Source of the DNA: an uncultured Ignavibacteria bacterium
GTDB taxonomy: Bacteria; Zixibacteria; MSB-5A5; CAIYYT01
Direction of reading: 5' to 3'
Length of the DNA stretch: 64,000 nt
Assembly: GCA_964592145.1 (NCBI GenBank)
Contig: CAZQBX010000006.1
Coordinates: forward strand, 32,789-96,788
Shown here: positions 1 through 64,000 of the stretch, one piece after another
Layout of the letters: each line of letters starts with the position of its first letter
Numbering within the stretch: position 1 is the stretch's first letter
Made by a program: the position numbers and the translations under genes
The notes under the pieces: generated by a model
What the model was told of the DNA's origin: nothing
What the model saw: the letters and a program-made list of their open reading frames with translations, nothing else
Databases searched by the model: none

Positions 1-273
1 GCTAACCGGCAGAATCGCCGGAATACCGGTCACGGCCACCGACAACAGCAGCGCCAGCTTGTTGTACCAGCCTTTTTCGCGGCGCAGAACCGGCCGAATG
101 TTCACCCGCACAATCGATATAACACCCAACAAAAGCGTAAATCCGGCAATAATTGACACCCAACGCAAGAGCTCTCCGCCGACATCGCCAAACTTGCCCG
201 GACTCAATATGAATGCGGCAACCATGGCCATACCTGAAAGGAATGCGATAATAACCGGAATCGTCGTTTTCAT
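1..273 (-). CDS. Hypothetical integral membrane protein (C-terminus runs off the window start)
   Basis: Reverse-strand ATG at 271-273 overlaps the stop of the upstream gene by 1 nt. Translation MKTTIPVIIAFLSGMAMVAAFILSPGKF... has several hydrophobic helices. The ORF is open to position 1. Confidence 0.5.
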   Translation of the reverse strand, partial: MKTTIPVIIAFLSGMAMVAAFILSPGKFGDVGGELLRWVSIIAGFTLLLGVISIVRVNIRPVLRREKGWYNKLALLLSVAVTGIPAILPVS

Positions 274-1148
274 TACATTACCTCGAACAGCTGCTGAAGC
301 CACTCGCTGTCACTCGAAAAAGTGACAATCAGCGTTCCGGCAATGATGGCGGCAATGATCAAAACCTTCATCCAGTCCTGACCCTTTAATCCGCCTAGCA
401 TGATCGGCTCATGGGAAAGATAGGCCGAGGCCGCAAACAGCTCTTCACCCATCAGAGTGTAATCGCACGCCGCAATGAAAAACGGCAACTGCTCCGGCTG
501 TGCCGTACCGGCAATTTGGATCGAACCGGCCGCATTGCCGGTTTCGGCGAGAAGCAGCGACTCTGCATAAAATGCACCCATGAAAATATTGGCAGCCGGA
601 CGCTCTCGCATCATGTAGCCGTTGACCGTTGCCGTGAACGCCATCTGCTCGCCGGCAACATATTGCACGGCGTCGCGGTCCTGCACATCGCCTTTGCCTT
701 CCTCAACATAAGCCTGTTGCACCACTTCCTGCGCCGCTGCCAATACCATCGGATAGCGCACCGGCACATGCAGCGGAGTCTCATATCGCGCAGTAATCTT
801 GGCGACACGGCCCAGAATCGACAGACCGGCAATCGTGTCCATTACGTCAATTTCATTGATTCCCGGGATAAACAACACGGGCCGACCCATCTCTGTGGCA
901 CGACCGACGGCTTCCTCAACAGCGTCAAGACCGGCGAGCTTGCGAATGAACAACTTATCGCCGCGCTTGGCGCGATTTGTGTAGTAGGTAATCGCCGCGG
1001 AGAAAACGATAATCAGAACAACGGCGTTGAACCGATAACTGCGGAACCAGCCTTCATCAGCCGGTGCCGGAGTATCCTGCGCCATAGTGCTCGCACAGAG
1101 AGACAGTGTCAGAATGAATATGAGCGCACAGCGCCGGACAAGAATCAA
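273..1148 (-). CDS. Hypothetical membrane-associated protein (291 aa)
   Basis: Long ORF with an N-terminal hydrophobic stretch (ILTLSLCAS) and additional TM-like segments. Its start overlaps the PGI/PMI stop. No family recognised. Confidence 0.5.
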   Translation of the reverse strand: MILVRRCALIFILTLSLCASTMAQDTPAPADEGWFRSYRFNAVVLIIVFSAAITYYTNRAKRGDKLFIRKLAGLDAVEEAVGRATEMGRPVLFIPGINEIDVMDTIAGLSILGRVAKITARYETPLHVPVRYPMVLAAAQEVVQQAYVEEGKGDVQDRDAVQYVAGEQMAFTATVNGYMMRERPAANIFMGAFYAESLLLAETGNAAGSIQIAGTAQPEQLPFFIAACDYTLMGEELFAASAYLSHEPIMLGGLKGQDWMKVLIIAAIIAGTLIVTFSSDSEWLQQLFEVM

Positions 1149-2209
1149 CGCATCTTCTCCAATGACGTTTTGAGACGGTTAATGACATGTACGGGTGAAG
1201 GGTCAGTTTTGTTGACTAAAGCCAGGTAATAGCTGGCCAAATCACCCAATTGGACCAACGAGAATATCTCGGAAAGCCGGTTTGGCCCCTTAGCCTTCAG
1301 AATCAGCGTCTTGGCGCCTTTCTCGCGCACGATCTTGTCGACAACCTTGATGCGGTTGGTGACACCTTTGGAATCCCCCGGACCCGACAAGAACAACACC
1401 AACAGCTTCTTGACCAATGGCTTGGGATAGTCAAATCCGACCAACTCGTTGTGGTTGAATTCGGGGCAAATATTGGCATATGACAGGTGCTTACCGTTCT
1501 CGCAAATCTGACCCTTGAACCGGATTGCCGCCACATCGTAGTAATCGGCGCCGGCATACACGATTCCGATCTTGTCTTTCAGTAGATTCGCCAGCTTCTT
1601 GGCTTCATTGCGGGCTTCCGCAACACTCACCGCCATCTTCTTGCGATTCTCTTCCAGAAACGCACAGGTATCGGCGATAATCTGATTTTGATTGGGGATG
1701 AAGCCCATCGTTTGCATCAGTTGCAGAATCGGGCCAAAAGACAACCCCAACGCTGCCCGCGGCTCAAAACCTCCGGGGAGAATCACATGCGGATAATTGC
1801 CGTCGATGGCCGCCTGCCCGATTTTGCCGCCGGTCGTGGCTACCAAAATTTTGCAGCCGCGCCGCTTGGCTTCCTCAAACGAAGCTATCGTCTCCTCCGT
1901 GTTTCCCGAATACGAAGACACAATCACCAGCGTGCTGGAATCGACGAACATCGGCAGACCATAATTGCGATTGATGAACAACGGCACGGTGAGCTGATCT
2001 GCTAAATAGGTGCGGACAAAATCGCCGCCGATCGCCGAACCGCCCATGCCGGCGATCACGATGTTCTTAAACTGCCCGGCCGAATAATTCGACAGATCGC
2101 CGTTGATCGGCAGCTCGAATCCGGTCCGCAATTGCTGGGGAAAATCAAAAATTCGCTGGTACATGTTGGTCGGGTCGAATTTCGTTATGGTCGCTTGAGT
2201 CAACTCCAT
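1145..2209 (-). CDS. Bifunctional phosphoglucose/phosphomannose isomerase (SIS-domain, archaeal-type PGI/PMI family)
   Basis: 354 aa with SIS-domain signatures (IAGMGGSAIGGD, VSSYSGNTEET). The length and motif layout are typical of the PGI/PMI family. Confidence 0.75.
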   Translation of the reverse strand: MELTQATITKFDPTNMYQRIFDFPQQLRTGFELPINGDLSNYSAGQFKNIVIAGMGGSAIGGDFVRTYLADQLTVPLFINRNYGLPMFVDSSTLVIVSSYSGNTEETIASFEEAKRRGCKILVATTGGKIGQAAIDGNYPHVILPGGFEPRAALGLSFGPILQLMQTMGFIPNQNQIIADTCAFLEENRKKMAVSVAEARNEAKKLANLLKDKIGIVYAGADYYDVAAIRFKGQICENGKHLSYANICPEFNHNELVGFDYPKPLVKKLLVLFLSGPGDSKGVTNRIKVVDKIVREKGAKTLILKAKGPNRLSEIFSLVQLGDLASYYLALVNKTDPSPVHVINRLKTSLEKMR

Positions 2210-4000
2210 TTAATCCTCCACGAATTCCTTGCTCACATGAGCCTCAATCCAATTATTCAATACCGCCTCGACCTTTTCAATAGTCGCCAATTTCATGATC
2301 CGTTCGGCGAGTGCCTGGCATTCAGAGTAATCGAGTTCGGCTATCAGCTTTTTCACCCGCGCTACTCGAGGTGGAACTACCGAGAAGCCGTCGAGCCCGA
2401 GTCCCACCAGCAGCGGTACGGCTTCCATTCGCGATGCCATTTCCCCGCACAGTGTCACTGGCACATTGTGTTTCCTGCCGGCGTCGATAGTCATTTTGAT
2501 CAACCTCAGCACGGCCGGATGCAGCTCACGATACAGCCCTGCCACCTTCTTGTTTCCGCGATCGGCGGCCAGCGTGTACTGCACGAGATCGTTGGTGCCG
2601 ATGCTGAAAAAACAAACGTGGCGCGCCAGCTCATCGGCCATTAAGGCAGCCGACGGCACTTCTATCATGATGCCTACATCAATGTTCTCGTCGAACGGAA
2701 TCCCTTCTGCGTGAAGTTCTTTCATGGCGCTATGCAGAATACGCTTGGCTTTGACCAACTCCATCGAGGTCGAAACCATCGGCAGCATGATTTTGACATT
2801 TTTGTTTGTCGAGGCCCGCAAGATCGCGCGAATCTGGGTCTTGAACACGTCCGGCATGTCGAGATCGAGCCGAATACCGCGCCAGCCCAGCGCCGGATTG
2901 ACATCTTCAGAATCGCGGTAATCGCCGACGACCTTATCTGATCCCAGATCATAAACACGAAGCGTCACATTGTTGGGGAAAAACGTCCGTGCAATGTTGG
3001 CATAGATCTTCGCTTGCTCATCTTCGGTCGGGAATTTCATCCGGGTCAAATAGAAAAACTCGGTGCGGTACAAACCCACACCAACCTTGTTGCTCGCCAG
3101 GATTTCGTCGACATCTGTCGGGATTTCAAGATTCGCCAGTACCGCAATTTCCCGGCCATCGCTCGTTGTCGAGGGAATCTTGCCGATTCCACGCAGCTGC
3201 TTTGCGATAACCGTGCGCCGGCGTTTCTGCTCTTCCTTGTACTCTTCAAGCGTGGCCTTCTCGGGATTGACAATAACCCAGCCGCTTTCACCATCGATAA
3301 TGGTCGTTGCATTGTCCGGTATCTTCTCGAGCAATTTGCTGACACCGACGACACCGGGAATCGACAGCGACTTGGCGATCAGCGTCATGTGCGAGGTCTG
3401 CCCGCCCAGCGATGTCGCAAAACCGGGTATATGATACTTGCCCATTAGCACGACTTCGCCCGGAGAGAAATCTTCCGCCAGCGCAATCTTGCCGTCATTG
3501 TTCGACAGCTTGTTGACATGATGGCCGATCAGATACCCGAACACTTTTGCCGCCGTCGCATTGATATCATTCGCCATCTCTTTGAGATAGCTGTCCTGCG
3601 ACTTTCGCAAAGAGGTCAACGTCCGCTGCAGGTGGCGATTATAAACATACTCCGCGTTAAGCTTGAACTTGGCAATGTCATGGCACACCGCGTCAAAAAA
3701 TGCCTTGTCATCCAATATCAGCAACTGAGCCTCAAAAATCTTCGCCAGCTGATTCCCGACCGAACTGTCTGCCTCATCGTGAATCTGCTCCAGCTCCTTT
3801 CGGGCCGATGCGATCGCATTCTGCAGACGATTAACCTCGGCATCTACTTGGTCGGCTTCAATCTGCTGCTTGGTAATGGTGTGCGGCGCGTTGTCGTGTT
3901 TGAAACAGCGGCCAATGGCGATACCGGGTGAAGCAACCAGCCCGCGCAGCCGTATCTCTTTCGCGTGCGTGGAATCTATCTGTTTATCTTTGAGAGGCAT
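2210..4000 (-). CDS. ptsI: Phosphoenolpyruvate-protein phosphotransferase (PTS Enzyme I)
   Basis: 596 aa. It has an N-terminal HPr-binding domain, an active-site His region (GGQTSHMTLIAKSLSIPGVVG) and a C-terminal PEP-utilising domain (RTEFFYL, CGEMA). Confidence 0.9.
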   Translation of the reverse strand: MPLKDKQIDSTHAKEIRLRGLVASPGIAIGRCFKHDNAPHTITKQQIEADQVDAEVNRLQNAIASARKELEQIHDEADSSVGNQLAKIFEAQLLILDDKAFFDAVCHDIAKFKLNAEYVYNRHLQRTLTSLRKSQDSYLKEMANDINATAAKVFGYLIGHHVNKLSNNDGKIALAEDFSPGEVVLMGKYHIPGFATSLGGQTSHMTLIAKSLSIPGVVGVSKLLEKIPDNATTIIDGESGWVIVNPEKATLEEYKEEQKRRRTVIAKQLRGIGKIPSTTSDGREIAVLANLEIPTDVDEILASNKVGVGLYRTEFFYLTRMKFPTEDEQAKIYANIARTFFPNNVTLRVYDLGSDKVVGDYRDSEDVNPALGWRGIRLDLDMPDVFKTQIRAILRASTNKNVKIMLPMVSTSMELVKAKRILHSAMKELHAEGIPFDENIDVGIMIEVPSAALMADELARHVCFFSIGTNDLVQYTLAADRGNKKVAGLYRELHPAVLRLIKMTIDAGRKHNVPVTLCGEMASRMEAVPLLVGLGLDGFSVVPPRVARVKKLIAELDYSECQALAERIMKLATIEKVEAVLNNWIEAHVSKEFVED

Positions 4001-4059
4001 TTTATGTGTTGGATACCTTGAAGCCTGCTTCTGCAGGAAGTCGTTTTTTTCCGCACAAA

Positions 4060-4326
4060 TCAGTCAAACTTCGATGCGATTACTTCGCACATCGTTTTGA
4101 CAGCTTCTTCTTCATCTTCCCCCGAAGCTGTGACCGTAATGTCGGCGCCCATCTCTGCCGCCAACATCATCACACCCATGATCGACTTGCCGTTAACTTC
4201 GAGCCCCTCTTTCTCCAACGTGATATCCGACTTAAAACGAGTTGCCGTCTGCACCACTTTGGCGGAAGGACGCGCGTGCAAGCCTAACTTATTGTTTATC
4301 TTAACCGTTTTAGAGACCAAGTTCAA
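4060..4326 (-). CDS. ptsH: Phosphocarrier protein HPr
   Basis: 88 aa carrying the canonical GLHARPS active-site His motif. Confidence 0.9.
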   Translation of the reverse strand: MNLVSKTVKINNKLGLHARPSAKVVQTATRFKSDITLEKEGLEVNGKSIMGVMMLAAEMGADITVTASGEDEEEAVKTMCEVIASKFD

Positions 4327-4332
4327 ATCCTT

Positions 4333-5454
4333 TTACACTGTGCGGAGAAAAAGTTTCCCCGGAAGCTGCCGCACCAGGCCGGCCATCTCAAGACTAAGAA
4401 GCAGCGACAGAACTTCACCCACCGGTCGATGCACGGAGTTGGATAGACTATCAACTAATTGCGGTTGCATCGAAAGGCTATCATATATGAGTTGTTCTGC
4501 CTCCGGCAGACTGATTCGCGGTCTCTCCTTGGCAGCTGTTCGGGAACGCGGATCGATCCCGAGCGCCAACAACACATCTGCCGCCTGGGTGACGGGAATC
4601 GCTCCCTGTTTGATCAGTTCGTTGGAACCGTGCGACGGCGTCGAGGTGATATTCCCCGGAACAGCAAAAACCTCGCGGTTTTGGTCAATCGCATGCTGCG
4701 CCGTGACCAATGCACCGGAGCCCTTCCGCGCTTCGACCACGATCACGCCCCTGGAAATACCCGAGATGATCCGGTTTCTCGCGGGAAAATTGAACTTCTC
4801 CGGCCGCGTCCCAAACTCAAACTCGGTAACGACCGCACCTGAACCGGCAACTGCTTCATACAATCCCTTATGCTCAGGCGGATAAACCACATCCAGCCCG
4901 CATCCCAGCACCCCGATAGTCCGCCCGCCGCCGGCAAGTGCCGTTTGGTGCGCTATCGAGTCAATTCCCCGCGCCAGCCCCGACACGATCGTCAGCCCTT
5001 GCTTGCAGAGATCTCTTACCAGCAGCTCGGTGACCTGTCGTCCATACTCACTGCTCATCCGACTGCCGACAATTGCAACAGCCAAGCGGTCTTCAGGCCG
5101 GAAGTCTCCCTTCACAATCAGAAACGGCGGCGAGTCATAAATGCGCTTGAGATGTTCTGGATAGTCATCGTCGAAAATAGTAACCAAGTGTGCATTATGG
5201 CGTTCAAGTTTGCCAAGTTGCTCCTCGGCATGCTTCTCATCAACCTGGTCTTTGAGAGCCTTGACCACCTTCTCGCCGATTTCCGGGACTCCATTTAGCT
5301 CTTTTGGCGAAGCCTCCAGCACCGCTTGCGGCGATCCGAAATGCTTTACCAGCGCGACATAGCGCACCACTCCGATTCCCGGAACAGTATTGAGCGCAAA
5401 CCACCAGTAACGCGGATCATTCCGAAGCGACATCGCTATCCAACCTGGATTCAA
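4333..5454 (-). CDS. dprA: DNA-processing protein DprA (Smf)
   Basis: 373 aa with a Rossmann-like DprA core (GLARGIDSIAHQTAL, VLGCGLDVVYP) and a C-terminal winged-helix-like tail. Its start overlaps the obg stop. Confidence 0.85.
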   Translation of the reverse strand: MNPGWIAMSLRNDPRYWWFALNTVPGIGVVRYVALVKHFGSPQAVLEASPKELNGVPEIGEKVVKALKDQVDEKHAEEQLGKLERHNAHLVTIFDDDYPEHLKRIYDSPPFLIVKGDFRPEDRLAVAIVGSRMSSEYGRQVTELLVRDLCKQGLTIVSGLARGIDSIAHQTALAGGGRTIGVLGCGLDVVYPPEHKGLYEAVAGSGAVVTEFEFGTRPEKFNFPARNRIISGISRGVIVVEARKGSGALVTAQHAIDQNREVFAVPGNITSTPSHGSNELIKQGAIPVTQAADVLLALGIDPRSRTAAKERPRISLPEAEQLIYDSLSMQPQLVDSLSNSVHRPVGEVLSLLLSLEMAGLVRQLPGKLFLRTV

Positions 5455-6427
5455 GCAGTTTATCCCATAGACGAGCTACAGCCACGTCGATATTCATCTT
5501 CTCCAGCGCGGAAATCGCAATCATATCTTCATTGACTGCGGCTTCAATTTCGGCGCGCCTTTCTTCATCAAGAGCATCAAGCTTATTAAACAATACAAGC
5601 TCCGACCGGTTAAGCAACGTCGGATCATAAGCCAACAGTTCCTGTTTCAACGATGTAAACTGAGCACCATAGTTTGGATCCGACACATCGAGGATAAAAC
5701 ACAACACCCGCACACGTTGTATGTGCCGCAGAAATTGTAGCCCCAATCCCTTACCCATGCTGGCACCTTCGATGATTCCCGGAATGTCTGCAACAGTGAA
5801 TGTCTGCCAATCGGCGCGACGCACCACTCCGAGATTCGGTGTCAGAGTCGTAAACGGATACGAAGCAATCTTCGGCTTGGCGTCCGAAACCGCTGCCAAA
5901 AAAGTCGACTTGCCGGCATTGGGATAGCCCACCAATCCGACATCAGCGACCAGCTTTAGTTCAAGTATCAGAAAACGTTCTTCGCCGGCTCGTCCGGCGT
6001 CTGCTCGTCTCGGAGTTTGGTTTGTTGCCGACTTGAAATGGTTGTTTCCTCGTCCACCGATGCCGCCTTTGCAGACGATGTACTCCTCCCCTTCTTTCTC
6101 CAAATCGCAGATTAGGTCGCCTGTCTCCTTGTCGCGAATGAGCGTTCCCGGCGGAACCTTGATCCGCAAGTCATCTCCACCTTTGCCGCTTCGCAGTCCG
6201 GATTCCCCTTGCGCGCCGTCCTCGGCGTGGTACTTAAGCCGATAAGTGAAGTCGCGCAGTGTATTCAAGTTGGTATCGACCACGAATACGACATCGCCGC
6301 CCTTACCACCATCACCGCCATCGGGCCCGCCCTTGGGGATAAACTTTTCCGTCCTGAACCCGATTTTCCCCGGACCGCCGTGACCCGCACGGACAAAGAT
6401 TTCACATAAATCAACAAATCGCTGCAT
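5417..6427 (-). CDS. obg: GTPase Obg/CgtA
   Basis: 336 aa with an N-terminal glycine-rich Obg fold (GGPDGGDGGKGGDV) followed by a GTPase domain (GYPNAGKST, DIPG). Confidence 0.9.
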   Translation of the reverse strand: MQRFVDLCEIFVRAGHGGPGKIGFRTEKFIPKGGPDGGDGGKGGDVVFVVDTNLNTLRDFTYRLKYHAEDGAQGESGLRSGKGGDDLRIKVPPGTLIRDKETGDLICDLEKEGEEYIVCKGGIGGRGNNHFKSATNQTPRRADAGRAGEERFLILELKLVADVGLVGYPNAGKSTFLAAVSDAKPKIASYPFTTLTPNLGVVRRADWQTFTVADIPGIIEGASMGKGLGLQFLRHIQRVRVLCFILDVSDPNYGAQFTSLKQELLAYDPTLLNRSELVLFNKLDALDEERRAEIEAAVNEDMIAISALEKMNIDVAVARLWDKLLESRLDSDVASE

Positions 6428-6529
6428 AGAGTCGATGCAAGTATAGGCTAAAGTGGGGAGCCGAACAATGGAAATAACGGGGTGACAAGCGAATCAATGA
6501 GGTATGCTCAAATCTGCAGCGGGCAATCC

Positions 6530-9133
6530 TCAACGACTCTCTCGGGTATTAACCCGGTATCGCGTCAGTGACCCGCTCCGGCGAAACTCGGAATTGAAGC
6601 TGCACCACATCTTGTAGTAAACGTCAAACTGTATAATACCTACTCCGGGAGCAACTATGTAAGTTTCGCTGTAAGTCCCTATCCAAATGTTGTGCGACGA
6701 AAGGTAGCACATATTGGGATTCGAGGAAGTGTATTTTATGCAACCTGTAAACGTCCCGGCCGGTACTGTTACCGGTGTTTGCAGCCTGCTTACCTGGCGG
6801 TCCCCATGGTAAGAATTTTCAGCGTGAACATACACTGGATAGCTGTCTGCGTCGCCGCCTGGTACAACCAACTCTGGACCATAAGTGCTAAACAGCGTGT
6901 CTTCGCTGACCCTCACCTTGGTCGTAAATGGATCGAAGTCACCGGACATGTACCACCACGTCGTGTCGGAACTAATCAGGCTACCCCAAACAGAAATACT
7001 GTCACGACTGGAATAGACCCAGTAATTGCCAACCGTCATCGGCACTAATGACACTTGTCCGGGTGTTTCTCCAGCCACTACGAAGACGATTTTTTCGCTA
7101 TCGGACATCGTGCCGTCACTCACAGTGAACTGAATCCGGTACTCAGCTAGGTCTAAGGGATTCCATGAATAGATGAATTCCGCTGTCGAATCGCTTGTCG
7201 GGAATAACTTCGCGCTTGGCGGTTGCCCACTCATGCTAAATGTCAGTTGATCGCCATCGCCGTCGACTGCAGATAATGAAATCACCGACAACTGATCAAC
7301 TGCGCATCCGTGCGCACCGACATGTCTCAGCTCAGGCCGTACGTTGCGGTTCGAGACATCGAAAGCTATGGTGGCTTCGTCCTCAAATGAGCCATCGCTG
7401 ACGAAGACATCGACGAAGTGTATGCCGTGCTGGTTATAACTCGGGTGAAAATGTACTTGCACCCTGTCGTTAGGTAGTTTGTCCATATAAGCGTTATCCG
7501 GCAACGTTGAAGTCCGATAGAATAGCTCATCCCCATCTTCATTCACAACGTTTAGAACAACATAGACGGAACGCCCTTCCTCAAGAGTCACTGAAGTATC
7601 CTTAACAGTGAAGTAAGGCTTGAAATTGATCGACAGCAGATAGATCTTAGTGGTATCAGCAAGTATCCCGTCTGAAACAATCATCGTCACCAGTACCGGT
7701 GAATAACGAGGTAAATTCTTCACAGGAACCAGCAACAACATACCAGTGCCGTCCGCCAACCATTCCAGTCGGTGTCCTGGTAGCTGCCCGACGACGCTAT
7801 ACAAAAGAGAGTCGCCGTCACCGTCAAACCCAAAAATTGATGTCGAAAATGTATCGGCACGAGCCAACTCCATTGTCATCCCTTCAACTACTCCAGGAAC
7901 TCTTATCTCGGGCGCATGATTCTCTCGAACGGTTAGTGACACGTTTAGCGTCTTCTCGCGCACCCCGTCTGAAGCCGTAAACGTCACGACATACTCTCCG
8001 GTCTGGCTGCTACTCGGAAACCAGGTGAACCGTCCCTTCCCACCATAAAACAGCGTAAAGGCTGCACCGTCTGGCAGTCCGTCGGCCGAAATAGTCACCT
8101 GCTCATTTTCCGGGTCGCGAGCGTGAACGTCAAATGTAATCTGTTCTCCATAACGGACAGCAATTGGTGAGATGGGATCGAATGTCGGCGCGACATTGCC
8201 GCCTGCCGAGGAATCGTCGATTGAAAATGAAAACATTTCCTCAATCGGATTTCCCATTTCTGCGAATTGTCTAAGGTTGAGCTTAACCACACTTCCCGTT
8301 TCGACATGTTCTTGAATTGTCGATAAGAATGGTTTAATACTGAAGCGTAGTTGATGTTCGGCTTCGCCAACCGAACATACGGTAATCTTCGAAGTGTGCC
8401 GCAGCCACAGAGTGAAGTTGAGCGTGTCGCCTTTGAGCGACGGACTCGGTAACAGGTTCAATTCAAAGTAATGCCTTGTGCAGGGATTGGCGACCTTTAC
8501 CGCCATTTGAAGTGCATTTCCCTGTAGGTCCGACGATAGTATCTCGCTGTTCGTTGGCGGAATCGAATCCAGTGGCAACTCGGAGACTCGGCTGGCGCCA
8601 GACCATCCTGCGCCATTTCCTTGTGCTTCGCTCACCAAAAGCGTCGCGACAACCTTGTTGTTAATCTGATGAGTAACGGGATGGATGCTGACGTGGCTGT
8701 GCTCAAGCGCAACTAATTCAAATTCATAACCCAGCGTATCTAAAGCCAATGCCCGCAGGGTATCCGCTTCTAATGTGCCAAAAGTCGCAACTTCGAGGGT
8801 AGTCGCCTTCCCACCAGCCTTCTTCACGGACAGCCGTATCTCCGCTATTCCCGGCCACTGGCAAATGTTCGATGGCGGACATCGATAGTCAAATGTCACT
8901 TCAGCAAATGTGATTGACAACTGATCGGGCTCAATGACAACAGATTGGCCAAGTTCAATTTCGATCAGATCGTTTAATCCGAAATGTGTAACCTGGTTTG
9001 GTTTCTCTGAACAGGTCAGCAGTGTGAGCCCGAAAATCGCAATGACAATTGAGGCGAAATGACTAAGTCGCAAGAGCCCTCCTATTGAGATTCTGAAGGC
9101 AATCTCTACACACAATATACCGGACAACGCCAC
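6530..9133 (-). CDS. Large surface lipoprotein/adhesin-like protein with multiple Ig-/cadherin-like (He_PIG-type) repeats
   Basis: 867 aa with repeated ~90-aa modules ending in ...T(F/V)TVSDG... and an N-terminal signal plus a possible lipobox (LTLLTC). The true start may be the TTG at ~9073 preceded by AGGAGGG. Confidence 0.6.
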   Translation of the reverse strand: MALSGILCVEIAFRISIGGLLRLSHFASIVIAIFGLTLLTCSEKPNQVTHFGLNDLIEIELGQSVVIEPDQLSITFAEVTFDYRCPPSNICQWPGIAEIRLSVKKAGGKATTLEVATFGTLEADTLRALALDTLGYEFELVALEHSHVSIHPVTHQINNKVVATLLVSEAQGNGAGWSGASRVSELPLDSIPPTNSEILSSDLQGNALQMAVKVANPCTRHYFELNLLPSPSLKGDTLNFTLWLRHTSKITVCSVGEAEHQLRFSIKPFLSTIQEHVETGSVVKLNLRQFAEMGNPIEEMFSFSIDDSSAGGNVAPTFDPISPIAVRYGEQITFDVHARDPENEQVTISADGLPDGAAFTLFYGGKGRFTWFPSSSQTGEYVVTFTASDGVREKTLNVSLTVRENHAPEIRVPGVVEGMTMELARADTFSTSIFGFDGDGDSLLYSVVGQLPGHRLEWLADGTGMLLLVPVKNLPRYSPVLVTMIVSDGILADTTKIYLLSINFKPYFTVKDTSVTLEEGRSVYVVLNVVNEDGDELFYRTSTLPDNAYMDKLPNDRVQVHFHPSYNQHGIHFVDVFVSDGSFEDEATIAFDVSNRNVRPELRHVGAHGCAVDQLSVISLSAVDGDGDQLTFSMSGQPPSAKLFPTSDSTAEFIYSWNPLDLAEYRIQFTVSDGTMSDSEKIVFVVAGETPGQVSLVPMTVGNYWVYSSRDSISVWGSLISSDTTWWYMSGDFDPFTTKVRVSEDTLFSTYGPELVVPGGDADSYPVYVHAENSYHGDRQVSRLQTPVTVPAGTFTGCIKYTSSNPNMCYLSSHNIWIGTYSETYIVAPGVGIIQFDVYYKMWCSFNSEFRRSGSLTRYRVNTRESR

Positions 9134-9196
9134 TTTTGTCCACTATTTTTGATGCTTGATGTCGCTGGATCAGCTTGCCGCCATGCAGTTGCGCAC

Positions 9197-9221
9197 GGTA
9201 GGTCTCCTTACCGGAATCTCG
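9197..9221. repeat. Type 3 short intergenic repeat
   Basis: ggtaggtctccttaccggaatctcg closely matches gggtgggtctccttgccgaaatctcg at 10592-10617. Confidence 0.45.
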
Positions 9222-9342
9222 CCCACCTTCAGATCACTTCCCCAGAAACCAGCCAGGCACTTTCAGCTGGTTGGACTTTTGTGGGCTCTCCTCCAGTCGT
9301 ATCTCTCCTAACCCGCCAAGCTACCCACCCGTCTTTCGCCCC

Positions 9343-10482
9343 CTACCCCTCACACGGCGCCGGTCCGCCGGCAAAGATGTGATTGATCAAATACACCGCA
9401 TCAGAAATCGTTATCACACTGTCAAGATTGACATCCCCAGAGACCAGTGGCGCCGGAGGCGCACCACCAGCAAACACATAATTGATCAGGTAAACCGCGT
9501 CCGAGATATTGACAACATCACTCCCATCCACATCCCCGCACCGATAGTATTCCTCAAAACGAATCAACATCTGCGTCAGCGATGTCAACATGGACCACGT
9601 GTCGACCATCATGAAAACTGTCCCTTCTGGCAAGCTCACCCCCCTGACTCCATACTCATGCCCAAGACTGTCCACCGCCTTTGCCAAGCACTCCGTCGTC
9701 GGTGGGCAAGTCAAATTCAGAGCAAATCCGCTCCCAGCGACACCTCCCGGATTGAGATTGATATTCACCCGCAAGCTTTCGGGCAGGGTAAAACTCAATA
9801 ACAAATCCTCACCATTATCGTGAGCACCAAGACATGTTTGATTGTAGTTGTCCTCCGAACCACTCGTCATCTCCGGTCCGATTGTGAGGGGAAGATCCGC
9901 TCGACTCAGCGTGTAGAACAACGGCAGATCGCAACTGACGCCCCACGGATCGGGATAGAAGCGAGTAATCTGCAATTCAAACTCCGGAATACAATTCGGC
10001 GACGGCCAGGTATCGACCATAATGTAATAGGTGCCGATATCCAAGAAGACATGGTTGATATATTGCGGCTGCCCGCTGCTGCCTGTGCTAAATGCCAGGC
10101 AGTCGTTATCGGGCGGACAACTATTGTCGATGGCAAAACCGGCCCATCCGGTTCCTTTGGGATCGAGCCGCAAGTAGGCATGCATCGGCTGTTGCACTTC
10201 AAGCTGAATGAGGTAATCCTCACCGCCATCGTAACTGCCGAGACAAGTCGAACTGTAATCATTATTGTGTAAACAAGTCGACAGTCCAGACAAAGTCATC
10301 TGGTCAAGCCACAGCGGAAAGACAACGTACTGCGGAATGTCGCAATTGATGCCATCCATCGTTGGAATAGTCGTATCGCGAGCGGCCAAATCTTCGCCCC
10401 GTAATGCGGTACCTTGAAGAAAAACTAGTGCGGCAATCAGAAGCGCTACTACTCTGAATTTCCACCGATGCGGGAATTTCAT
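9343..10482 (-). CDS. Secreted protein with two tandem Cys-containing beta-sandwich-like modules and a C-terminal dockerin-like repeat pair
   Basis: Start chosen at MKFPHRW, with GGAGGG 7 nt upstream. It has a signal peptide and two ~130-aa internal repeats (TCLG.YD.GED...CPP..DCLA). The C-terminus has two GDV(D/N)xDxxIxISDAVYLINxxFAGG repeats, the type I dockerin pattern. Confidence 0.6.
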   Translation of the reverse strand: MKFPHRWKFRVVALLIAALVFLQGTALRGEDLAARDTTIPTMDGINCDIPQYVVFPLWLDQMTLSGLSTCLHNNDYSSTCLGSYDGGEDYLIQLEVQQPMHAYLRLDPKGTGWAGFAIDNSCPPDNDCLAFSTGSSGQPQYINHVFLDIGTYYIMVDTWPSPNCIPEFELQITRFYPDPWGVSCDLPLFYTLSRADLPLTIGPEMTSGSEDNYNQTCLGAHDNGEDLLLSFTLPESLRVNINLNPGGVAGSGFALNLTCPPTTECLAKAVDSLGHEYGVRGVSLPEGTVFMMVDTWSMLTSLTQMLIRFEEYYRCGDVDGSDVVNISDAVYLINYVFAGGAPPAPLVSGDVNLDSVITISDAVYLINHIFAGGPAPCEG

Positions 10483-10591
10483 CGGCCTACCCTCCACATG
10501 ATGACCGAAATGCAATAGCTACACGATTCGCGGCTGTCGGATTAATACGTCAATAAAATATACCATTATCTCCCCTTTGTCAAGCTCCGTA

Positions 10592-10617
10592 GGGTGGGTC
10601 TCCTTGCCGAAATCTCG
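10592..10617. repeat. Type 3 short intergenic repeat (second copy)
   Basis: ~22/25 identity to 9197-9221. It is followed by gacggagaccc, which can pair with gggtctcc. Confidence 0.45.
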
Positions 10618-10695
10618 TGACCTTTCAAGTCGCTCTGACGGAGACCCGCCGCAACCACTATCTGTCACCCATGTCCCTGGTCCAAGCCCTGCGAA

Positions 10696-10750
10696 ATTCC
10701 CCCCTCGAGAGGGGTGGCTTCCCGACGAAGTCGGGAAGACGGGGTGTGTC
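10696..10750. repeat. Structured intergenic repeat, type 1 (copy A)
   Basis: attcccccctcgagagggg (6-bp hairpin) + cttcccgac-gaa-gtcgggaag (9-bp hairpin) + gacggggtgtgtc. Confidence 0.6.
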
Positions 10751-10811
10751 TTTCATGAGCTTCAAGAATCACAGCGCTCTACTGTGGGTTCGACTTCAGC
10801 CGAACAACCCC

Positions 10812-11879
10812 CTAATACTCCTTCAACTTCTCCTGCCCGCTCAAGTATCGCACTCCCGCCGCCGCCAACGCTTCCATCTCAAACTCGCCGCCCACGACAA
10901 TCACCTTGCCGAGGAATCCGATATACTTGCTGATCTCATCAACCAATCTCTGCGATTTCGCCATCCCGCCCGTCAAGACAATCGCCTCATACTTGCCGCG
11001 CAGTACCACCGCCGCCTGCCCGATCTCCTTGGCAACCTGATACGCCATCGCGTTGAAATACAACAGCGCCTTCTCGTCGCCGGCGCGGATCATCCTCTCG
11101 CACTCGCGTAGATCCGCCGCACCGATATATGCCACCAGCCCCGACTTGCGTGACAGCTTGTCGAGCATCTCTTTTTCTGTGAACTTGCCCGAGAAGCACA
11201 ACTTCACCAGCGGTCCCACTGGAAGCGCTCCCGCTCGATCAGGCGAAAACGGCCCCATCCCCAACAGCGCATCATTGACATCGACCACGCGGCCGCCCTC
11301 CAGTGCCGCTACCGACACCCCACCGCCCATGTGCGCGCAGACGTAGTTGACCTCTTCGAGCTTCTTGCCGATCTTCGCGGCCTCCCGACGGCACACTTCC
11401 TTGATATTCAACGCATGCACCCGGCACTTGCGTTCGATCTCCGGGATACCCGACACCCTCGCGATGTCGGTAAAATTGTCGACCGTGATCGGATCGGAAA
11501 TGAAGCACGGTACACCGAGCTTCTGCCCGAAGTGATGCGCAATGATTGCCCCCAGATTCGAGGCATGATTCGAGTACTTCATCGTCTGTAAATCAGACAG
11601 CATCTGCTCACTGATTGCATACGACCCGCCAGTGAGCGGTTTGACCGGCGCCCCGCGGCCGACCACGGCCGCAATCTGCTTCAAGTCGATCTTCGTCGAG
11701 TCCAGCCATTCATTGATTGCCGTCAACCGGAAATCCAGTGAGTCGGCGACATTGTCGAATTGCGCGAGATCGTGGGCATCGTGCCGGATGCCTTCTTCCG
11801 CGACTTTCTTTTCCCCATCGAACACCGCAACTTTCGTCGATGTCGACCCGGGATTGATGATGAGAAGGTAGTTGGGCAT
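10812..11879 (-). CDS. buk: Butyrate kinase (acetate/butyrate kinase family)
   Basis: 355 aa with N-terminal LIINPGSTSTK and the typical butyrate kinase length. It sits downstream of iorAB on the same strand. Confidence 0.85.
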   Translation of the reverse strand: MPNYLLIINPGSTSTKVAVFDGEKKVAEEGIRHDAHDLAQFDNVADSLDFRLTAINEWLDSTKIDLKQIAAVVGRGAPVKPLTGGSYAISEQMLSDLQTMKYSNHASNLGAIIAHHFGQKLGVPCFISDPITVDNFTDIARVSGIPEIERKCRVHALNIKEVCRREAAKIGKKLEEVNYVCAHMGGGVSVAALEGGRVVDVNDALLGMGPFSPDRAGALPVGPLVKLCFSGKFTEKEMLDKLSRKSGLVAYIGAADLRECERMIRAGDEKALLYFNAMAYQVAKEIGQAAVVLRGKYEAIVLTGGMAKSQRLVDEISKYIGFLGKVIVVGGEFEMEALAAAGVRYLSGQEKLKEY

Positions 11880-11974
11880 ATGTTCGTCCTCTATTACTTA
11901 GCTGGTCCGTACGCCCGATTCGCAACGAAGCGTCGAACCCGACAATAGACAATGCTATTTCTCAACACGGCTTC

Positions 11975-12076
11975 ATTCCCCTCTTGAGAGGGATGGCTCG
12001 GACGCCCGAAGGATGAGGGCGAACGAGACGGGGTGTGTTTCCCACTCTCCCCTGGCGAGACGGGTAGGGGTGAGGG
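11975..12076. repeat. Type 1 repeat (copy B) followed directly by a type 2 repeat, between iorB and buk
   Basis: Type 1 portion 11975-12038: attcccctcttgagaggg...ctcggacgcccgaaggatgagggcgaacgag...gacggggtgtgt. Type 2 portion 12039-12076: ttcccactctcccctggcgagacgggtaggggtgagggc. Confidence 0.6.
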
Positions 12077-12078
12077 CT

Positions 12079-12681
12079 TTACTTCGCCACTACTCCCAAA
12101 TGAATCCCCCGCCCTCGTGCAAACGCCTCCAAATTCACCGCGACGAACTTCTCCTTCACCAGCGACTTGATCACATCCACCCACAGCTTCTCTTCAAACG
12201 GAAGCAGATTCGCCAGCACACCGATCAGAATCGTATTAACCAGTCGCGGATTACCCAGCTCGCCCGCGATCTTGTCGGCTTCGACATCGATCACGTTATG
12301 TGCCTTGTTTTTCAAATCGGCAATCGCGTCGTCGGGGTAGTGGAACTCCTTCGATGAGGTCACAATCGCCGGCACCAACGTCGTATGCGACACAATAGCC
12401 GTTCCCGACTTCTTCATCCATCCGACAAAACGCAGCGCTTCCGCCTTCTCGAATCCCATCAAGATATCAACCTCGCCCTGCTGGATCGTCGGCGAATAAA
12501 CCTTCTTGCCGATCCGCACATGCGAGGTCACCACGCCGCCGCGCTGCGACATGCCGTGGATCTCCGACTTCTTGACATCCAGCCCGGCATGCATTGCGAC
12601 CTCGGAAATGATCTCGCTCGCCAGAAGCACGCCCTGCCCGCCGACACCGACAATGAGAATATTGTAAAACTGTTCAGACAT
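12079..12681 (-). CDS. iorB: Indolepyruvate:ferredoxin oxidoreductase subunit beta (2-oxoacid:Fd oxidoreductase gamma-like)
   Basis: 200 aa with N-terminal ILIVGVGGQGVLLAS, the POR gamma/IorB fold. It lies immediately downstream of iorA. Confidence 0.8.
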   Translation of the reverse strand: MSEQFYNILIVGVGGQGVLLASEIISEVAMHAGLDVKKSEIHGMSQRGGVVTSHVRIGKKVYSPTIQQGEVDILMGFEKAEALRFVGWMKKSGTAIVSHTTLVPAIVTSSKEFHYPDDAIADLKNKAHNVIDVEADKIAGELGNPRLVNTILIGVLANLLPFEEKLWVDVIKSLVKEKFVAVNLEAFARGRGIHLGVVAK

Positions 12682-12692
12682 TTCTTAACTCC

Positions 12693-14471
12693 TCACGCTT
12701 TCGCAAACTGGCTTTTGAGCAGGATCGCCTCGGTCGGGCAAATCTGCGCGCACAACGTGCAGCCCGTACAGAGTGTCTCATCGATGATCGCTTTCGGATG
12801 TCCGCGTTCGTTGGTCTCGTTGGCCGCCGCAATTGCCGGACAAGAAATCCTGAAGCACGCCGAACAGCCGTTGCACAATTCCAGATCGATCTGATACGGC
12901 TCATCCATGATCCGTTTCGGCATCAGCACGCAGGGCCGCGAGGTCAGTATCACCGACGGTCCCGGCGTTGCCATCTGGCGTTTCACACACTCAAGCGTCG
13001 CCTCGAAATCGTAGGCATCCACTTCCTCAAAATTCTTCACACCGAGCGCTTTCACGAGTTCGTGAATATCCGTCCGCCTGACCGGATCGCCCATCAGCGT
13101 CTTGCCGGTGCCGGGATGTTCCTGCCCGCCCGTCATCGCCGTCGCGCGATTGTCGAGAATGATCACCGTCACGTTCGACTGATTGTAAACCGCATCCAGC
13201 AGCCCCGTAATTCCCGAATGGAAAAACGTAGAGTCGCCGATCACCGCCACAGTTCCCGTCGCCGAGCCTTGCACCTTTTCCATTCCAATCGCATTGCCAA
13301 TCGACGCCCCCATGCAGATGCAAGTATCCAGCGCATTCAGCGGCTTGAGTACCCCGAGCGTGTAACAACCGATATCTCCCGTCACCGCAACACCAAGCTT
13401 CTTCAGCGCCATAAATGCCCCGCGATGCGGACACCCCGGACAAAGCACCGGTGGACGCGGGAATAAGTCTTCCTGCGTTATTTCCGGCACGACAATCTTG
13501 TCAATCAGGCCGGCTTCTTTCAATCCCCTAGCTACTCGCGAAGGCGACAACTCGCCCAGCGCCCCGAAATACTTCTTCCCCTCAACCTTGATTCCAGCGG
13601 CTTTGATCTGATCTTCATACACCGGTTCGAGCTCTTCCACAACGAGAGTGATATCATGTGCCGCGACAAACTGTCGGATACCATCCAATGGCAGCGGATA
13701 GCCAAATCCAATCTTGTAGTAGTCAAACTGCGGCGCCACTTCCTTGGCATATTGGTAAGCCACTCCGCCGGTGATGATCCCGACCTTGGAGCCGTTTGAT
13801 TCGATGTAGTTGAACGGTGTTTGCTCGGAGTACTTCGCGAGGTCGATGAGCCTTTGCTCGACAACAACGTGACGCACACGCGCATTCGAAGGTATCATCA
13901 CGTACTTTTCCGGATTCTTCACGAACTTGCGTTCCTGTGGATGCAGCGGCTCGATAACCTCGACAATTCCCATCGTGTGCGAAATCCGCGTCGTCATCCG
14001 CAACATCACCGGCGTATCGTAGCGCTCGGAAATCTCATAAGCCGCTACCAGCATGTCCTTCGATTCCTGCGAATCGGAAGGTTCCAGAAACGGGATATTC
14101 GCAAAGCGCGCGAAAATCCGGTTGTCCTGCTCATTCTGCGACGAGTGCATCTCGGGGTCGTCCGCCGACACCACCACGAACCCGCCGTTGACGCCGGTAT
14201 ACGCAAATGTCATCAGCGGATCGGCCGCGACATTCAGTCCGACATGCTTCATCGTTACCAGTGCTCGTGCTCCGCCAATCGAAGCCCCGATTCCCACTTC
14301 GAAGGCCACCTTCTCGTTCGGCGACCATTGCGAATAGACCGAGCGGTGACGTTCGGCCATAGTCTCGAGAATCTCAGTCGAGGGCGTCCCCGGATACCCG
14401 ACCGCCATCTTGACCCCGGCCTCATAAGCACCCCGCGCGACCGCTTCATTGCCCGACAAAAGTTGTTTCAT
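12693..14471 (-). CDS. iorA: Indolepyruvate:ferredoxin oxidoreductase subunit alpha
   Basis: 592 aa with a TPP-binding region (GDSTFFHSGITGLL) and two C-terminal 4Fe-4S ferredoxin motifs (CNGCSAC...CP and CTGCTLCAQICP). Confidence 0.85.
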   Translation of the reverse strand: MKQLLSGNEAVARGAYEAGVKMAVGYPGTPSTEILETMAERHRSVYSQWSPNEKVAFEVGIGASIGGARALVTMKHVGLNVAADPLMTFAYTGVNGGFVVVSADDPEMHSSQNEQDNRIFARFANIPFLEPSDSQESKDMLVAAYEISERYDTPVMLRMTTRISHTMGIVEVIEPLHPQERKFVKNPEKYVMIPSNARVRHVVVEQRLIDLAKYSEQTPFNYIESNGSKVGIITGGVAYQYAKEVAPQFDYYKIGFGYPLPLDGIRQFVAAHDITLVVEELEPVYEDQIKAAGIKVEGKKYFGALGELSPSRVARGLKEAGLIDKIVVPEITQEDLFPRPPVLCPGCPHRGAFMALKKLGVAVTGDIGCYTLGVLKPLNALDTCICMGASIGNAIGMEKVQGSATGTVAVIGDSTFFHSGITGLLDAVYNQSNVTVIILDNRATAMTGGQEHPGTGKTLMGDPVRRTDIHELVKALGVKNFEEVDAYDFEATLECVKRQMATPGPSVILTSRPCVLMPKRIMDEPYQIDLELCNGCSACFRISCPAIAAANETNERGHPKAIIDETLCTGCTLCAQICPTEAILLKSQFAKA

Positions 14472-14514
14472 CGTTATCTCGCTTTATGTAGAAAAGTACA
14501 AATCATCATCGTCG

Positions 14515-14583
14515 TATTCTCCCCTCGCCCGCTTGCGGGAGAAGGGCTGGGCCGAAGGTCCCGTCCTGCGGGAGGTGAGGGCC
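14515..14583. repeat. Type 2 repeat (copy in the iorA upstream region)
   Basis: tctcccctcgcccgcttgcgggagaagggc...ggaggtgagggc, sharing the tcccctc...gggag...ggtgagggc frame with 12039-12076 and 52761-52799. Confidence 0.5.
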
Positions 14584-14674
14584 TGATTCCTTGCCGCACA
14601 ACCACAATCAACACATCCCGTCTTCGAGTCTCATACTTCGACAAGAGGGGAATTGACTGACTGGACTTTCGTTG

Positions 14675-14736
14675 ATTCCCCTCTGGAGAGGGGTGTCCCG
14701 CGTCCGACGAAGGAGGGCGCGGGACGGGGTATGTCT
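14675..14736. repeat. Type 1 repeat (copy C)
   Basis: attcccctctggagagggg + gtcccgcg-tccgacgaaggagg-cgcgggac + ggggtatgt. The second stem has a different sequence from other copies but keeps the pairing. Confidence 0.6.
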
Positions 14737-14864
14737 GCGGGCCTCGCAGAAACAGCCCTGTCCGGTATCCACACCAATCCACCAACCTCGATGTGAATCT
14801 TTTCACAAATTAAGAGAATAACAGGATGAGAGCAACCCTTTTTTGCGGTGTTTTTAGGTGGTTC

Positions 14865-16544
14865 CTACCCTTTCACAATCTTCCTATACCGGTTCCGTCT
14901 GTTCTCAAACGGCTTGCCGCCCAGCTCACGCTTGTGCCAGTCTTCATATTCGCGATAGTTGCCCTCAAACCACCGCACATTGCCCTCGCCTTCGAACACA
15001 ATCAAGTGCGTGCAAATACGATCAAGGAAGAACCTGTCGTGGCTGATCACCATGGCACAACCCTTGAAGTTCATGATCGCCTCTTCCAGATTGCGCAGCA
15101 TATTCACATCGAGATCATTCGTCGGTTCGTCCAGAAGCAGCATGTTGCCGCCCGCCTTGAGCACCTTGGCCAAATGCGCACGGTTGCGCTCGCCGCCTGA
15201 CAACTCGTTCACCATTTTCTGCTGATCGGTCCCTTTGAACCCGAATCGCGCCAGATACTGCCGGATCGGAACTTCCAGCTTGCCCAGCATCACATTGTCG
15301 AGTCCGTCGCCGATCTCTTCGATCAAACTCACAGCCCCCTTGAACGAGTCGCGCTCCTGGTCAACGTATGCCAGTTGCACCGTCGCTCCGACTGTGACTT
15401 CGCCCGAGGTCGGCTTCTCCTGCCCGACAATCATCCGGAACATCGTCGTCTTGCCGGTGCCGTTTGGCCCCACCAAACCCACAATCGCCGAACGCGGCAC
15501 GATGAAATTGGCGCCCTTGAAGATCACCCGCTCGCCGTACTGCTTGGACACATTCTTGAACTCAATCACCGACTCGCCCAATTCCGGCCCCGGCGCGATT
15601 ACGATATTCGCGCCGCCTTCTTTGGCAGCAGCTTCTTCGCGCGCTACGAGCTGTTCGTACTCGATGATGCGTGAACGCGTCAATTCCTGCCGGTCGCGAT
15701 TCGACATCTTGATCCACGCTAACTCGCGATTAAGCATCCGCGAGCGCGGCGTCTCTTTCTTCTCATCGCCGGTAATCTTTGAGAGCTTCTGCTCCAGCCA
15801 CGAAGTGTAATTCCCCGAATACGGGATTCCGTACCCGCCCTCAAGTTCCAGAATCCATTTGGTAATATTGTCGAGGAAATACCGGTCATGCGTCACGATG
15901 ATCACCGTCCCCGGATAATCCTTGAGTTGCTCTTCCAGCCAGTCGACCGTCTCCGCATCGAGATGGTTCGTCGGTTCATCCAACAGCAGCAAATCCGGCC
16001 GCTCCAACAGCGCCTTGCATAGCGCCACCCGCCGCTTCTCTCCGCCCGACAGCGTCTCAACGATGCGGTCATCTTCCGGGAGACACAACGCATCCGCCGC
16101 CTGACGGATCGCGACGTCGAGATTCCAGGCGTCGGCGGCGTCAAGCTGCTCCTGCAGTTCGCCCAGCCTGTCCATCAACTTCTGCATTTTATCGTCCGGC
16201 ATCTCATCGCCCATCTTTGCCGTGATCTCGTTGTATTCGTTCATCATCGTCGTGACCTTGCCGAACGCCTGCTCGACAACGGTGCGAACCGTCGCCTTTT
16301 CGTCTAACAGCGGTTCTTGCATCACGATTCCGGAACGGAAATTGCCAATCAGCTTTGCCGTCCCTTGATAGGCATCATCCATACCCGCCATGATCTTGAG
16401 TACCGTCGACTTGCCCGAACCGTTTTCGCCGACGATTCCAATCTTGGCACCCGGGAAAAAACTCAAATTGATGTTCCGCAGGACCTGTTTCTGCCCATAG
16501 AACTTGTTCAGCCCCAACATTGTGAAAATGTATTGTTCAGCCAT
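14865..16544 (-). CDS. ettA: ABC-F ATPase, energy-dependent translational throttle EttA
   Basis: 559 aa with two ABC ATPase cassettes (GENGSGKST and GPNGTGKTT), the ABC-F architecture, and an EttA-like N-terminus (MAEQYIFTM). Confidence 0.85.
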   Translation of the reverse strand: MAEQYIFTMLGLNKFYGQKQVLRNINLSFFPGAKIGIVGENGSGKSTVLKIMAGMDDAYQGTAKLIGNFRSGIVMQEPLLDEKATVRTVVEQAFGKVTTMMNEYNEITAKMGDEMPDDKMQKLMDRLGELQEQLDAADAWNLDVAIRQAADALCLPEDDRIVETLSGGEKRRVALCKALLERPDLLLLDEPTNHLDAETVDWLEEQLKDYPGTVIIVTHDRYFLDNITKWILELEGGYGIPYSGNYTSWLEQKLSKITGDEKKETPRSRMLNRELAWIKMSNRDRQELTRSRIIEYEQLVAREEAAAKEGGANIVIAPGPELGESVIEFKNVSKQYGERVIFKGANFIVPRSAIVGLVGPNGTGKTTMFRMIVGQEKPTSGEVTVGATVQLAYVDQERDSFKGAVSLIEEIGDGLDNVMLGKLEVPIRQYLARFGFKGTDQQKMVNELSGGERNRAHLAKVLKAGGNMLLLDEPTNDLDVNMLRNLEEAIMNFKGCAMVISHDRFFLDRICTHLIVFEGEGNVRWFEGNYREYEDWHKRELGGKPFENRRNRYRKIVKG

Positions 16545-16849
16545 TCCTTGCGTCTTTCATGTCATTTTTGAAACACAAACCCGGATAACAACCATTAGCA
16601 TCGCCGGGGTTAGAAAACGGGAATGAATCGAATTAAGTCGCTGAAGTCAAGGGGATTGCGCCTGAAAACACTACTGGACTCGGCAACATCTCGCCGTTCA
16701 ATTGCCGCCATCTGTAGAAAATCGCTCCATTTAATCAATTTTCTCACCGCGACAGTGTACGGTTCAGAGTTTGTCCTACTCTGTTATCTGACTTTTATGT
16801 CGAAGCTGCCGGACGTACCCAATCAATCAGACAATCTTAGGAGGGAAGC

Positions 16850-17353
16850 GTGAGAAAATCAGCAAAAAGAGCGGTCGTTTCTGTATTAGTCGGCGGCTTA
16901 CTGCAAGTGGTCATCAGTGGATGCTCAAGCCAATCACCAATTGAACCAACAACCAATGAGTTGTCCGCCACTACCACTGTCGTTGGCCGCCCGGCAGTTA
17001 CTCACCTTGAAGACGCAACCATCGGAACCCAGCAACACCAGGGTAGTAACGATGCCCGCACTGCCATCGAGATTGCCGGAGCCGACCTTCGTGATGACGC
17101 AACCGTTGTGATCGATTTCACCGGACTGATTGTCGGATTCGATGTTGAAGCCCAAACCATCCGTCTGATGGAAATGCAGGGTACATTCAAAACCTGGACC
17201 GGTTATGTAACGGAGGATTCTGAATTGCTGGGTCTTGAAGGCGAAGTCGTTCAATTGTCAGATTTTGGCGTCTGTAGCCAGGCAATTGTCCGCGGGGAAC
17301 AGACCGGAGAGGCCGAATTCACGATTAACTACTTGAGAATGAAGAACTTCTAA
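16850..17353 (+). CDS. Hypothetical lipoprotein
   Basis: GTG start with AGGAGGG 6 nt upstream. It has a signal peptide and a lipobox (VISGCSS). No family recognised. Confidence 0.5.
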   Translation: MRKSAKRAVVSVLVGGLLQVVISGCSSQSPIEPTTNELSATTTVVGRPAVTHLEDATIGTQQHQGSNDARTAIEIAGADLRDDATVVIDFTGLIVGFDVEAQTIRLMEMQGTFKTWTGYVTEDSELLGLEGEVVQLSDFGVCSQAIVRGEQTGEAEFTINYLRMKNF

Positions 17354-17422
17354 GAACTGGTGATGATCTGCTGACGGCGGCAATAATATGAGCCGGCAGC
17401 GACGTCGGCAGTGATCCCCATA

Positions 17423-17446
17423 CGGGCGCAGGAATTCCTGCGCCCG
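17423..17446. other. Perfect 24-bp palindrome cgggcgcaggaa|ttcctgcgcccg
   Basis: Exact dyad symmetry centred on GAATTC, 70 bp downstream of the stop of the lipoprotein gene at 16850..17353. No U-tract follows. Confidence 0.5.
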
Positions 17447-17500
17447 TTCCCATTGCGAGACGAAATTTATCGAATATTAGCAAGTTCTATGAAAAACTTG

Positions 17501-17529
17501 TTGACACGATTCATAACACTGCATTAATT
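17501..17529 (+). promoter_or_regulatory. Candidate sigma70-type promoter (TTGACA-17nt-TTAATT)
   Basis: Consensus -35 TTGACA at 17501-17506, a 17-nt spacer and a -10-like TTAATT at 17524-17529. It lies ~230 nt upstream of the DUF4398 lipoprotein gene. Confidence 0.35.
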
Positions 17530-17675
17530 CGCCCCTTGTTTGATATGGGATTGTGAAAGGATGCGCAAGCGTTGCTGACATGGAGCGCATCCAACGTGAT
17601 CTGATTGACAGTTCCGGATTGAAAAATCCGGGGGAAATGAAAACAATAAGTTAACTGAAGAAAACTGCCTCGTCA

Positions 17676-17719
17676 GGATGGGTGCAAGCTAAGACAGCTT
17701 TCGCGTATCCTTTTTTTTT
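17676..17719 (+). terminator. Intrinsic (rho-independent) terminator-like hairpin with a 9-T tract
   Basis: A 15-nt imperfect stem (ggatgggtgcaagct / agctttcgcgtatcc), loop aagac, then TTTTTTTTT at 17711-17719. It lies only ~38 nt upstream of the ATG at 17758. Confidence 0.55.
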
Positions 17720-17757
17720 AACCCATTTCAGTCGAGGCCAAGAAAGGAAGTACCACC

Positions 17758-18357
17758 ATGAAGAAGGTTTTGTTAGCCGTTATCGCTATCGCTCTAGTAG
17801 TGATCGCTGGCTGCAGCAAGCCGCCGGAAGCCGAAATGGCTGCCGCCCAAAGTGCTATCAACAACGCCAAAGCCGCCGAAGCCGAGCAGTACGCTCCGCA
17901 GGCTTTCCGTATGCTGTCCGATTCCCTCAATGGCGCCATGGCCATGAAGACCGAACAGGACAACAAGTTTGCTCTCTTCCGCAGCTATGGCGACTCCAAA
18001 GCCATGTTTGAGCGCGTCGCCACCATGTCGACCGACGTCATCAATCAGGCTAATGCCGAAAAGGAAAGAGTCAAACAGGAAGTCACCGGTATGATGGCGG
18101 AAACCAAGACTCTGCTTGACTCCGCGATGGTCCTGTTGGACAAAGCCCCCAAAGGCAAAGACAACAAGGCCGAATTGGAACTGATTAAGAACGACCTCAC
18201 CAATATTGGCTCCGAGTGGATGGTCGCCGAAGGCGACTTCAACGGCGGTAAGTACCTTGTCGCTCGTACCAAACTTGAATCAATCAAGTCGCGCATTGCC
18301 AGCATCACTGCTGAAATTTGCAAGGCGTACGAGGCCAAGGGCAAAAAGTGCATGTAG
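17758..18357 (+). CDS. DUF4398-like lipoprotein
   Basis: 199 aa with a lipoprotein signal (VIAGCSK) and an Ala-rich helical region (AKAAEAEQYAPQAF), the DUF4398 pattern. SD GAAAGGAAG. Confidence 0.6.
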   Translation: MKKVLLAVIAIALVVIAGCSKPPEAEMAAAQSAINNAKAAEAEQYAPQAFRMLSDSLNGAMAMKTEQDNKFALFRSYGDSKAMFERVATMSTDVINQANAEKERVKQEVTGMMAETKTLLDSAMVLLDKAPKGKDNKAELELIKNDLTNIGSEWMVAEGDFNGGKYLVARTKLESIKSRIASITAEICKAYEAKGKKCM

Positions 18358-18431
18358 CACTTAGCCGATAATAAAAGAGGCGTGTATAAGTTTGGGGGGA
18401 CAACGGTAACGCTGTCCCCCCAATCGATTTT

Positions 18432-19550
18432 TTGAATGCTAACGGTACATCCGTTGATTTGCGGGGATCAACAGTGCGCTACTTCAAACGAGCTACTCTT
18501 CTACTGATAGTTCTGTCTTCTCTGGTGTTTTTATTCGCCGGGTGTGAAGATCCTCCAGTCATTAACCTCGAGAACGCCCGTCAGGCATTGCGCCTTGCTG
18601 AAAGCGCCGGCGCCTTGCGTTATGCCGAAATTCTCTACCGTGATGCCGAACAACTCGTGAATACCGGCTGGATGGAAATGGCTCGCCAAAATGGCCGCCT
18701 GGCGCCGTTTCGCGACTATGAAAGTGCAGATTCGATTCTGGCAATGGCCTTGCGCCGTGCTAATGAAGCACGTCAGCATGCGATTGACAGCATCGCAACT
18801 GTGCAGACAGCCTCGCGTTCCGACCTGACCGAACTCCATAACGAACTGAATGAGTGGAATGAAGCCCTCAACGGTTCACTGGTCAATTTCAATGTTCGCG
18901 ACGACTGGCAGCGCGCCCGCCTGAATCTCGACATGGCCGAGAAACTGATGGCCAACGGCGAGTTCGACGAAGCGCGCGTTTCAATGATCAAAGCGCGCAA
19001 CCTGCTTAAGCAGGTCGGCGCGGCTCTGGAGTCGCATCAGGAGGACGAATCTCGACAGATCAGCGTCTGGCGTCGTTGGGTCTCACAAACTCTGGAACAA
19101 TCCCGTGCGGCTAATAGTTATGCTGTTATCGTGGACAAAGTCGCTCATAAGACGTATCTGGTCAAGGGTGGAAAACTCGTCCACACCTACGACTCCGAAC
19201 TGGGATACAATTCCGCACGCCAGAAACTGTTTTCCGGCGATGCCGCCACCCCGGAGGGAATGTATCGGGTTGTCAAAGAGAATAATAGAAGTAAATTCTA
19301 CCGGGCGCTGCTGATCGATTATCCCAACAGCGCAGACAAGAAACGCTTCGCCGATAACAAGCGCAAAGGCGTCATTTCCAATCGCGCCCGTATTGGCGGT
19401 TGGATCGAGATTCACGGCGAAGGTGGAAAAAACCGCGATTGGACCGAAGGTTGTGTTGCCTTGACCAATAAAGAAATGGATCATCTGATGAAGTTCGTCT
19501 CTGTCGGGACTCCGGTAACTATTGTCAGAAAGTCGGATCAATGGCCGTAA
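18432..19550 (+). CDS. Lipoprotein with N-terminal DUF4398-like domain and C-terminal L,D-transpeptidase (YkuD) catalytic domain
   Basis: 372 aa with lipobox LFAGCED. The C-terminus carries HGEGG...TEGCVAL, the L,D-transpeptidase His/Cys catalytic motif. Confidence 0.7.
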   Translation: MNANGTSVDLRGSTVRYFKRATLLLIVLSSLVFLFAGCEDPPVINLENARQALRLAESAGALRYAEILYRDAEQLVNTGWMEMARQNGRLAPFRDYESADSILAMALRRANEARQHAIDSIATVQTASRSDLTELHNELNEWNEALNGSLVNFNVRDDWQRARLNLDMAEKLMANGEFDEARVSMIKARNLLKQVGAALESHQEDESRQISVWRRWVSQTLEQSRAANSYAVIVDKVAHKTYLVKGGKLVHTYDSELGYNSARQKLFSGDAATPEGMYRVVKENNRSKFYRALLIDYPNSADKKRFADNKRKGVISNRARIGGWIEIHGEGGKNRDWTEGCVALTNKEMDHLMKFVSVGTPVTIVRKSDQWP

Positions 19551-20194
19551 GAAAAATCCTCTTGATTGTCATCTTGCCGGTATTTACCGTGGCCGCTATC
19601 GTGCTCTTCCTGATCGCTCTCAATCGGGAGAAACCGGAAGTCATCGCGGAAGGCTACTCCGTGGATACGCTTCTGACCGAATTGCCGCAGGACGAAAAGA
19701 AAGCTCAAAAAGAGTTGTCGGCCGCCCGCAAAGCCCTCGACAAACTCACTCCGACAAAACCATACATTGTCATCGATACCCACGCCAATCGGATTTACAT
19801 GCGGACCAAAGATAAGATTATCCTCGACGCTCGCTGTTCGACCGGCTCCGGGGGCGAATTGATCGACTCCGTCACCGGCCGCAGATGGATTTTCAACACG
19901 CCGCATGGTGTTTTCAAGATCCGCCGCAAAGTGACCGAACCTTGGTGGCGCAAACCCGATTGGGCGTTTATTGAAGAGGGAGAAGAGGTCCCTAAAAAGG
20001 AATCAGACCGCCTCGACCCCAATGTGATGGGCGACTATGCGCTGGACTTCGGCGACGGCTTTTTCATTCACGGCACAATCTATGAACGGCTTCTGGGAGT
20101 AAATGTCACCCACGGCTGCGTTCGCCTTGGCAGTGAAGATCTGGATTCACTCTATAAGCAGACGCCGATCGGAACCTATGTCTACATTTTCTAA
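19541..20194 (+). CDS. L,D-transpeptidase (YkuD family), membrane-anchored
   Basis: 217 aa with an N-terminal TM segment and the classic HGTIYERLLGVNVTHGCVRL active-site motif. Confidence 0.8.
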   Translation: MAVRKILLIVILPVFTVAAIVLFLIALNREKPEVIAEGYSVDTLLTELPQDEKKAQKELSAARKALDKLTPTKPYIVIDTHANRIYMRTKDKIILDARCSTGSGGELIDSVTGRRWIFNTPHGVFKIRRKVTEPWWRKPDWAFIEEGEEVPKKESDRLDPNVMGDYALDFGDGFFIHGTIYERLLGVNVTHGCVRLGSEDLDSLYKQTPIGTYVYIF

Positions 20195-20888
20195 ATCCGC
20201 CACTTTGCCGCTGCCGCTGTTGAGCTGGCTTGCGTTCGCAGCTTTGTCGGCTCTGCTGCTCTTTTCCTGCGGCAAGAAGGAATCGGCGACTACCGCTTCC
20301 GGCACTCCCGCCGCGAAACCCTGGAATCAGTCGGATGCCGAATCTGAATACCGGCTGATCAAAGCCGAATTGAGTCTCGCCGAGGCCAAGAAACCATACC
20401 TGGTTCTGAATTTTCCCCGCAAGTTCATTGAACTGCGCCTAAATGGCGTACTCGTTTGGGAGTTTCCGATGGAGTTGATTGAAACTGACCAAAGTGATCT
20501 GAAGGACTTCTCAAACGACTTTCTTGGCCCCAAAGGGACCCTCATGCGACCGATACTTGAGAAGCACCTCTTCGCATCCCAGGGCCTGACTCCCGACTCC
20601 GTCCTGGCAATCATCAGCGAAGCCACCAACGTCGATGCCGAGTTGCTTCAGCGTGAACTACCGTCCCGTTTCCAACTCCTCTGGGCCGGCGGCCTGACAC
20701 TCGATGTCCGTACTGATGTCGAGGGCAAACCCAAATCAAAACTCCAGAATACCCTTGCCGATATCAAACAGGCGATCACCCGCCCGCTGGGACGCGAGGT
20801 CATCATCCTAAAGATGCCGCGCGAAACCGCCCTGACACTCTACCGGGCTACCCTCCCGGGTCTCCCGACTTTGATCATCCCCGCCTGA
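20178..20888 (+). CDS. Hypothetical lipoprotein with a degenerate L,D-transpeptidase-like domain
   Basis: Internal start at MSTFSKS was chosen; the upstream part of the ORF overlaps the preceding gene. Lipobox LLFSCGKK. The region KKPYLVLNFPRKFIELRLNGVLVWEFPM resembles the start of a YkuD domain, but no His/Cys catalytic motif was found. Confidence 0.45.
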   Translation: MSTFSKSATLPLPLLSWLAFAALSALLLFSCGKKESATTASGTPAAKPWNQSDAESEYRLIKAELSLAEAKKPYLVLNFPRKFIELRLNGVLVWEFPMELIETDQSDLKDFSNDFLGPKGTLMRPILEKHLFASQGLTPDSVLAIISEATNVDAELLQRELPSRFQLLWAGGLTLDVRTDVEGKPKSKLQNTLADIKQAITRPLGREVIILKMPRETALTLYRATLPGLPTLIIPA

Positions 20889-21002
20889 TCTCCTGATCAG
20901 AATTTTCACTTCCTCGATGTGACAAATTGCTTCGCGAATTCAACAATCGGCGTATAATACCAAAACATGTGTGCAACAACGGGAACATAAGCTAAGACAA
21001 CA

Positions 21003-21692
21003 ATGCAATCAGACGAAGACAGTAGTACCGCAAATATCGTCGCGGAGTTGACACTCTCCAACTCCGTGCCTCAAACTCGCCGCGGCCGCAGCTATCTGGC
21101 CCGACTTCGCGGCGAATCCGGCATCGTTAATCTCGCCGGAAACTACAACTACCTCGAAACCGGCTATTACACGTCGCTCGACCTCGAAGCAGACGGCGTT
21201 GAGATTCATCCCACCTGCAAAGAAGCGCTGGATGCCTACATCACGCCGCTGATGTTGGAGAAAGCCAGGCTGCACGATGTCCCCGTACCGGAGTGGTACA
21301 TCACCAACGGATATTTCGAACCGCCGGTGATTATCGACACCATCAACCCATTTATGACGCGTCACAGTATCGTCGAACGACAAGGGCATGTCGACCGCGT
21401 CGCCAAGTCGATGACCCGTAATTTCAAATATGCCATTTGCTGCCAGGAAATTCCCCACGAAGCGACGATCGGGACGTTTCGCGCCGTCCTCGGCTGGAGC
21501 GTCGTGCCGGCACATCGACCGCTCGCGGAAGCGCTCTGGAAAATTTTCCGGATTCCACTCGCCGTCGTGCGGACAATTCAACTCGCCGATAATCAGATTC
21601 TGCTAAGTGACATCGATCCCTTGCCGTTCCAGAAATTGAACAATCGCGAACGGTTCTATCTGCAAAAGCGAATCGAGCAATGGCTAATATAG
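21003..21692 (+). CDS. Hypothetical protein, possible accessory (RLAN-like?) subunit of the adjacent RimK-like ligase
   Basis: 229 aa. Its stop overlaps the start of the ATP-grasp gene, which suggests translational coupling. No motif was confidently recognised. The suggestion of a RimK-like-ATP-grasp N-terminal domain is inference from gene context. Confidence 0.4.
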   Translation: MQSDEDSSTANIVAELTLSNSVPQTRRGRSYLARLRGESGIVNLAGNYNYLETGYYTSLDLEADGVEIHPTCKEALDAYITPLMLEKARLHDVPVPEWYITNGYFEPPVIIDTINPFMTRHSIVERQGHVDRVAKSMTRNFKYAICCQEIPHEATIGTFRAVLGWSVVPAHRPLAEALWKIFRIPLAVVRTIQLADNQILLSDIDPLPFQKLNNRERFYLQKRIEQWLI

Positions 21693-22564
21693 GCGTCTTC
21701 GTCGAGCGCTATACCATGAGCAGCTCGGAACAAATGGGAGCATTAATGAAACTCGGCCAGGTCGCTCACATGCTCGGCCACCGGCTCGACTTCCTCTTTC
21801 GCCCCGACATGTACAAGATCCCCGGCTATGATGCGATATTCATCCGCGCACTTACCGACCCGCTTAACTCTTCCTATGTTGCCGCGCGTCTCGCGCAAAT
21901 GAACGGTCTGCGCGTGATTGATGATCCCGAATCGATCTACATCTGTTGTGACAAAGTCAATATGTACCGCCACCTGCAGGACAAGAATGTCCCAATGCCG
22001 GAAACGACGTTCCTGATTGAATCCGACTTGAATTTTGAAACCGGTGAACGCATGCTCGCCGAGATGGGCTCACCGCTCGTACTGAAAGCGCCAAATTCCA
22101 GCTTCTCGATGTACGTCGAGAAAGTCCACACGCCGGAGGAGTTTGTCAACGTCGGCACCCGCTACCTGCGCCGCGCCGATCGGATCGTCGCCCAGAAGTT
22201 TGTTCGCTCCCACTTTGACTGGCGCGTCTGCGTCCTTGCCGGACAGCCTTTGTTCGTCTGCCAATATACGATTCCCAAGCGTCGCTGGAAGATCATGACC
22301 TACACCGAAGCCGGCCGCGCCATCTACGGTCAGGTGCGCGGCATCCCGGTGAGCGAAGCCGATCCCGAGCTGATTCGCGTGGCTATCGCCGCCGGTGCGG
22401 CAATCGGCAATGGTCTCTATGGCGTCGACCTTAAGCAGACTGATGATGGTTTCGTCGTCATCGAGGTCAACGACAATCCGACCATCAATCAGGATGAAGA
22501 GGACCAAGAGGCGCCCGACTTGTACGAGAAACTGATCACCTATCTTGCCGGTGAATGGAATTGA
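21680..22564 (+). CDS. RimK-like ATP-grasp ligase (alpha-L-glutamate ligase family)
   Basis: 294 aa with the ATP-grasp fold (LVLKAPNSSFSMYVEKV, GVDLKQTDDGFVVIEVNDNP). Confidence 0.75.
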   Translation: MANIGVFVERYTMSSSEQMGALMKLGQVAHMLGHRLDFLFRPDMYKIPGYDAIFIRALTDPLNSSYVAARLAQMNGLRVIDDPESIYICCDKVNMYRHLQDKNVPMPETTFLIESDLNFETGERMLAEMGSPLVLKAPNSSFSMYVEKVHTPEEFVNVGTRYLRRADRIVAQKFVRSHFDWRVCVLAGQPLFVCQYTIPKRRWKIMTYTEAGRAIYGQVRGIPVSEADPELIRVAIAAGAAIGNGLYGVDLKQTDDGFVVIEVNDNPTINQDEEDQEAPDLYEKLITYLAGEWN

Positions 22565-23016
22565 TGGGCGCAAAGATCATCATCCGGAAGACACGATTAA
22601 GAGATCTCGAAGGCATCGTTGCCCTCGAGAACCGCAGTTTCAAATTTGATCTCTTCACACGGAAACAGTACCACTACCTCATCGCCAAAGCCAACGCTAC
22701 CGCATTCGTGCTCTTGGTCGGAAAGACAATCGCCGGCTCGGCGATCATTCTCTGGCGGAAAGGCTCAACCAAGGCGCACTTGTACACAATTGCCGTCGAC
22801 CCGAGTTTTCAGGGTCGCGGTCTGGGACGGAAATTGTTGGAAAAATGCTTGCAAGAAGCGCGCCAGCAGGGCTGCGACCGCTTTTCTCTCGAAGTCCGCG
22901 CCGACAACAAGCCCGCCATCGCACTCTACAAGAAATCAGGCTACGAGATTATCGGCCGCGTCAGGCAATATTACGAAGATAACTGTGACGCCTTGCAGAT
23001 GCAGAAGTCTCTCTAA
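22555..23016 (+). CDS. GNAT family N-acetyltransferase (RimI-like)
   Basis: 153 aa with the acetyl-CoA binding motif (IAVDPSFQGRGLGRKLLE). Confidence 0.8.
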   Translation: MELMGAKIIIRKTRLRDLEGIVALENRSFKFDLFTRKQYHYLIAKANATAFVLLVGKTIAGSAIILWRKGSTKAHLYTIAVDPSFQGRGLGRKLLEKCLQEARQQGCDRFSLEVRADNKPAIALYKKSGYEIIGRVRQYYEDNCDALQMQKSL

Positions 23017-23136
23017 TCCACAGCTTCAGAATTCAACGTACCTGCAGCTGCGACAGCTGTACATCTTCGTCATTCCCGCGAAGATTAAGCGAAGCGAAAT
23101 CCCGCGTTTGGCGAGGTCGAAATCCAAGCCTTGTAT

Positions 23137-23291
23137 CATTCCCGCAAAGGGGCGCGTTGAAAAACCGTCCAGTACTGTCATCCTGAGCGCAGCGAAGGAT
23201 CTGTTAGTTTTGCGTAACAACGGCTACCAGATCTTTCACATCGTTCAGAATGACACAAGGGGTGTCTCAACAGTCCCGAAGGCGGGAATCC
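23137..23291. repeat. Palindromic MITE-like repeat, family SFAALRMT (copy 1)
   Basis: Terminal inverted repeats cattcccgc...gcgggaatcc with an internal long imperfect palindrome (gtcatcctgagcgcagcgaaggatct ... agatctttcacatcgttcagaatgac). It lies between convergent genes. Confidence 0.6.
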
Positions 23292-23308
23292 AACCGATAG
23301 AATCGACT

Positions 23309-23863
23309 CTACACCTCAAACGTCCGCTTACAAAAGTACGACCTTACCGAACCGTCCGACTGCTTTTGTGACCAGACTTCGAATCCCTTCTTATTGACTG
23401 CGTCCAACAGCGGCGCCGGCACAAAAGGCGTAATCAACTCGTAGATGTCGCCCGCTTTGAGCTTCTCAAGATCGCTCATTACGCGTCCAAGCGGATGTTC
23501 CCCCGCTTCGAGCATCGGTGCTGCATCGAGCAATGCCGCAATCTTTGTCTGCGCAAACCAATCCGGTACTGATTCTGTACCGGAATCAGACTTGCCTGTC
23601 GCACCGCCCTTCCACTGCTCTTCGATTCCCAGTTCCTTACGCAGCGTATTGATCAGAATGCCGATCGGCACTTCACCGATCTTGGCAACCTGCTGAAGCG
23701 TCGCCACTTTGCCAACTGTCTTGCGCAGAAGCGGGTTGCGCAGATTTGCGTATGCCGGCGAAAGCTGAATCAGCGGCGCTTCCAGTTGCGGATAACGATC
23801 AAGCAGCGGACCGATCTTGGTCTCCGGCGTGATGGTTATGACTTCGACTTGTGACATTGACAA
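23309..23863 (-). CDS. DUF1858 (ScdA_N-like) domain protein
   Basis: 184 aa. The N-terminal ~70 aa match the DUF1858 pattern, the N-terminal domain of ScdA/RIC (ITITPETKIGPLLDRYPQ...). The C-terminal part is an unassigned small domain. Confidence 0.6.
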   Translation of the reverse strand: MSMSQVEVITITPETKIGPLLDRYPQLEAPLIQLSPAYANLRNPLLRKTVGKVATLQQVAKIGEVPIGILINTLRKELGIEEQWKGGATGKSDSGTESVPDWFAQTKIAALLDAAPMLEAGEHPLGRVMSDLEKLKAGDIYELITPFVPAPLLDAVNKKGFEVWSQKQSDGSVRSYFCKRTFEV

Positions 23864-23871
23864 TCCTTCCT

Positions 23872-25110
23872 TTAGTCCTTGGCATATTCCAGCAATCGCT
23901 GTTCACCGTTGAGTGCACGTTTATCTGTAAGGTCCTGGCTAACTTCGAGCGTGCCGAGGTATTCGCCCTTCTTGTCGCGCAACGCGAAGTATTCGATGTG
24001 AATGAACCTCCCCTTAATCGTAATCCAGAACGGCGCCCGCGACTGTTTGCCCGAGCGAAAATCTTCGATAATTCTCTGCACGATATGCACGCTATGCGGA
24101 GGATGACACAACTGCACCTTCCGGCCCAGAATCGCGCGGTTGCGGTCGAATATCCGCTCCCGTCCCTGCGTGAAATACCGCACCGTGTCGTCCTTGTCAA
24201 CGAAGGTCAAGTCGAACGGTATTGTGTTCAGGATCGCGTTCAACTCCGTCGGAGTCATACTCCCCGATGGAAGTTGAATTCGGCCCTCCTCCGTTAACGA
24301 CTCGCCCGCCATCGCCGTCTCGCCGCTGGGAGTCCACTCGTCGGTCGGGTCGAACAGACAAAATCCGATTTCGAGACTCTGATTGTAGACCTGCCACCAC
24401 TCCGACTCGCTAAGCGTGTCCATGCACATCGGAAAGAGAATCTGCTCTTCCTTGAAGATCATGTCTTCGACGCCGTCCGAAGCCGGCTTGAACACGAGTT
24501 CAACCAGCGTGCGTGTCTCATCCTGACTTGCATTCTCCATGTGCTCAAAACTTTCAACCGCCGCCTTCAATAGTTCTCTGATCTGATCGTGCTTACCCCA
24601 CATCACGGTCGGTGGTCCGGTAATACCATGCTTCTCCAAAAACGGGAAGATCAGGTTCTCCTTGCGCCGATAGTGCTTGTCGACGTCGCAGAGATTGTGG
24701 ATGTGAACGCGGATCTGCGCGACCAATGCCTTCAGCGTTTCATCGTTGACGTCTTCCTTGAGTCCAAGATACGCCCTCTGGAGTCCCGAGATTTCCCACT
24801 CAATGGCGCGATTCTCTTTCAAGAAGGTATCCACCGGATGTCCCGCCGGAGCCGTTTTCGCCGCCGAAGTGTCAATGCTCCCCTTCAGTGCGGCGCTGTG
24901 AATGTCGCACATCTTGAGAACTTCTGTCAGCGGCAAACCTTCATCGATTAATTCTTTTTCGACCGCCATCACTTCATCGTATGGCACTTGCCCCAAAATC
25001 CGCTGCAGTTGCATCCGCACCTCGTTCGGTGCTTCGCCTTTGTGCAGCTGCAGGATCAGGTGTTTCAGCAGTTCTCTGCGTTTCTCGGCGTTGTTTATTA
25101 ATTCACTCAT
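23872..25110 (-). CDS. DUF438 / hemerythrin-like / PAS-like domain protein
   Basis: 412 aa with an N-terminal DUF438-like region (LKMCDIHS), a central hemerythrin-type His/Glu region (HIHNLCDVDKHYRRKENLIFPFLEKH...HDQIRE) and a C-terminal PAS-like fold. Confidence 0.65.
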   Translation of the reverse strand: MSELINNAEKRRELLKHLILQLHKGEAPNEVRMQLQRILGQVPYDEVMAVEKELIDEGLPLTEVLKMCDIHSAALKGSIDTSAAKTAPAGHPVDTFLKENRAIEWEISGLQRAYLGLKEDVNDETLKALVAQIRVHIHNLCDVDKHYRRKENLIFPFLEKHGITGPPTVMWGKHDQIRELLKAAVESFEHMENASQDETRTLVELVFKPASDGVEDMIFKEEQILFPMCMDTLSESEWWQVYNQSLEIGFCLFDPTDEWTPSGETAMAGESLTEEGRIQLPSGSMTPTELNAILNTIPFDLTFVDKDDTVRYFTQGRERIFDRNRAILGRKVQLCHPPHSVHIVQRIIEDFRSGKQSRAPFWITIKGRFIHIEYFALRDKKGEYLGTLEVSQDLTDKRALNGEQRLLEYAKD

Positions 25111-25132
25111 TCGCTTAATCCTCTGTTCATCT

Positions 25133-26293
25133 TCAACGCTGCGGCGTTACTGGCTGCTGATTGAGTTCACGCAAACCCCGCGTGTCGGTGGGATGACCGT
25201 AGCCTTGAAGATTTTGTTGGTGATATAAGTATTCTTCAGTGGTGATTTTGCTGTTCCAGTAGCCCGTAACCATACCGAGACCGGTAATTGCGACGAAGAT
25301 GCCGACCGTCGCAATCGCCACCCAGCGCTTGTGCACTGGCTTCCGCGTTACCAGTGATTTAACCTCGAGCGTGTCGGCGATCGGACAAACATCCACACAA
25401 CTCATACACGACGTACATTCGTCGGAAATGACTGTCCTCACCTTGTCCACTTTGATGAATGACGGGCAGTTCAGCGCGCACTTGCCGCAGTCGATACAGG
25501 ATACCGGATCGCGCTTGATCTTGTGCGGCGATGCCAGGGACAGCACTCCGAGAAGTGCACCATATGGACACAGATTGCGGCACCAGAACCCGCGCAAAGG
25601 AATCGACAGCAGGACCAACGCACCGATAACGATGATGGAAAACTGCGAAATCTGCGCGAAGAAGTAGTACATCTTTACATCCGCGACAACGTTGTAATCG
25701 CTGTCGAGAAATGCGCGCAGAGCGAACTTACCCATCGTGAAAAAGATTGCGTACACGAAAAATGCCAATAACAGGTACTTCAGACTTCGCAGCGGATAAT
25801 CCAGCCAGCGCGGAACTGTGATCCGTCGGCGAAAAATCTTCTCACCCAAATCGCCCAGAGCTTCCGAAATCAGACCGACCGGACACAGCCACGAACAAAA
25901 CGCTTTTCCGAAAACCAGCGATAACGCAATGATGGCAACCAGAATCACTAATCCCGCCGGGTGGGCAGGGTGAAACTCGCCGGACAAGATGAAGTAATAC
26001 AGACTCATCAACGAGCTGATCGGCAGAAATCCCTCAACACCGGGCGGACGTTGCACAAACGTTGTCGTGCCGCCTGACTCGAGATACTTGACGAACAAAT
26101 GCATCTCGATACCGATCCAGATGCACAACAGTGCAAAAGCAACCTGAACCGCGAGACGCCATTTTTGGAGATGTGGCTGACGATTGCGAATAACCTTGGG
26201 CTTGGAAACAGCGCTCGGCGAGATGCCTTCGCCGCTATTTTCGCTTTCCTGAAATCTGTTCATGACCATACTTCCAATCCTCTGAAGGCTCAT
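25133..26293 (-). CDS. Membrane-bound 4Fe-4S ferredoxin-type protein (NapH/MauN-like polyferredoxin)
   Basis: 386 aa with multiple TM helices, CxxC motifs facing the membrane (CSWLCP, CRNLCP) and two ferredoxin motifs (CIDCGKCALNCP, CTSCMSCVDVCP). Confidence 0.7.
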   Translation of the reverse strand: MSLQRIGSMVMNRFQESENSGEGISPSAVSKPKVIRNRQPHLQKWRLAVQVAFALLCIWIGIEMHLFVKYLESGGTTTFVQRPPGVEGFLPISSLMSLYYFILSGEFHPAHPAGLVILVAIIALSLVFGKAFCSWLCPVGLISEALGDLGEKIFRRRITVPRWLDYPLRSLKYLLLAFFVYAIFFTMGKFALRAFLDSDYNVVADVKMYYFFAQISQFSIIVIGALVLLSIPLRGFWCRNLCPYGALLGVLSLASPHKIKRDPVSCIDCGKCALNCPSFIKVDKVRTVISDECTSCMSCVDVCPIADTLEVKSLVTRKPVHKRWVAIATVGIFVAITGLGMVTGYWNSKITTEEYLYHQQNLQGYGHPTDTRGLRELNQQPVTPQR

Positions 26294-26355
26294 CTTGCCT
26301 TCAGAAAGAGAATCGGAAAGTGGGCTATGTAAGTCCTTGATTTAAGTCAAGCAGG

Positions 26356-27027
26356 TCAGATTTTTTCACCCGAGGCGATTGATTCCAGGTGTTCGTGGTC
26401 AAGGATCGTGATGCGTTTGCCTTCGACGGCAATGACTTCTAAGTCCTTGAGCTTCTTCAAGCTGCGCGACAGGGTCTCGCTGATAGTCGCCAACTCCGTG
26501 GCCAGTTCGCTCTTGGTTACATCAAGTTCGAAACTATCGGTCTTGAGTTTTTGCTGTTGGCGCAAGAGGTAGGTCGCCAGCCGGGCGGGCACTTCCTTGA
26601 GCGACAGGTCCTCGAGTTTTGCCGCAAATTCGCGCAGCCAGCGGGCCAGACTCCCGATGATTTTAAGCGAGATATTGGGATACTTCGTTATCAGGGCAAT
26701 GAACTGATCCTTCGGGATGAATGCCGCTTCGGAATCCTCCATCGCCATGCAATTCGCCGGATATGTCTTGCCGCGAAAGATCGCCGCCTCCGCGAACATC
26801 TGCCCCGGTGTGATCTGATGAAGCGTGAACTCCTTGCCGTCAGGTGAAGACTTGTAGATTCGTACCCTGCCAGAAAGCAGCACAAAGAAACCGTTTGCCG
26901 GATCACCCTCGAAAAAGAGCATCGATTCGCCGTCAAAGCGACGCAATTGAGTGATGTCCCGCAATGACTCAAACTCCTGCGGATCGAGTTCGCGAAACAA
27001 CGGCGCGTTCTGAAGAAGTTTCTCCAT
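26356..27027 (-). CDS. Crp/Fnr family transcriptional regulator (no N-terminal Cys cluster; Dnr/NnrR-like)
   Basis: 223 aa with a cNMP-binding beta-barrel and a C-terminal HTH (ATELATISETLSRSLKKL). No Fnr-type cysteines. Confidence 0.8.
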   Translation of the reverse strand: MEKLLQNAPLFRELDPQEFESLRDITQLRRFDGESMLFFEGDPANGFFVLLSGRVRIYKSSPDGKEFTLHQITPGQMFAEAAIFRGKTYPANCMAMEDSEAAFIPKDQFIALITKYPNISLKIIGSLARWLREFAAKLEDLSLKEVPARLATYLLRQQQKLKTDSFELDVTKSELATELATISETLSRSLKKLKDLEVIAVEGKRITILDHEHLESIASGEKI

Positions 27028-27126
27028 GGCGCTAAATGGATAGGGAAAATTGTCGCGTTCGACAAGGAGAAAGGAGAGTCTTCAAGACAGTTCAAGTAAC
27101 GCAGATCTTCATATCAGTAACCTATG

Positions 27127-27402
27127 TCAGTTTAGGCGTCTGATTATAAAGAGCAGAATCACCATGACCAGGGCCACATTAATCGAAATAATCCAGTGAT
27201 AAAATAGCGGGCCGATCTTCCCGGTTTCAGTTTTCGTAATCTGCTTGTAATGATCGGCGTACCAGGGAAGCATTATGCGAAACCAGACGAAGTTCACATC
27301 CTCGCCGCGCCGGCGAAGATCTGCATAAATCATGATGCTGGTAACAACGTACCACGCTACGCAGATGCCGGCGAATATGGTAAGTATCATCATGTAGTTC
27401 AT
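27127..27402 (-). CDS. Small hypothetical membrane protein
   Basis: 91 aa with two predicted TM helices flanking a short basic loop. Confidence 0.4.
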   Translation of the reverse strand: MNYMMILTIFAGICVAWYVVTSIMIYADLRRRGEDVNFVWFRIMLPWYADHYKQITKTETGKIGPLFYHWIISINVALVMVILLFIIRRLN

Positions 27403-27730
27403 TTCCTCAAACTCCTAACTTTGGTCGGACTGCATCGCCAATTCAACTCCAATTGCAGACTCCTCCTACCTTACCTTCTCTACAATGAGAAGAAAATCTA
27501 CGCGGTGCGCCCACATGAATGCAATCGAGATGTTTGGCACAATTGAGATGACCTCACCTTCCAGTCCATTAAGGAACTGCTCCAATTGCTGTTGATCTCG
27601 ATTCATGCTGATTCTGAATTTGTGCACTCGGTATCCCATGAATCAGACTCCTTCTGATTTCTCGGTTCAGACTGCATTGCAGCTGCCGATTAATTCCGAT
27701 CACTCGCCCGCCCCCAGCCGGGCCGCGAAA

Positions 27731-28333
27731 TCACACAAACTCCACTTCCTGTCGATCCCGGAAGAATATCAGGGCGAGAATGACTGCCGACACCGGAATC
27801 AGGATCAGCGAAAACAGCGAAAACAATACACTCACTTCGCATATTCCCGCAATCATCGTCACATAGGCAAAACCGCGGACATACTCTCCCAAAGTTTCCT
27901 TGATCCGAAGCAGTCTTGATGCAATCATGATGTCGACTATTCCGATAGTAACCATCGCGGCAGTCATGAATACCAGCAGCGTGACCGCCATCACGATTGT
28001 CTTGACCGGCCAAAAAATCATCGCCAGGACATTGAGTCCAAGACCTACCACCTGGAAAACGATTGCCCACCAAATCGAGATGATGATCAGAAAATCAAGC
28101 TCGTGGTAGTTGTACCGCTCGTGCAACAACTTCCGAAACATCAGCAGCGTGTAAATCGATATCGCGGTAAACACGACCATCAACAGGTCGGAAGGTCCTA
28201 AAAATGGACGGTGTACGTCCATTAAACCGCCAGCCACCGCAGCCTCGACAATCCCGATGACAATCGCGACCGGAAACATCACTGCTTGAGCGATGGCAAG
28301 CCAACCGGCGAAACTGTACTTGCTCTCCTCCAT
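27731..28333 (-). CDS. Multi-pass membrane protein (DUF2975-like)
   Basis: 200 aa with 4-5 TM helices. It is immediately downstream of a small XRE-type HTH gene, the typical DUF2975/YozG pairing. Confidence 0.5.
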   Translation of the reverse strand: MEESKYSFAGWLAIAQAVMFPVAIVIGIVEAAVAGGLMDVHRPFLGPSDLLMVVFTAISIYTLLMFRKLLHERYNYHELDFLIIISIWWAIVFQVVGLGLNVLAMIFWPVKTIVMAVTLLVFMTAAMVTIGIVDIMIASRLLRIKETLGEYVRGFAYVTMIAGICEVSVLFSLFSLILIPVSAVILALIFFRDRQEVEFV

Positions 28334-28386
28334 ATTATTTCTCCCGAATTACGCACACGTTCTGTGTGGTTATTTCAATGAATCTA

Positions 28387-28641
28387 CTAAACGAAGTCCG
28401 GTACATACTCAAGGATGTCTCCCGGCTGACAATCAAGCTCACGACAAATTGCTTCAAGTGTACTAAACCTGATGCCTTTAACTTTTCCCGTCTTTAGAAG
28501 CGAAAGGTTCGTGACCGAGATTCCAATCCGTGCTGATAACTCCGTCAGCGACATCTTCTTCTTGACCAGAACCAGATCCAAATTGATTCGAGTTGCCATA
28601 TTTTGAACGACCATCCGTCTTCTCGTTAAACGACAAATCAT
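28387..28641 (-). CDS. XRE-family helix-turn-helix transcriptional regulator (YozG-like)
   Basis: HTH motif MSLTELSARIGISVTNLSLLKTGK. The start is uncertain and could be the internal Met at ~28599. Confidence 0.65.
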   Translation of the reverse strand: MICRLTRRRMVVQNMATRINLDLVLVKKKMSLTELSARIGISVTNLSLLKTGKVKGIRFSTLEAICRELDCQPGDILEYVPDFV

Positions 28642-29015
28642 TTATGTTTTACATAAATTACGTTAAGTAAGACAAAAAGTTGTTAATTATATCAATTTTT
28701 GACAAAAAATTCGTGGAGTTAACGTTTTGACCAACCTGCCATTCGTACCCAGAAACGGATATCGACCAGAGGTAAGTGAGTTGGGATTCCCATCGATATC
28801 AATATTGTGGTCAGTTCAAAAATGTCTCGAATTTCGACACTCGTTGTGATGACTTGGAACTATTTGTTGAACTGCGACTTTCGAAAATGCTCCATCATTT
28901 GTCTTGTTTGTCGACCCTTGCCACCGCAATTATTCACCCCTTCCGGGCTGAAATTGCTTAAATTGCCGTGTAATCTATGGCGACTATGTCGCCTTTACGA
29001 TGAGGTGTTTTCGCT

Positions 29016-29396
29016 TTGCCACAGTCCGATTCATCATTTTCGCCGGAAGTCATCAACCATTTCCTGCACCCGCGTAATGTCGGCACTGTCGACGATGCCA
29101 CTGCCGCTGTAGCCGTCGTAAATGAGATTTGCGGCGATAACTTACAGATGTCGGCGAAGGTTGCTGGCGGCAAGATTGAAGCGATCAAGTTCAAGTCCGA
29201 GGGCTGTGCCGTCGCGGTCGCATCGGCTTCCAAGTTGACTGTCGCCGTGATGGGCCGGTCGATTGCCGAAGCCGACCAGCTCGCAAAAGCTGCAGTCGCA
29301 TCAGTTCAACAAGGCACCCACAACGAAAAACAGCACTGCCTTGATATCGTCCTGCTGGCGTGGCAGCAATTGTTAGCTAAGATCAGTCTGAAATGA
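29016..29396 (+). CDS. NifU/IscU-like Fe-S cluster scaffold protein
   Basis: 126 aa with TTG start and GAGGTG SD. The N-terminus (HFLHPRNVG) parallels IscU (ENPRNVG). Conserved Cys residues lie at CGD and GCAV, plus an H..C near the C-terminus. Confidence 0.65.
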   Translation: MPQSDSSFSPEVINHFLHPRNVGTVDDATAAVAVVNEICGDNLQMSAKVAGGKIEAIKFKSEGCAVAVASASKLTVAVMGRSIAEADQLAKAAVASVQQGTHNEKQHCLDIVLLAWQQLLAKISLK

Positions 29397-29424
29397 ATTT
29401 ATTTCGTTATAGAGGAGAGCAAGT

Positions 29425-29922
29425 ATGACCGACGTGAACAAACAGGTTGAAGATATTATCAAGATCGGCATCAAAACCGAAATCGAAGGCCAGCACTTCT
29501 ATTCGACCCTGGCACAGAAGATCCAGAACAAGGACGCACGCAGAAAAATCGAGTCGTTGGCAATGGACGAGGTCAATCACGAACGGACCTTGCGCGCTTT
29601 GTACAAGAAATTCGTCGGTAAAGACGTATCAGATTTACCGGCCGAAGGTCTGGCGATTTTTAAGAACGCTTTTGGCGACGGACCACTTGCGGAAGCTGAC
29701 AAATTTCGTTTGATTGAGTTGGCAATGGAGGCCGAACGCCTCACGGCCAAACATTATGCGGACGGTGGAGCCAAAGCCACTGATCCACAAATTCGCAAAG
29801 TCTTCGCAGAACTTACGGAAGAAGAAGACGGCCACTACGATATGCTCGCCGCTGAACGCGAGTCGTTACGCGGCAATATCAATTGGTTCAGTTATGGCGA
29901 TTCTTCGATGATGGAAGAGTAG
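29425..29922 (+). CDS. Ferritin-like diiron protein (rubrerythrin/erythrin family, no rubredoxin domain)
   Basis: 165 aa with a four-helix ferritin-like pattern carrying E...ExxH pairs (EIEGQHFY, DEVNHERT, MEAERLTAKHY, EEEDGHYDML). Confidence 0.7.
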   Translation: MTDVNKQVEDIIKIGIKTEIEGQHFYSTLAQKIQNKDARRKIESLAMDEVNHERTLRALYKKFVGKDVSDLPAEGLAIFKNAFGDGPLAEADKFRLIELAMEAERLTAKHYADGGAKATDPQIRKVFAELTEEEDGHYDMLAAERESLRGNINWFSYGDSSMMEE

Positions 29923-29996
29923 CCGGTAACCCTCCCGCAGCGTTGCGTAGGTTGGGAGTTCATAAGGTAGATAGAGATTTTTTGGAGGAATAGAAA

Positions 29997-30665
29997 ATGT
30001 CAACCGAAGTATACGACATCACGATAATCGGTGGCGGCCCGGCGGGACTCTTTGCCTCGTTTTATGCGGGCCTGCGCGATGCCAAAACCAAGGTCATCGA
30101 ATCTACCAACGAGCTGGGCGGCGCACTGGTGCACGAGTATCCCAACGAAGTCCTGCGCGATGTCGCGGGATTCGTTTTGATCACCGCCAAGAAGCTTGCC
30201 GAAAACTTCATCGAACAGGCGACGATGTACGAACACGCCATCTGCAAGAACGAGACTGTCAGCGCACTCGAGTTCGACAAGGCGACCAAGGTCTGGACGG
30301 TGACCACCAATAAAGGCGCTCACAAATCCAAAGCCGTTGTCCTCGCCCTCGGTACGATGGAAAAGGTCCAGACCAAGAGCAAACTGCTTGTCGAATCACT
30401 GAAGAAGAACGGCGTGAAAATCAACGAACAGGGAATCGCCGTCGATGCGACGATGAACGCCGGCATGCCGGGACTCTATGCCTGCGGCGACGTCATTAGC
30501 AAAGCCAAGGAATTGAACTTCATCTCTATGGCTACCGCCGAAGCCGCTATGGCTGTCAATAACGCCAAGAAATACGTCAATCCCGAAGCCGATACTTTCC
30601 CCGGCTATTCAACCGATATCCGCAAGGACAAGCCGAATTACCATACCAATCCGTTAGCGGATTAA
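29997..30665 (+). CDS. Short FAD-dependent oxidoreductase, thioredoxin-reductase-like but lacking the NADPH-binding domain
   Basis: 222 aa with an FAD GxGxxG motif (IIGGGPAGLFAS) and a C-terminal GDV flavin motif (LYACGDV). No second Rossmann domain was found. Confidence 0.55.
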   Translation: MSTEVYDITIIGGGPAGLFASFYAGLRDAKTKVIESTNELGGALVHEYPNEVLRDVAGFVLITAKKLAENFIEQATMYEHAICKNETVSALEFDKATKVWTVTTNKGAHKSKAVVLALGTMEKVQTKSKLLVESLKKNGVKINEQGIAVDATMNAGMPGLYACGDVISKAKELNFISMATAEAAMAVNNAKKYVNPEADTFPGYSTDIRKDKPNYHTNPLAD

Positions 30666-30761
30666 ATAAGTCATCAGCAAGACGCGAACGCGCGTCAGGC
30701 ATAATTCCAGCGGCAGGAGAAAACTCCTGCCGCTCTCTTTTTTGCACTTGATTGTTGGGAA

Positions 30762-31559
30762 CTAAAGAATGCAATTACTGCAGAGGGCAGGCCCTCCGCC
30801 AAATATGTAGTTCACAATATAAACAACATCCGAGACGTTTACAATACCACTGCAGTCGGCATCGGCCGCCGGATCATACACCGGAGGCGGCCCGCCCAGA
30901 AATATGTAGTTGACGATATACACGACATCCGAGACAGTCACTCCGCCGTTGCCGTCCGCGTCTCCGCAAGGAGGACAATCCGTGAAGATTCCTCCGTCGA
31001 CTGACGTGAACGCGATCAATGTTCCGGTCGGATCAGAGAAATGCGTTTGCGGAACTGATAGTACTCCCTGGACGGATGATCTGCAAATCGTGTCGGGTAA
31101 GGTCGCCTGCCACAGAAAGTTCAACTTGAAAATTTCGCGCAACTCACTGTGCGGAGGAAGTGGTTGATGCAAGGATTGGTTATAGAGGCCGACTATGCGA
31201 TAAGCAAGCCCGCCGAATAGGTTCTGCCCCGCCACTACCCAATCCGTAAGTACCGAGCCTCCCAGATCCAGTGGATTGATTGTATCAATCACTGCCACTT
31301 CAGGATTTGACAGTACAATGACCATTTCGAATCCGACAAGTGAATCCTGATCATTCCTGATTCGAAATGGAATCTGCAGATTGGTTGAATTCGGAAGTAC
31401 TCGAATACTGTCTCCGACAAGCAAAATACTACCTTTCGGTTTGGAAGCCGAAGATGTCTCCACGATACCAATTAGGCAGACAGACAGGAACACCGAAACG
31501 TTCACCAACCTTCTGGAAAAAACGCCAGAACGTCGCCCTGTCGGATACAACAGAGACAT
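30762..31559 (-). CDS. Secreted hypothetical protein with a C-terminal dockerin-like repeat pair
   Basis: Start chosen at MSLLYPTG. It has a signal peptide. The C-terminus GDADGNGGVTVSDVVYIVNYIFLGG ... DADCSGIVNVSDVVYIVNYIFGGG is a type-I dockerin-like duplicated Ca-binding motif. Confidence 0.6.
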   Translation of the reverse strand: MSLLYPTGRRSGVFSRRLVNVSVFLSVCLIGIVETSSASKPKGSILLVGDSIRVLPNSTNLQIPFRIRNDQDSLVGFEMVIVLSNPEVAVIDTINPLDLGGSVLTDWVVAGQNLFGGLAYRIVGLYNQSLHQPLPPHSELREIFKLNFLWQATLPDTICRSSVQGVLSVPQTHFSDPTGTLIAFTSVDGGIFTDCPPCGDADGNGGVTVSDVVYIVNYIFLGGPPPVYDPAADADCSGIVNVSDVVYIVNYIFGGGPALCSNCIL

Positions 31560-31810
31560 AGACGGTCCTTTCGCCTGAATTGAAAACGAACCTGTGAAGA
31601 TTACAATTCGAAAGTAACCAAAATCGAGCAATAAGTCAAGTTCATTCGGCTGGCGGTTATCTTGATGCTCGGCTTAAGCAAAACGCAAGACAATCGCTAT
31701 CCCCCCCTTTTTTCCATTGACACCCCTCCCCAAATCTCTATCTTGACCAATCCAGTCAGGATTGTGGAACTGATGGATAGATATTGTCGTTAATCTCCCG
31801 GAGGATATTG

Positions 31811-32116
31811 ATGTTTGTCATGATGAATCGCATGTCGGTGCCGGACGAGTACCGCGAGAAGTTCGAACAGATGTTCGCCACCCGCGCCAAGGCCGTCGAT
31901 CGCCGCCCCGGTTTTATCAAAGCTGAAATTCTCAAGCCCACCCATGGCAATGAATATATCGTGATGACACACTGGGAATCGGAATCCGATTTCGAAGGCT
32001 GGACCAAGAGCCCCGAATACGTCGAAGGCCATCGCCGCGTCGGCGAATTTAAGGGCCCGGACGGCAAGATTGTCCTGACTTCAAAGGTCGAGAAGTATGA
32101 AGTCTTCGCCTCTTAA
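31811..32116 (+). CDS. ABM (antibiotic biosynthesis monooxygenase / IsdG-like) family protein
   Basis: ATG at 31811 preceded by GGAGG. It has a ~100-aa ferredoxin-like fold (VMTHWESESDFEGW). Confidence 0.65.
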   Translation: MFVMMNRMSVPDEYREKFEQMFATRAKAVDRRPGFIKAEILKPTHGNEYIVMTHWESESDFEGWTKSPEYVEGHRRVGEFKGPDGKIVLTSKVEKYEVFAS

Positions 32117-32402
32117 CGGCGCTGCCGAAGAAAACGAGATCGCGTTAGAGACCGGTGCGAAATCGTCGCTGTGGCGGCGTTTCAAGGACTTCCTGAAGCA
32201 GTTTAAGCGCGACTTGCGCGAACCGCTTCCCGAAACCGCCAACCTGCCGCGCTGGGGTAAGATCAAGGCCCGCTTCCGCCATCTGTTCAAACGCTATGGC
32301 TGGAAGCTGTTGATTGCCATCTGTGTCTACTACCTGATCCGCGACGGCATCCTCTACATCCTGATCCCCTACCTCGTCGCTAAGAAGCTGCTGATTGACT
32401 AA
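32097..32402 (+). CDS. Small hypothetical protein with a C-terminal TM helix
   Basis: 101 aa with a basic N-terminal half and a hydrophobic C-terminus (LLIAICVYYLI). It overlaps the upstream stop. Confidence 0.4.
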   Translation: MKSSPLNGAAEENEIALETGAKSSLWRRFKDFLKQFKRDLREPLPETANLPRWGKIKARFRHLFKRYGWKLLIAICVYYLIRDGILYILIPYLVAKKLLID

Positions 32403-32474
32403 TCAGCCGAAATAGCTATATTCGAACTCACGGGCGCACCGAATGCGCCCTTATTGATTATTTGAGGAACTGGG

Positions 32475-33833
32475 ATGGACAAGGCAACAACAAACGGCAA
32501 CGGACAATTGGTGACCGACAGACAAACTCGGCACAAATCCGTCTTTGTCGAAACTTACGGCTGCCAGATGAACGAGTACGACTCGGAAATCGTGCGCGAA
32601 ATCCTTCGCCGCAACGACTTCACCCTCGCCGAATCCGTCGACTCCGCCGGTGTCATCCTGCTCAACACTTGCGCCATCCGTGAAGGCGCCCATGACAAAA
32701 TTCGTTCCCGCATTGGTGAACTAAGGCATATCAAGAAACAGAACAAAGGCACGATTCTTGGTGTCCTTGGATGCATGGCACAGAACCTCAAAAAGGAACT
32801 GCTCGAGGACAACACCGGAGTCGACCTGATCGCCGGCCCTGACTCGTACAAAGCCCTTCCGGTGATGATCGACCGCGTCCACAATACCGGCGAGCGCGAA
32901 TTCAAGTTGACTCTATCGGAGTACGAAACTTACGCCGATGTCTTCCCGACCAACCGTCACGGCACCAATGCCTGGATCGCCGTGATGCGTGGCTGTGACA
33001 ATTACTGCACCTTCTGTGTGGTCCCGATGACACGTGGCCGCGAACGTAGCCGCGATCCCTACAATGTCATTGAAGAAGTCAAACAACTGACTGCGCACGG
33101 CTTTAAACAAGTAACCTTGTTGGGACAAAACGTCAATTCCTACAAATTCAAGGGCTTCGACTTCGCCAAGCTGATCACCGCCGTCAGCCGCATCGACGGC
33201 ATCGAGCGGATTCGCTTTACGTCACCGCATCCAAAGGACTTTCCCGAATCGCTCTTGGAAGTCGTCGCCAACAATCCCAAAGCCTGCAAGCATATTCACT
33301 TGCCGCTTCAGGCCGGCTCAAACCGCGTCCTCGACGCCATGAACCGCACCTACACCCGCGAGTACTTCGTCGAACTCGCAGAGCGTATGCGCGCACTCAT
33401 CCCCGGACTGGTTCTCACGACCGATGTTATCGTCGGCTTCCCAACCGAAACCGAGGACGAATTCCAGGAGACGCTCGCGGTAATGCAGGAGGTCAAGTTT
33501 GACTCTGCATTCATGTTCAAGTATTCCGAGCGCAAAGAAACCATGGCTTCGCGCACGATGCCCGATGATATCTCCGACGAAATCAAAACCGACCGCATCG
33601 TCCGTCTGGTCGACCAACAGCGGCATATCTCCTATCAGCGCAATCAGCTTCATTTGGGAGAGACCTTTAACGTCATGGTCGAGGGCTACGGCAAAAAACC
33701 GAAGCAACTCCTTGGCCGCAACGACGGCAACAAAATCGTGGTCTTCCCAGACACCGGCGCCAAACCCGGCGACTTCGTCATGGTCAAGATCGAGGAAGTC
33801 ACCCCCAACACCCTGATCGGTACAGCAGTTTAA
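32475..33833 (+). CDS. miaB: tRNA-2-methylthio-N6-dimethylallyladenosine synthase MiaB (radical SAM methylthiotransferase)
   Basis: 452 aa with MTTase N-terminal TYGCQMN, radical SAM CDNYCTFC and a C-terminal TRAM domain. Confidence 0.9.
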   Translation: MDKATTNGNGQLVTDRQTRHKSVFVETYGCQMNEYDSEIVREILRRNDFTLAESVDSAGVILLNTCAIREGAHDKIRSRIGELRHIKKQNKGTILGVLGCMAQNLKKELLEDNTGVDLIAGPDSYKALPVMIDRVHNTGEREFKLTLSEYETYADVFPTNRHGTNAWIAVMRGCDNYCTFCVVPMTRGRERSRDPYNVIEEVKQLTAHGFKQVTLLGQNVNSYKFKGFDFAKLITAVSRIDGIERIRFTSPHPKDFPESLLEVVANNPKACKHIHLPLQAGSNRVLDAMNRTYTREYFVELAERMRALIPGLVLTTDVIVGFPTETEDEFQETLAVMQEVKFDSAFMFKYSERKETMASRTMPDDISDEIKTDRIVRLVDQQRHISYQRNQLHLGETFNVMVEGYGKKPKQLLGRNDGNKIVVFPDTGAKPGDFVMVKIEEVTPNTLIGTAV

Positions 33834-34048
33834 TCAGTCCTCCGCATGTGTGCGAACTACGAAGTTCTCACTCTGTGTAAGTTCCAATGTCGAGTCAGTA
33901 CGTAGGCCGAGCCCCTCTTTGGGGCTAGACAAAAATAAGATTCGGCCGGCAGTCACTCACGTCCGTATCAACATGTCAGCAATGCAGATCATCTGAAATG
34001 CGATTGACCGTCATTGCGAGTTCTTACAAGCTATGACATTAACTTCTT

Positions 34049-34525
34049 ATGAAGAGGAAGACTATGCCTCTGGTACAGAAAATCAGCGATCAGCTCAAGC
34101 GCGCCATGTACGGCGACGCCTGGCACGGACCATCAGTCCTCGAAACCCTCGAAGGCGTCTCGGCCGAACAGGCATTAAGCAAGCATGTCGAAAATGCCCA
34201 TAGTATTTGGGAAATCACCCTGCACATTACCGCGTGGTTTCGTATTGTGGCACTCCGCCTCGAAGGCAAAGATCCCGAGGTTACGCGGGAGATCGACTGG
34301 CCCGCTATAACCGATCCATCGACAAAAGCCTGGACTGCGGCAATTGCCGACTTGAAACGCGCTCACAAGGAATACCAACGTGTCGCCGACACCATCGGTG
34401 AAAGAGAACTCTTTGTGGAATTACCGGGCCGGGGATTCGATCTCTATCATCTCTATCACGGAATGATCCAGCACTGCCTCTACCATGCCGGTCAAATCGC
34501 GATTCTGAAAAAAGCCCTGGCTTAG
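34049..34525 (+). CDS. DinB-superfamily (DinB_2) protein
   Basis: 158 aa with a four-helix bundle and His triad (H...H...H) in the DinB/YfiT pattern. Confidence 0.7.
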   Translation: MKRKTMPLVQKISDQLKRAMYGDAWHGPSVLETLEGVSAEQALSKHVENAHSIWEITLHITAWFRIVALRLEGKDPEVTREIDWPAITDPSTKAWTAAIADLKRAHKEYQRVADTIGERELFVELPGRGFDLYHLYHGMIQHCLYHAGQIAILKKALA

Positions 34526-35100
34526 CGAGTTGTCAGACTTGACGGCTGACGTGACGACGACTGCAGGAGAAAGTCAAGCGCGGCAGGTTGGGCGCCCGTC
34601 TCGAGTTCAATCAAGTACTGCTTGCGCCAGAGGCCGCCGCCGTAACCGCGCAACTTGCCGTTGGCTTCGATCACGCGATGGCAGGGAATCACAATCGATA
34701 GGTAGTTGGCGCCGTTTGCCCGTCCTACCGCTCGCGAAGCATTAACGTTCCCCATTCGGCGAGCCAGCTCGCCGTAGGAAATTGTCGTTCCATACGGAAT
34801 CTTCATCAACCGCTCCCAATCGCGCAATTCAAACGGCGTGCCCTTTACATCCACCGGCACTGAGAACTTCTCAAGTTTCCCCTGGAAGTACTTTTCCAAT
34901 TCCGAATTCAGCAACTTAAGATAACGGTTGCTCCCCTCTTCCAAACGCGCACGGTAACGCTTGACCACCCGCTCCTTGATCCGCTCCACACCGCCCCGAT
35001 CGTGCCATTCCAGAAAACAAACTCCCGTTTCCGTGGCGCCGGCAATCATTTCGCCCAATGGACTTTCGAAATTGCAGTAGACGATCTTAGTTTCGTTCAT
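34522..35100 (-). CDS. ogt: Methylated-DNA-protein-cysteine methyltransferase (Ogt / AdaB-like)
   Basis: Active site IPCHRV and a DNA-binding HTH. Start chosen at MNETKIVY. It overlaps the adaA-like gene by 14 nt. Confidence 0.85.
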   Translation of the reverse strand: MNETKIVYCNFESPLGEMIAGATETGVCFLEWHDRGGVERIKERVVKRYRARLEEGSNRYLKLLNSELEKYFQGKLEKFSVPVDVKGTPFELRDWERLMKIPYGTTISYGELARRMGNVNASRAVGRANGANYLSIVIPCHRVIEANGKLRGYGGGLWRKQYLIELETGAQPAALDFLLQSSSRQPSSLTTR

Positions 35101-35632
35101 AAAATGCTCCCGGTGGTTTGCCGAATTGTTTGGTGAACGCGTCGCGGAATCCCGATGCCGATTCATAGCCGCATTCGTAACAAGCAGACAGGTAGTCATT
35201 CCCCTGCTCGATGAATTCGCGGGCAAAGTTCAATCGGATACGCCGGTGAAATCCCAGCGGCGTGGCGTTCAGATGTTGTTTAAAATACCGTCGAATTGTC
35301 GAGATGTCGACTCCGCTAAGTTTGATCAAGGCGATTTCGTTGAGCCGGTCCTGTCGGTGCTCGCGCATGTACCGAAGTACACGATGCAGCCACTCGGGCA
35401 AGTAATCAGGATACCGCTCCGCCGCACAACGCTTGCAGCTCCGCAATCCCGCTGCAATCGCCTCCTCGCGCGTCGAATAGAAAACGACATTCTTGAGCAG
35501 CGGCTTGCGGGCCTTGCACGACGGCAGGCAATAGATTCCGGTCGAGTGAACACCGACGTAGAACTTGCCGTCGAACCCGGCATCCTTGCTCATCATGGCC
35601 TCGACCATCCGGCGATAATCAGTTTGTTTCAT
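35087..35632 (-). CDS. adaA: Ada regulatory N-terminal domain protein (methylphosphotriester methyltransferase Zn-binding domain + AraC-type HTH; AdaA-like)
   Basis: 181 aa with Cys4 zinc motifs (CLPSCKARKP...CKRC) followed by an AraC HTH. Confidence 0.8.
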   Translation of the reverse strand: MKQTDYRRMVEAMMSKDAGFDGKFYVGVHSTGIYCLPSCKARKPLLKNVVFYSTREEAIAAGLRSCKRCAAERYPDYLPEWLHRVLRYMREHRQDRLNEIALIKLSGVDISTIRRYFKQHLNATPLGFHRRIRLNFAREFIEQGNDYLSACYECGYESASGFRDAFTKQFGKPPGAFYERN

Positions 35633-44766: not shown

Positions 44767-45825
44767 TTGATGAGTGAAATCCAATTCCGCGGCGTCATTA
44801 AACGCTTCAACAATAATCTCGTTATTCCCCGGCTGGATCTGAAAGCTCCTTCCGGTTCCTTAACCGTCCTGCTCGGACCGTCTGGCTGCGGCAAATCTAC
44901 GATCCTGCGCATGATTGCCGGCCTTGAATCACCAGATGAGGGCGCCATCTTGCTGGATAACATCGACATCACCGGCCAAGAACCCCGGCATCGCAACATG
45001 GCAATGGTGTTTCAGAACTACGCCTTGTATCCGCACCTTTCCGTCAGAGAGAACCTTGCCTTCCCGCTCAAAGTTGCCAAGACACCCAAAGAGACTATCG
45101 CTGCCAAAGTCGCCGAAACCGCTCAACTCCTCGGCTTGACCCCAATGCTCGACCGCTATCCTCGTACCTTGTCCGGCGGCGAACGTCAGCGCACGGCTGT
45201 CGGAAGAGCCATCGTTCGTAATCCGCAGGTGTTTCTGTTCGATGAACCGCTCTCCAACCTCGATTTCCAACTGCGCAACCAGATGCGTGGTGAACTCAAA
45301 TCGCTCCAACAGCGCCTGGGAAAGACCACCGTTTATGTGACTCATGACCAGACAGAAGCCATGACCATGGCCGACAATCTTGTCGTCCTCAACCAGGGCA
45401 AAGTCATGCAGATCGGCTCTCCTTCTGAAGTATTTCGACAACCGGCAAATCTCTTTGTCGCCCGCTTTATTGGATCGCCGCCGATGAACATCATCAACGT
45501 CGAAGTCGAATCCGGCACCTGTTTCCCGCTGGGACAGAAGATTCCACTCGCTAAACTCGAAGTCCCGAACGGCAGGTATCTCCTCGGCGTTCGCCCTGAC
45601 CAGCTATTGCTTGGACCAGACTCCTCCGATTCGCACATGACCGTCGAACGTACCGAGTTTCACGGCACAGCGACATTTCTGATCGGAAGAATCGGTAACG
45701 ACCTCGTCTCGGCCACCGGCCCGGTCGACCGCCACGTAACCGTCGGTGAACGAGTGACTCTGAACTTTGTCCCCCGGAACCTGCACCTTTTCGATGCTGC
45801 CGGCGGTAATCGAATTCCCCTCTAA
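44767..45825 (+). CDS. ABC transporter ATP-binding protein, MalK/UgpC-type (orphan)
   Basis: 352 aa with Walker A GPSGCGKST, signature LSGGERQR and a C-terminal TOBE-like regulatory domain. No adjacent permeases. Confidence 0.8.
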   Translation: MMSEIQFRGVIKRFNNNLVIPRLDLKAPSGSLTVLLGPSGCGKSTILRMIAGLESPDEGAILLDNIDITGQEPRHRNMAMVFQNYALYPHLSVRENLAFPLKVAKTPKETIAAKVAETAQLLGLTPMLDRYPRTLSGGERQRTAVGRAIVRNPQVFLFDEPLSNLDFQLRNQMRGELKSLQQRLGKTTVYVTHDQTEAMTMADNLVVLNQGKVMQIGSPSEVFRQPANLFVARFIGSPPMNIINVEVESGTCFPLGQKIPLAKLEVPNGRYLLGVRPDQLLLGPDSSDSHMTVERTEFHGTATFLIGRIGNDLVSATGPVDRHVTVGERVTLNFVPRNLHLFDAAGGNRIPL

Positions 45826-45926
45826 GTTGAGATATCCCAACAGGTAAAATTCGGCAGAATCCCTTGACTTCGCCCCCCGGCTGTCTATATTTGGAGTAAA
45901 TGGTATCTTTTTAGTGAGGTATAGAA

Positions 45927-46406
45927 ATGACAATTAGCCCCGAAGCTCTTAGCTACCTTACGGCCGGAATACAGGCCGAAATCGCCGCCTACGTCTTCTA
46001 CCGTATTGGCGCCGAGAAAATCAGCGACCAGGACGTCAAGACCACCATGTTACACTTTGCCGGCGAAGAGCGTAAGCACTTCCTCACCCTCGAGCATCAG
46101 TACGACCTGCACGTCCGCTCGGAAAAATGGGTTACCTACCGCGACGTCATGAACCGCGACGAACTCCCCATCATCGACGAGTCGATGGGTGACAAGCACG
46201 TTCAGCGTATCGCCTTGGTTAAAGCAGCCAAGTCCAAATCGGAAATCTTGGAAATCGCACTGCAGCTGGAGAAGGAAGCATACGAGCTTTACTCTGCCGC
46301 CGCCAAGGTTGCCAGCGAACCTGACGTCCGTAAGACCTTCGAATACCTGACCCAGTTTGAAATGGGACACATCAAGAACGTCGAGGGGATGATCGCAGCC
46401 AAGTAG
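45927..46406 (+). CDS. Ferritin-like diiron protein (rubrerythrin/erythrin family), paralog of 29425..29922
   Basis: 159 aa with ExxH-type pairs (AGEERKHF, LEKEAYELY, EMGHIKN). Confidence 0.6.
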   Translation: MTISPEALSYLTAGIQAEIAAYVFYRIGAEKISDQDVKTTMLHFAGEERKHFLTLEHQYDLHVRSEKWVTYRDVMNRDELPIIDESMGDKHVQRIALVKAAKSKSEILEIALQLEKEAYELYSAAAKVASEPDVRKTFEYLTQFEMGHIKNVEGMIAAK

Positions 46407-46428
46407 CTGTTTGCGCAATAAGCGGGAC

Positions 46429-47271
46429 TTAAGTGTTCTCTTGGCGGATATGGTCCTTGCCGCTCTGCTTGACTGAGTACATGAGCGTGTCCGCCTTCGT
46501 AATCATTTCGTCCACGGATTCCGGCGGACGGGTGAAGGTCACTGCCCCGGCACTATAAGTCACCGGCCAGTGGTACATCTGCGCCATGGCCGTCAGATCG
46601 CTCCTCAACCTCTCCATGACAGCTGCAGCTCCATTGGCATCCGTACCGCTCAATAGAAGTACAAATTCGTCCCCGCCGAGACGGGCAACTTGGTCAATCT
46701 CGCGCACGTTTTGACGCAGTATATCTGCCGTGAGCGTCAATAGTCGGTCCCCGATTAGATGTCCGTATCTGTCATTGACGTTTTTGAAATTGTCAATATC
46801 AGTGAACACCACGGTAAAGGGTCTTGGGTGGCGATTGGCACGCGCGATCTCCAATTGTGCCGCTTCATAAAAGGCGCGGCGATTCGGAATGCCGGTCAGC
46901 ACATCGATCCGCGCAGCCTGCTTATGTTCTTCAACCAGCTTCTTTAGTGCAGACAGCACCCACGCAACTGCAATAAAAAGCGTGAAGCGTAACACCAGAT
47001 TCAACGCCAACCAGTGCGATTTGACGCTCAACTCACCGTCATAGATATCCGCGGCAAACCACGTCAGTACACTCAAGAACGAATATGCGATTCCGAATCG
47101 ATACCCTACGGTCCAGGTGACAAAAGCGATGGGAAGGAGGAAAAAAATCGAGAATGATAACTGCGAACCGATGAAGTAGTAGGCGACGCCGATCAGCACT
47201 ATGAAAGCGAAAGAGCTAATCAGGCAAAGGACAGGTGGCGTGCCTTCCAATACTCTTATTACTCGAGACAT
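46429..47271 (-). CDS. Diguanylate cyclase (GGDEF) with N-terminal transmembrane region
   Basis: 280 aa with a 3-4-helix TM region followed by a GGDEF domain (RLGGDEFVLLL). Confidence 0.85.
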   Translation of the reverse strand: MSRVIRVLEGTPPVLCLISSFAFIVLIGVAYYFIGSQLSFSIFFLLPIAFVTWTVGYRFGIAYSFLSVLTWFAADIYDGELSVKSHWLALNLVLRFTLFIAVAWVLSALKKLVEEHKQAARIDVLTGIPNRRAFYEAAQLEIARANRHPRPFTVVFTDIDNFKNVNDRYGHLIGDRLLTLTADILRQNVREIDQVARLGGDEFVLLLSGTDANGAAAVMERLRSDLTAMAQMYHWPVTYSAGAVTFTRPPESVDEMITKADTLMYSVKQSGKDHIRQENT

Positions 47272-47529
47272 TCACGTCCCCACTATTCCACTACTGCTCT
47301 CACCCGATTTCACCAATTCTATTCCAGAACGGTCTGTATAGTGCTGATAGCCAAATCATCGAATTTCCACAACAGTTTTTTATGCATAAAGGTGCGCCAA
47401 ATCCCCAAGAAGTCGCAATTTGAACTCGTATAGTTATCTTAATGAGGAATTAATTGACCTATCTCATCCATTATAGGATGGGAACAAATCTAAGTTGGCA
47501 AATGTTAGCTATCATACGAAGGAGATATT

Positions 47530-48132
47530 ATGACTTACGAACTACCCAAATTGCCCTACGCTTACGACGCGCTTGAGCCGTTCATCGACAAAGAAACGAT
47601 GACAATTCATCACACCAAGCATCACCAGACTTACGTAACCAAACTCAACGAGGCCCTTGCCAACAGCGCCGACCTTCAGACGAAGTCGGTCGAAGCCCTC
47701 GTCACCGACCTTAACTCTGTCCCCGAGGCCATTCGCACAGCCGTGCGCAATCATGGTGGCGGGCACGCCAATCATTCGTTCTTCTGGAATATCCTCAAGA
47801 AAGATGCCAAACTCGGCGGCGCCGTTGCCGATGCGATCAACAGCACCTTCGGCAGCCACGACACGTTCAAAGAGAAATTCACTGCCGCCGCTACCGGAGT
47901 CTTCGGTTCCGGCTGGGCCTGGCTCGTTGCCTCCGGCGGTAAGCTCGAAATCGTGACGACTCCGAATCAGGACTCGCCGCTCACCCAGGGCAAGAAGCCG
48001 ATCATCGGCATCGATGTCTGGGAACACGCTTATTACCTCAAATATCAAAACCGCAGACCGGAATATATCGCCGCCTTCATGAACATCATCAACTGGGATG
48101 AAGTAAACAAGGCTTTCGCCTCGGCAAAGTAA
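47530..48132 (+). CDS. sod: Superoxide dismutase [Fe/Mn]
   Basis: 200 aa with [28 protein letters not shown] and a C-terminal DVWEHAYY. Confidence 0.9.
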
Positions 48133-48268
48133 TTCCGACTACCAGTTCGTCTTCGCAGGGGCGCAGTACACTGCGCCCCTGTTTATTTGCAGTCAATACG
48201 AATCTACAACTGCTGCAAGAAACGCAGTAATCTCTCTACAACTTTGGGGGTACGTTGAACTGGTTTGC

Positions 48269-48826
48269 TTACTTCAGTTTTTTTTTGAGCGCCAACTTGA
48301 ACCGTGCATCAAATCGCGAAGGCGAGCACTTGCCGCACGAGGCCGAAATCAACCTCTTCCGGCGCGGGTATTCCGTCTTGCAGGATTTGCACTGATATAT
48401 GTAGCGCGCCGGCAAACGCAGTTGCGAATGCGCCTTGGCTTTGACCGAAGCCCCGATTCGAGCCGCCTCGCTCTTAAAATCGGCGTTGTGATTGAAGTGA
48501 ATAATGTGGATCATCTCGTGCTTCAGGGTATCGTCGATATCCTCGGGGAACAGCTCGTGGTACTTGCTCGACAACACAATTTCGACCCGGCTGCGGATAT
48601 ACTGCCCCGCACATAGCATCCGCGACGAGTAGCGAATCCTCGGTGTCGGCAACTTGCCGGCAAAATACTTGACGTTAAAATGATGGAATCGATTATACAG
48701 CTCGTCAACCGAAGGCAGCAGTCCGTCGCTCGGCCTTTCCGCCTTCGGCGGCTGGACTAAAAACGGTTGCTCGAACAGGCTTAGATTAGTCGGCAACGTA
48801 TTTGGACTGCTTTTTTTCCTGTTCAT
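48269..48826 (-). CDS. SprT-like zinc metalloprotease domain protein
   Basis: 185 aa with an HExxH motif (HEMIHIIH) and a C-terminal Cys4 zinc ribbon (CKSCKT...CGKC). Confidence 0.7.
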   Translation of the reverse strand: MNRKKSSPNTLPTNLSLFEQPFLVQPPKAERPSDGLLPSVDELYNRFHHFNVKYFAGKLPTPRIRYSSRMLCAGQYIRSRVEIVLSSKYHELFPEDIDDTLKHEMIHIIHFNHNADFKSEAARIGASVKAKAHSQLRLPARYIYQCKSCKTEYPRRKRLISASCGKCSPSRFDARFKLALKKKLK

Positions 48827-48874
48827 GGGCGGCTAACTTATATAGTTTAAATCGTTCTCGCAAGTGGAGGTCGC

Positions 48875-50209
48875 ATGCGTTTTCTGATGTCAACCTTGAT
48901 CCTGCTCGGCGCTTTATTTCTGGCCTGCGTCGGCCAGTATCAACCTGCATACAAGACGGTTTTTGTTAAGTCCAATGCTGAACCGGGTGGCGATGGCACC
49001 TTCCGGGCACCCTTCGTAAGTCTCCAAACCGCAATAGATTCGGCACACTCGGGCGATAAGATCGTCCTGCTTGCCGGTACCTATAGTGGAGTATCGACCA
49101 AGTTCTCCGAGGATTTATGCGGCAACTGCACCGATCCCCAAACTCCGGTCGAAGCCACTCATGGTTTTGCAGTCAAAGACAAGGCTCTCTCGATCATCGG
49201 TGACAATCCCGATTCGGTTACCTTGATAACCAACGCCGGCTACGGCATCTACTTCTCCAATAGCTGGGGATCATCCATCGAAAACGTCCGCATCACCGGC
49301 GGAGTCCGCGACCGCGATGGCAATGCCACCGATGCCGCTATCGTCGCCAAGTTCTCCCGCCTCACCGTCCGTAATTGCGAGATCATCAATAATGACAACC
49401 GCGATACTACCGTCGTTGTCGGTATCGGCGGCATCTTCGTCCGTGAAGGCTCCGAACTCTTCATCGAGAACAACCGCATCATCAATGGCGGCTGGGATGG
49501 TATCGCCCTTTATCGCGGCGCCAAAGCCTTCATCGCCGACAACGTCATTACCAAGGGCCGCGGCGCCGGAATCGGCATCACCTGGGATGCGCAAGCCACC
49601 GTCCTCCGCAATCGTGTCAGCGAGTTCTGGAAAGGGATCGGCTCGTTCGGAACTTCTCGTGCAGTCGTCCGCAACAACATCGTGCAGGACTGTCTCGGCT
49701 GGGGTATCATCGCTACCGGCGAGTCATTTATGGAAGCATCCAACAATCTGATTTATCGCAACGGCAACTGCGGCTTTGCCAATTGGGGCGACCGTGAACA
49801 AAAACTCGGACCGCGCGGCGTATTCGTCAACAACATCGTTTACAATAATGGCTGGCGAGCGAAGTGGGTCTGTCCTTGCGTGGGAATCTGGATGCTTGGC
49901 AATCCCGTCGATTTCGTGATCGCCAATAATAACGTCTATGTCGACCCGGAGATCATCTCCGCCGAACGCGCCGCACCGACAACCGCACCCGGTGAAGACC
50001 TCAAGTGGGCAGCAAACTATCAGGACATCGCCGACTTGACCGGCAAGTTCGGCAATATCTCCGTCAATCCGTTGTTTGCTGATACCTTGTCGTTCAAACT
50101 GCTCCCGACTTCGACCTTGATCAATGCTGGCGACTCAGTCCTTACCGATCTCGACGGCAGCCGCTCCGACATCGGCATTTGGGGTGGCAACTCGGCCAGC
50201 TCCCGGTGA
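48875..50209 (+). CDS. Secreted right-handed parallel beta-helix repeat protein
   Basis: 444 aa with signal/lipobox LFLAC and many ~22-aa beta-helix repeats rich in N/G/I (NNxI.xNG). Confidence 0.6.
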   Translation: MRFLMSTLILLGALFLACVGQYQPAYKTVFVKSNAEPGGDGTFRAPFVSLQTAIDSAHSGDKIVLLAGTYSGVSTKFSEDLCGNCTDPQTPVEATHGFAVKDKALSIIGDNPDSVTLITNAGYGIYFSNSWGSSIENVRITGGVRDRDGNATDAAIVAKFSRLTVRNCEIINNDNRDTTVVVGIGGIFVREGSELFIENNRIINGGWDGIALYRGAKAFIADNVITKGRGAGIGITWDAQATVLRNRVSEFWKGIGSFGTSRAVVRNNIVQDCLGWGIIATGESFMEASNNLIYRNGNCGFANWGDREQKLGPRGVFVNNIVYNNGWRAKWVCPCVGIWMLGNPVDFVIANNNVYVDPEIISAERAAPTTAPGEDLKWAANYQDIADLTGKFGNISVNPLFADTLSFKLLPTSTLINAGDSVLTDLDGSRSDIGIWGGNSASSR

Positions 50210-50211
50210 GT

Positions 50212-50368
50212 CATTCCCGCGAAGGGGAGTGTTGAAAAACTCGAACTTTGTCATTCTGAGCGCAGCGAAGAATCTACAGGTTGTTCAACAATAAAGGCAA
50301 CAGATCCTTCGCTACGCTCAGGATGACAGTGATAGGGACTTTTTCAACAGTCCCGAAGGCAGGAATCC
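50212..50368. repeat. Palindromic MITE-like repeat, family SFAALRMT (copy 2)
   Basis: Same TIRs (cattcccgc / gcaggaatcc) and internal palindrome gtcattctgagcgcagcgaagaatct ... agatccttcgctacgctcaggatgac as copy 1. It lies between convergent genes. Confidence 0.6.
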
Positions 50369-50393
50369 AGGCTCGCAGACTCGTAGAGCCCCC

Positions 50394-51857
50394 CTACTCA
50401 TTCCTCAACGACTCCACCGGATCCAACCGCGCCGCCCTTCGCGCCGGATAATATCCTGCAAGCAAACTCACCACGATTCCAAACCCCAGCGCAATCCCGA
50501 TCAGCCACCACGGCGTCGCAAAAAGTTCGATCGCCTCAACACCCTCTCGCCGCATAAATGACTGCGCCACAAACGACGCGACCCGCGCAATGCCCCACCC
50601 GACGATGATGCCAAATGTCGCCCCCAGCGTGCCAATGGCCGCCGCTTCGTACAAGAATATCCGCCGAATATCCGAATCATCGGCGCCCAGTGCCTTGAGC
50701 ACGCCGATCTCCCGCCGCCGCTCCAGAATCGACATGATCATCGTATTCGCGATCCCTAGCGAGGCCGTCACCAGCGCAATCAAACCGATCATGCCCAGCG
50801 CCATGTCAAAATAAATAAACATCTTCTGAATCTCTTCGAACTCCTCGGCGAAACTGTAGGTCTTGAAACCGAGCGCCTTCACTGAATCGCGTACCGACTT
50901 GAACGGCGTGTGCGGGTCAAAGTCGAGAGTCACCTTGGGATACGACTTGCCCTCCTTCGGAGCAAACATGTCTGGCAAACTGCCGGAACTGAATGAACTC
51001 ATCAGACTCGCCGGCGACATCGAGATATCGCCGTCGTTCAGCCTGCGCGCCATCGCTAGCGGCAGGATCACCTGTTCAATGCGCATCGGGCTTTCATGCC
51101 GGCCCGGAATGACACCGCTGATCGTCAGCGTCTCCGTCACTACTTCGCGGTTGTTCATCAATCCCGCGTAGAAACGCCGCAATGCCTCCGAGGTCTCCCG
51201 CCGCAACAATCCCATTGCGTAGCCCGGCTCGAAAATCGAATCGCGATCAATCGCGCTTAGTCGTTTGCGAATCGCCCCATCCTTGTCGCTGATAATTGCG
51301 GCCCACGCGCTGTCGATTCGGATCAGCCGGGCGGTAACCACCAGTTTTCTTCCGACAGCCGAGTCTGCTTCGGATATTCCCATTCGCTTGACAAAGTCGC
51401 GCGTCACCACCGCCTGGTGCGCACTGTCATTTTCAAATCGCGTTCCGGCAAGATATTGCGACATTGCCGGCGTTCTGGCTACTTCCGATGATATCGCCTG
51501 CGCGTTCAGGGTCGCCGTGCTGTCGCCAAGTCTGGCATCGATTTGAAAAGCTTCCAATGGATAGGCCAAGCGCACGCCGGGAATCTGCGCCAACAAGGCC
51601 AGCGCCGAATCGTTTAGCACCTTCGCCTTGACACTGTCGCTCCCGTTTTTGTCCTCCTCGGGAAACACCTGCATCGTCGTCAACAGCCCGAACTTCTGGA
51701 ACTGATCATTGACATACTGTTGGTTCCCGGCGCCGAACGAGAGCATCGACACAAATGCCGCAATCGCAATCAGCACTCCGGCCATCGTCAAGATCGAACG
51801 CAGTTTCATGCGCCACAGATTGTCTGCGGCAGCGGCTATCAGATCATATGAGGTCAC
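50394..51857 (-). CDS. ABC transporter permease, FtsX/MacB/LolE-like
   Basis: 487 aa with an N-terminal TM, a large periplasmic domain and a C-terminal FtsX 3-TM bundle. Confidence 0.8.
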   Translation of the reverse strand: MTSYDLIAAAADNLWRMKLRSILTMAGVLIAIAAFVSMLSFGAGNQQYVNDQFQKFGLLTTMQVFPEEDKNGSDSVKAKVLNDSALALLAQIPGVRLAYPLEAFQIDARLGDSTATLNAQAISSEVARTPAMSQYLAGTRFENDSAHQAVVTRDFVKRMGISEADSAVGRKLVVTARLIRIDSAWAAIISDKDGAIRKRLSAIDRDSIFEPGYAMGLLRRETSEALRRFYAGLMNNREVVTETLTISGVIPGRHESPMRIEQVILPLAMARRLNDGDISMSPASLMSSFSSGSLPDMFAPKEGKSYPKVTLDFDPHTPFKSVRDSVKALGFKTYSFAEEFEEIQKMFIYFDMALGMIGLIALVTASLGIANTMIMSILERRREIGVLKALGADDSDIRRIFLYEAAAIGTLGATFGIIVGWGIARVASFVAQSFMRREGVEAIELFATPWWLIGIALGFGIVVSLLAGYYPARRAARLDPVESLRNE

Positions 51858-52549
51858 TGCCGTGCTCCCGAATCTTCGACCACGCGGCCATAATGCATCT
51901 TGATGATCCGGCTGCAGATACTGCGCGCCAGCTCCAGATCGTGCGACACCATCACGACCGTCAACCCCTGGCCGTTTAACTCGGTTAACAATGCCGCAAT
52001 CTGCCGCGCATTTTCATAATCAAGATTTCCCGTCGGCTCATCGGCGAAGATTACTTCCGGCCGCTTGACCAATGCACGTGCAATCGCCACACGCTGTTGT
52101 TCGCCACCCGATAAGGCACTCGGACGATGCTCCAACCGGTCGCCCATTCCCAGGCTCGTCAAGATTTCGCTCGCCCGCTTGTGCCGCTCGTGTCGCGGTG
52201 TGTCGTTGAAATATAAAGCGATTTCGACATTGCGAAGAGCCGTGTGGTGTGGCAGCAGGTTAAATGTCTGGAAGATCATCCCCACTTGGCGCGCGCGATA
52301 TCCGGCAAGATCCCTGCGGCTGAGCGCGCTCAACACCGTATCGCCAACCGCGATACTTCCCGAAGTCGGCGTATCAAGTCCGGCAAGCAGATTCAGCAGC
52401 GTCGACTTACCGGAGCCGGAGGATCCGACAATTCCGACAAATTCACCGCGTGCGATATTGAGACTAATTGAGTCAACCGCGCGAATTTCCTGTGGACCGC
52501 GTTGATAGCTGCGGCAAAGTTCTTTCGTGGAGATCCAGGGTTCGGTCAT
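51854..52549 (-). CDS. ABC transporter ATP-binding protein, LolD/MacB-type
   Basis: 231 aa with Walker [10 protein letters not shown], signature LSGGEQQR and Walker [12 protein letters not shown]. Its stop overlaps the permease start. Confidence 0.85.
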
Positions 52550-52760
52550 AGCACTTGATATAACTCTACGTTTCTATCCACAAATAGTTGCTTCGCCCAA
52601 ACGCCGAATATGCACTCACAAATCGTTGTTCTTTCTTCGACAAAACTGACATCCAACTCCCCGAATAGGTTGGAACCCTCGTCCCGAAGCTCACTGGTGT
52701 TGGGAGCATCTATCCAGAGGGTTCCGACAACTACCGTCTGTGCCCTTCCGCAGTGGCTGT

Positions 52761-52799
52761 TTCCCCTCTCCCTCCGGGAGAGGGGCAGGGGTGAGGGCA
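52761..52799. repeat. Type 2 repeat
   Basis: ttcccctctccc-tcc-gggagagggg (perfect 10-bp hairpin) + caggggtgagggc. Confidence 0.55.
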
Positions 52800-52862
52800 T
52801 TTGCGATTTGCACATTAATGATCAACCTGTCCCTGAAGAAATCGTAACTCGCTCGCGTTATT

Positions 52863-52923
52863 AATTCCCCTCTTGAGAGGGGTGGCTCCGAGCCGAAGAA
52901 TGAGGCTCGGAGACGGGGTGTGT
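52863..52923. repeat. Type 1 repeat (copy D)
   Basis: attcccctcttgagagggg + ctccgagcc-gaagaatga-ggctcggag + acggggtgtgtc. Confidence 0.6.
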
Positions 52924-53058
52924 CGAATGAATTCACTCGAAAGCCTCCATCGTCCACAATAGAATTCCCCCAAGAATAATTGACAATTTACCCGAAAACC
53001 CTATTATATTCGCGGAATTTTTGCAGCCAATCTGCGTACTCGGGCTTTTCTCGGATAC

Positions 53059-53517
53059 GTGCAATCAAGAGAGGAGTCTGTTTTGGCTTCAGCAAAAAAC
53101 GGCGATACCGTTCGCGTTCATTATACCGGCAAACTTCTTGACGGTACCATCTTCGACAGTTCAGAAGGCAGCGACCCGCTCGAATTCATCCTCGGCCAAC
53201 AGCAGGTCATTGCCGGCTTCGACCGCGCCGTTCTCGGCATGATCATCGGCGCCAAAACCACGGTCACAATCCCGGTTGCCGATGCCTACGGTCCGCGCAA
53301 ACCCGGCTTGGTGCTCGATGTCGATCGCTCGGAATTCCCGCCCGATATCGAACCCCGTATCGGCTTGAATCTACGCATGGAACAAGCTGACGGCTCCACT
53401 GTCAATGTTGCCATCACGAATGTCACGGGCAACATGGTAACCCTCGATGCCAACCATCCCTTGGCTGGCGAAGACCTCGTTTTCGACATCCAACTGGTCG
53501 AAATCGTCGCCGCTTAA
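53059..53517 (+). CDS. slyD: FKBP-type peptidyl-prolyl cis-trans isomerase (SlyD-like)
   Basis: 152 aa with an FKBP fold (VRVHYTGKLLDGTIFDSS) and an inserted IF-domain-like segment. Confidence 0.75.
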   Translation: MQSREESVLASAKNGDTVRVHYTGKLLDGTIFDSSEGSDPLEFILGQQQVIAGFDRAVLGMIIGAKTTVTIPVADAYGPRKPGLVLDVDRSEFPPDIEPRIGLNLRMEQADGSTVNVAITNVTGNMVTLDANHPLAGEDLVFDIQLVEIVAA

Positions 53518-53605
53518 CCGAACCAACCGCGGAACTCGCCACAAATCAAAACGCGGCAGATGTTGCCATCTGCCGCGTTCCGTTATGAGTGGACAAAGCG
53601 GAGGT

Positions 53606-54694
53606 TTATAGCTCTGCCCAGTTTATGGTATAGTGGCCGGAGGCCTGCGTATCTGTGTTGTAGTACGATACGATGAATACCTTGTAGTTCTTACCGCCAA
53701 CTTGAACGATGTATGTATTTTTCTTTGAAGTCAATTGATGAGTCTGGAAATTGTAGTTGTACCAATCGCTGACCGTAAATGCTGACTGCATCTCATCCAG
53801 TACCCAGCGTGGCGGACCGAACTGATTGACATTCACTACCGCATCGAAGTCGGTGCGGTCGACAAGACCGTCATACACTGGAAACGCCGCACCCTGCCCG
53901 GTGCCGAAAATCGAACCATTCAAATAGACATCATAAGAGTAAATACGGATATCCCATTCCGTCGAAGTTGCCGGATTAGCCGGCGTCACGACCTGACCAC
54001 TCGAGAAATCAAAATAGAACCCGTTCGGTGCGTCGATAGTATCTACTTCTGCCTCGCCGGACACATTCGTCGCTCCTGCGGCAGGTTGGTAGAAGTACTT
54101 GATCACCATCTTCCCCTGTGCCGGAGGTTGTGAACCGCCAATCACGTCCAACAACTGGAACTTGACGAGATTCCCAACCGCATCAGAGAGTATATATACA
54201 TACTTCTTGGTTGAGAGCTGGTGGGTTATCGGGTTATAATTCCAGAGGCTATCAAGCGCAAAATCGTATCCATCCTCGATCCATTGCCCTGATTGTACTG
54301 CGGCCAGTTCCGTCGCATCAACATCTGCAAACATATCTTCAGCAACAATACCTGCTGTGACAAGATTCACGCCTTTGGCATCGCTAGGACCGGAGTATCC
54401 GCCATTGGTCTTAATGTAACTCTTCTTAAACGCCAGGTCCCAGGTGTTTGCTGTTTTCGCCTGTTCGTCGGTGAGATTCACTATGTCCCGCGTCACAAAA
54501 CTATAGTAGGTGTAATTTGTGCTCTGCGTGGCGCTGGCATCCAGTTTGGTCACCCAGAATTTGCCGACACCATCCCATGTCGTCGATGCCGTATTATCCG
54601 GCTGATCCGGACCCGTCCCATTGTCATCATTCGAACAGCCGACAAGGGCCGTTAATAAAAGTGCAATTAGTGCTGTTACCTTGAAGTACTTCAT
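53606..54694 (-). CDS. Lipoprotein with two tandem HmuY-like domains (possible haem-binding accessory of the adjacent TonB-dependent receptor)
   Basis: Start chosen at MKYFKV, with lipobox LVGCSND. There is an internal duplication of ~150 aa (WDLAFKKSYIKTNGG... and WDIRIYSYDVYLNGS...). The HmuY assignment is tentative. Confidence 0.45.
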   Translation of the reverse strand: MKYFKVTALIALLLTALVGCSNDDNGTGPDQPDNTASTTWDGVGKFWVTKLDASATQSTNYTYYSFVTRDIVNLTDEQAKTANTWDLAFKKSYIKTNGGYSGPSDAKGVNLVTAGIVAEDMFADVDATELAAVQSGQWIEDGYDFALDSLWNYNPITHQLSTKKYVYILSDAVGNLVKFQLLDVIGGSQPPAQGKMVIKYFYQPAAGATNVSGEAEVDTIDAPNGFYFDFSSGQVVTPANPATSTEWDIRIYSYDVYLNGSIFGTGQGAAFPVYDGLVDRTDFDAVVNVNQFGPPRWVLDEMQSAFTVSDWYNYNFQTHQLTSKKNTYIVQVGGKNYKVFIVSYYNTDTQASGHYTINWAEL

Positions 54695-54754
54695 CAGTCC
54701 TTCCTTTCTATGAATAAATTGTTGTACCAACATTCTTTCGCCTGCAATTCTCGT

Positions 54755-64000: not shown

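Follow-up and report, generated by a model that had tools for sequence, protein, structure and literature searches.

The 64-kb stretch of DNA analysed here (the window) carries the genes iorA, iorB and buk as an operon on the minus strand, and scattered around this operon and farther along the window are short hairpin-forming repeats of two kinds, called type 1 and type 2 (Table 1). The type-1 unit has three parts: the hairpin P1 (CCCCTC-TNGA-GAGGGG), which is conserved, a second hairpin, P2, which varies, and a GGGGTGTGT box. Four such elements had been reported in a preliminary description of this DNA, and all four were found where it placed them, with the stems it quoted (ctccgagcc/ggctcggag, cttcccgac/gtcgggaag and gtcccgcg/cgcgggac) correctly read. 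The window holds five type-1 copies in total, four intact and one deleted, all of them intergenic.

Table 1. Genes and repeat copies in the window, with covariance-model E values where obtained
Feature	Position	Strand	Setting or assignment	Component parts	Model E
Type-1 copy A	10696-10749	+	3' of buk	P1 CCCCCC/GAGGGG, one mismatch; P2 CTTCCCGAC-GAA-GTCGGGAAG; box GACGGGGTGTGT	7e-13
buk	10812-11879	-	ORF; orthologue Pfam Acetate_kinase; homologues named butyrate kinase at source		
Type-1 copy B	11975-12038	+	iorB/buk spacer	P2 a two-tier stem, loop GAAGGATGA	1e-11
Type-2 copy	12039-12080	+	abuts copy B	hairpin, then GGTAGGGGTGAGGGC	
iorB	12079-12681	-	ORF; orthologue Pfam POR		
iorA	12693-14471	-	ORF; orthologue Pfam POR_N/TPP_enzyme_C		
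Type-2 variant	14515-14583	+	read from sequence		
Fifth type-1 copy, degenerate	14611-14653	-		GACGGGATGTGT at 14611-14622 (-)	0.87
Type-1 copy C	14675-14734	+	upstream of iorA	P2 GTCCCGCGTCC-GACGAAGGA-GGGCGCGGGAC, one T.G pair included	1e-12
Type-2 copy	52760-52801	+		TTTCCCCTCTCCC-TCC-GGGAGAGGGG-CA-GGGGTGAGGGC	
Type-1 copy D	52864-52923	+	spacer of divergent ORFs 51854-52549 (-) and 53059-53517 (+)		1e-14

The four intact copies stand well clear of chance. On the plus strand the 5' pattern TTCCCCTCNNNAGAGGGG occurs at 10697, 11976, 14676 and 52865, where 0.03 occurrences are expected by chance, and the 3' box GACGGGGTGTGT lies at 10738, 12027, 14723 and 52912 (0.21 expected). A covariance model seeded with 40 sequences, comprising copies from other genomes and window copy A, recovers them with E values of 1e-11 to 1e-14, and each of the four gives two hairpins on both strands (z -2.1 to -4.7). 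The fifth copy lacks the 3' half of P1 and some of P2. Its P1 end and the P1 end of copy C are turned towards each other, with a 21-nt spacer between them, so that 14611-14734 constitutes the one inverted pair in the window, and in the 96%-identical relative L128 the same copy is undeleted (1841-1900 of that locus).

The second family had likewise been described before, and its three copies are confirmed. They follow the type-1 plan, with a C-rich/G-rich hairpin, a short linker and a GGGGTGAGG box, and one of them (52760-52796) gives a weak alignment to the type-1 model, at E 0.013. In the variant upstream of iorA an additional hairpin (GGGCCGAAGGTCCC) separates the G-rich arm from the GGAGGTGAGGGC box and occupies a slot equivalent to that of P2 in type 1.

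That these elements form a structured repeat family, as first proposed, is supported by the behaviour of P2, which ranges from 0 to 57 nt and is free in sequence, yet is a near-perfect palindrome. Across its stems there are 480 Watson-Crick, 10 G.T and 4 A.C pairs, and for 61 of the 78 distinct P2 regions at least 95% of shuffles fold less well; the commonest loops are C(GNA)G triloops, GCGAAGC among them. Pairing in the central hairpin was said to be kept while its sequence changes, and this is borne out by two-sided changes in 62 cells of alignment A3, compared with 19.8 +/- 3.9 after shuffling (none of 500 shuffles reached 62). The accompanying claim that primary sequence is free of constraint is not supported, since P1 and both G-boxes are conserved to the letter across about 16 phyla. 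Near-perfect stems with about 2% G.T pairs fit DNA-level palindromes better than an evolving RNA, and template-switch correction of DNA palindromes can mimic covariation. Rfam models returned nothing at gathering score in the window and 18 element loci, the serC-leader model giving a sub-threshold match (E 0.24). As duplex DNA, P1 is a 7-2-7 inverted repeat.

A genome-wide search for copies, one of the checks proposed at the outset, revealed a family much larger than four. The pattern scan found at least 120 genome loci in about 16 phyla (Bacteroidota, Ignavibacteria/Chlorobiota, Bacillota, Nitrospinota, Nitrospirota, Acidobacteriota, Zixibacteria, Verrucomicrobiota, Planctomycetota, Gemmatimonadota, Desulfobacterota, Binatia, Cloacimonadota, Atribacterota, Glassbacteria and Pseudomonadota), and the covariance model found about 240 copies. 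The 3' box, which is absent from the search pattern, is present in 136 of 142 pattern copies. Most of the 226 type-1 copies elsewhere are intergenic. They occur as solo copies, as forward-spacer-reverse pairs without a gene, and as inverted dimers and clusters (L045, L072, L025, L119 and composites in Mucilaginibacter). Copies also occur inside genes: 12 T9SS C-terminal sorting domains of Ignavibacteria contain an in-frame element, always at one loop, and covariation there joins the first position of a Ser/Ala/Thr codon to the silent third position of a Gly codon, which points to a constraint at the nucleic-acid level acting within coding sequence.

Clustering the neighbours of the element loci picked out a single kind of gene, an ORF of the DUF559 family (PF04480, Pfam E 1e-27 to 1e-30) that encodes a Vsr-like PD-(D/E)XK protein with 3HRL as its nearest solved structure. 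DUF559 proteins are routinely annotated 'very-short-patch-repair endonuclease'; to our knowledge, Vsr-like nucleases are not among the known transposases. Four of the five DUF559 genes in pattern-selected loci are bracketed in the order forward element, gene, reverse element (L002, L072, L092 and L083, the last with a frameshifted gene), as are five of the six in loci chosen by protein (L214, L224, L227, L237 and L245), with L225 partly so. L224 comes from an Aquimarina gracilis isolate. Such brackets surround only 4 of the 844 ORFs in the element loci, and 3 of these are DUF559. The forward element lies upstream, the reverse element at or over the PF04480 stop codon, and the G-boxes point inward; this polarity recurs in the gene-less pairs with short spacers. 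In 65 of the 120 closest DUF559 homologues the C-terminus is a peptide that the reverse element encodes (...HTPNPSQEGN). Bracketing ends may lack P2 or bear it, and the left and right ends of one gene are often unlike in their P2.

The link is strong for one subfamily of DUF559, chiefly from Bacteroidota; the whole family forms about 29,000 clusters at the level of 50% identity. Element-encoded peptides appear in only about 14 of 150 more diverse representatives, and at L048 the repeats that accompany the DUF559 gene are related to the element but arranged differently. Neither the window nor the fetched loci of its closest relatives contain a DUF559 gene, so the window copies join the DUF559-bracketing family by sequence only. 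Each exact DUF559 protein was found in one genomic context across samples, with no change of position seen, and no target-site duplication was evident at the ends of bracketed units, among which there was no clean pair of filled and empty sites. A literature search found no description of a hairpin repeat paired with DUF559.

On balance, and with moderate confidence, we read the type-1 elements as gene-less solo ends of a small selfish element that carries a DUF559 gene. In its full form this element would consist of two inverted type-1 units serving as terminal inverted repeats around a DUF559 gene of about 125-140 aa. Each end would contain an invariant P1, a linker slot that may be empty, hold 2-5 nt or hold a lineage-specific perfect hairpin P2, and the box pointing to the gene. 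By analogy with RAYT and REP/REPIN, the nuclease might recognise these hairpin-plus-box ends at the DNA level, as an extruded hairpin or a single strand, and multiply them in trans; the window copies would then be passengers in intergenic DNA. We infer, from that analogy, a mobilisation of these REP/MITE-like ends of a DUF559 mini-element.

The relationship between gene and repeats could also be turned around, with DUF559 as a homing-type endonuclease gene that entered the spacers of pre-existing forward-spacer-reverse pairs, the repeats having spread in some other way. The Vsr/DUF559 clade does contain a group I intron homing endonuclease (PMC3424549), the polarity shared by gene-less and gene-bearing pairs suits such an origin, and DUF559 copies are few compared with repeats. 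That said, over half of the close homologues have the reverse end within their reading frame, which argues for long co-evolution and not for repeated invasion. The frequent difference in P2 between left and right ends also counts against homing, and the spread of the repeats is left without explanation. We regard this origin as unlikely.

A classical REP/REPIN system, in which a single-copy RAYT (an HUH Y1 transposase) elsewhere in the genome multiplies the repeats, seems less probable again. The first reading of the elements as REP/BIME-like or MITE-like had the right neighbourhood: the repeats are palindromic, extragenic and arranged in inverted dimers and clusters, their in-frame copies within genes recall those reported for REPs (PMC6006769, PMC3733652), and the type-2 box GGGGTGAG matches the GGGG[AT][CG]A[CG] of TIRYT-flanking inverted repeats. 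The elements have no GT[AG]G or conserved CGTC head, and neither a RAYT nor a recognised transposase partner was found in the element loci. The search for RAYT-like ORFs, negative in about 1.1 Mb around some 240 copies, used as queries two approximate consensus sequences (a similar sequence was 83% identical to real PF01797 proteins). Conversely, 80 RAYT loci have GGGGTCAGGTCTT ends and contain no type-1 copy.

About equally improbable is that the copies are operon-specific RNA elements that stabilise, process or decouple the iorAB-buk mRNA, as some E. coli REPs do and as the preliminary description had suggested. In favour of it, three copies occupy the 5' region, the 3' region and the spacer between iorB and buk, their hairpins are stable on both strands, and REPs are known to stabilise upstream mRNA (PMC6006769). 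The operon genes are on the minus strand, so that all four intact copies, in the orientation given, run antisense to iorA, iorB and buk. Family-wide, orientation relative to genes shows no bias (41 sense, 43 antisense, 27 convergent and 19 divergent in a set of 226 copies). Intrinsic terminators, defined as a GC-rich hairpin followed by a U/T run, were not found between 10400 and 14950, where shuffled sequences predict 3.9. The comparison of orthologous loci that had been recommended showed copies gained, lost or deleted among close relatives, which argues against an operon-specific role. Among relatives with 85-96% identical Buk, copy B is missing in L128 and L133 (Buk 96% and 85% identical), and L128 has an unrelated repeat in place of the type-2 variant upstream of iorA, along with an orthologue of copy C. 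The orthologues of copy A in L128-L130 have undergone point changes, and pairing is broken by some of these. In L131 the iorB-buk copy is doubled, in direct orientation, around a foreign 250-aa ORF, and in L130 a rearrangement breakpoint falls inside one copy; homologous recombination between repeats explains both cases. Moreover, one copy upstream of iorA has decayed, the element stands beside unrelated genes in about 16 phyla, and an operon-specific role gives no reason for the sequence conservation of P1 and the boxes. The copies at iorAB-buk are thus real repeats but not operon-specific regulators, and any effect of a copy on iorAB-buk expression or mRNA would be incidental.

It is very improbable that the repeats are host-serving DNA sites for binding or recombination by a conserved host factor, for instance in chromosome organisation or cassette exchange: the inverted-repeat form of duplex P1, the cassette-like ORF of L131 and the L130 breakpoint would suit such sites, but recombination between repeats accounts for the last two, copies decay, appear and vanish among close relatives, no regulon-like gene association was found and there is no candidate factor.

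If the link between type-1 ends and DUF559 is true, this very large family, to which no function has been assigned, can be tested as the source of the nuclease in a selfish system of hairpin repeats and acquires its first functional context. CGTC REPs without a RAYT are an open problem (PMC3733652), and DUF559 would offer a candidate class of mobiliser or partner for RAYT-less REP-like families. Short 'PLSRGE / PSQEG / HTPNP' peptides in metagenome gene calls would be translated repeats. Apparent covariation in intergenic hairpins calls for a family-wide check before such hairpins are called local regulators.

REP, BIME and REPIN repeats together with their RAYT (TnpA_REP) reportedly make up REPtrons, as set out by Nunvar in 2010 and by Bertels and Rainey in 2011. 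Type 1 resembles these repeats in its short, GC-rich, palindromic and mostly extragenic units, found solo, as inverted dimers and in clusters, in its in-frame genic copies and its turnover between strains, and in the bracketing of a small single-copy nuclease gene; REPtrons are treated by Di Nocera 2013 (PMC3733652) and Quentin 2018 (PMC6006769). Unlike REPs, the type-1 foot has no GT[AG]G or CGTC and its 5' end is ATTCCCC, CGTC arising on the reverse strand only where P2 ends in GAC before GGGG. Its unit combines an invariant hairpin, a free hairpin and a G-box, and the bracketed gene encodes the PD-(D/E)XK Vsr-like DUF559 in place of an HUH Y1 enzyme. The type-1 core is letter-identical across phyla, whereas REPs and their RAYT diverge together.

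TIRtrons, with their enzyme TIRYT (Di Nocera 2013, PMC3733652; subclass 2.1 in Quentin 2018, PMC6006769), also have terminal inverted repeats with a G-run motif flanking a small nuclease gene, and moderately abundant gene-less copies. Their ends, however, are GGGGTCAGGTCTT, as against GGGGTGTGT in type 1 and GGGGTGAGGG in type 2, and the type-1 box GGGGTGTG does not fit the TIRYT motif that the type-2 box fits. TIRYT is a Y1 HUH protein, a kind of gene not found adjacent to the elements in the roughly 1.1 Mb of element loci; the RAYT loci, for their part, are free of type 1. As with MITEs, the forward-spacer-reverse pairs look like internally deleted gene-bearing units and are non-coding, dispersed and polymorphic for presence. 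Unlike MITEs, they have no detected DDE transposase partner, DUF559 being the only recurrent bracketed gene, and many type-1 copies are single ends, not pairs.

Rickettsia palindromic elements (RPE), said to have been described by Ogata in 2000, are likewise palindromic repeats tolerated in frame in protein-coding genes. A sequence relation to type 1 was not seen, and the 12 in-frame type-1 copies keep to one T9SS domain loop. We know of no report of hairpin terminal repeats or gene-less repeat families for Vsr or for the homing endonuclease I-Bth0305I. By PF04480 and 3HRL, the bracketed protein belongs to the 'VSR, DUF559, DUF2726' clade, in which the Vsr-like I-Bth0305I is placed (PMC3424549); RPE-4 and RPE-6 have been linked to CGTC REPs (PMC3733652). 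The elements may represent a REPtron-like system on another nuclease fold, a reading we hold with slightly less than even confidence, in which DUF559, with its hairpin terminal repeats, would be the source of the solo, paired and in-frame copies seen in some 16 phyla or more.

The preliminary description placed four type-1 elements in the window, and direct inspection of the sequence confirmed all of them. By chance, 0.03 occurrences of their 5' motif and 0.21 of the 3' box would be expected; the (+) strand has four of the former, and the latter is likewise found four times. A covariance-model search, which that description had suggested, recovered the same four intact copies (E 1e-11 to 1e-14) with a model, R1, seeded on 39 copies from other genomes and window copy A. 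In gene sense, the order is a reverse element (copy C), a forward element (the degenerate copy), iorA, iorB, type 2, a reverse element (copy B), buk and a final reverse element (copy A). The window has a G+C content of 52.9% and comes from a Zixibacteria-like lineage, part of the relatives' records being labelled Ignavibacteria; look-up of the window Buk gave no exact sequence record.

Features of the window, and the iorB-buk spacer in the window and its relatives
Feature	Position or length	Strand	Basis or content
Type-1 copy A	10696-10749	+	
Type-1 copy B	11975-12038	+	
Type-1 copy C	14675-14734	+	
Type-1 copy D	52864-52923	+	
Degenerate fifth type-1 copy	14611-14653	-	R1 search of window
Type-2 element	52760-52796		aligned by type-1 model R1 with same plan, E 0.013
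iorA	12693-14471	-	Pfam family of orthologues
iorB	12079-12681	-	Pfam family of orthologues
buk	10812-11879	-	Pfam family of orthologues
iorB-buk spacer, window	199 nt		type-1 copy B present
iorB-buk spacer, L133	128 nt		type-1 copy B absent
iorB-buk spacer, L128	573 nt		type-1 copy B absent
iorB-buk spacer, L131	1320 nt		copy B twice, around 250-aa ORF

Other short repeats share the window. A third family, TGTCATCCTGAGCGCAGCGAAGGATCT, occurs at 23176-23202, 50249-50275 and 63195-63221; its unit includes a GCGAAG-type mini-hairpin, and for two copies or more a degenerate inverted partner lies about 40-60 nt downstream (near 50300-50322 for the copy at 50249-50275). A 36-nt GC-rich hairpin at 63055-63090 (GCGCGGCAGTCGTCCACGCCTGCCGCG...) is 97% identical to positions 4738-4773 of L089, a locus from a metagenome-assembled genome labelled Ignavibacteria, and looks like another shared short repeat.

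Each type-1 unit consists of ATT, the hairpin P1 (CCCCTC-TNGA-GAGGGG), TG, a variable hairpin P2, and GGGGTGTGT. The closing pair of P2 forms between the G of TG and the base preceding GGGG, often with an adjoining G.A pair, and GGGGTG therefore stands on both sides of P2. The two hairpins can form on either strand (folding z -2.1 to -4.7). P1 is nearly invariant across copies, with compensated variants in diverged ones (CCCCCC/GGGGGG, CCCCTTTA/TAAAGGGG and CCCCTTCG/CGAAGGGG). The P2 regions comprise 82 distinct sequences of 1-57 nt with a mean folding z of -3.4, and 61 of 78 fold better than at least 95% of shuffles. The early observation that the central hairpin changes its sequence while keeping its pairing holds in the model alignment, where 62 double changes were counted at P2 base pairs and shuffles gave 19.8 +/- 3.9. 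Three "empty" copies outside the window have no P2 (GAGAGGGGTGTGT), the slot holds only GA, TA or CA in the Mucilaginibacter form, and an additional hairpin fills the equivalent slot of the type-2 variant at 14515-14583.

The stems are near-perfect (480 Watson-Crick, 10 G.T and 4 A.C pairs), and C(GNA)G triloops, GCGAAGC included, are the most frequent loops; loops of this type, such as GCGAAGC, fold into DNA mini-hairpins of exceptional stability. With respect to the flanking genes the elements have no preferred orientation (41 sense, 43 antisense), and no terminator-like site was found in the iorAB-buk locus. Taken together with the P1/P2 structure, these features point to a DNA-level palindrome rather than a strand-specific RNA, and the covariation could thus stem in part from palindrome-correcting replication errors instead of selection. 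The conserved G.A beside the closing pair weakly favors the written strand; the wobble pairs, 10 G.T versus 4 A.C, are too few to call the strand of action.

The type-1 family is pan-bacterial. An exact scan with the 5' 20-mer, using one genome per species, found at least 120 loci, and by record title the matches listed fall in Bacteroidota (some of them isolates whose genomes are complete), Ignavibacteria/Chlorobiota, Bacillota, Nitrospinota, Nitrospirota, Acidobacteriota, Zixibacteria, Verrucomicrobiota, Planctomycetota, Gemmatimonadota, Desulfobacterota, Binatia, Cloacimonadota, Atribacterota, Glassbacteria and Pseudomonadota. Complete genomes that contain the element include Mucilaginibacter sp. 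SMC90 (NZ_CP094527.1) and a Binatia chromosome (OZ252051.1). The 3' box, not demanded by the scan, is present in 136 of 142 copies among the matches listed, and R1 found about 240 copies in total, 77 of them outside the exact pattern. Viral contigs gave only 7 matches; plasmids gave none, a search in which the low-complexity filter may have hurt such a short query. Scanned against Rfam by gathering threshold and E-value, the window and 18 loci showed no known RNA family. Full-text searches of the literature for element strings returned no relevant paper, and the sequence is absent from the supplements of REP papers.

Some copies lie in frame within genes. In 12 Ignavibacteria proteins (L004, L026, L037, L050, L062, L074 (two), L100, L108 (two), L114 and L115), the element lies in frame 0, 58-60 residues from the C-terminus, always at one loop of the T9SS C-terminal sorting domain (PF18962 confirmed in three of the 12), and encodes IPL(L/S)RGV..G(R)GV. 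P2 is 10 or 16 nt long in these copies, so that the frame is preserved. The outer pair of P2 changes between T-A, G-C and A-T, one base lying in a Ser/Ala/Thr codon and the other at the silent third position of a Gly codon; pairing is kept at the expense of amino-acid changes.

Clustering of ORFs near elements revealed one recurrent gene, that for the Vsr-like endonuclease DUF559 (PF04480, E 1e-27 to 1e-30; nearest solved structure 3HRL). At four loci (L092, L072, L002 and L083, the last with a frameshifted gene) it is bracketed by a forward element 20-100 nt upstream and a reverse element over the 3' end of the ORF. Such a bracket surrounds 4 of the 844 ORFs in element loci, and 3 of these 4 are DUF559. 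The C-terminal end is an element-encoded peptide in 65 of the best 120 homologues, and such peptides occur in about 14 of 150 more diverse representatives. Among six loci selected by protein only, the bracket is complete in five and partial in the sixth; an isolate of Aquimarina gracilis (DUF559 protein P0335) is represented among the six, as is a GC-rich lineage whose ends carry P2. Literature searches found no publication that connects DUF559 with repeats.

Two DUF559 loci have further repeats. In L225 (1875-2210), four tandem units of ~65 nt, all of which reuse a portion of the element, come after the reverse end at the stop codon and precede a forward copy. In L048 (1900-2830), a proteobacterial DUF559 gene is flanked by related yet distinct hairpin-plus-G-box repeats (…GAAGGGGT-hairpin-GGGGGCAGTTGTG) of opposite polarity.

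On balance, we favor the view that the window copies are gene-less ends of a DUF559 mini-element, and the nuclease would then mobilize these ends. No movement, target duplication or multi-locus DUF559 gene copy was seen in the compared loci; exact P0286, P0290 and P0310, three individual DUF559 proteins, each occur in one context. The brackets could also be read as DUF559 genes homed into pre-existing repeat pairs, which we consider rather unlikely.

It is improbable that an unseen RAYT, the Y1 HUH transposase of REP repeats, drives type 1. Regex and phmmer searches over six-frame ORFs of all element loci (about 1.1 Mb) found none, and one IS200-like TnpA (L115) lies 4 kb away from the element. 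Moreover, 80 metagenomic RAYT loci contain no type-1 copy and end in GGGGTCAGGTCTT. With no Y1 ORF in the element loci and no type 1 in the RAYT loci, a RAYT or IS200 partner was rejected. The RAYT genes of this subclass have inverted GGGGTCAGGTCTT... ends, one about 50 nt upstream and the other about 310 nt past the matched core, fitting the published motif GGGG[AT][CG]A[CG]. This end motif and the type-2 box GGGGTGAGGGC are identical at 9 of 11 positions.

The preliminary description also proposed that the copies regulate iorAB-buk, a role that now seems quite doubtful given their turnover and decay among relatives whose Buk is 96%, 88% and 85% identical to that of the window. The comparison of orthologous loci for presence or absence, likewise suggested there, shows copy B missing from two relatives and doubled in a third. 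The degenerate window copy has an intact counterpart in L128, and pairing-breaking changes accumulate in orthologous copies. Upstream of iorA, L128 has another repeat in place of type 2, and L133 (the 85% relative) has five copies of a third family, CTGGATTCCCGCCTTCGCGGGAATGAC, at 2100-2478, the place taken by type 1 and type 2 in the window. Synteny between L130 and L128 stops within the type-1 copy upstream of iorA (about 1790-1840 in L130), and a rearrangement breakpoint therefore lies inside the repeat. The orthologous loci thus show turnover and decay of copies instead of conservation as expected for a regulator. A four-way alignment (window and L128-L130), which failed outside the operon, gave no empty sites or target duplication; L128 and L129 differ there by a single indel, which is a run of Ns at a scaffold gap. 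A composite transposon carrying iorAB-buk was ruled out, since the L133 operon sits in the same upstream synteny without type-1 copies.

The spacers hold other sequence as well. The spacer upstream of iorA is filled by different repeat families in related genomes. Between iorB and buk, a 108-aa ORF with a UDG (PF03167) match replaces the repeats in L128 (the 96% relative; 4469-4795). In L131 (3680-5001), the ORF belongs to no Pfam family and lies between two direct copy-B-like elements, along with small repeats GTCATTCCCGCGAAAGCGGGAATCC and GTAG-headed, REP-like GTAGGGGCGCAGCATGCTGCGCCC, an arrangement that looks like a cassette insertion.

That the copies are host-factor sites is very improbable. 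If the window copies are indeed ends of a DUF559 mini-element, type 1 and DUF559 would form a selfish system like the REPtron, in which REP repeats accompany a RAYT gene, built on a different nuclease fold.

Follow-up and report, generated by a model that had tools for sequence, protein, structure and literature searches.

Genetic context of the leader

The window is the whole 64,000-nt stretch of Zixibacteria DNA that was analysed, and the feature under study lies on its plus strand between an upstream gene (16850–17353) and an envelope operon. The operon begins with a lipoprotein gene (17758–18357, plus strand) carrying a weak Pfam match to DUF4398, followed on the same strand by a DUF4398-YkuD L,D-transpeptidase gene (18432–19550) and a YkuD L,D-transpeptidase gene (19541–20194). 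The Pfam matches, one weak to DUF4398 and two to YkuD, agree with the lipoprotein/L,D-transpeptidase cluster named in the original prediction, and the order of lipoprotein gene and then transpeptidase gene is retained in distant families. The lipoprotein is helical, has about 199 residues and often ends in a C-terminal lysine. A sequence search of the PDB returned no relative with an E-value below 0.39, and the titles and abstract openings of the papers found for DUF4398 contain nothing on the function of the domain or on the leader. A lipoprotein together with L,D-transpeptidases is what one would expect of a system that covalently links the outer membrane to peptidoglycan, and the operon appears to rank among the most strongly expressed envelope operons of these bacteria.

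Directly after the stop codon of the upstream gene, folding yields two hairpins on the plus strand (17356–17447): one at 17356–17412 (−25.4 kcal/mol) and, at 17422–17447, a perfect palindrome of 11 bp (−23.8 kcal/mol). Each is unique in the genome by blastn, so neither belongs to the repeat family at 10590–14740, and together they probably end the upstream transcript separately from the leader. Weak Rfam matches to CRISPR-DR20 and tpke11 are located on the unrelated palindrome at 17422–17447 and are regarded as chance.

Promoter and transcription

The leader is preceded by a plus-strand promoter (17501–17529) with a −35 element TTGACA (17501–17506), a 17-nt spacer and a −10 element TTAATT (17524–17529), at the coordinates originally predicted. 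The −35 element is unvaried in 16/16 aligned relatives, while the −10 element occurs as TTTATT, TAGATT or TATATT at an unchanged position. The spacing from promoter to ATG is 250–265 nt in all 20 close leaders, and 16 of 23 distant loci have TTGAC 253–265 nt ahead of the end of the ATG. The stretch immediately 5' of the promoter is A-rich.

A strict consensus scan missed both this promoter and the terminator described below, because its rules demand an A at the second position of the −10 element and an unbroken stem. The sole promoter-like site that it returned is a weak internal one, TTGAAA-17-AACAAT (17619–17647), which is not conserved. The feature is taken to exceed chance because it is conserved across genomes; the scan is not the basis of this judgement.

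Fourteen RNA runs contain 0.12–0.25 of the sampled words, and four of these, metatranscriptome runs from four studies, were compared as contigs. In 4/4 runs the RNA contig (17594–17995, 17554–17838, 17572–17846 and 17547–17973) begins 3' of the promoter, bridges the terminator and enters the lipoprotein gene, assembled contigs being blind to 3' ends and transcript levels. The region 17300–17546 is uncovered by the contigs of these four runs. The region from about 17536 onwards is transcribed, and the contig starts (17547–17594), just downstream of the promoter, accord with the predicted transcription start near 17535, which probably lies at about 17536. The leader had been estimated at about 170 nt; counted from that start, it measures about 184 nt up to the last T of the tract and about 222 nt up to the ATG.

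The terminator-like hairpin and its tether

Folding and covariation define a terminator-like hairpin, T, followed by nine T (17675–17719, plus strand), so that the predicted hairpin and 9-T tract directly 5' of the Shine-Dalgarno (SD) sequence and ATG are indeed present. The hairpin (17675–17711) is 37 nt long and has 16 stacked positions, including two conserved mismatches (G.G and C.U); its folding energy is −16.2 kcal/mol for 17676–17711 and −16.9 kcal/mol with the A17675–U17711 pair. The T tract (17711–17719) ends 38 nt 5' of the ATG at 17758. Judged by its sequence, the element is built like an intrinsic (Rho-independent) terminator: a U tract comes directly after a stable stem-loop that contains G+C. 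It lies between a used, conserved promoter and a start codon, the position characteristic of an attenuator. The terminator belongs to the 5' leader of the operon, and between it and the ATG there is neither room for, nor a trace of, a second promoter.

Class-wide, the stems of T have 13–15 bp and energies of −12 to −24 kcal/mol. A stem-adjacent run of at least 6 U is found in 30/32 aligned leaders from seven families (runs of 6–10 U). In the lower stem, GGATGGGTG/CGCGTATCC, the sequence itself is conserved as well as the pairing. L155 and L144, two of the aligned leaders, retain the hairpin but have no U tract, as do L164 and L162, so the role of the hairpin is not confined to termination. Hairpins with a T tract occur 3' of 153/1502 long ORFs in the same genome, versus 40/1502 for mid-gene positions.

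In read-through RNA, the terminator is predicted to be clamped by a helix, P0, formed by GCCTCG (17667–17672) and CGAGGC (17733–17738, just 5' of the SD), both on the plus strand; the pairing is possible in read-through RNA only. The P0 duplex is present in 20/20 leaders of the two closest genera despite differing sequences, and in 11/12 representatives it is matched by at most 9/100 shuffles. In other families the loop of T pairs downstream instead, again with differing sequences, and in 12/20 of these other leaders at most 10/100 shuffles do as well. The tether ends next to an extended SD, AGAAAGGAAG (17741–17750), which with the ATG (17758–17760) forms the start region of the lipoprotein gene (17741–17760, plus strand), as seen from alignments and from its match to the anti-SD. 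The SD is unvaried in alignments A2 and A3, and in 32/32 leaders no other site near the ATG matches the anti-SD as strongly. Partition-function estimates of SD sequestration by the foot of T and the U tract in 10 leaders were inconsistent, with faulty SD detection for several of them and no result for L158.

These features also fit a structural element of the 5' UTR, in which T and its tether would serve the full-length mRNA through stability, ribosome loading on the SD or a protein site, the U tract would be a single-stranded U-rich site and termination would be incidental or weak. The persistence of the hairpin in the four leaders lacking a U tract, the covariation of a tether that can form in read-through RNA only, the read-through in 4/4 RNA contigs and the conservation of the lower stem beyond pairing all speak for this explanation. 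It is nevertheless somewhat unlikely: 6–10 U directly follow a stem of −12 to −24 kcal/mol in 30/32 leaders of seven families, such sites serve as terminators in the same genome, and a terminator that did harm upstream of so highly expressed a gene would be expected to have degenerated.

Distribution and covariation of the leader

A DNA search located the array of promoter, leader, hairpin and U tract ahead of the same gene, in one copy per genome, in 16/41 related genomes. Exact-pattern scans of the class, of genome contigs (13 of 37 hits true) and of metagenome contigs (7 of 45 hits true) reached the two closest genera only; the apparent restriction to two genera was an artefact of too strict a pattern, as a covariance model of the terminator-to-ATG module, R1, revealed a wider spread. 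Searched against 151 genomes of the class, R1 matched 38/151 in one count and 32/151 in another, and the positive genomes belong to seven families (f1, f5, f7, f12, f15, f18 and f19). The matches nearly always lie directly 5' of the gene for the DUF4398 lipoprotein of about 199 residues, with an L,D-transpeptidase gene coming next. Among 23 loci outside the two closest genera (21 from other families), 21 are found directly before the start of the orthologous lipoprotein gene.

The lipoprotein gene keeps the leader even where the upstream genes differ from one family to another, so the leader does not represent the 3' end of an upstream gene. The original prediction would have been refuted by a hairpin that merely ends a long 3' UTR of the upstream gene, here the gene at 16850–17353, which is on the same strand with its stop codon 320 nt away. 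Its two strong hairpins directly after the stop, the conserved promoter in between, the lack of an RNA contig over 17300–17546 and the constancy of the leader beside changing upstream genes make this reading extremely improbable.

The original prediction looked to covariation in homologous leaders, and T and a second hairpin, P2, do covary. P2 (17614–17631, plus strand), in which CCGGATT (17614–17620) pairs with AATCCGG (17625–17631), is conserved class-wide, 38–45 nt 5' of the terminator; purine-rich GGA motifs, among them GGGGGAA (17630–17636), lie on both sides of it. Across 32 sequences, two-sided changes occur in 7/8 pairs of P2 and 9/15 pairs of T, together 16/23. In a MAFFT alignment built without reference to structure, 84.6% of the P2 and T cells are paired, versus 32–53% when the partner is slid. 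The covariation score of P2 plus T is 0.411 versus 0.265 and was reached in 0/500 shuffles. As the sequences are related, the shuffle statistics given here overstate significance.

The 5' domain is more variable. Hairpin P1 (17559–17592, plus strand), in which GGATGCGC (17559–17566) pairs with GCGCATCC (17585–17592), was obtained by RNAalifold on alignment A2 and is limited to the family of the window; its foot overlaps the purine motif GAAAGGA (17555–17561). RNAalifold retains seven P1 pairs on A2, in which 8 sequences have AU and 4 have UA at columns 61–97, while 10 have UA and 1 has AU at columns 62–96. The 5' domain is not alignable between families, and conserved junction nucleotides are not visible in it.

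Possible leader peptide, antiterminator and riboswitch

A GGGATT+GTG motif (17547–17555, plus strand) resembles an SD, spacer and start codon and recurs as GGGATT[G/A]TG in 16/16 relatives. The frame that it opens (17553–17654) is not conserved. The 24-codon leader ORF of the original prediction does exist as a frame, but only as the tail of this 33-codon frame starting at GTG 17553. Attenuation by a ribosome translating the small ORF could draw on the SD-like GGAGG or GGG and GTG motif, unvaried in the closest genera, and on the replacement of the starting GTG by ATG in the second genus. The frame, though, ranges from 8 to 45 codons among relatives, its stop codon may lie as early as the P1 loop or as late as the T stem, and 1-nt indels change the reading frame (the variants in L111 and L112, read by eye, are frame-shifted). 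In other families no such ORF is found, the SD-like motifs being without a start codon or followed by an immediate stop (L155). A leader peptide, raised in the original prediction, is thus hardly credible.

A conserved antiterminator was not found when the 5' arm of T was compared with the upstream leader: z ≤ −1.9 was reached in only 6/32 leaders. The best partner of this arm lies in the P2 region in 12/32 leaders, in registers that vary by clade. An exchange of the P1 and T arms, an alternative fold of the leader in the window, was rejected, as it is lost in sister clades, where an A-U pair of P1 is flipped while T is fixed. Pairing of the 3' arm of P2 with the 5' arm of T is suggestive in some clades, as is clade-specific pairing of the 5' end with T, and both are without statistical support.

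With its order of promoter, structured leader, terminator and gene, the locus has a riboswitch-like layout, and a 5' domain acting as an aptamer could have a closing helix that competes with the terminator. Some clades pair the 5' end with the 5' arm of T (CCAUU-GAUGG plus GGAGG-CCUCC in L009–L012). This pairing is restricted to certain clades, the 5' domain does not align across families, conserved junction nucleotides are not visible, and a conserved aptamer core was not found. No Rfam 15 family matched the leader at E ≤ 10 or 7 distant loci at E ≤ 0.1, which counts against the known riboswitch or T-box that had been suggested. A small-molecule riboswitch is therefore very improbable.

GGA motifs and CsrA

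The aligned leaders contain 231 GGA motifs (7.2 per leader) versus 163 ± 10.6 in shuffles. In the window, GGA starts at 17548, 17559, 17582, 17616, 17633, 17676 and 17746, the last within the SD, an arrangement expected of a CsrA-regulated RNA, with several GGA motifs and one overlapping the SD. The GGA of P2 and T are in stems, and those of M1, M2 and the SD are single-stranded. In 27/32 leaders there are additional SD-like sites that lack a start codon. CsrA is encoded in the genome of the window (G000) and in 144/151 genomes of the class, with a CsrA gene at contig C8:43795–43947, and a CsrA-FliW pair is present. A phyletic correlation with CsrA does not discriminate, because CsrA is nearly universal in the class.

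Several GGA per leader, with one in the SD, are shared with CsrA/RsmA-regulated leaders and CsrB/RsmZ sponges (PMC4347634). The CsrA consensus from SELEX is RUACARGGAUGU, and typical high-affinity sites present GGA in loops (PMC4347634). The 5' arm of T reads (C)RGGAUGUGUG in most families and has GGAUGU in common with this consensus; unlike in typical CsrA targets, the GGA of T and P2 are base-paired at the stem feet and not looped (PMC4347634). Control of an intrinsic terminator by CsrA is not among the mechanisms described in the portion of PMC4347634 used here.

The GGA content also raises the prospect of a small RNA gene, whose abundant GGA-rich product of about 184 nt would act in trans, for instance by sequestering CsrA in the manner of CsrB and RsmZ, while the operon mRNA would arise from leaky read-through as with GraL. 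Constitutive leader termination that yields small RNAs has a precedent in the part of PMC2836576 drawn on here. The strong promoter and terminator, about seven GGA per leader and the CsrA-FliW pair suit such a gene. Organisms with FliW are, however, thought not to need small RNA antagonists of CsrA. The element is always single-copy per genome and always joined to the same gene, and its constant spacing to the ATG and the pre-SD tether favour a role in cis, so that a small RNA gene is quite unlikely.

A model for the leader

The leader is conserved, P2, T and the tether covary, transcription runs from about 17536, and RNA is read through into the operon. The reading that best accounts for this, with a probability of roughly 55%, is that T is a functional premature terminator in a conserved structured leader of a Zixibacteria lipoprotein/L,D-transpeptidase operon, that is, an attenuator that is probably modulated. 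Termination at T, its function and its modulation are put forward as parts of the model.

A strong sigma-70-type promoter would start the RNA about 220 nt 5' of the ATG. The leader would then fold into a variable 5' hairpin region followed by the conserved P2, flanked by purine-rich GGA or SD-like motifs, after which the intrinsic-terminator hairpin with its U tract would form. RNA polymerase would read through this terminator for expression of the operon; as it must pass the terminator to do so, the leader would be a transcription attenuator. Premature termination would set, and probably modulate, the amount of operon mRNA. In read-through RNA the terminator hairpin would be tied to the pre-SD stretch, leaving the long SD exposed; the tie would be a flanking helix in the family of the window and a loop-to-downstream pairing in other families.

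As both a conserved RNA antiterminator and an aptamer core are absent, the modulator is more likely a trans-acting factor at the GGA or SD-like motifs, with CsrA or the 30S subunit as candidates. In a more specific version, CsrA or free 30S subunits on the GGA motifs of the P2 flanks and the 5' arm of T would choose between termination and read-through. This version is unlikely; it would couple a Braun-lipoprotein-like tether and its dedicated L,D-transpeptidases to the translational or motility state, and the terminated RNA could titrate CsrA.

Relation to known systems and significance

In Escherichia coli, the ampC leader contains a terminator hairpin thought to sense ribosome availability, and the ompA 5' UTR carries protective hairpins. 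Like these, the Zixibacteria leader places hairpins in front of envelope-related, highly expressed genes; unlike them, and with no sequence relation to either, it is phylum-wide and its tether joins the terminator to the pre-SD region.

The TRAP/trp, PyrR, Bgl/Sac RAT and cold-shock-protein antitermination systems likewise have an intrinsic terminator in a structured leader, between promoter and start codon (PMC4347634). As in protein-modulated attenuators, there is no aptamer-like core, and repeated short purine motifs are possible protein sites (PMC4347634). In contrast to those described in PMC4347634, there is no demonstrable mutually exclusive antiterminator and no gene for a cognate binding protein in the operon, and the GGA/SD-like motifs differ from the TRAP, PyrR and RAT sites given in that source. 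The E. coli greA leader, which produces GraL, also combines a strong promoter with termination of most transcripts inside the leader, the remainder being mRNA (PMC2836576); for the Zixibacteria leader such termination is proposed. GraL RNAs have 40–60 nt and their termination is reported to be constitutive (PMC2836576), whereas the leader here has about 184 nt, is structured and is conserved across families.

A literature search for Zixibacteria riboswitches found nothing. To our knowledge, no Zixibacteria have been cultured, and regulatory RNAs have not been described from the phylum. The leader is a new candidate for a gene-control RNA across much of this uncultured phylum. It may be an example of an intrinsic terminator that is sensed by a protein or the ribosome and works without an RNA antiterminator. 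If its termination is regulated, the leader would offer a way to study how the envelope is adjusted in an uncultured diderm lineage.

Layout of the locus

The intergenic region 17354-17757 separates a small lipoprotein-like ORF without a Pfam match (16850-17353) from a same-strand gene cluster, which encodes a 199-aa lipoprotein (17758-18357), a DUF4398-YkuD protein (18432-19550) and a YkuD protein (19541-20194). It contains a promoter with the -35 hexamer TTGACA (17501-06), a 17-nt spacer and TTAATT (17524-29), the terminator-like hairpin T (17675-17711, with two internal mismatches), a tract of nine T (17711-19) and the Shine-Dalgarno (SD) sequence AGAAAGGAAG (17741-50) in front of the ATG at 17758; all of these had been named in the original prediction and are present in the sequence. 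The folding energy of T is -16.2 kcal/mol (17676-17711), or -16.9 kcal/mol including the outer A-U pair. A consensus scan of the region listed neither promoter nor terminator, since its criteria admit neither a -10 hexamer of this kind nor a stem with interruptions. The scan is uninformative, and the case for the reality of both signals therefore rests on cross-genome comparison.

Two further hairpins lie upstream of the promoter. The first (17356-17412, -25.4 kcal/mol) is located directly 3' of the upstream stop codon, and the second (17422-17447, -23.8 kcal/mol) is a perfect 26-nt palindrome without a U tract. Both are single-copy in the genome and kept in the eight closest relatives, and they probably constitute a U-less terminator that ends the transcript of the upstream gene. 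That T itself serves as terminator of the upstream gene is the least probable reading of all; the upstream genes vary from family to family.

Conservation of the leader

A DNA search detected the leader region in 16 of 41 related genomes: the window's own genome, all 12 others of its genus g1 and three of the four of genus g2. In an alignment of these close relatives, spanning the -35 to the ATG, the -35 is invariant, while the -10 is variable (TTAATT, TTTATT, TAGATT, TATATT) at a fixed position. The alignment also keeps the motif GGGATT[G/A]TG, the leader hairpins P1 (17559-92) and P2 (17614-31), T with its U tract, and the SD. RNAalifold retains P1, where compensatory changes occur, and T. 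The distance from the -35-type TTGAC to the end of the ATG is 250-264 nt across 20 close leaders.

Exact-pattern scans of class genomes, public genome contigs and metagenome contigs gave true matches in g1 and g2 only (sorted afterwards, 13 of 37 in genome contigs and 7 of 45 in metagenome contigs). Two further genera contain paralogous and orthologous lipoprotein genes with the same order of hairpin, U tract and SD in diverged sequence. A covariance model, R1, covering 16 nt before the terminator through the ATG, matches 38 of the 151 genomes sampled from the class at E <= 0.01; with the window's own genome left out, the matches fall in families f1 (17/20), f15 (4/4), f18 (4/17), f19 (4/14), f7 (7/24) and f5 (1/6). 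In a second sample of 151 genomes, all from the same class, 32 match at E <= 0.001, adding family f12.

At 21 of 23 loci inspected outside g1 and g2 (21 of the 23 from other families), the R1 match ends at the ATG of an orthologous lipoprotein with the N-terminus ~M[LF]KRV..L..ALALLA..GCSKPPEAEMQ. The exceptions are L154, probably a chance match, and L146, a second copy that precedes the gene by ~240 nt. The downstream gene is of the DUF4398-YkuD type in at least 8 of 12 loci, as judged by the GDGATPEG motif. TTGAC lies 253-265 nt from the ATG end in 16 of the 23 distant loci and 244-274 nt in three more, and is absent in four. Spacing and co-occurrence thus tie promoter, P2, T, U tract, SD and the length of the leader to this gene, and the element is a conserved 5' leader of a lipoprotein/L,D-transpeptidase operon.

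In two f18 genomes the functional leader or gene is preceded, at a distance of ~240 nt, by a second terminator module (L144, G226:C72:2200-2290; L146, G223). The extra module of L144 comprises a hairpin, a U tract and a pseudo-SD with ATG, and in both genomes the arrangement looks like a tandem duplication. Genus g5 encodes the closest lipoprotein orthologue (43-47% identity; L115, G016:C31, and L116, G018:C65), behind long leaders that have a TTGAC-type promoter but show no evident hairpin-U tract. G016 also has a more diverged paralogue (L119) with the full module; the g5 leader is lost or remodelled on one paralogue.

Covarying structure of the leader RNA

Covariation in homologous loci, proposed as a check in the original prediction, is found for both P2 and T. 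In a MAFFT alignment of the P2-to-T stretch of 32 non-redundant leaders from across the class, not fitted to any structure, 84.6% of the cells in the 8 P2 and 15 T pairs can pair, compared with 32-53% after a shift of the 3' partner by 1-3 columns. Both sides change in 16 of the 23 pairs (P2 7/8, T 9/15). The covariation score of 0.411, against 0.265 +/- 0.014 in shuffles, is reached by none of 500 shuffles. Since the sequences are related, all of these values overstate independence; P2 nevertheless occurs in clearly distinct forms (CCGGAUUG/CAAUCCGG, CCGAAUUG/CAAUUCGG, GCUGGAU/AUCCGGC and GUUGGGUG/CACUCAAC). Class-wide, T has a 13-15-bp stem of -12 to -24 kcal/mol, the base of which keeps its sequence and contains many G.U pairs (in the typical case GGAUGUGUG with CGCGUAUCC); a G.G mismatch in the window's family becomes U.G or U-A elsewhere.

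A U tract of 6-10 residues follows the stable stem in 30 of the 32 leaders, representing seven families; the exceptions are L144 and L155, in which it is degenerate or absent. Two R1-negative families keep the hairpin without a U tract (L164 in f9, L162 in f7), and L163 (f8) has the hairpin and U8. The hairpin is thus more conserved than the terminator tail.

A helix termed P0 (17667-72 with 17733-38) encloses the terminator and U tract, and can form only in RNA extending past the terminator. Its duplex is present in 20 of 20 leaders of g1 and g2 with differing sequences (CCUCG/CGAGG, CCUCCGC/GCGGGG, UCCUG/CAGGA), and is better than shuffles in 11 of 12 representatives. Outside these genera P0 is replaced by pairing of the T loop with a stretch 3' of the U tract (GCCGGA/UCCGG, GCCGG/CCGGC, GGCCGA/UCGGCC, CGGGGC/GGUCCC, UAUCGGU/UACCGAU), which in 12 of 20 leaders is equalled by at most 10 of 100 shuffles; two f15 members have a local hairpin before the SD instead. 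A covarying tether between T and the pre-SD region thus recurs in the read-through RNA of different lineages. Together with the lineages that keep the hairpin without a U tract, it indicates that the hairpin also serves the full-length mRNA. The same two observations favour the main rival to attenuation, a structural UTR element, which is possible yet rather unlikely.

Transcription and proposed attenuation

Of 24 sequencing runs matching 17300-18500, 14 are recorded as RNA, and four of these, from four studies and all assembled contigs, were examined. Their RNA contigs span 17594-17995, 17554-17838, 17572-17846 and 17547-17973, and none reaches into 17300-17546, which fits a transcription start near 17536. 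The absence of the upstream gene argues, though not formally, against DNA carry-over. A promoter-like TTGAAA-17-AACAAT inside the leader (17619-17647), overlapping the P2 loop, is not kept in sister clades, lies downstream of the contig starts and is probably due to chance.

The RNA is continuous from the leader across the terminator into the coding region, in contigs that carry no 3' ends, strand or abundance. Such continuity would have to reflect leaky read-through if the leader were a trans-acting small RNA, a doubtful reading. RNA contigs of the lipoprotein gene are present in several metatranscriptomes, and the gene behind the leader is evidently strongly transcribed. In this genome, a hairpin with a T tract follows 153 of 1502 long ORFs, compared with 40 of 1502 mid-gene positions and 101 of 1502 in antisense of the same regions, so the host polymerase should respond to signals of this type. 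Because 6-10 U residues follow a stable stem in nearly all aligned leaders, in front of a strongly transcribed gene, the capacity to terminate appears selected rather than accidentally tolerated. The leader is accordingly read as a transcription attenuator, with a probability of about 0.55.

Candidate modes of control

The original prediction considered a riboswitch or T-box-like element, for which an Rfam scan was suggested. No Rfam 15 family matches the window leader or seven distant loci, and a riboswitch is very unlikely. Attenuation by a leader peptide is more improbable still: the proposed 24-codon ORF belongs to a longer frame (GTG 17553 to 17654) whose length varies between 8 and 45 codons in relatives, 1-nt indels shift it in two metagenomic variants (read by eye), and other families lack a comparable ORF.

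In the minimum-energy fold of the whole window leader the P1 arms pair with the T arms. This swap was rejected as an antiterminator, as sister clades flip a P1 A-U pair while T is unchanged. When duplex partners for the T 5' arm were sought in the leader upstream of it, the best duplex reached z <= -1.9 relative to shuffles in only 6 of 32 leaders; in 12 of 32 the best partner maps to the P2 region, without a fixed register, which is suggestive of an alternative P2/T pairing without establishing it.

The true SD is found in 32 of 32 leaders. At least one extra strong SD-like site, at least 68 nt upstream of T, occurs in 27 of 32, usually just 5' of P2 (e.g., GAAAGGAGGUG) and without a usable start codon, and another lies just 3' of P2 in 14 of 32. 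GGA is enriched (231 versus 163 +/- 10.6 in shuffles; 7.2 per leader), and the T 5' arm reads (C)RGGAUGUGUG in most families. It has GGAUGU in common with the CsrA SELEX consensus, given as RUACARGGAUGU in PMC4347634. The window's genome encodes homologues of CsrA (C8:43795-43947) and FliW (C8:46280-46633), 2.3 kb apart, which make up a CsrA-FliW pair of the flagellar type known from Bacillus and Thermotoga. With CsrA genes in 144 of the 151 class genomes sampled, the protein is on hand as a candidate binder, and its distribution does not discriminate. As a CsrA target, the leader has the expected number of motifs; those in P2 and T lie in stems rather than in loops, and others, among them the one in the SD, are single-stranded.

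The lack of a conserved antiterminator or aptamer core, together with the SD-like GGA motifs, makes a trans-acting factor a more likely modulator than a metabolite. Those on either side of P2 and within the T 5' arm may be the binding sites of such a factor, and CsrA or the 30S subunit would be concrete candidates for any modulation of T. The layout is shared with protein-modulated attenuators and leader terminators (trp/TRAP, PyrR, Bgl/Sac and the greA leader GraL), whereas the Zixibacteria leader has no demonstrable antiterminator.

Significance of the controlled operon

The element is undescribed in Rfam 15 and in the literature found on Zixibacteria riboswitches or DUF4398, and is a new candidate cis-regulatory leader RNA of Zixibacteria. 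The ~199-aa lipoprotein has a lipobox (..AGCS) and a weak Pfam match to DUF4398; a search for relatives of solved structure found none. Its tail is lysine-rich in most copies, with K as last residue in 8 of 12 distant orthologues, and the window's copy ends in ..KGKKCM. One or two YkuD L,D-transpeptidases are always encoded downstream. A lysine-rich lipoprotein with L,D-transpeptidases is what a Braun-lipoprotein-like tether would be expected to comprise, and by this analogy the operon looks like a counterpart of Braun's lipoprotein and its attaching enzymes, which raises the biological interest of the leader that controls it.
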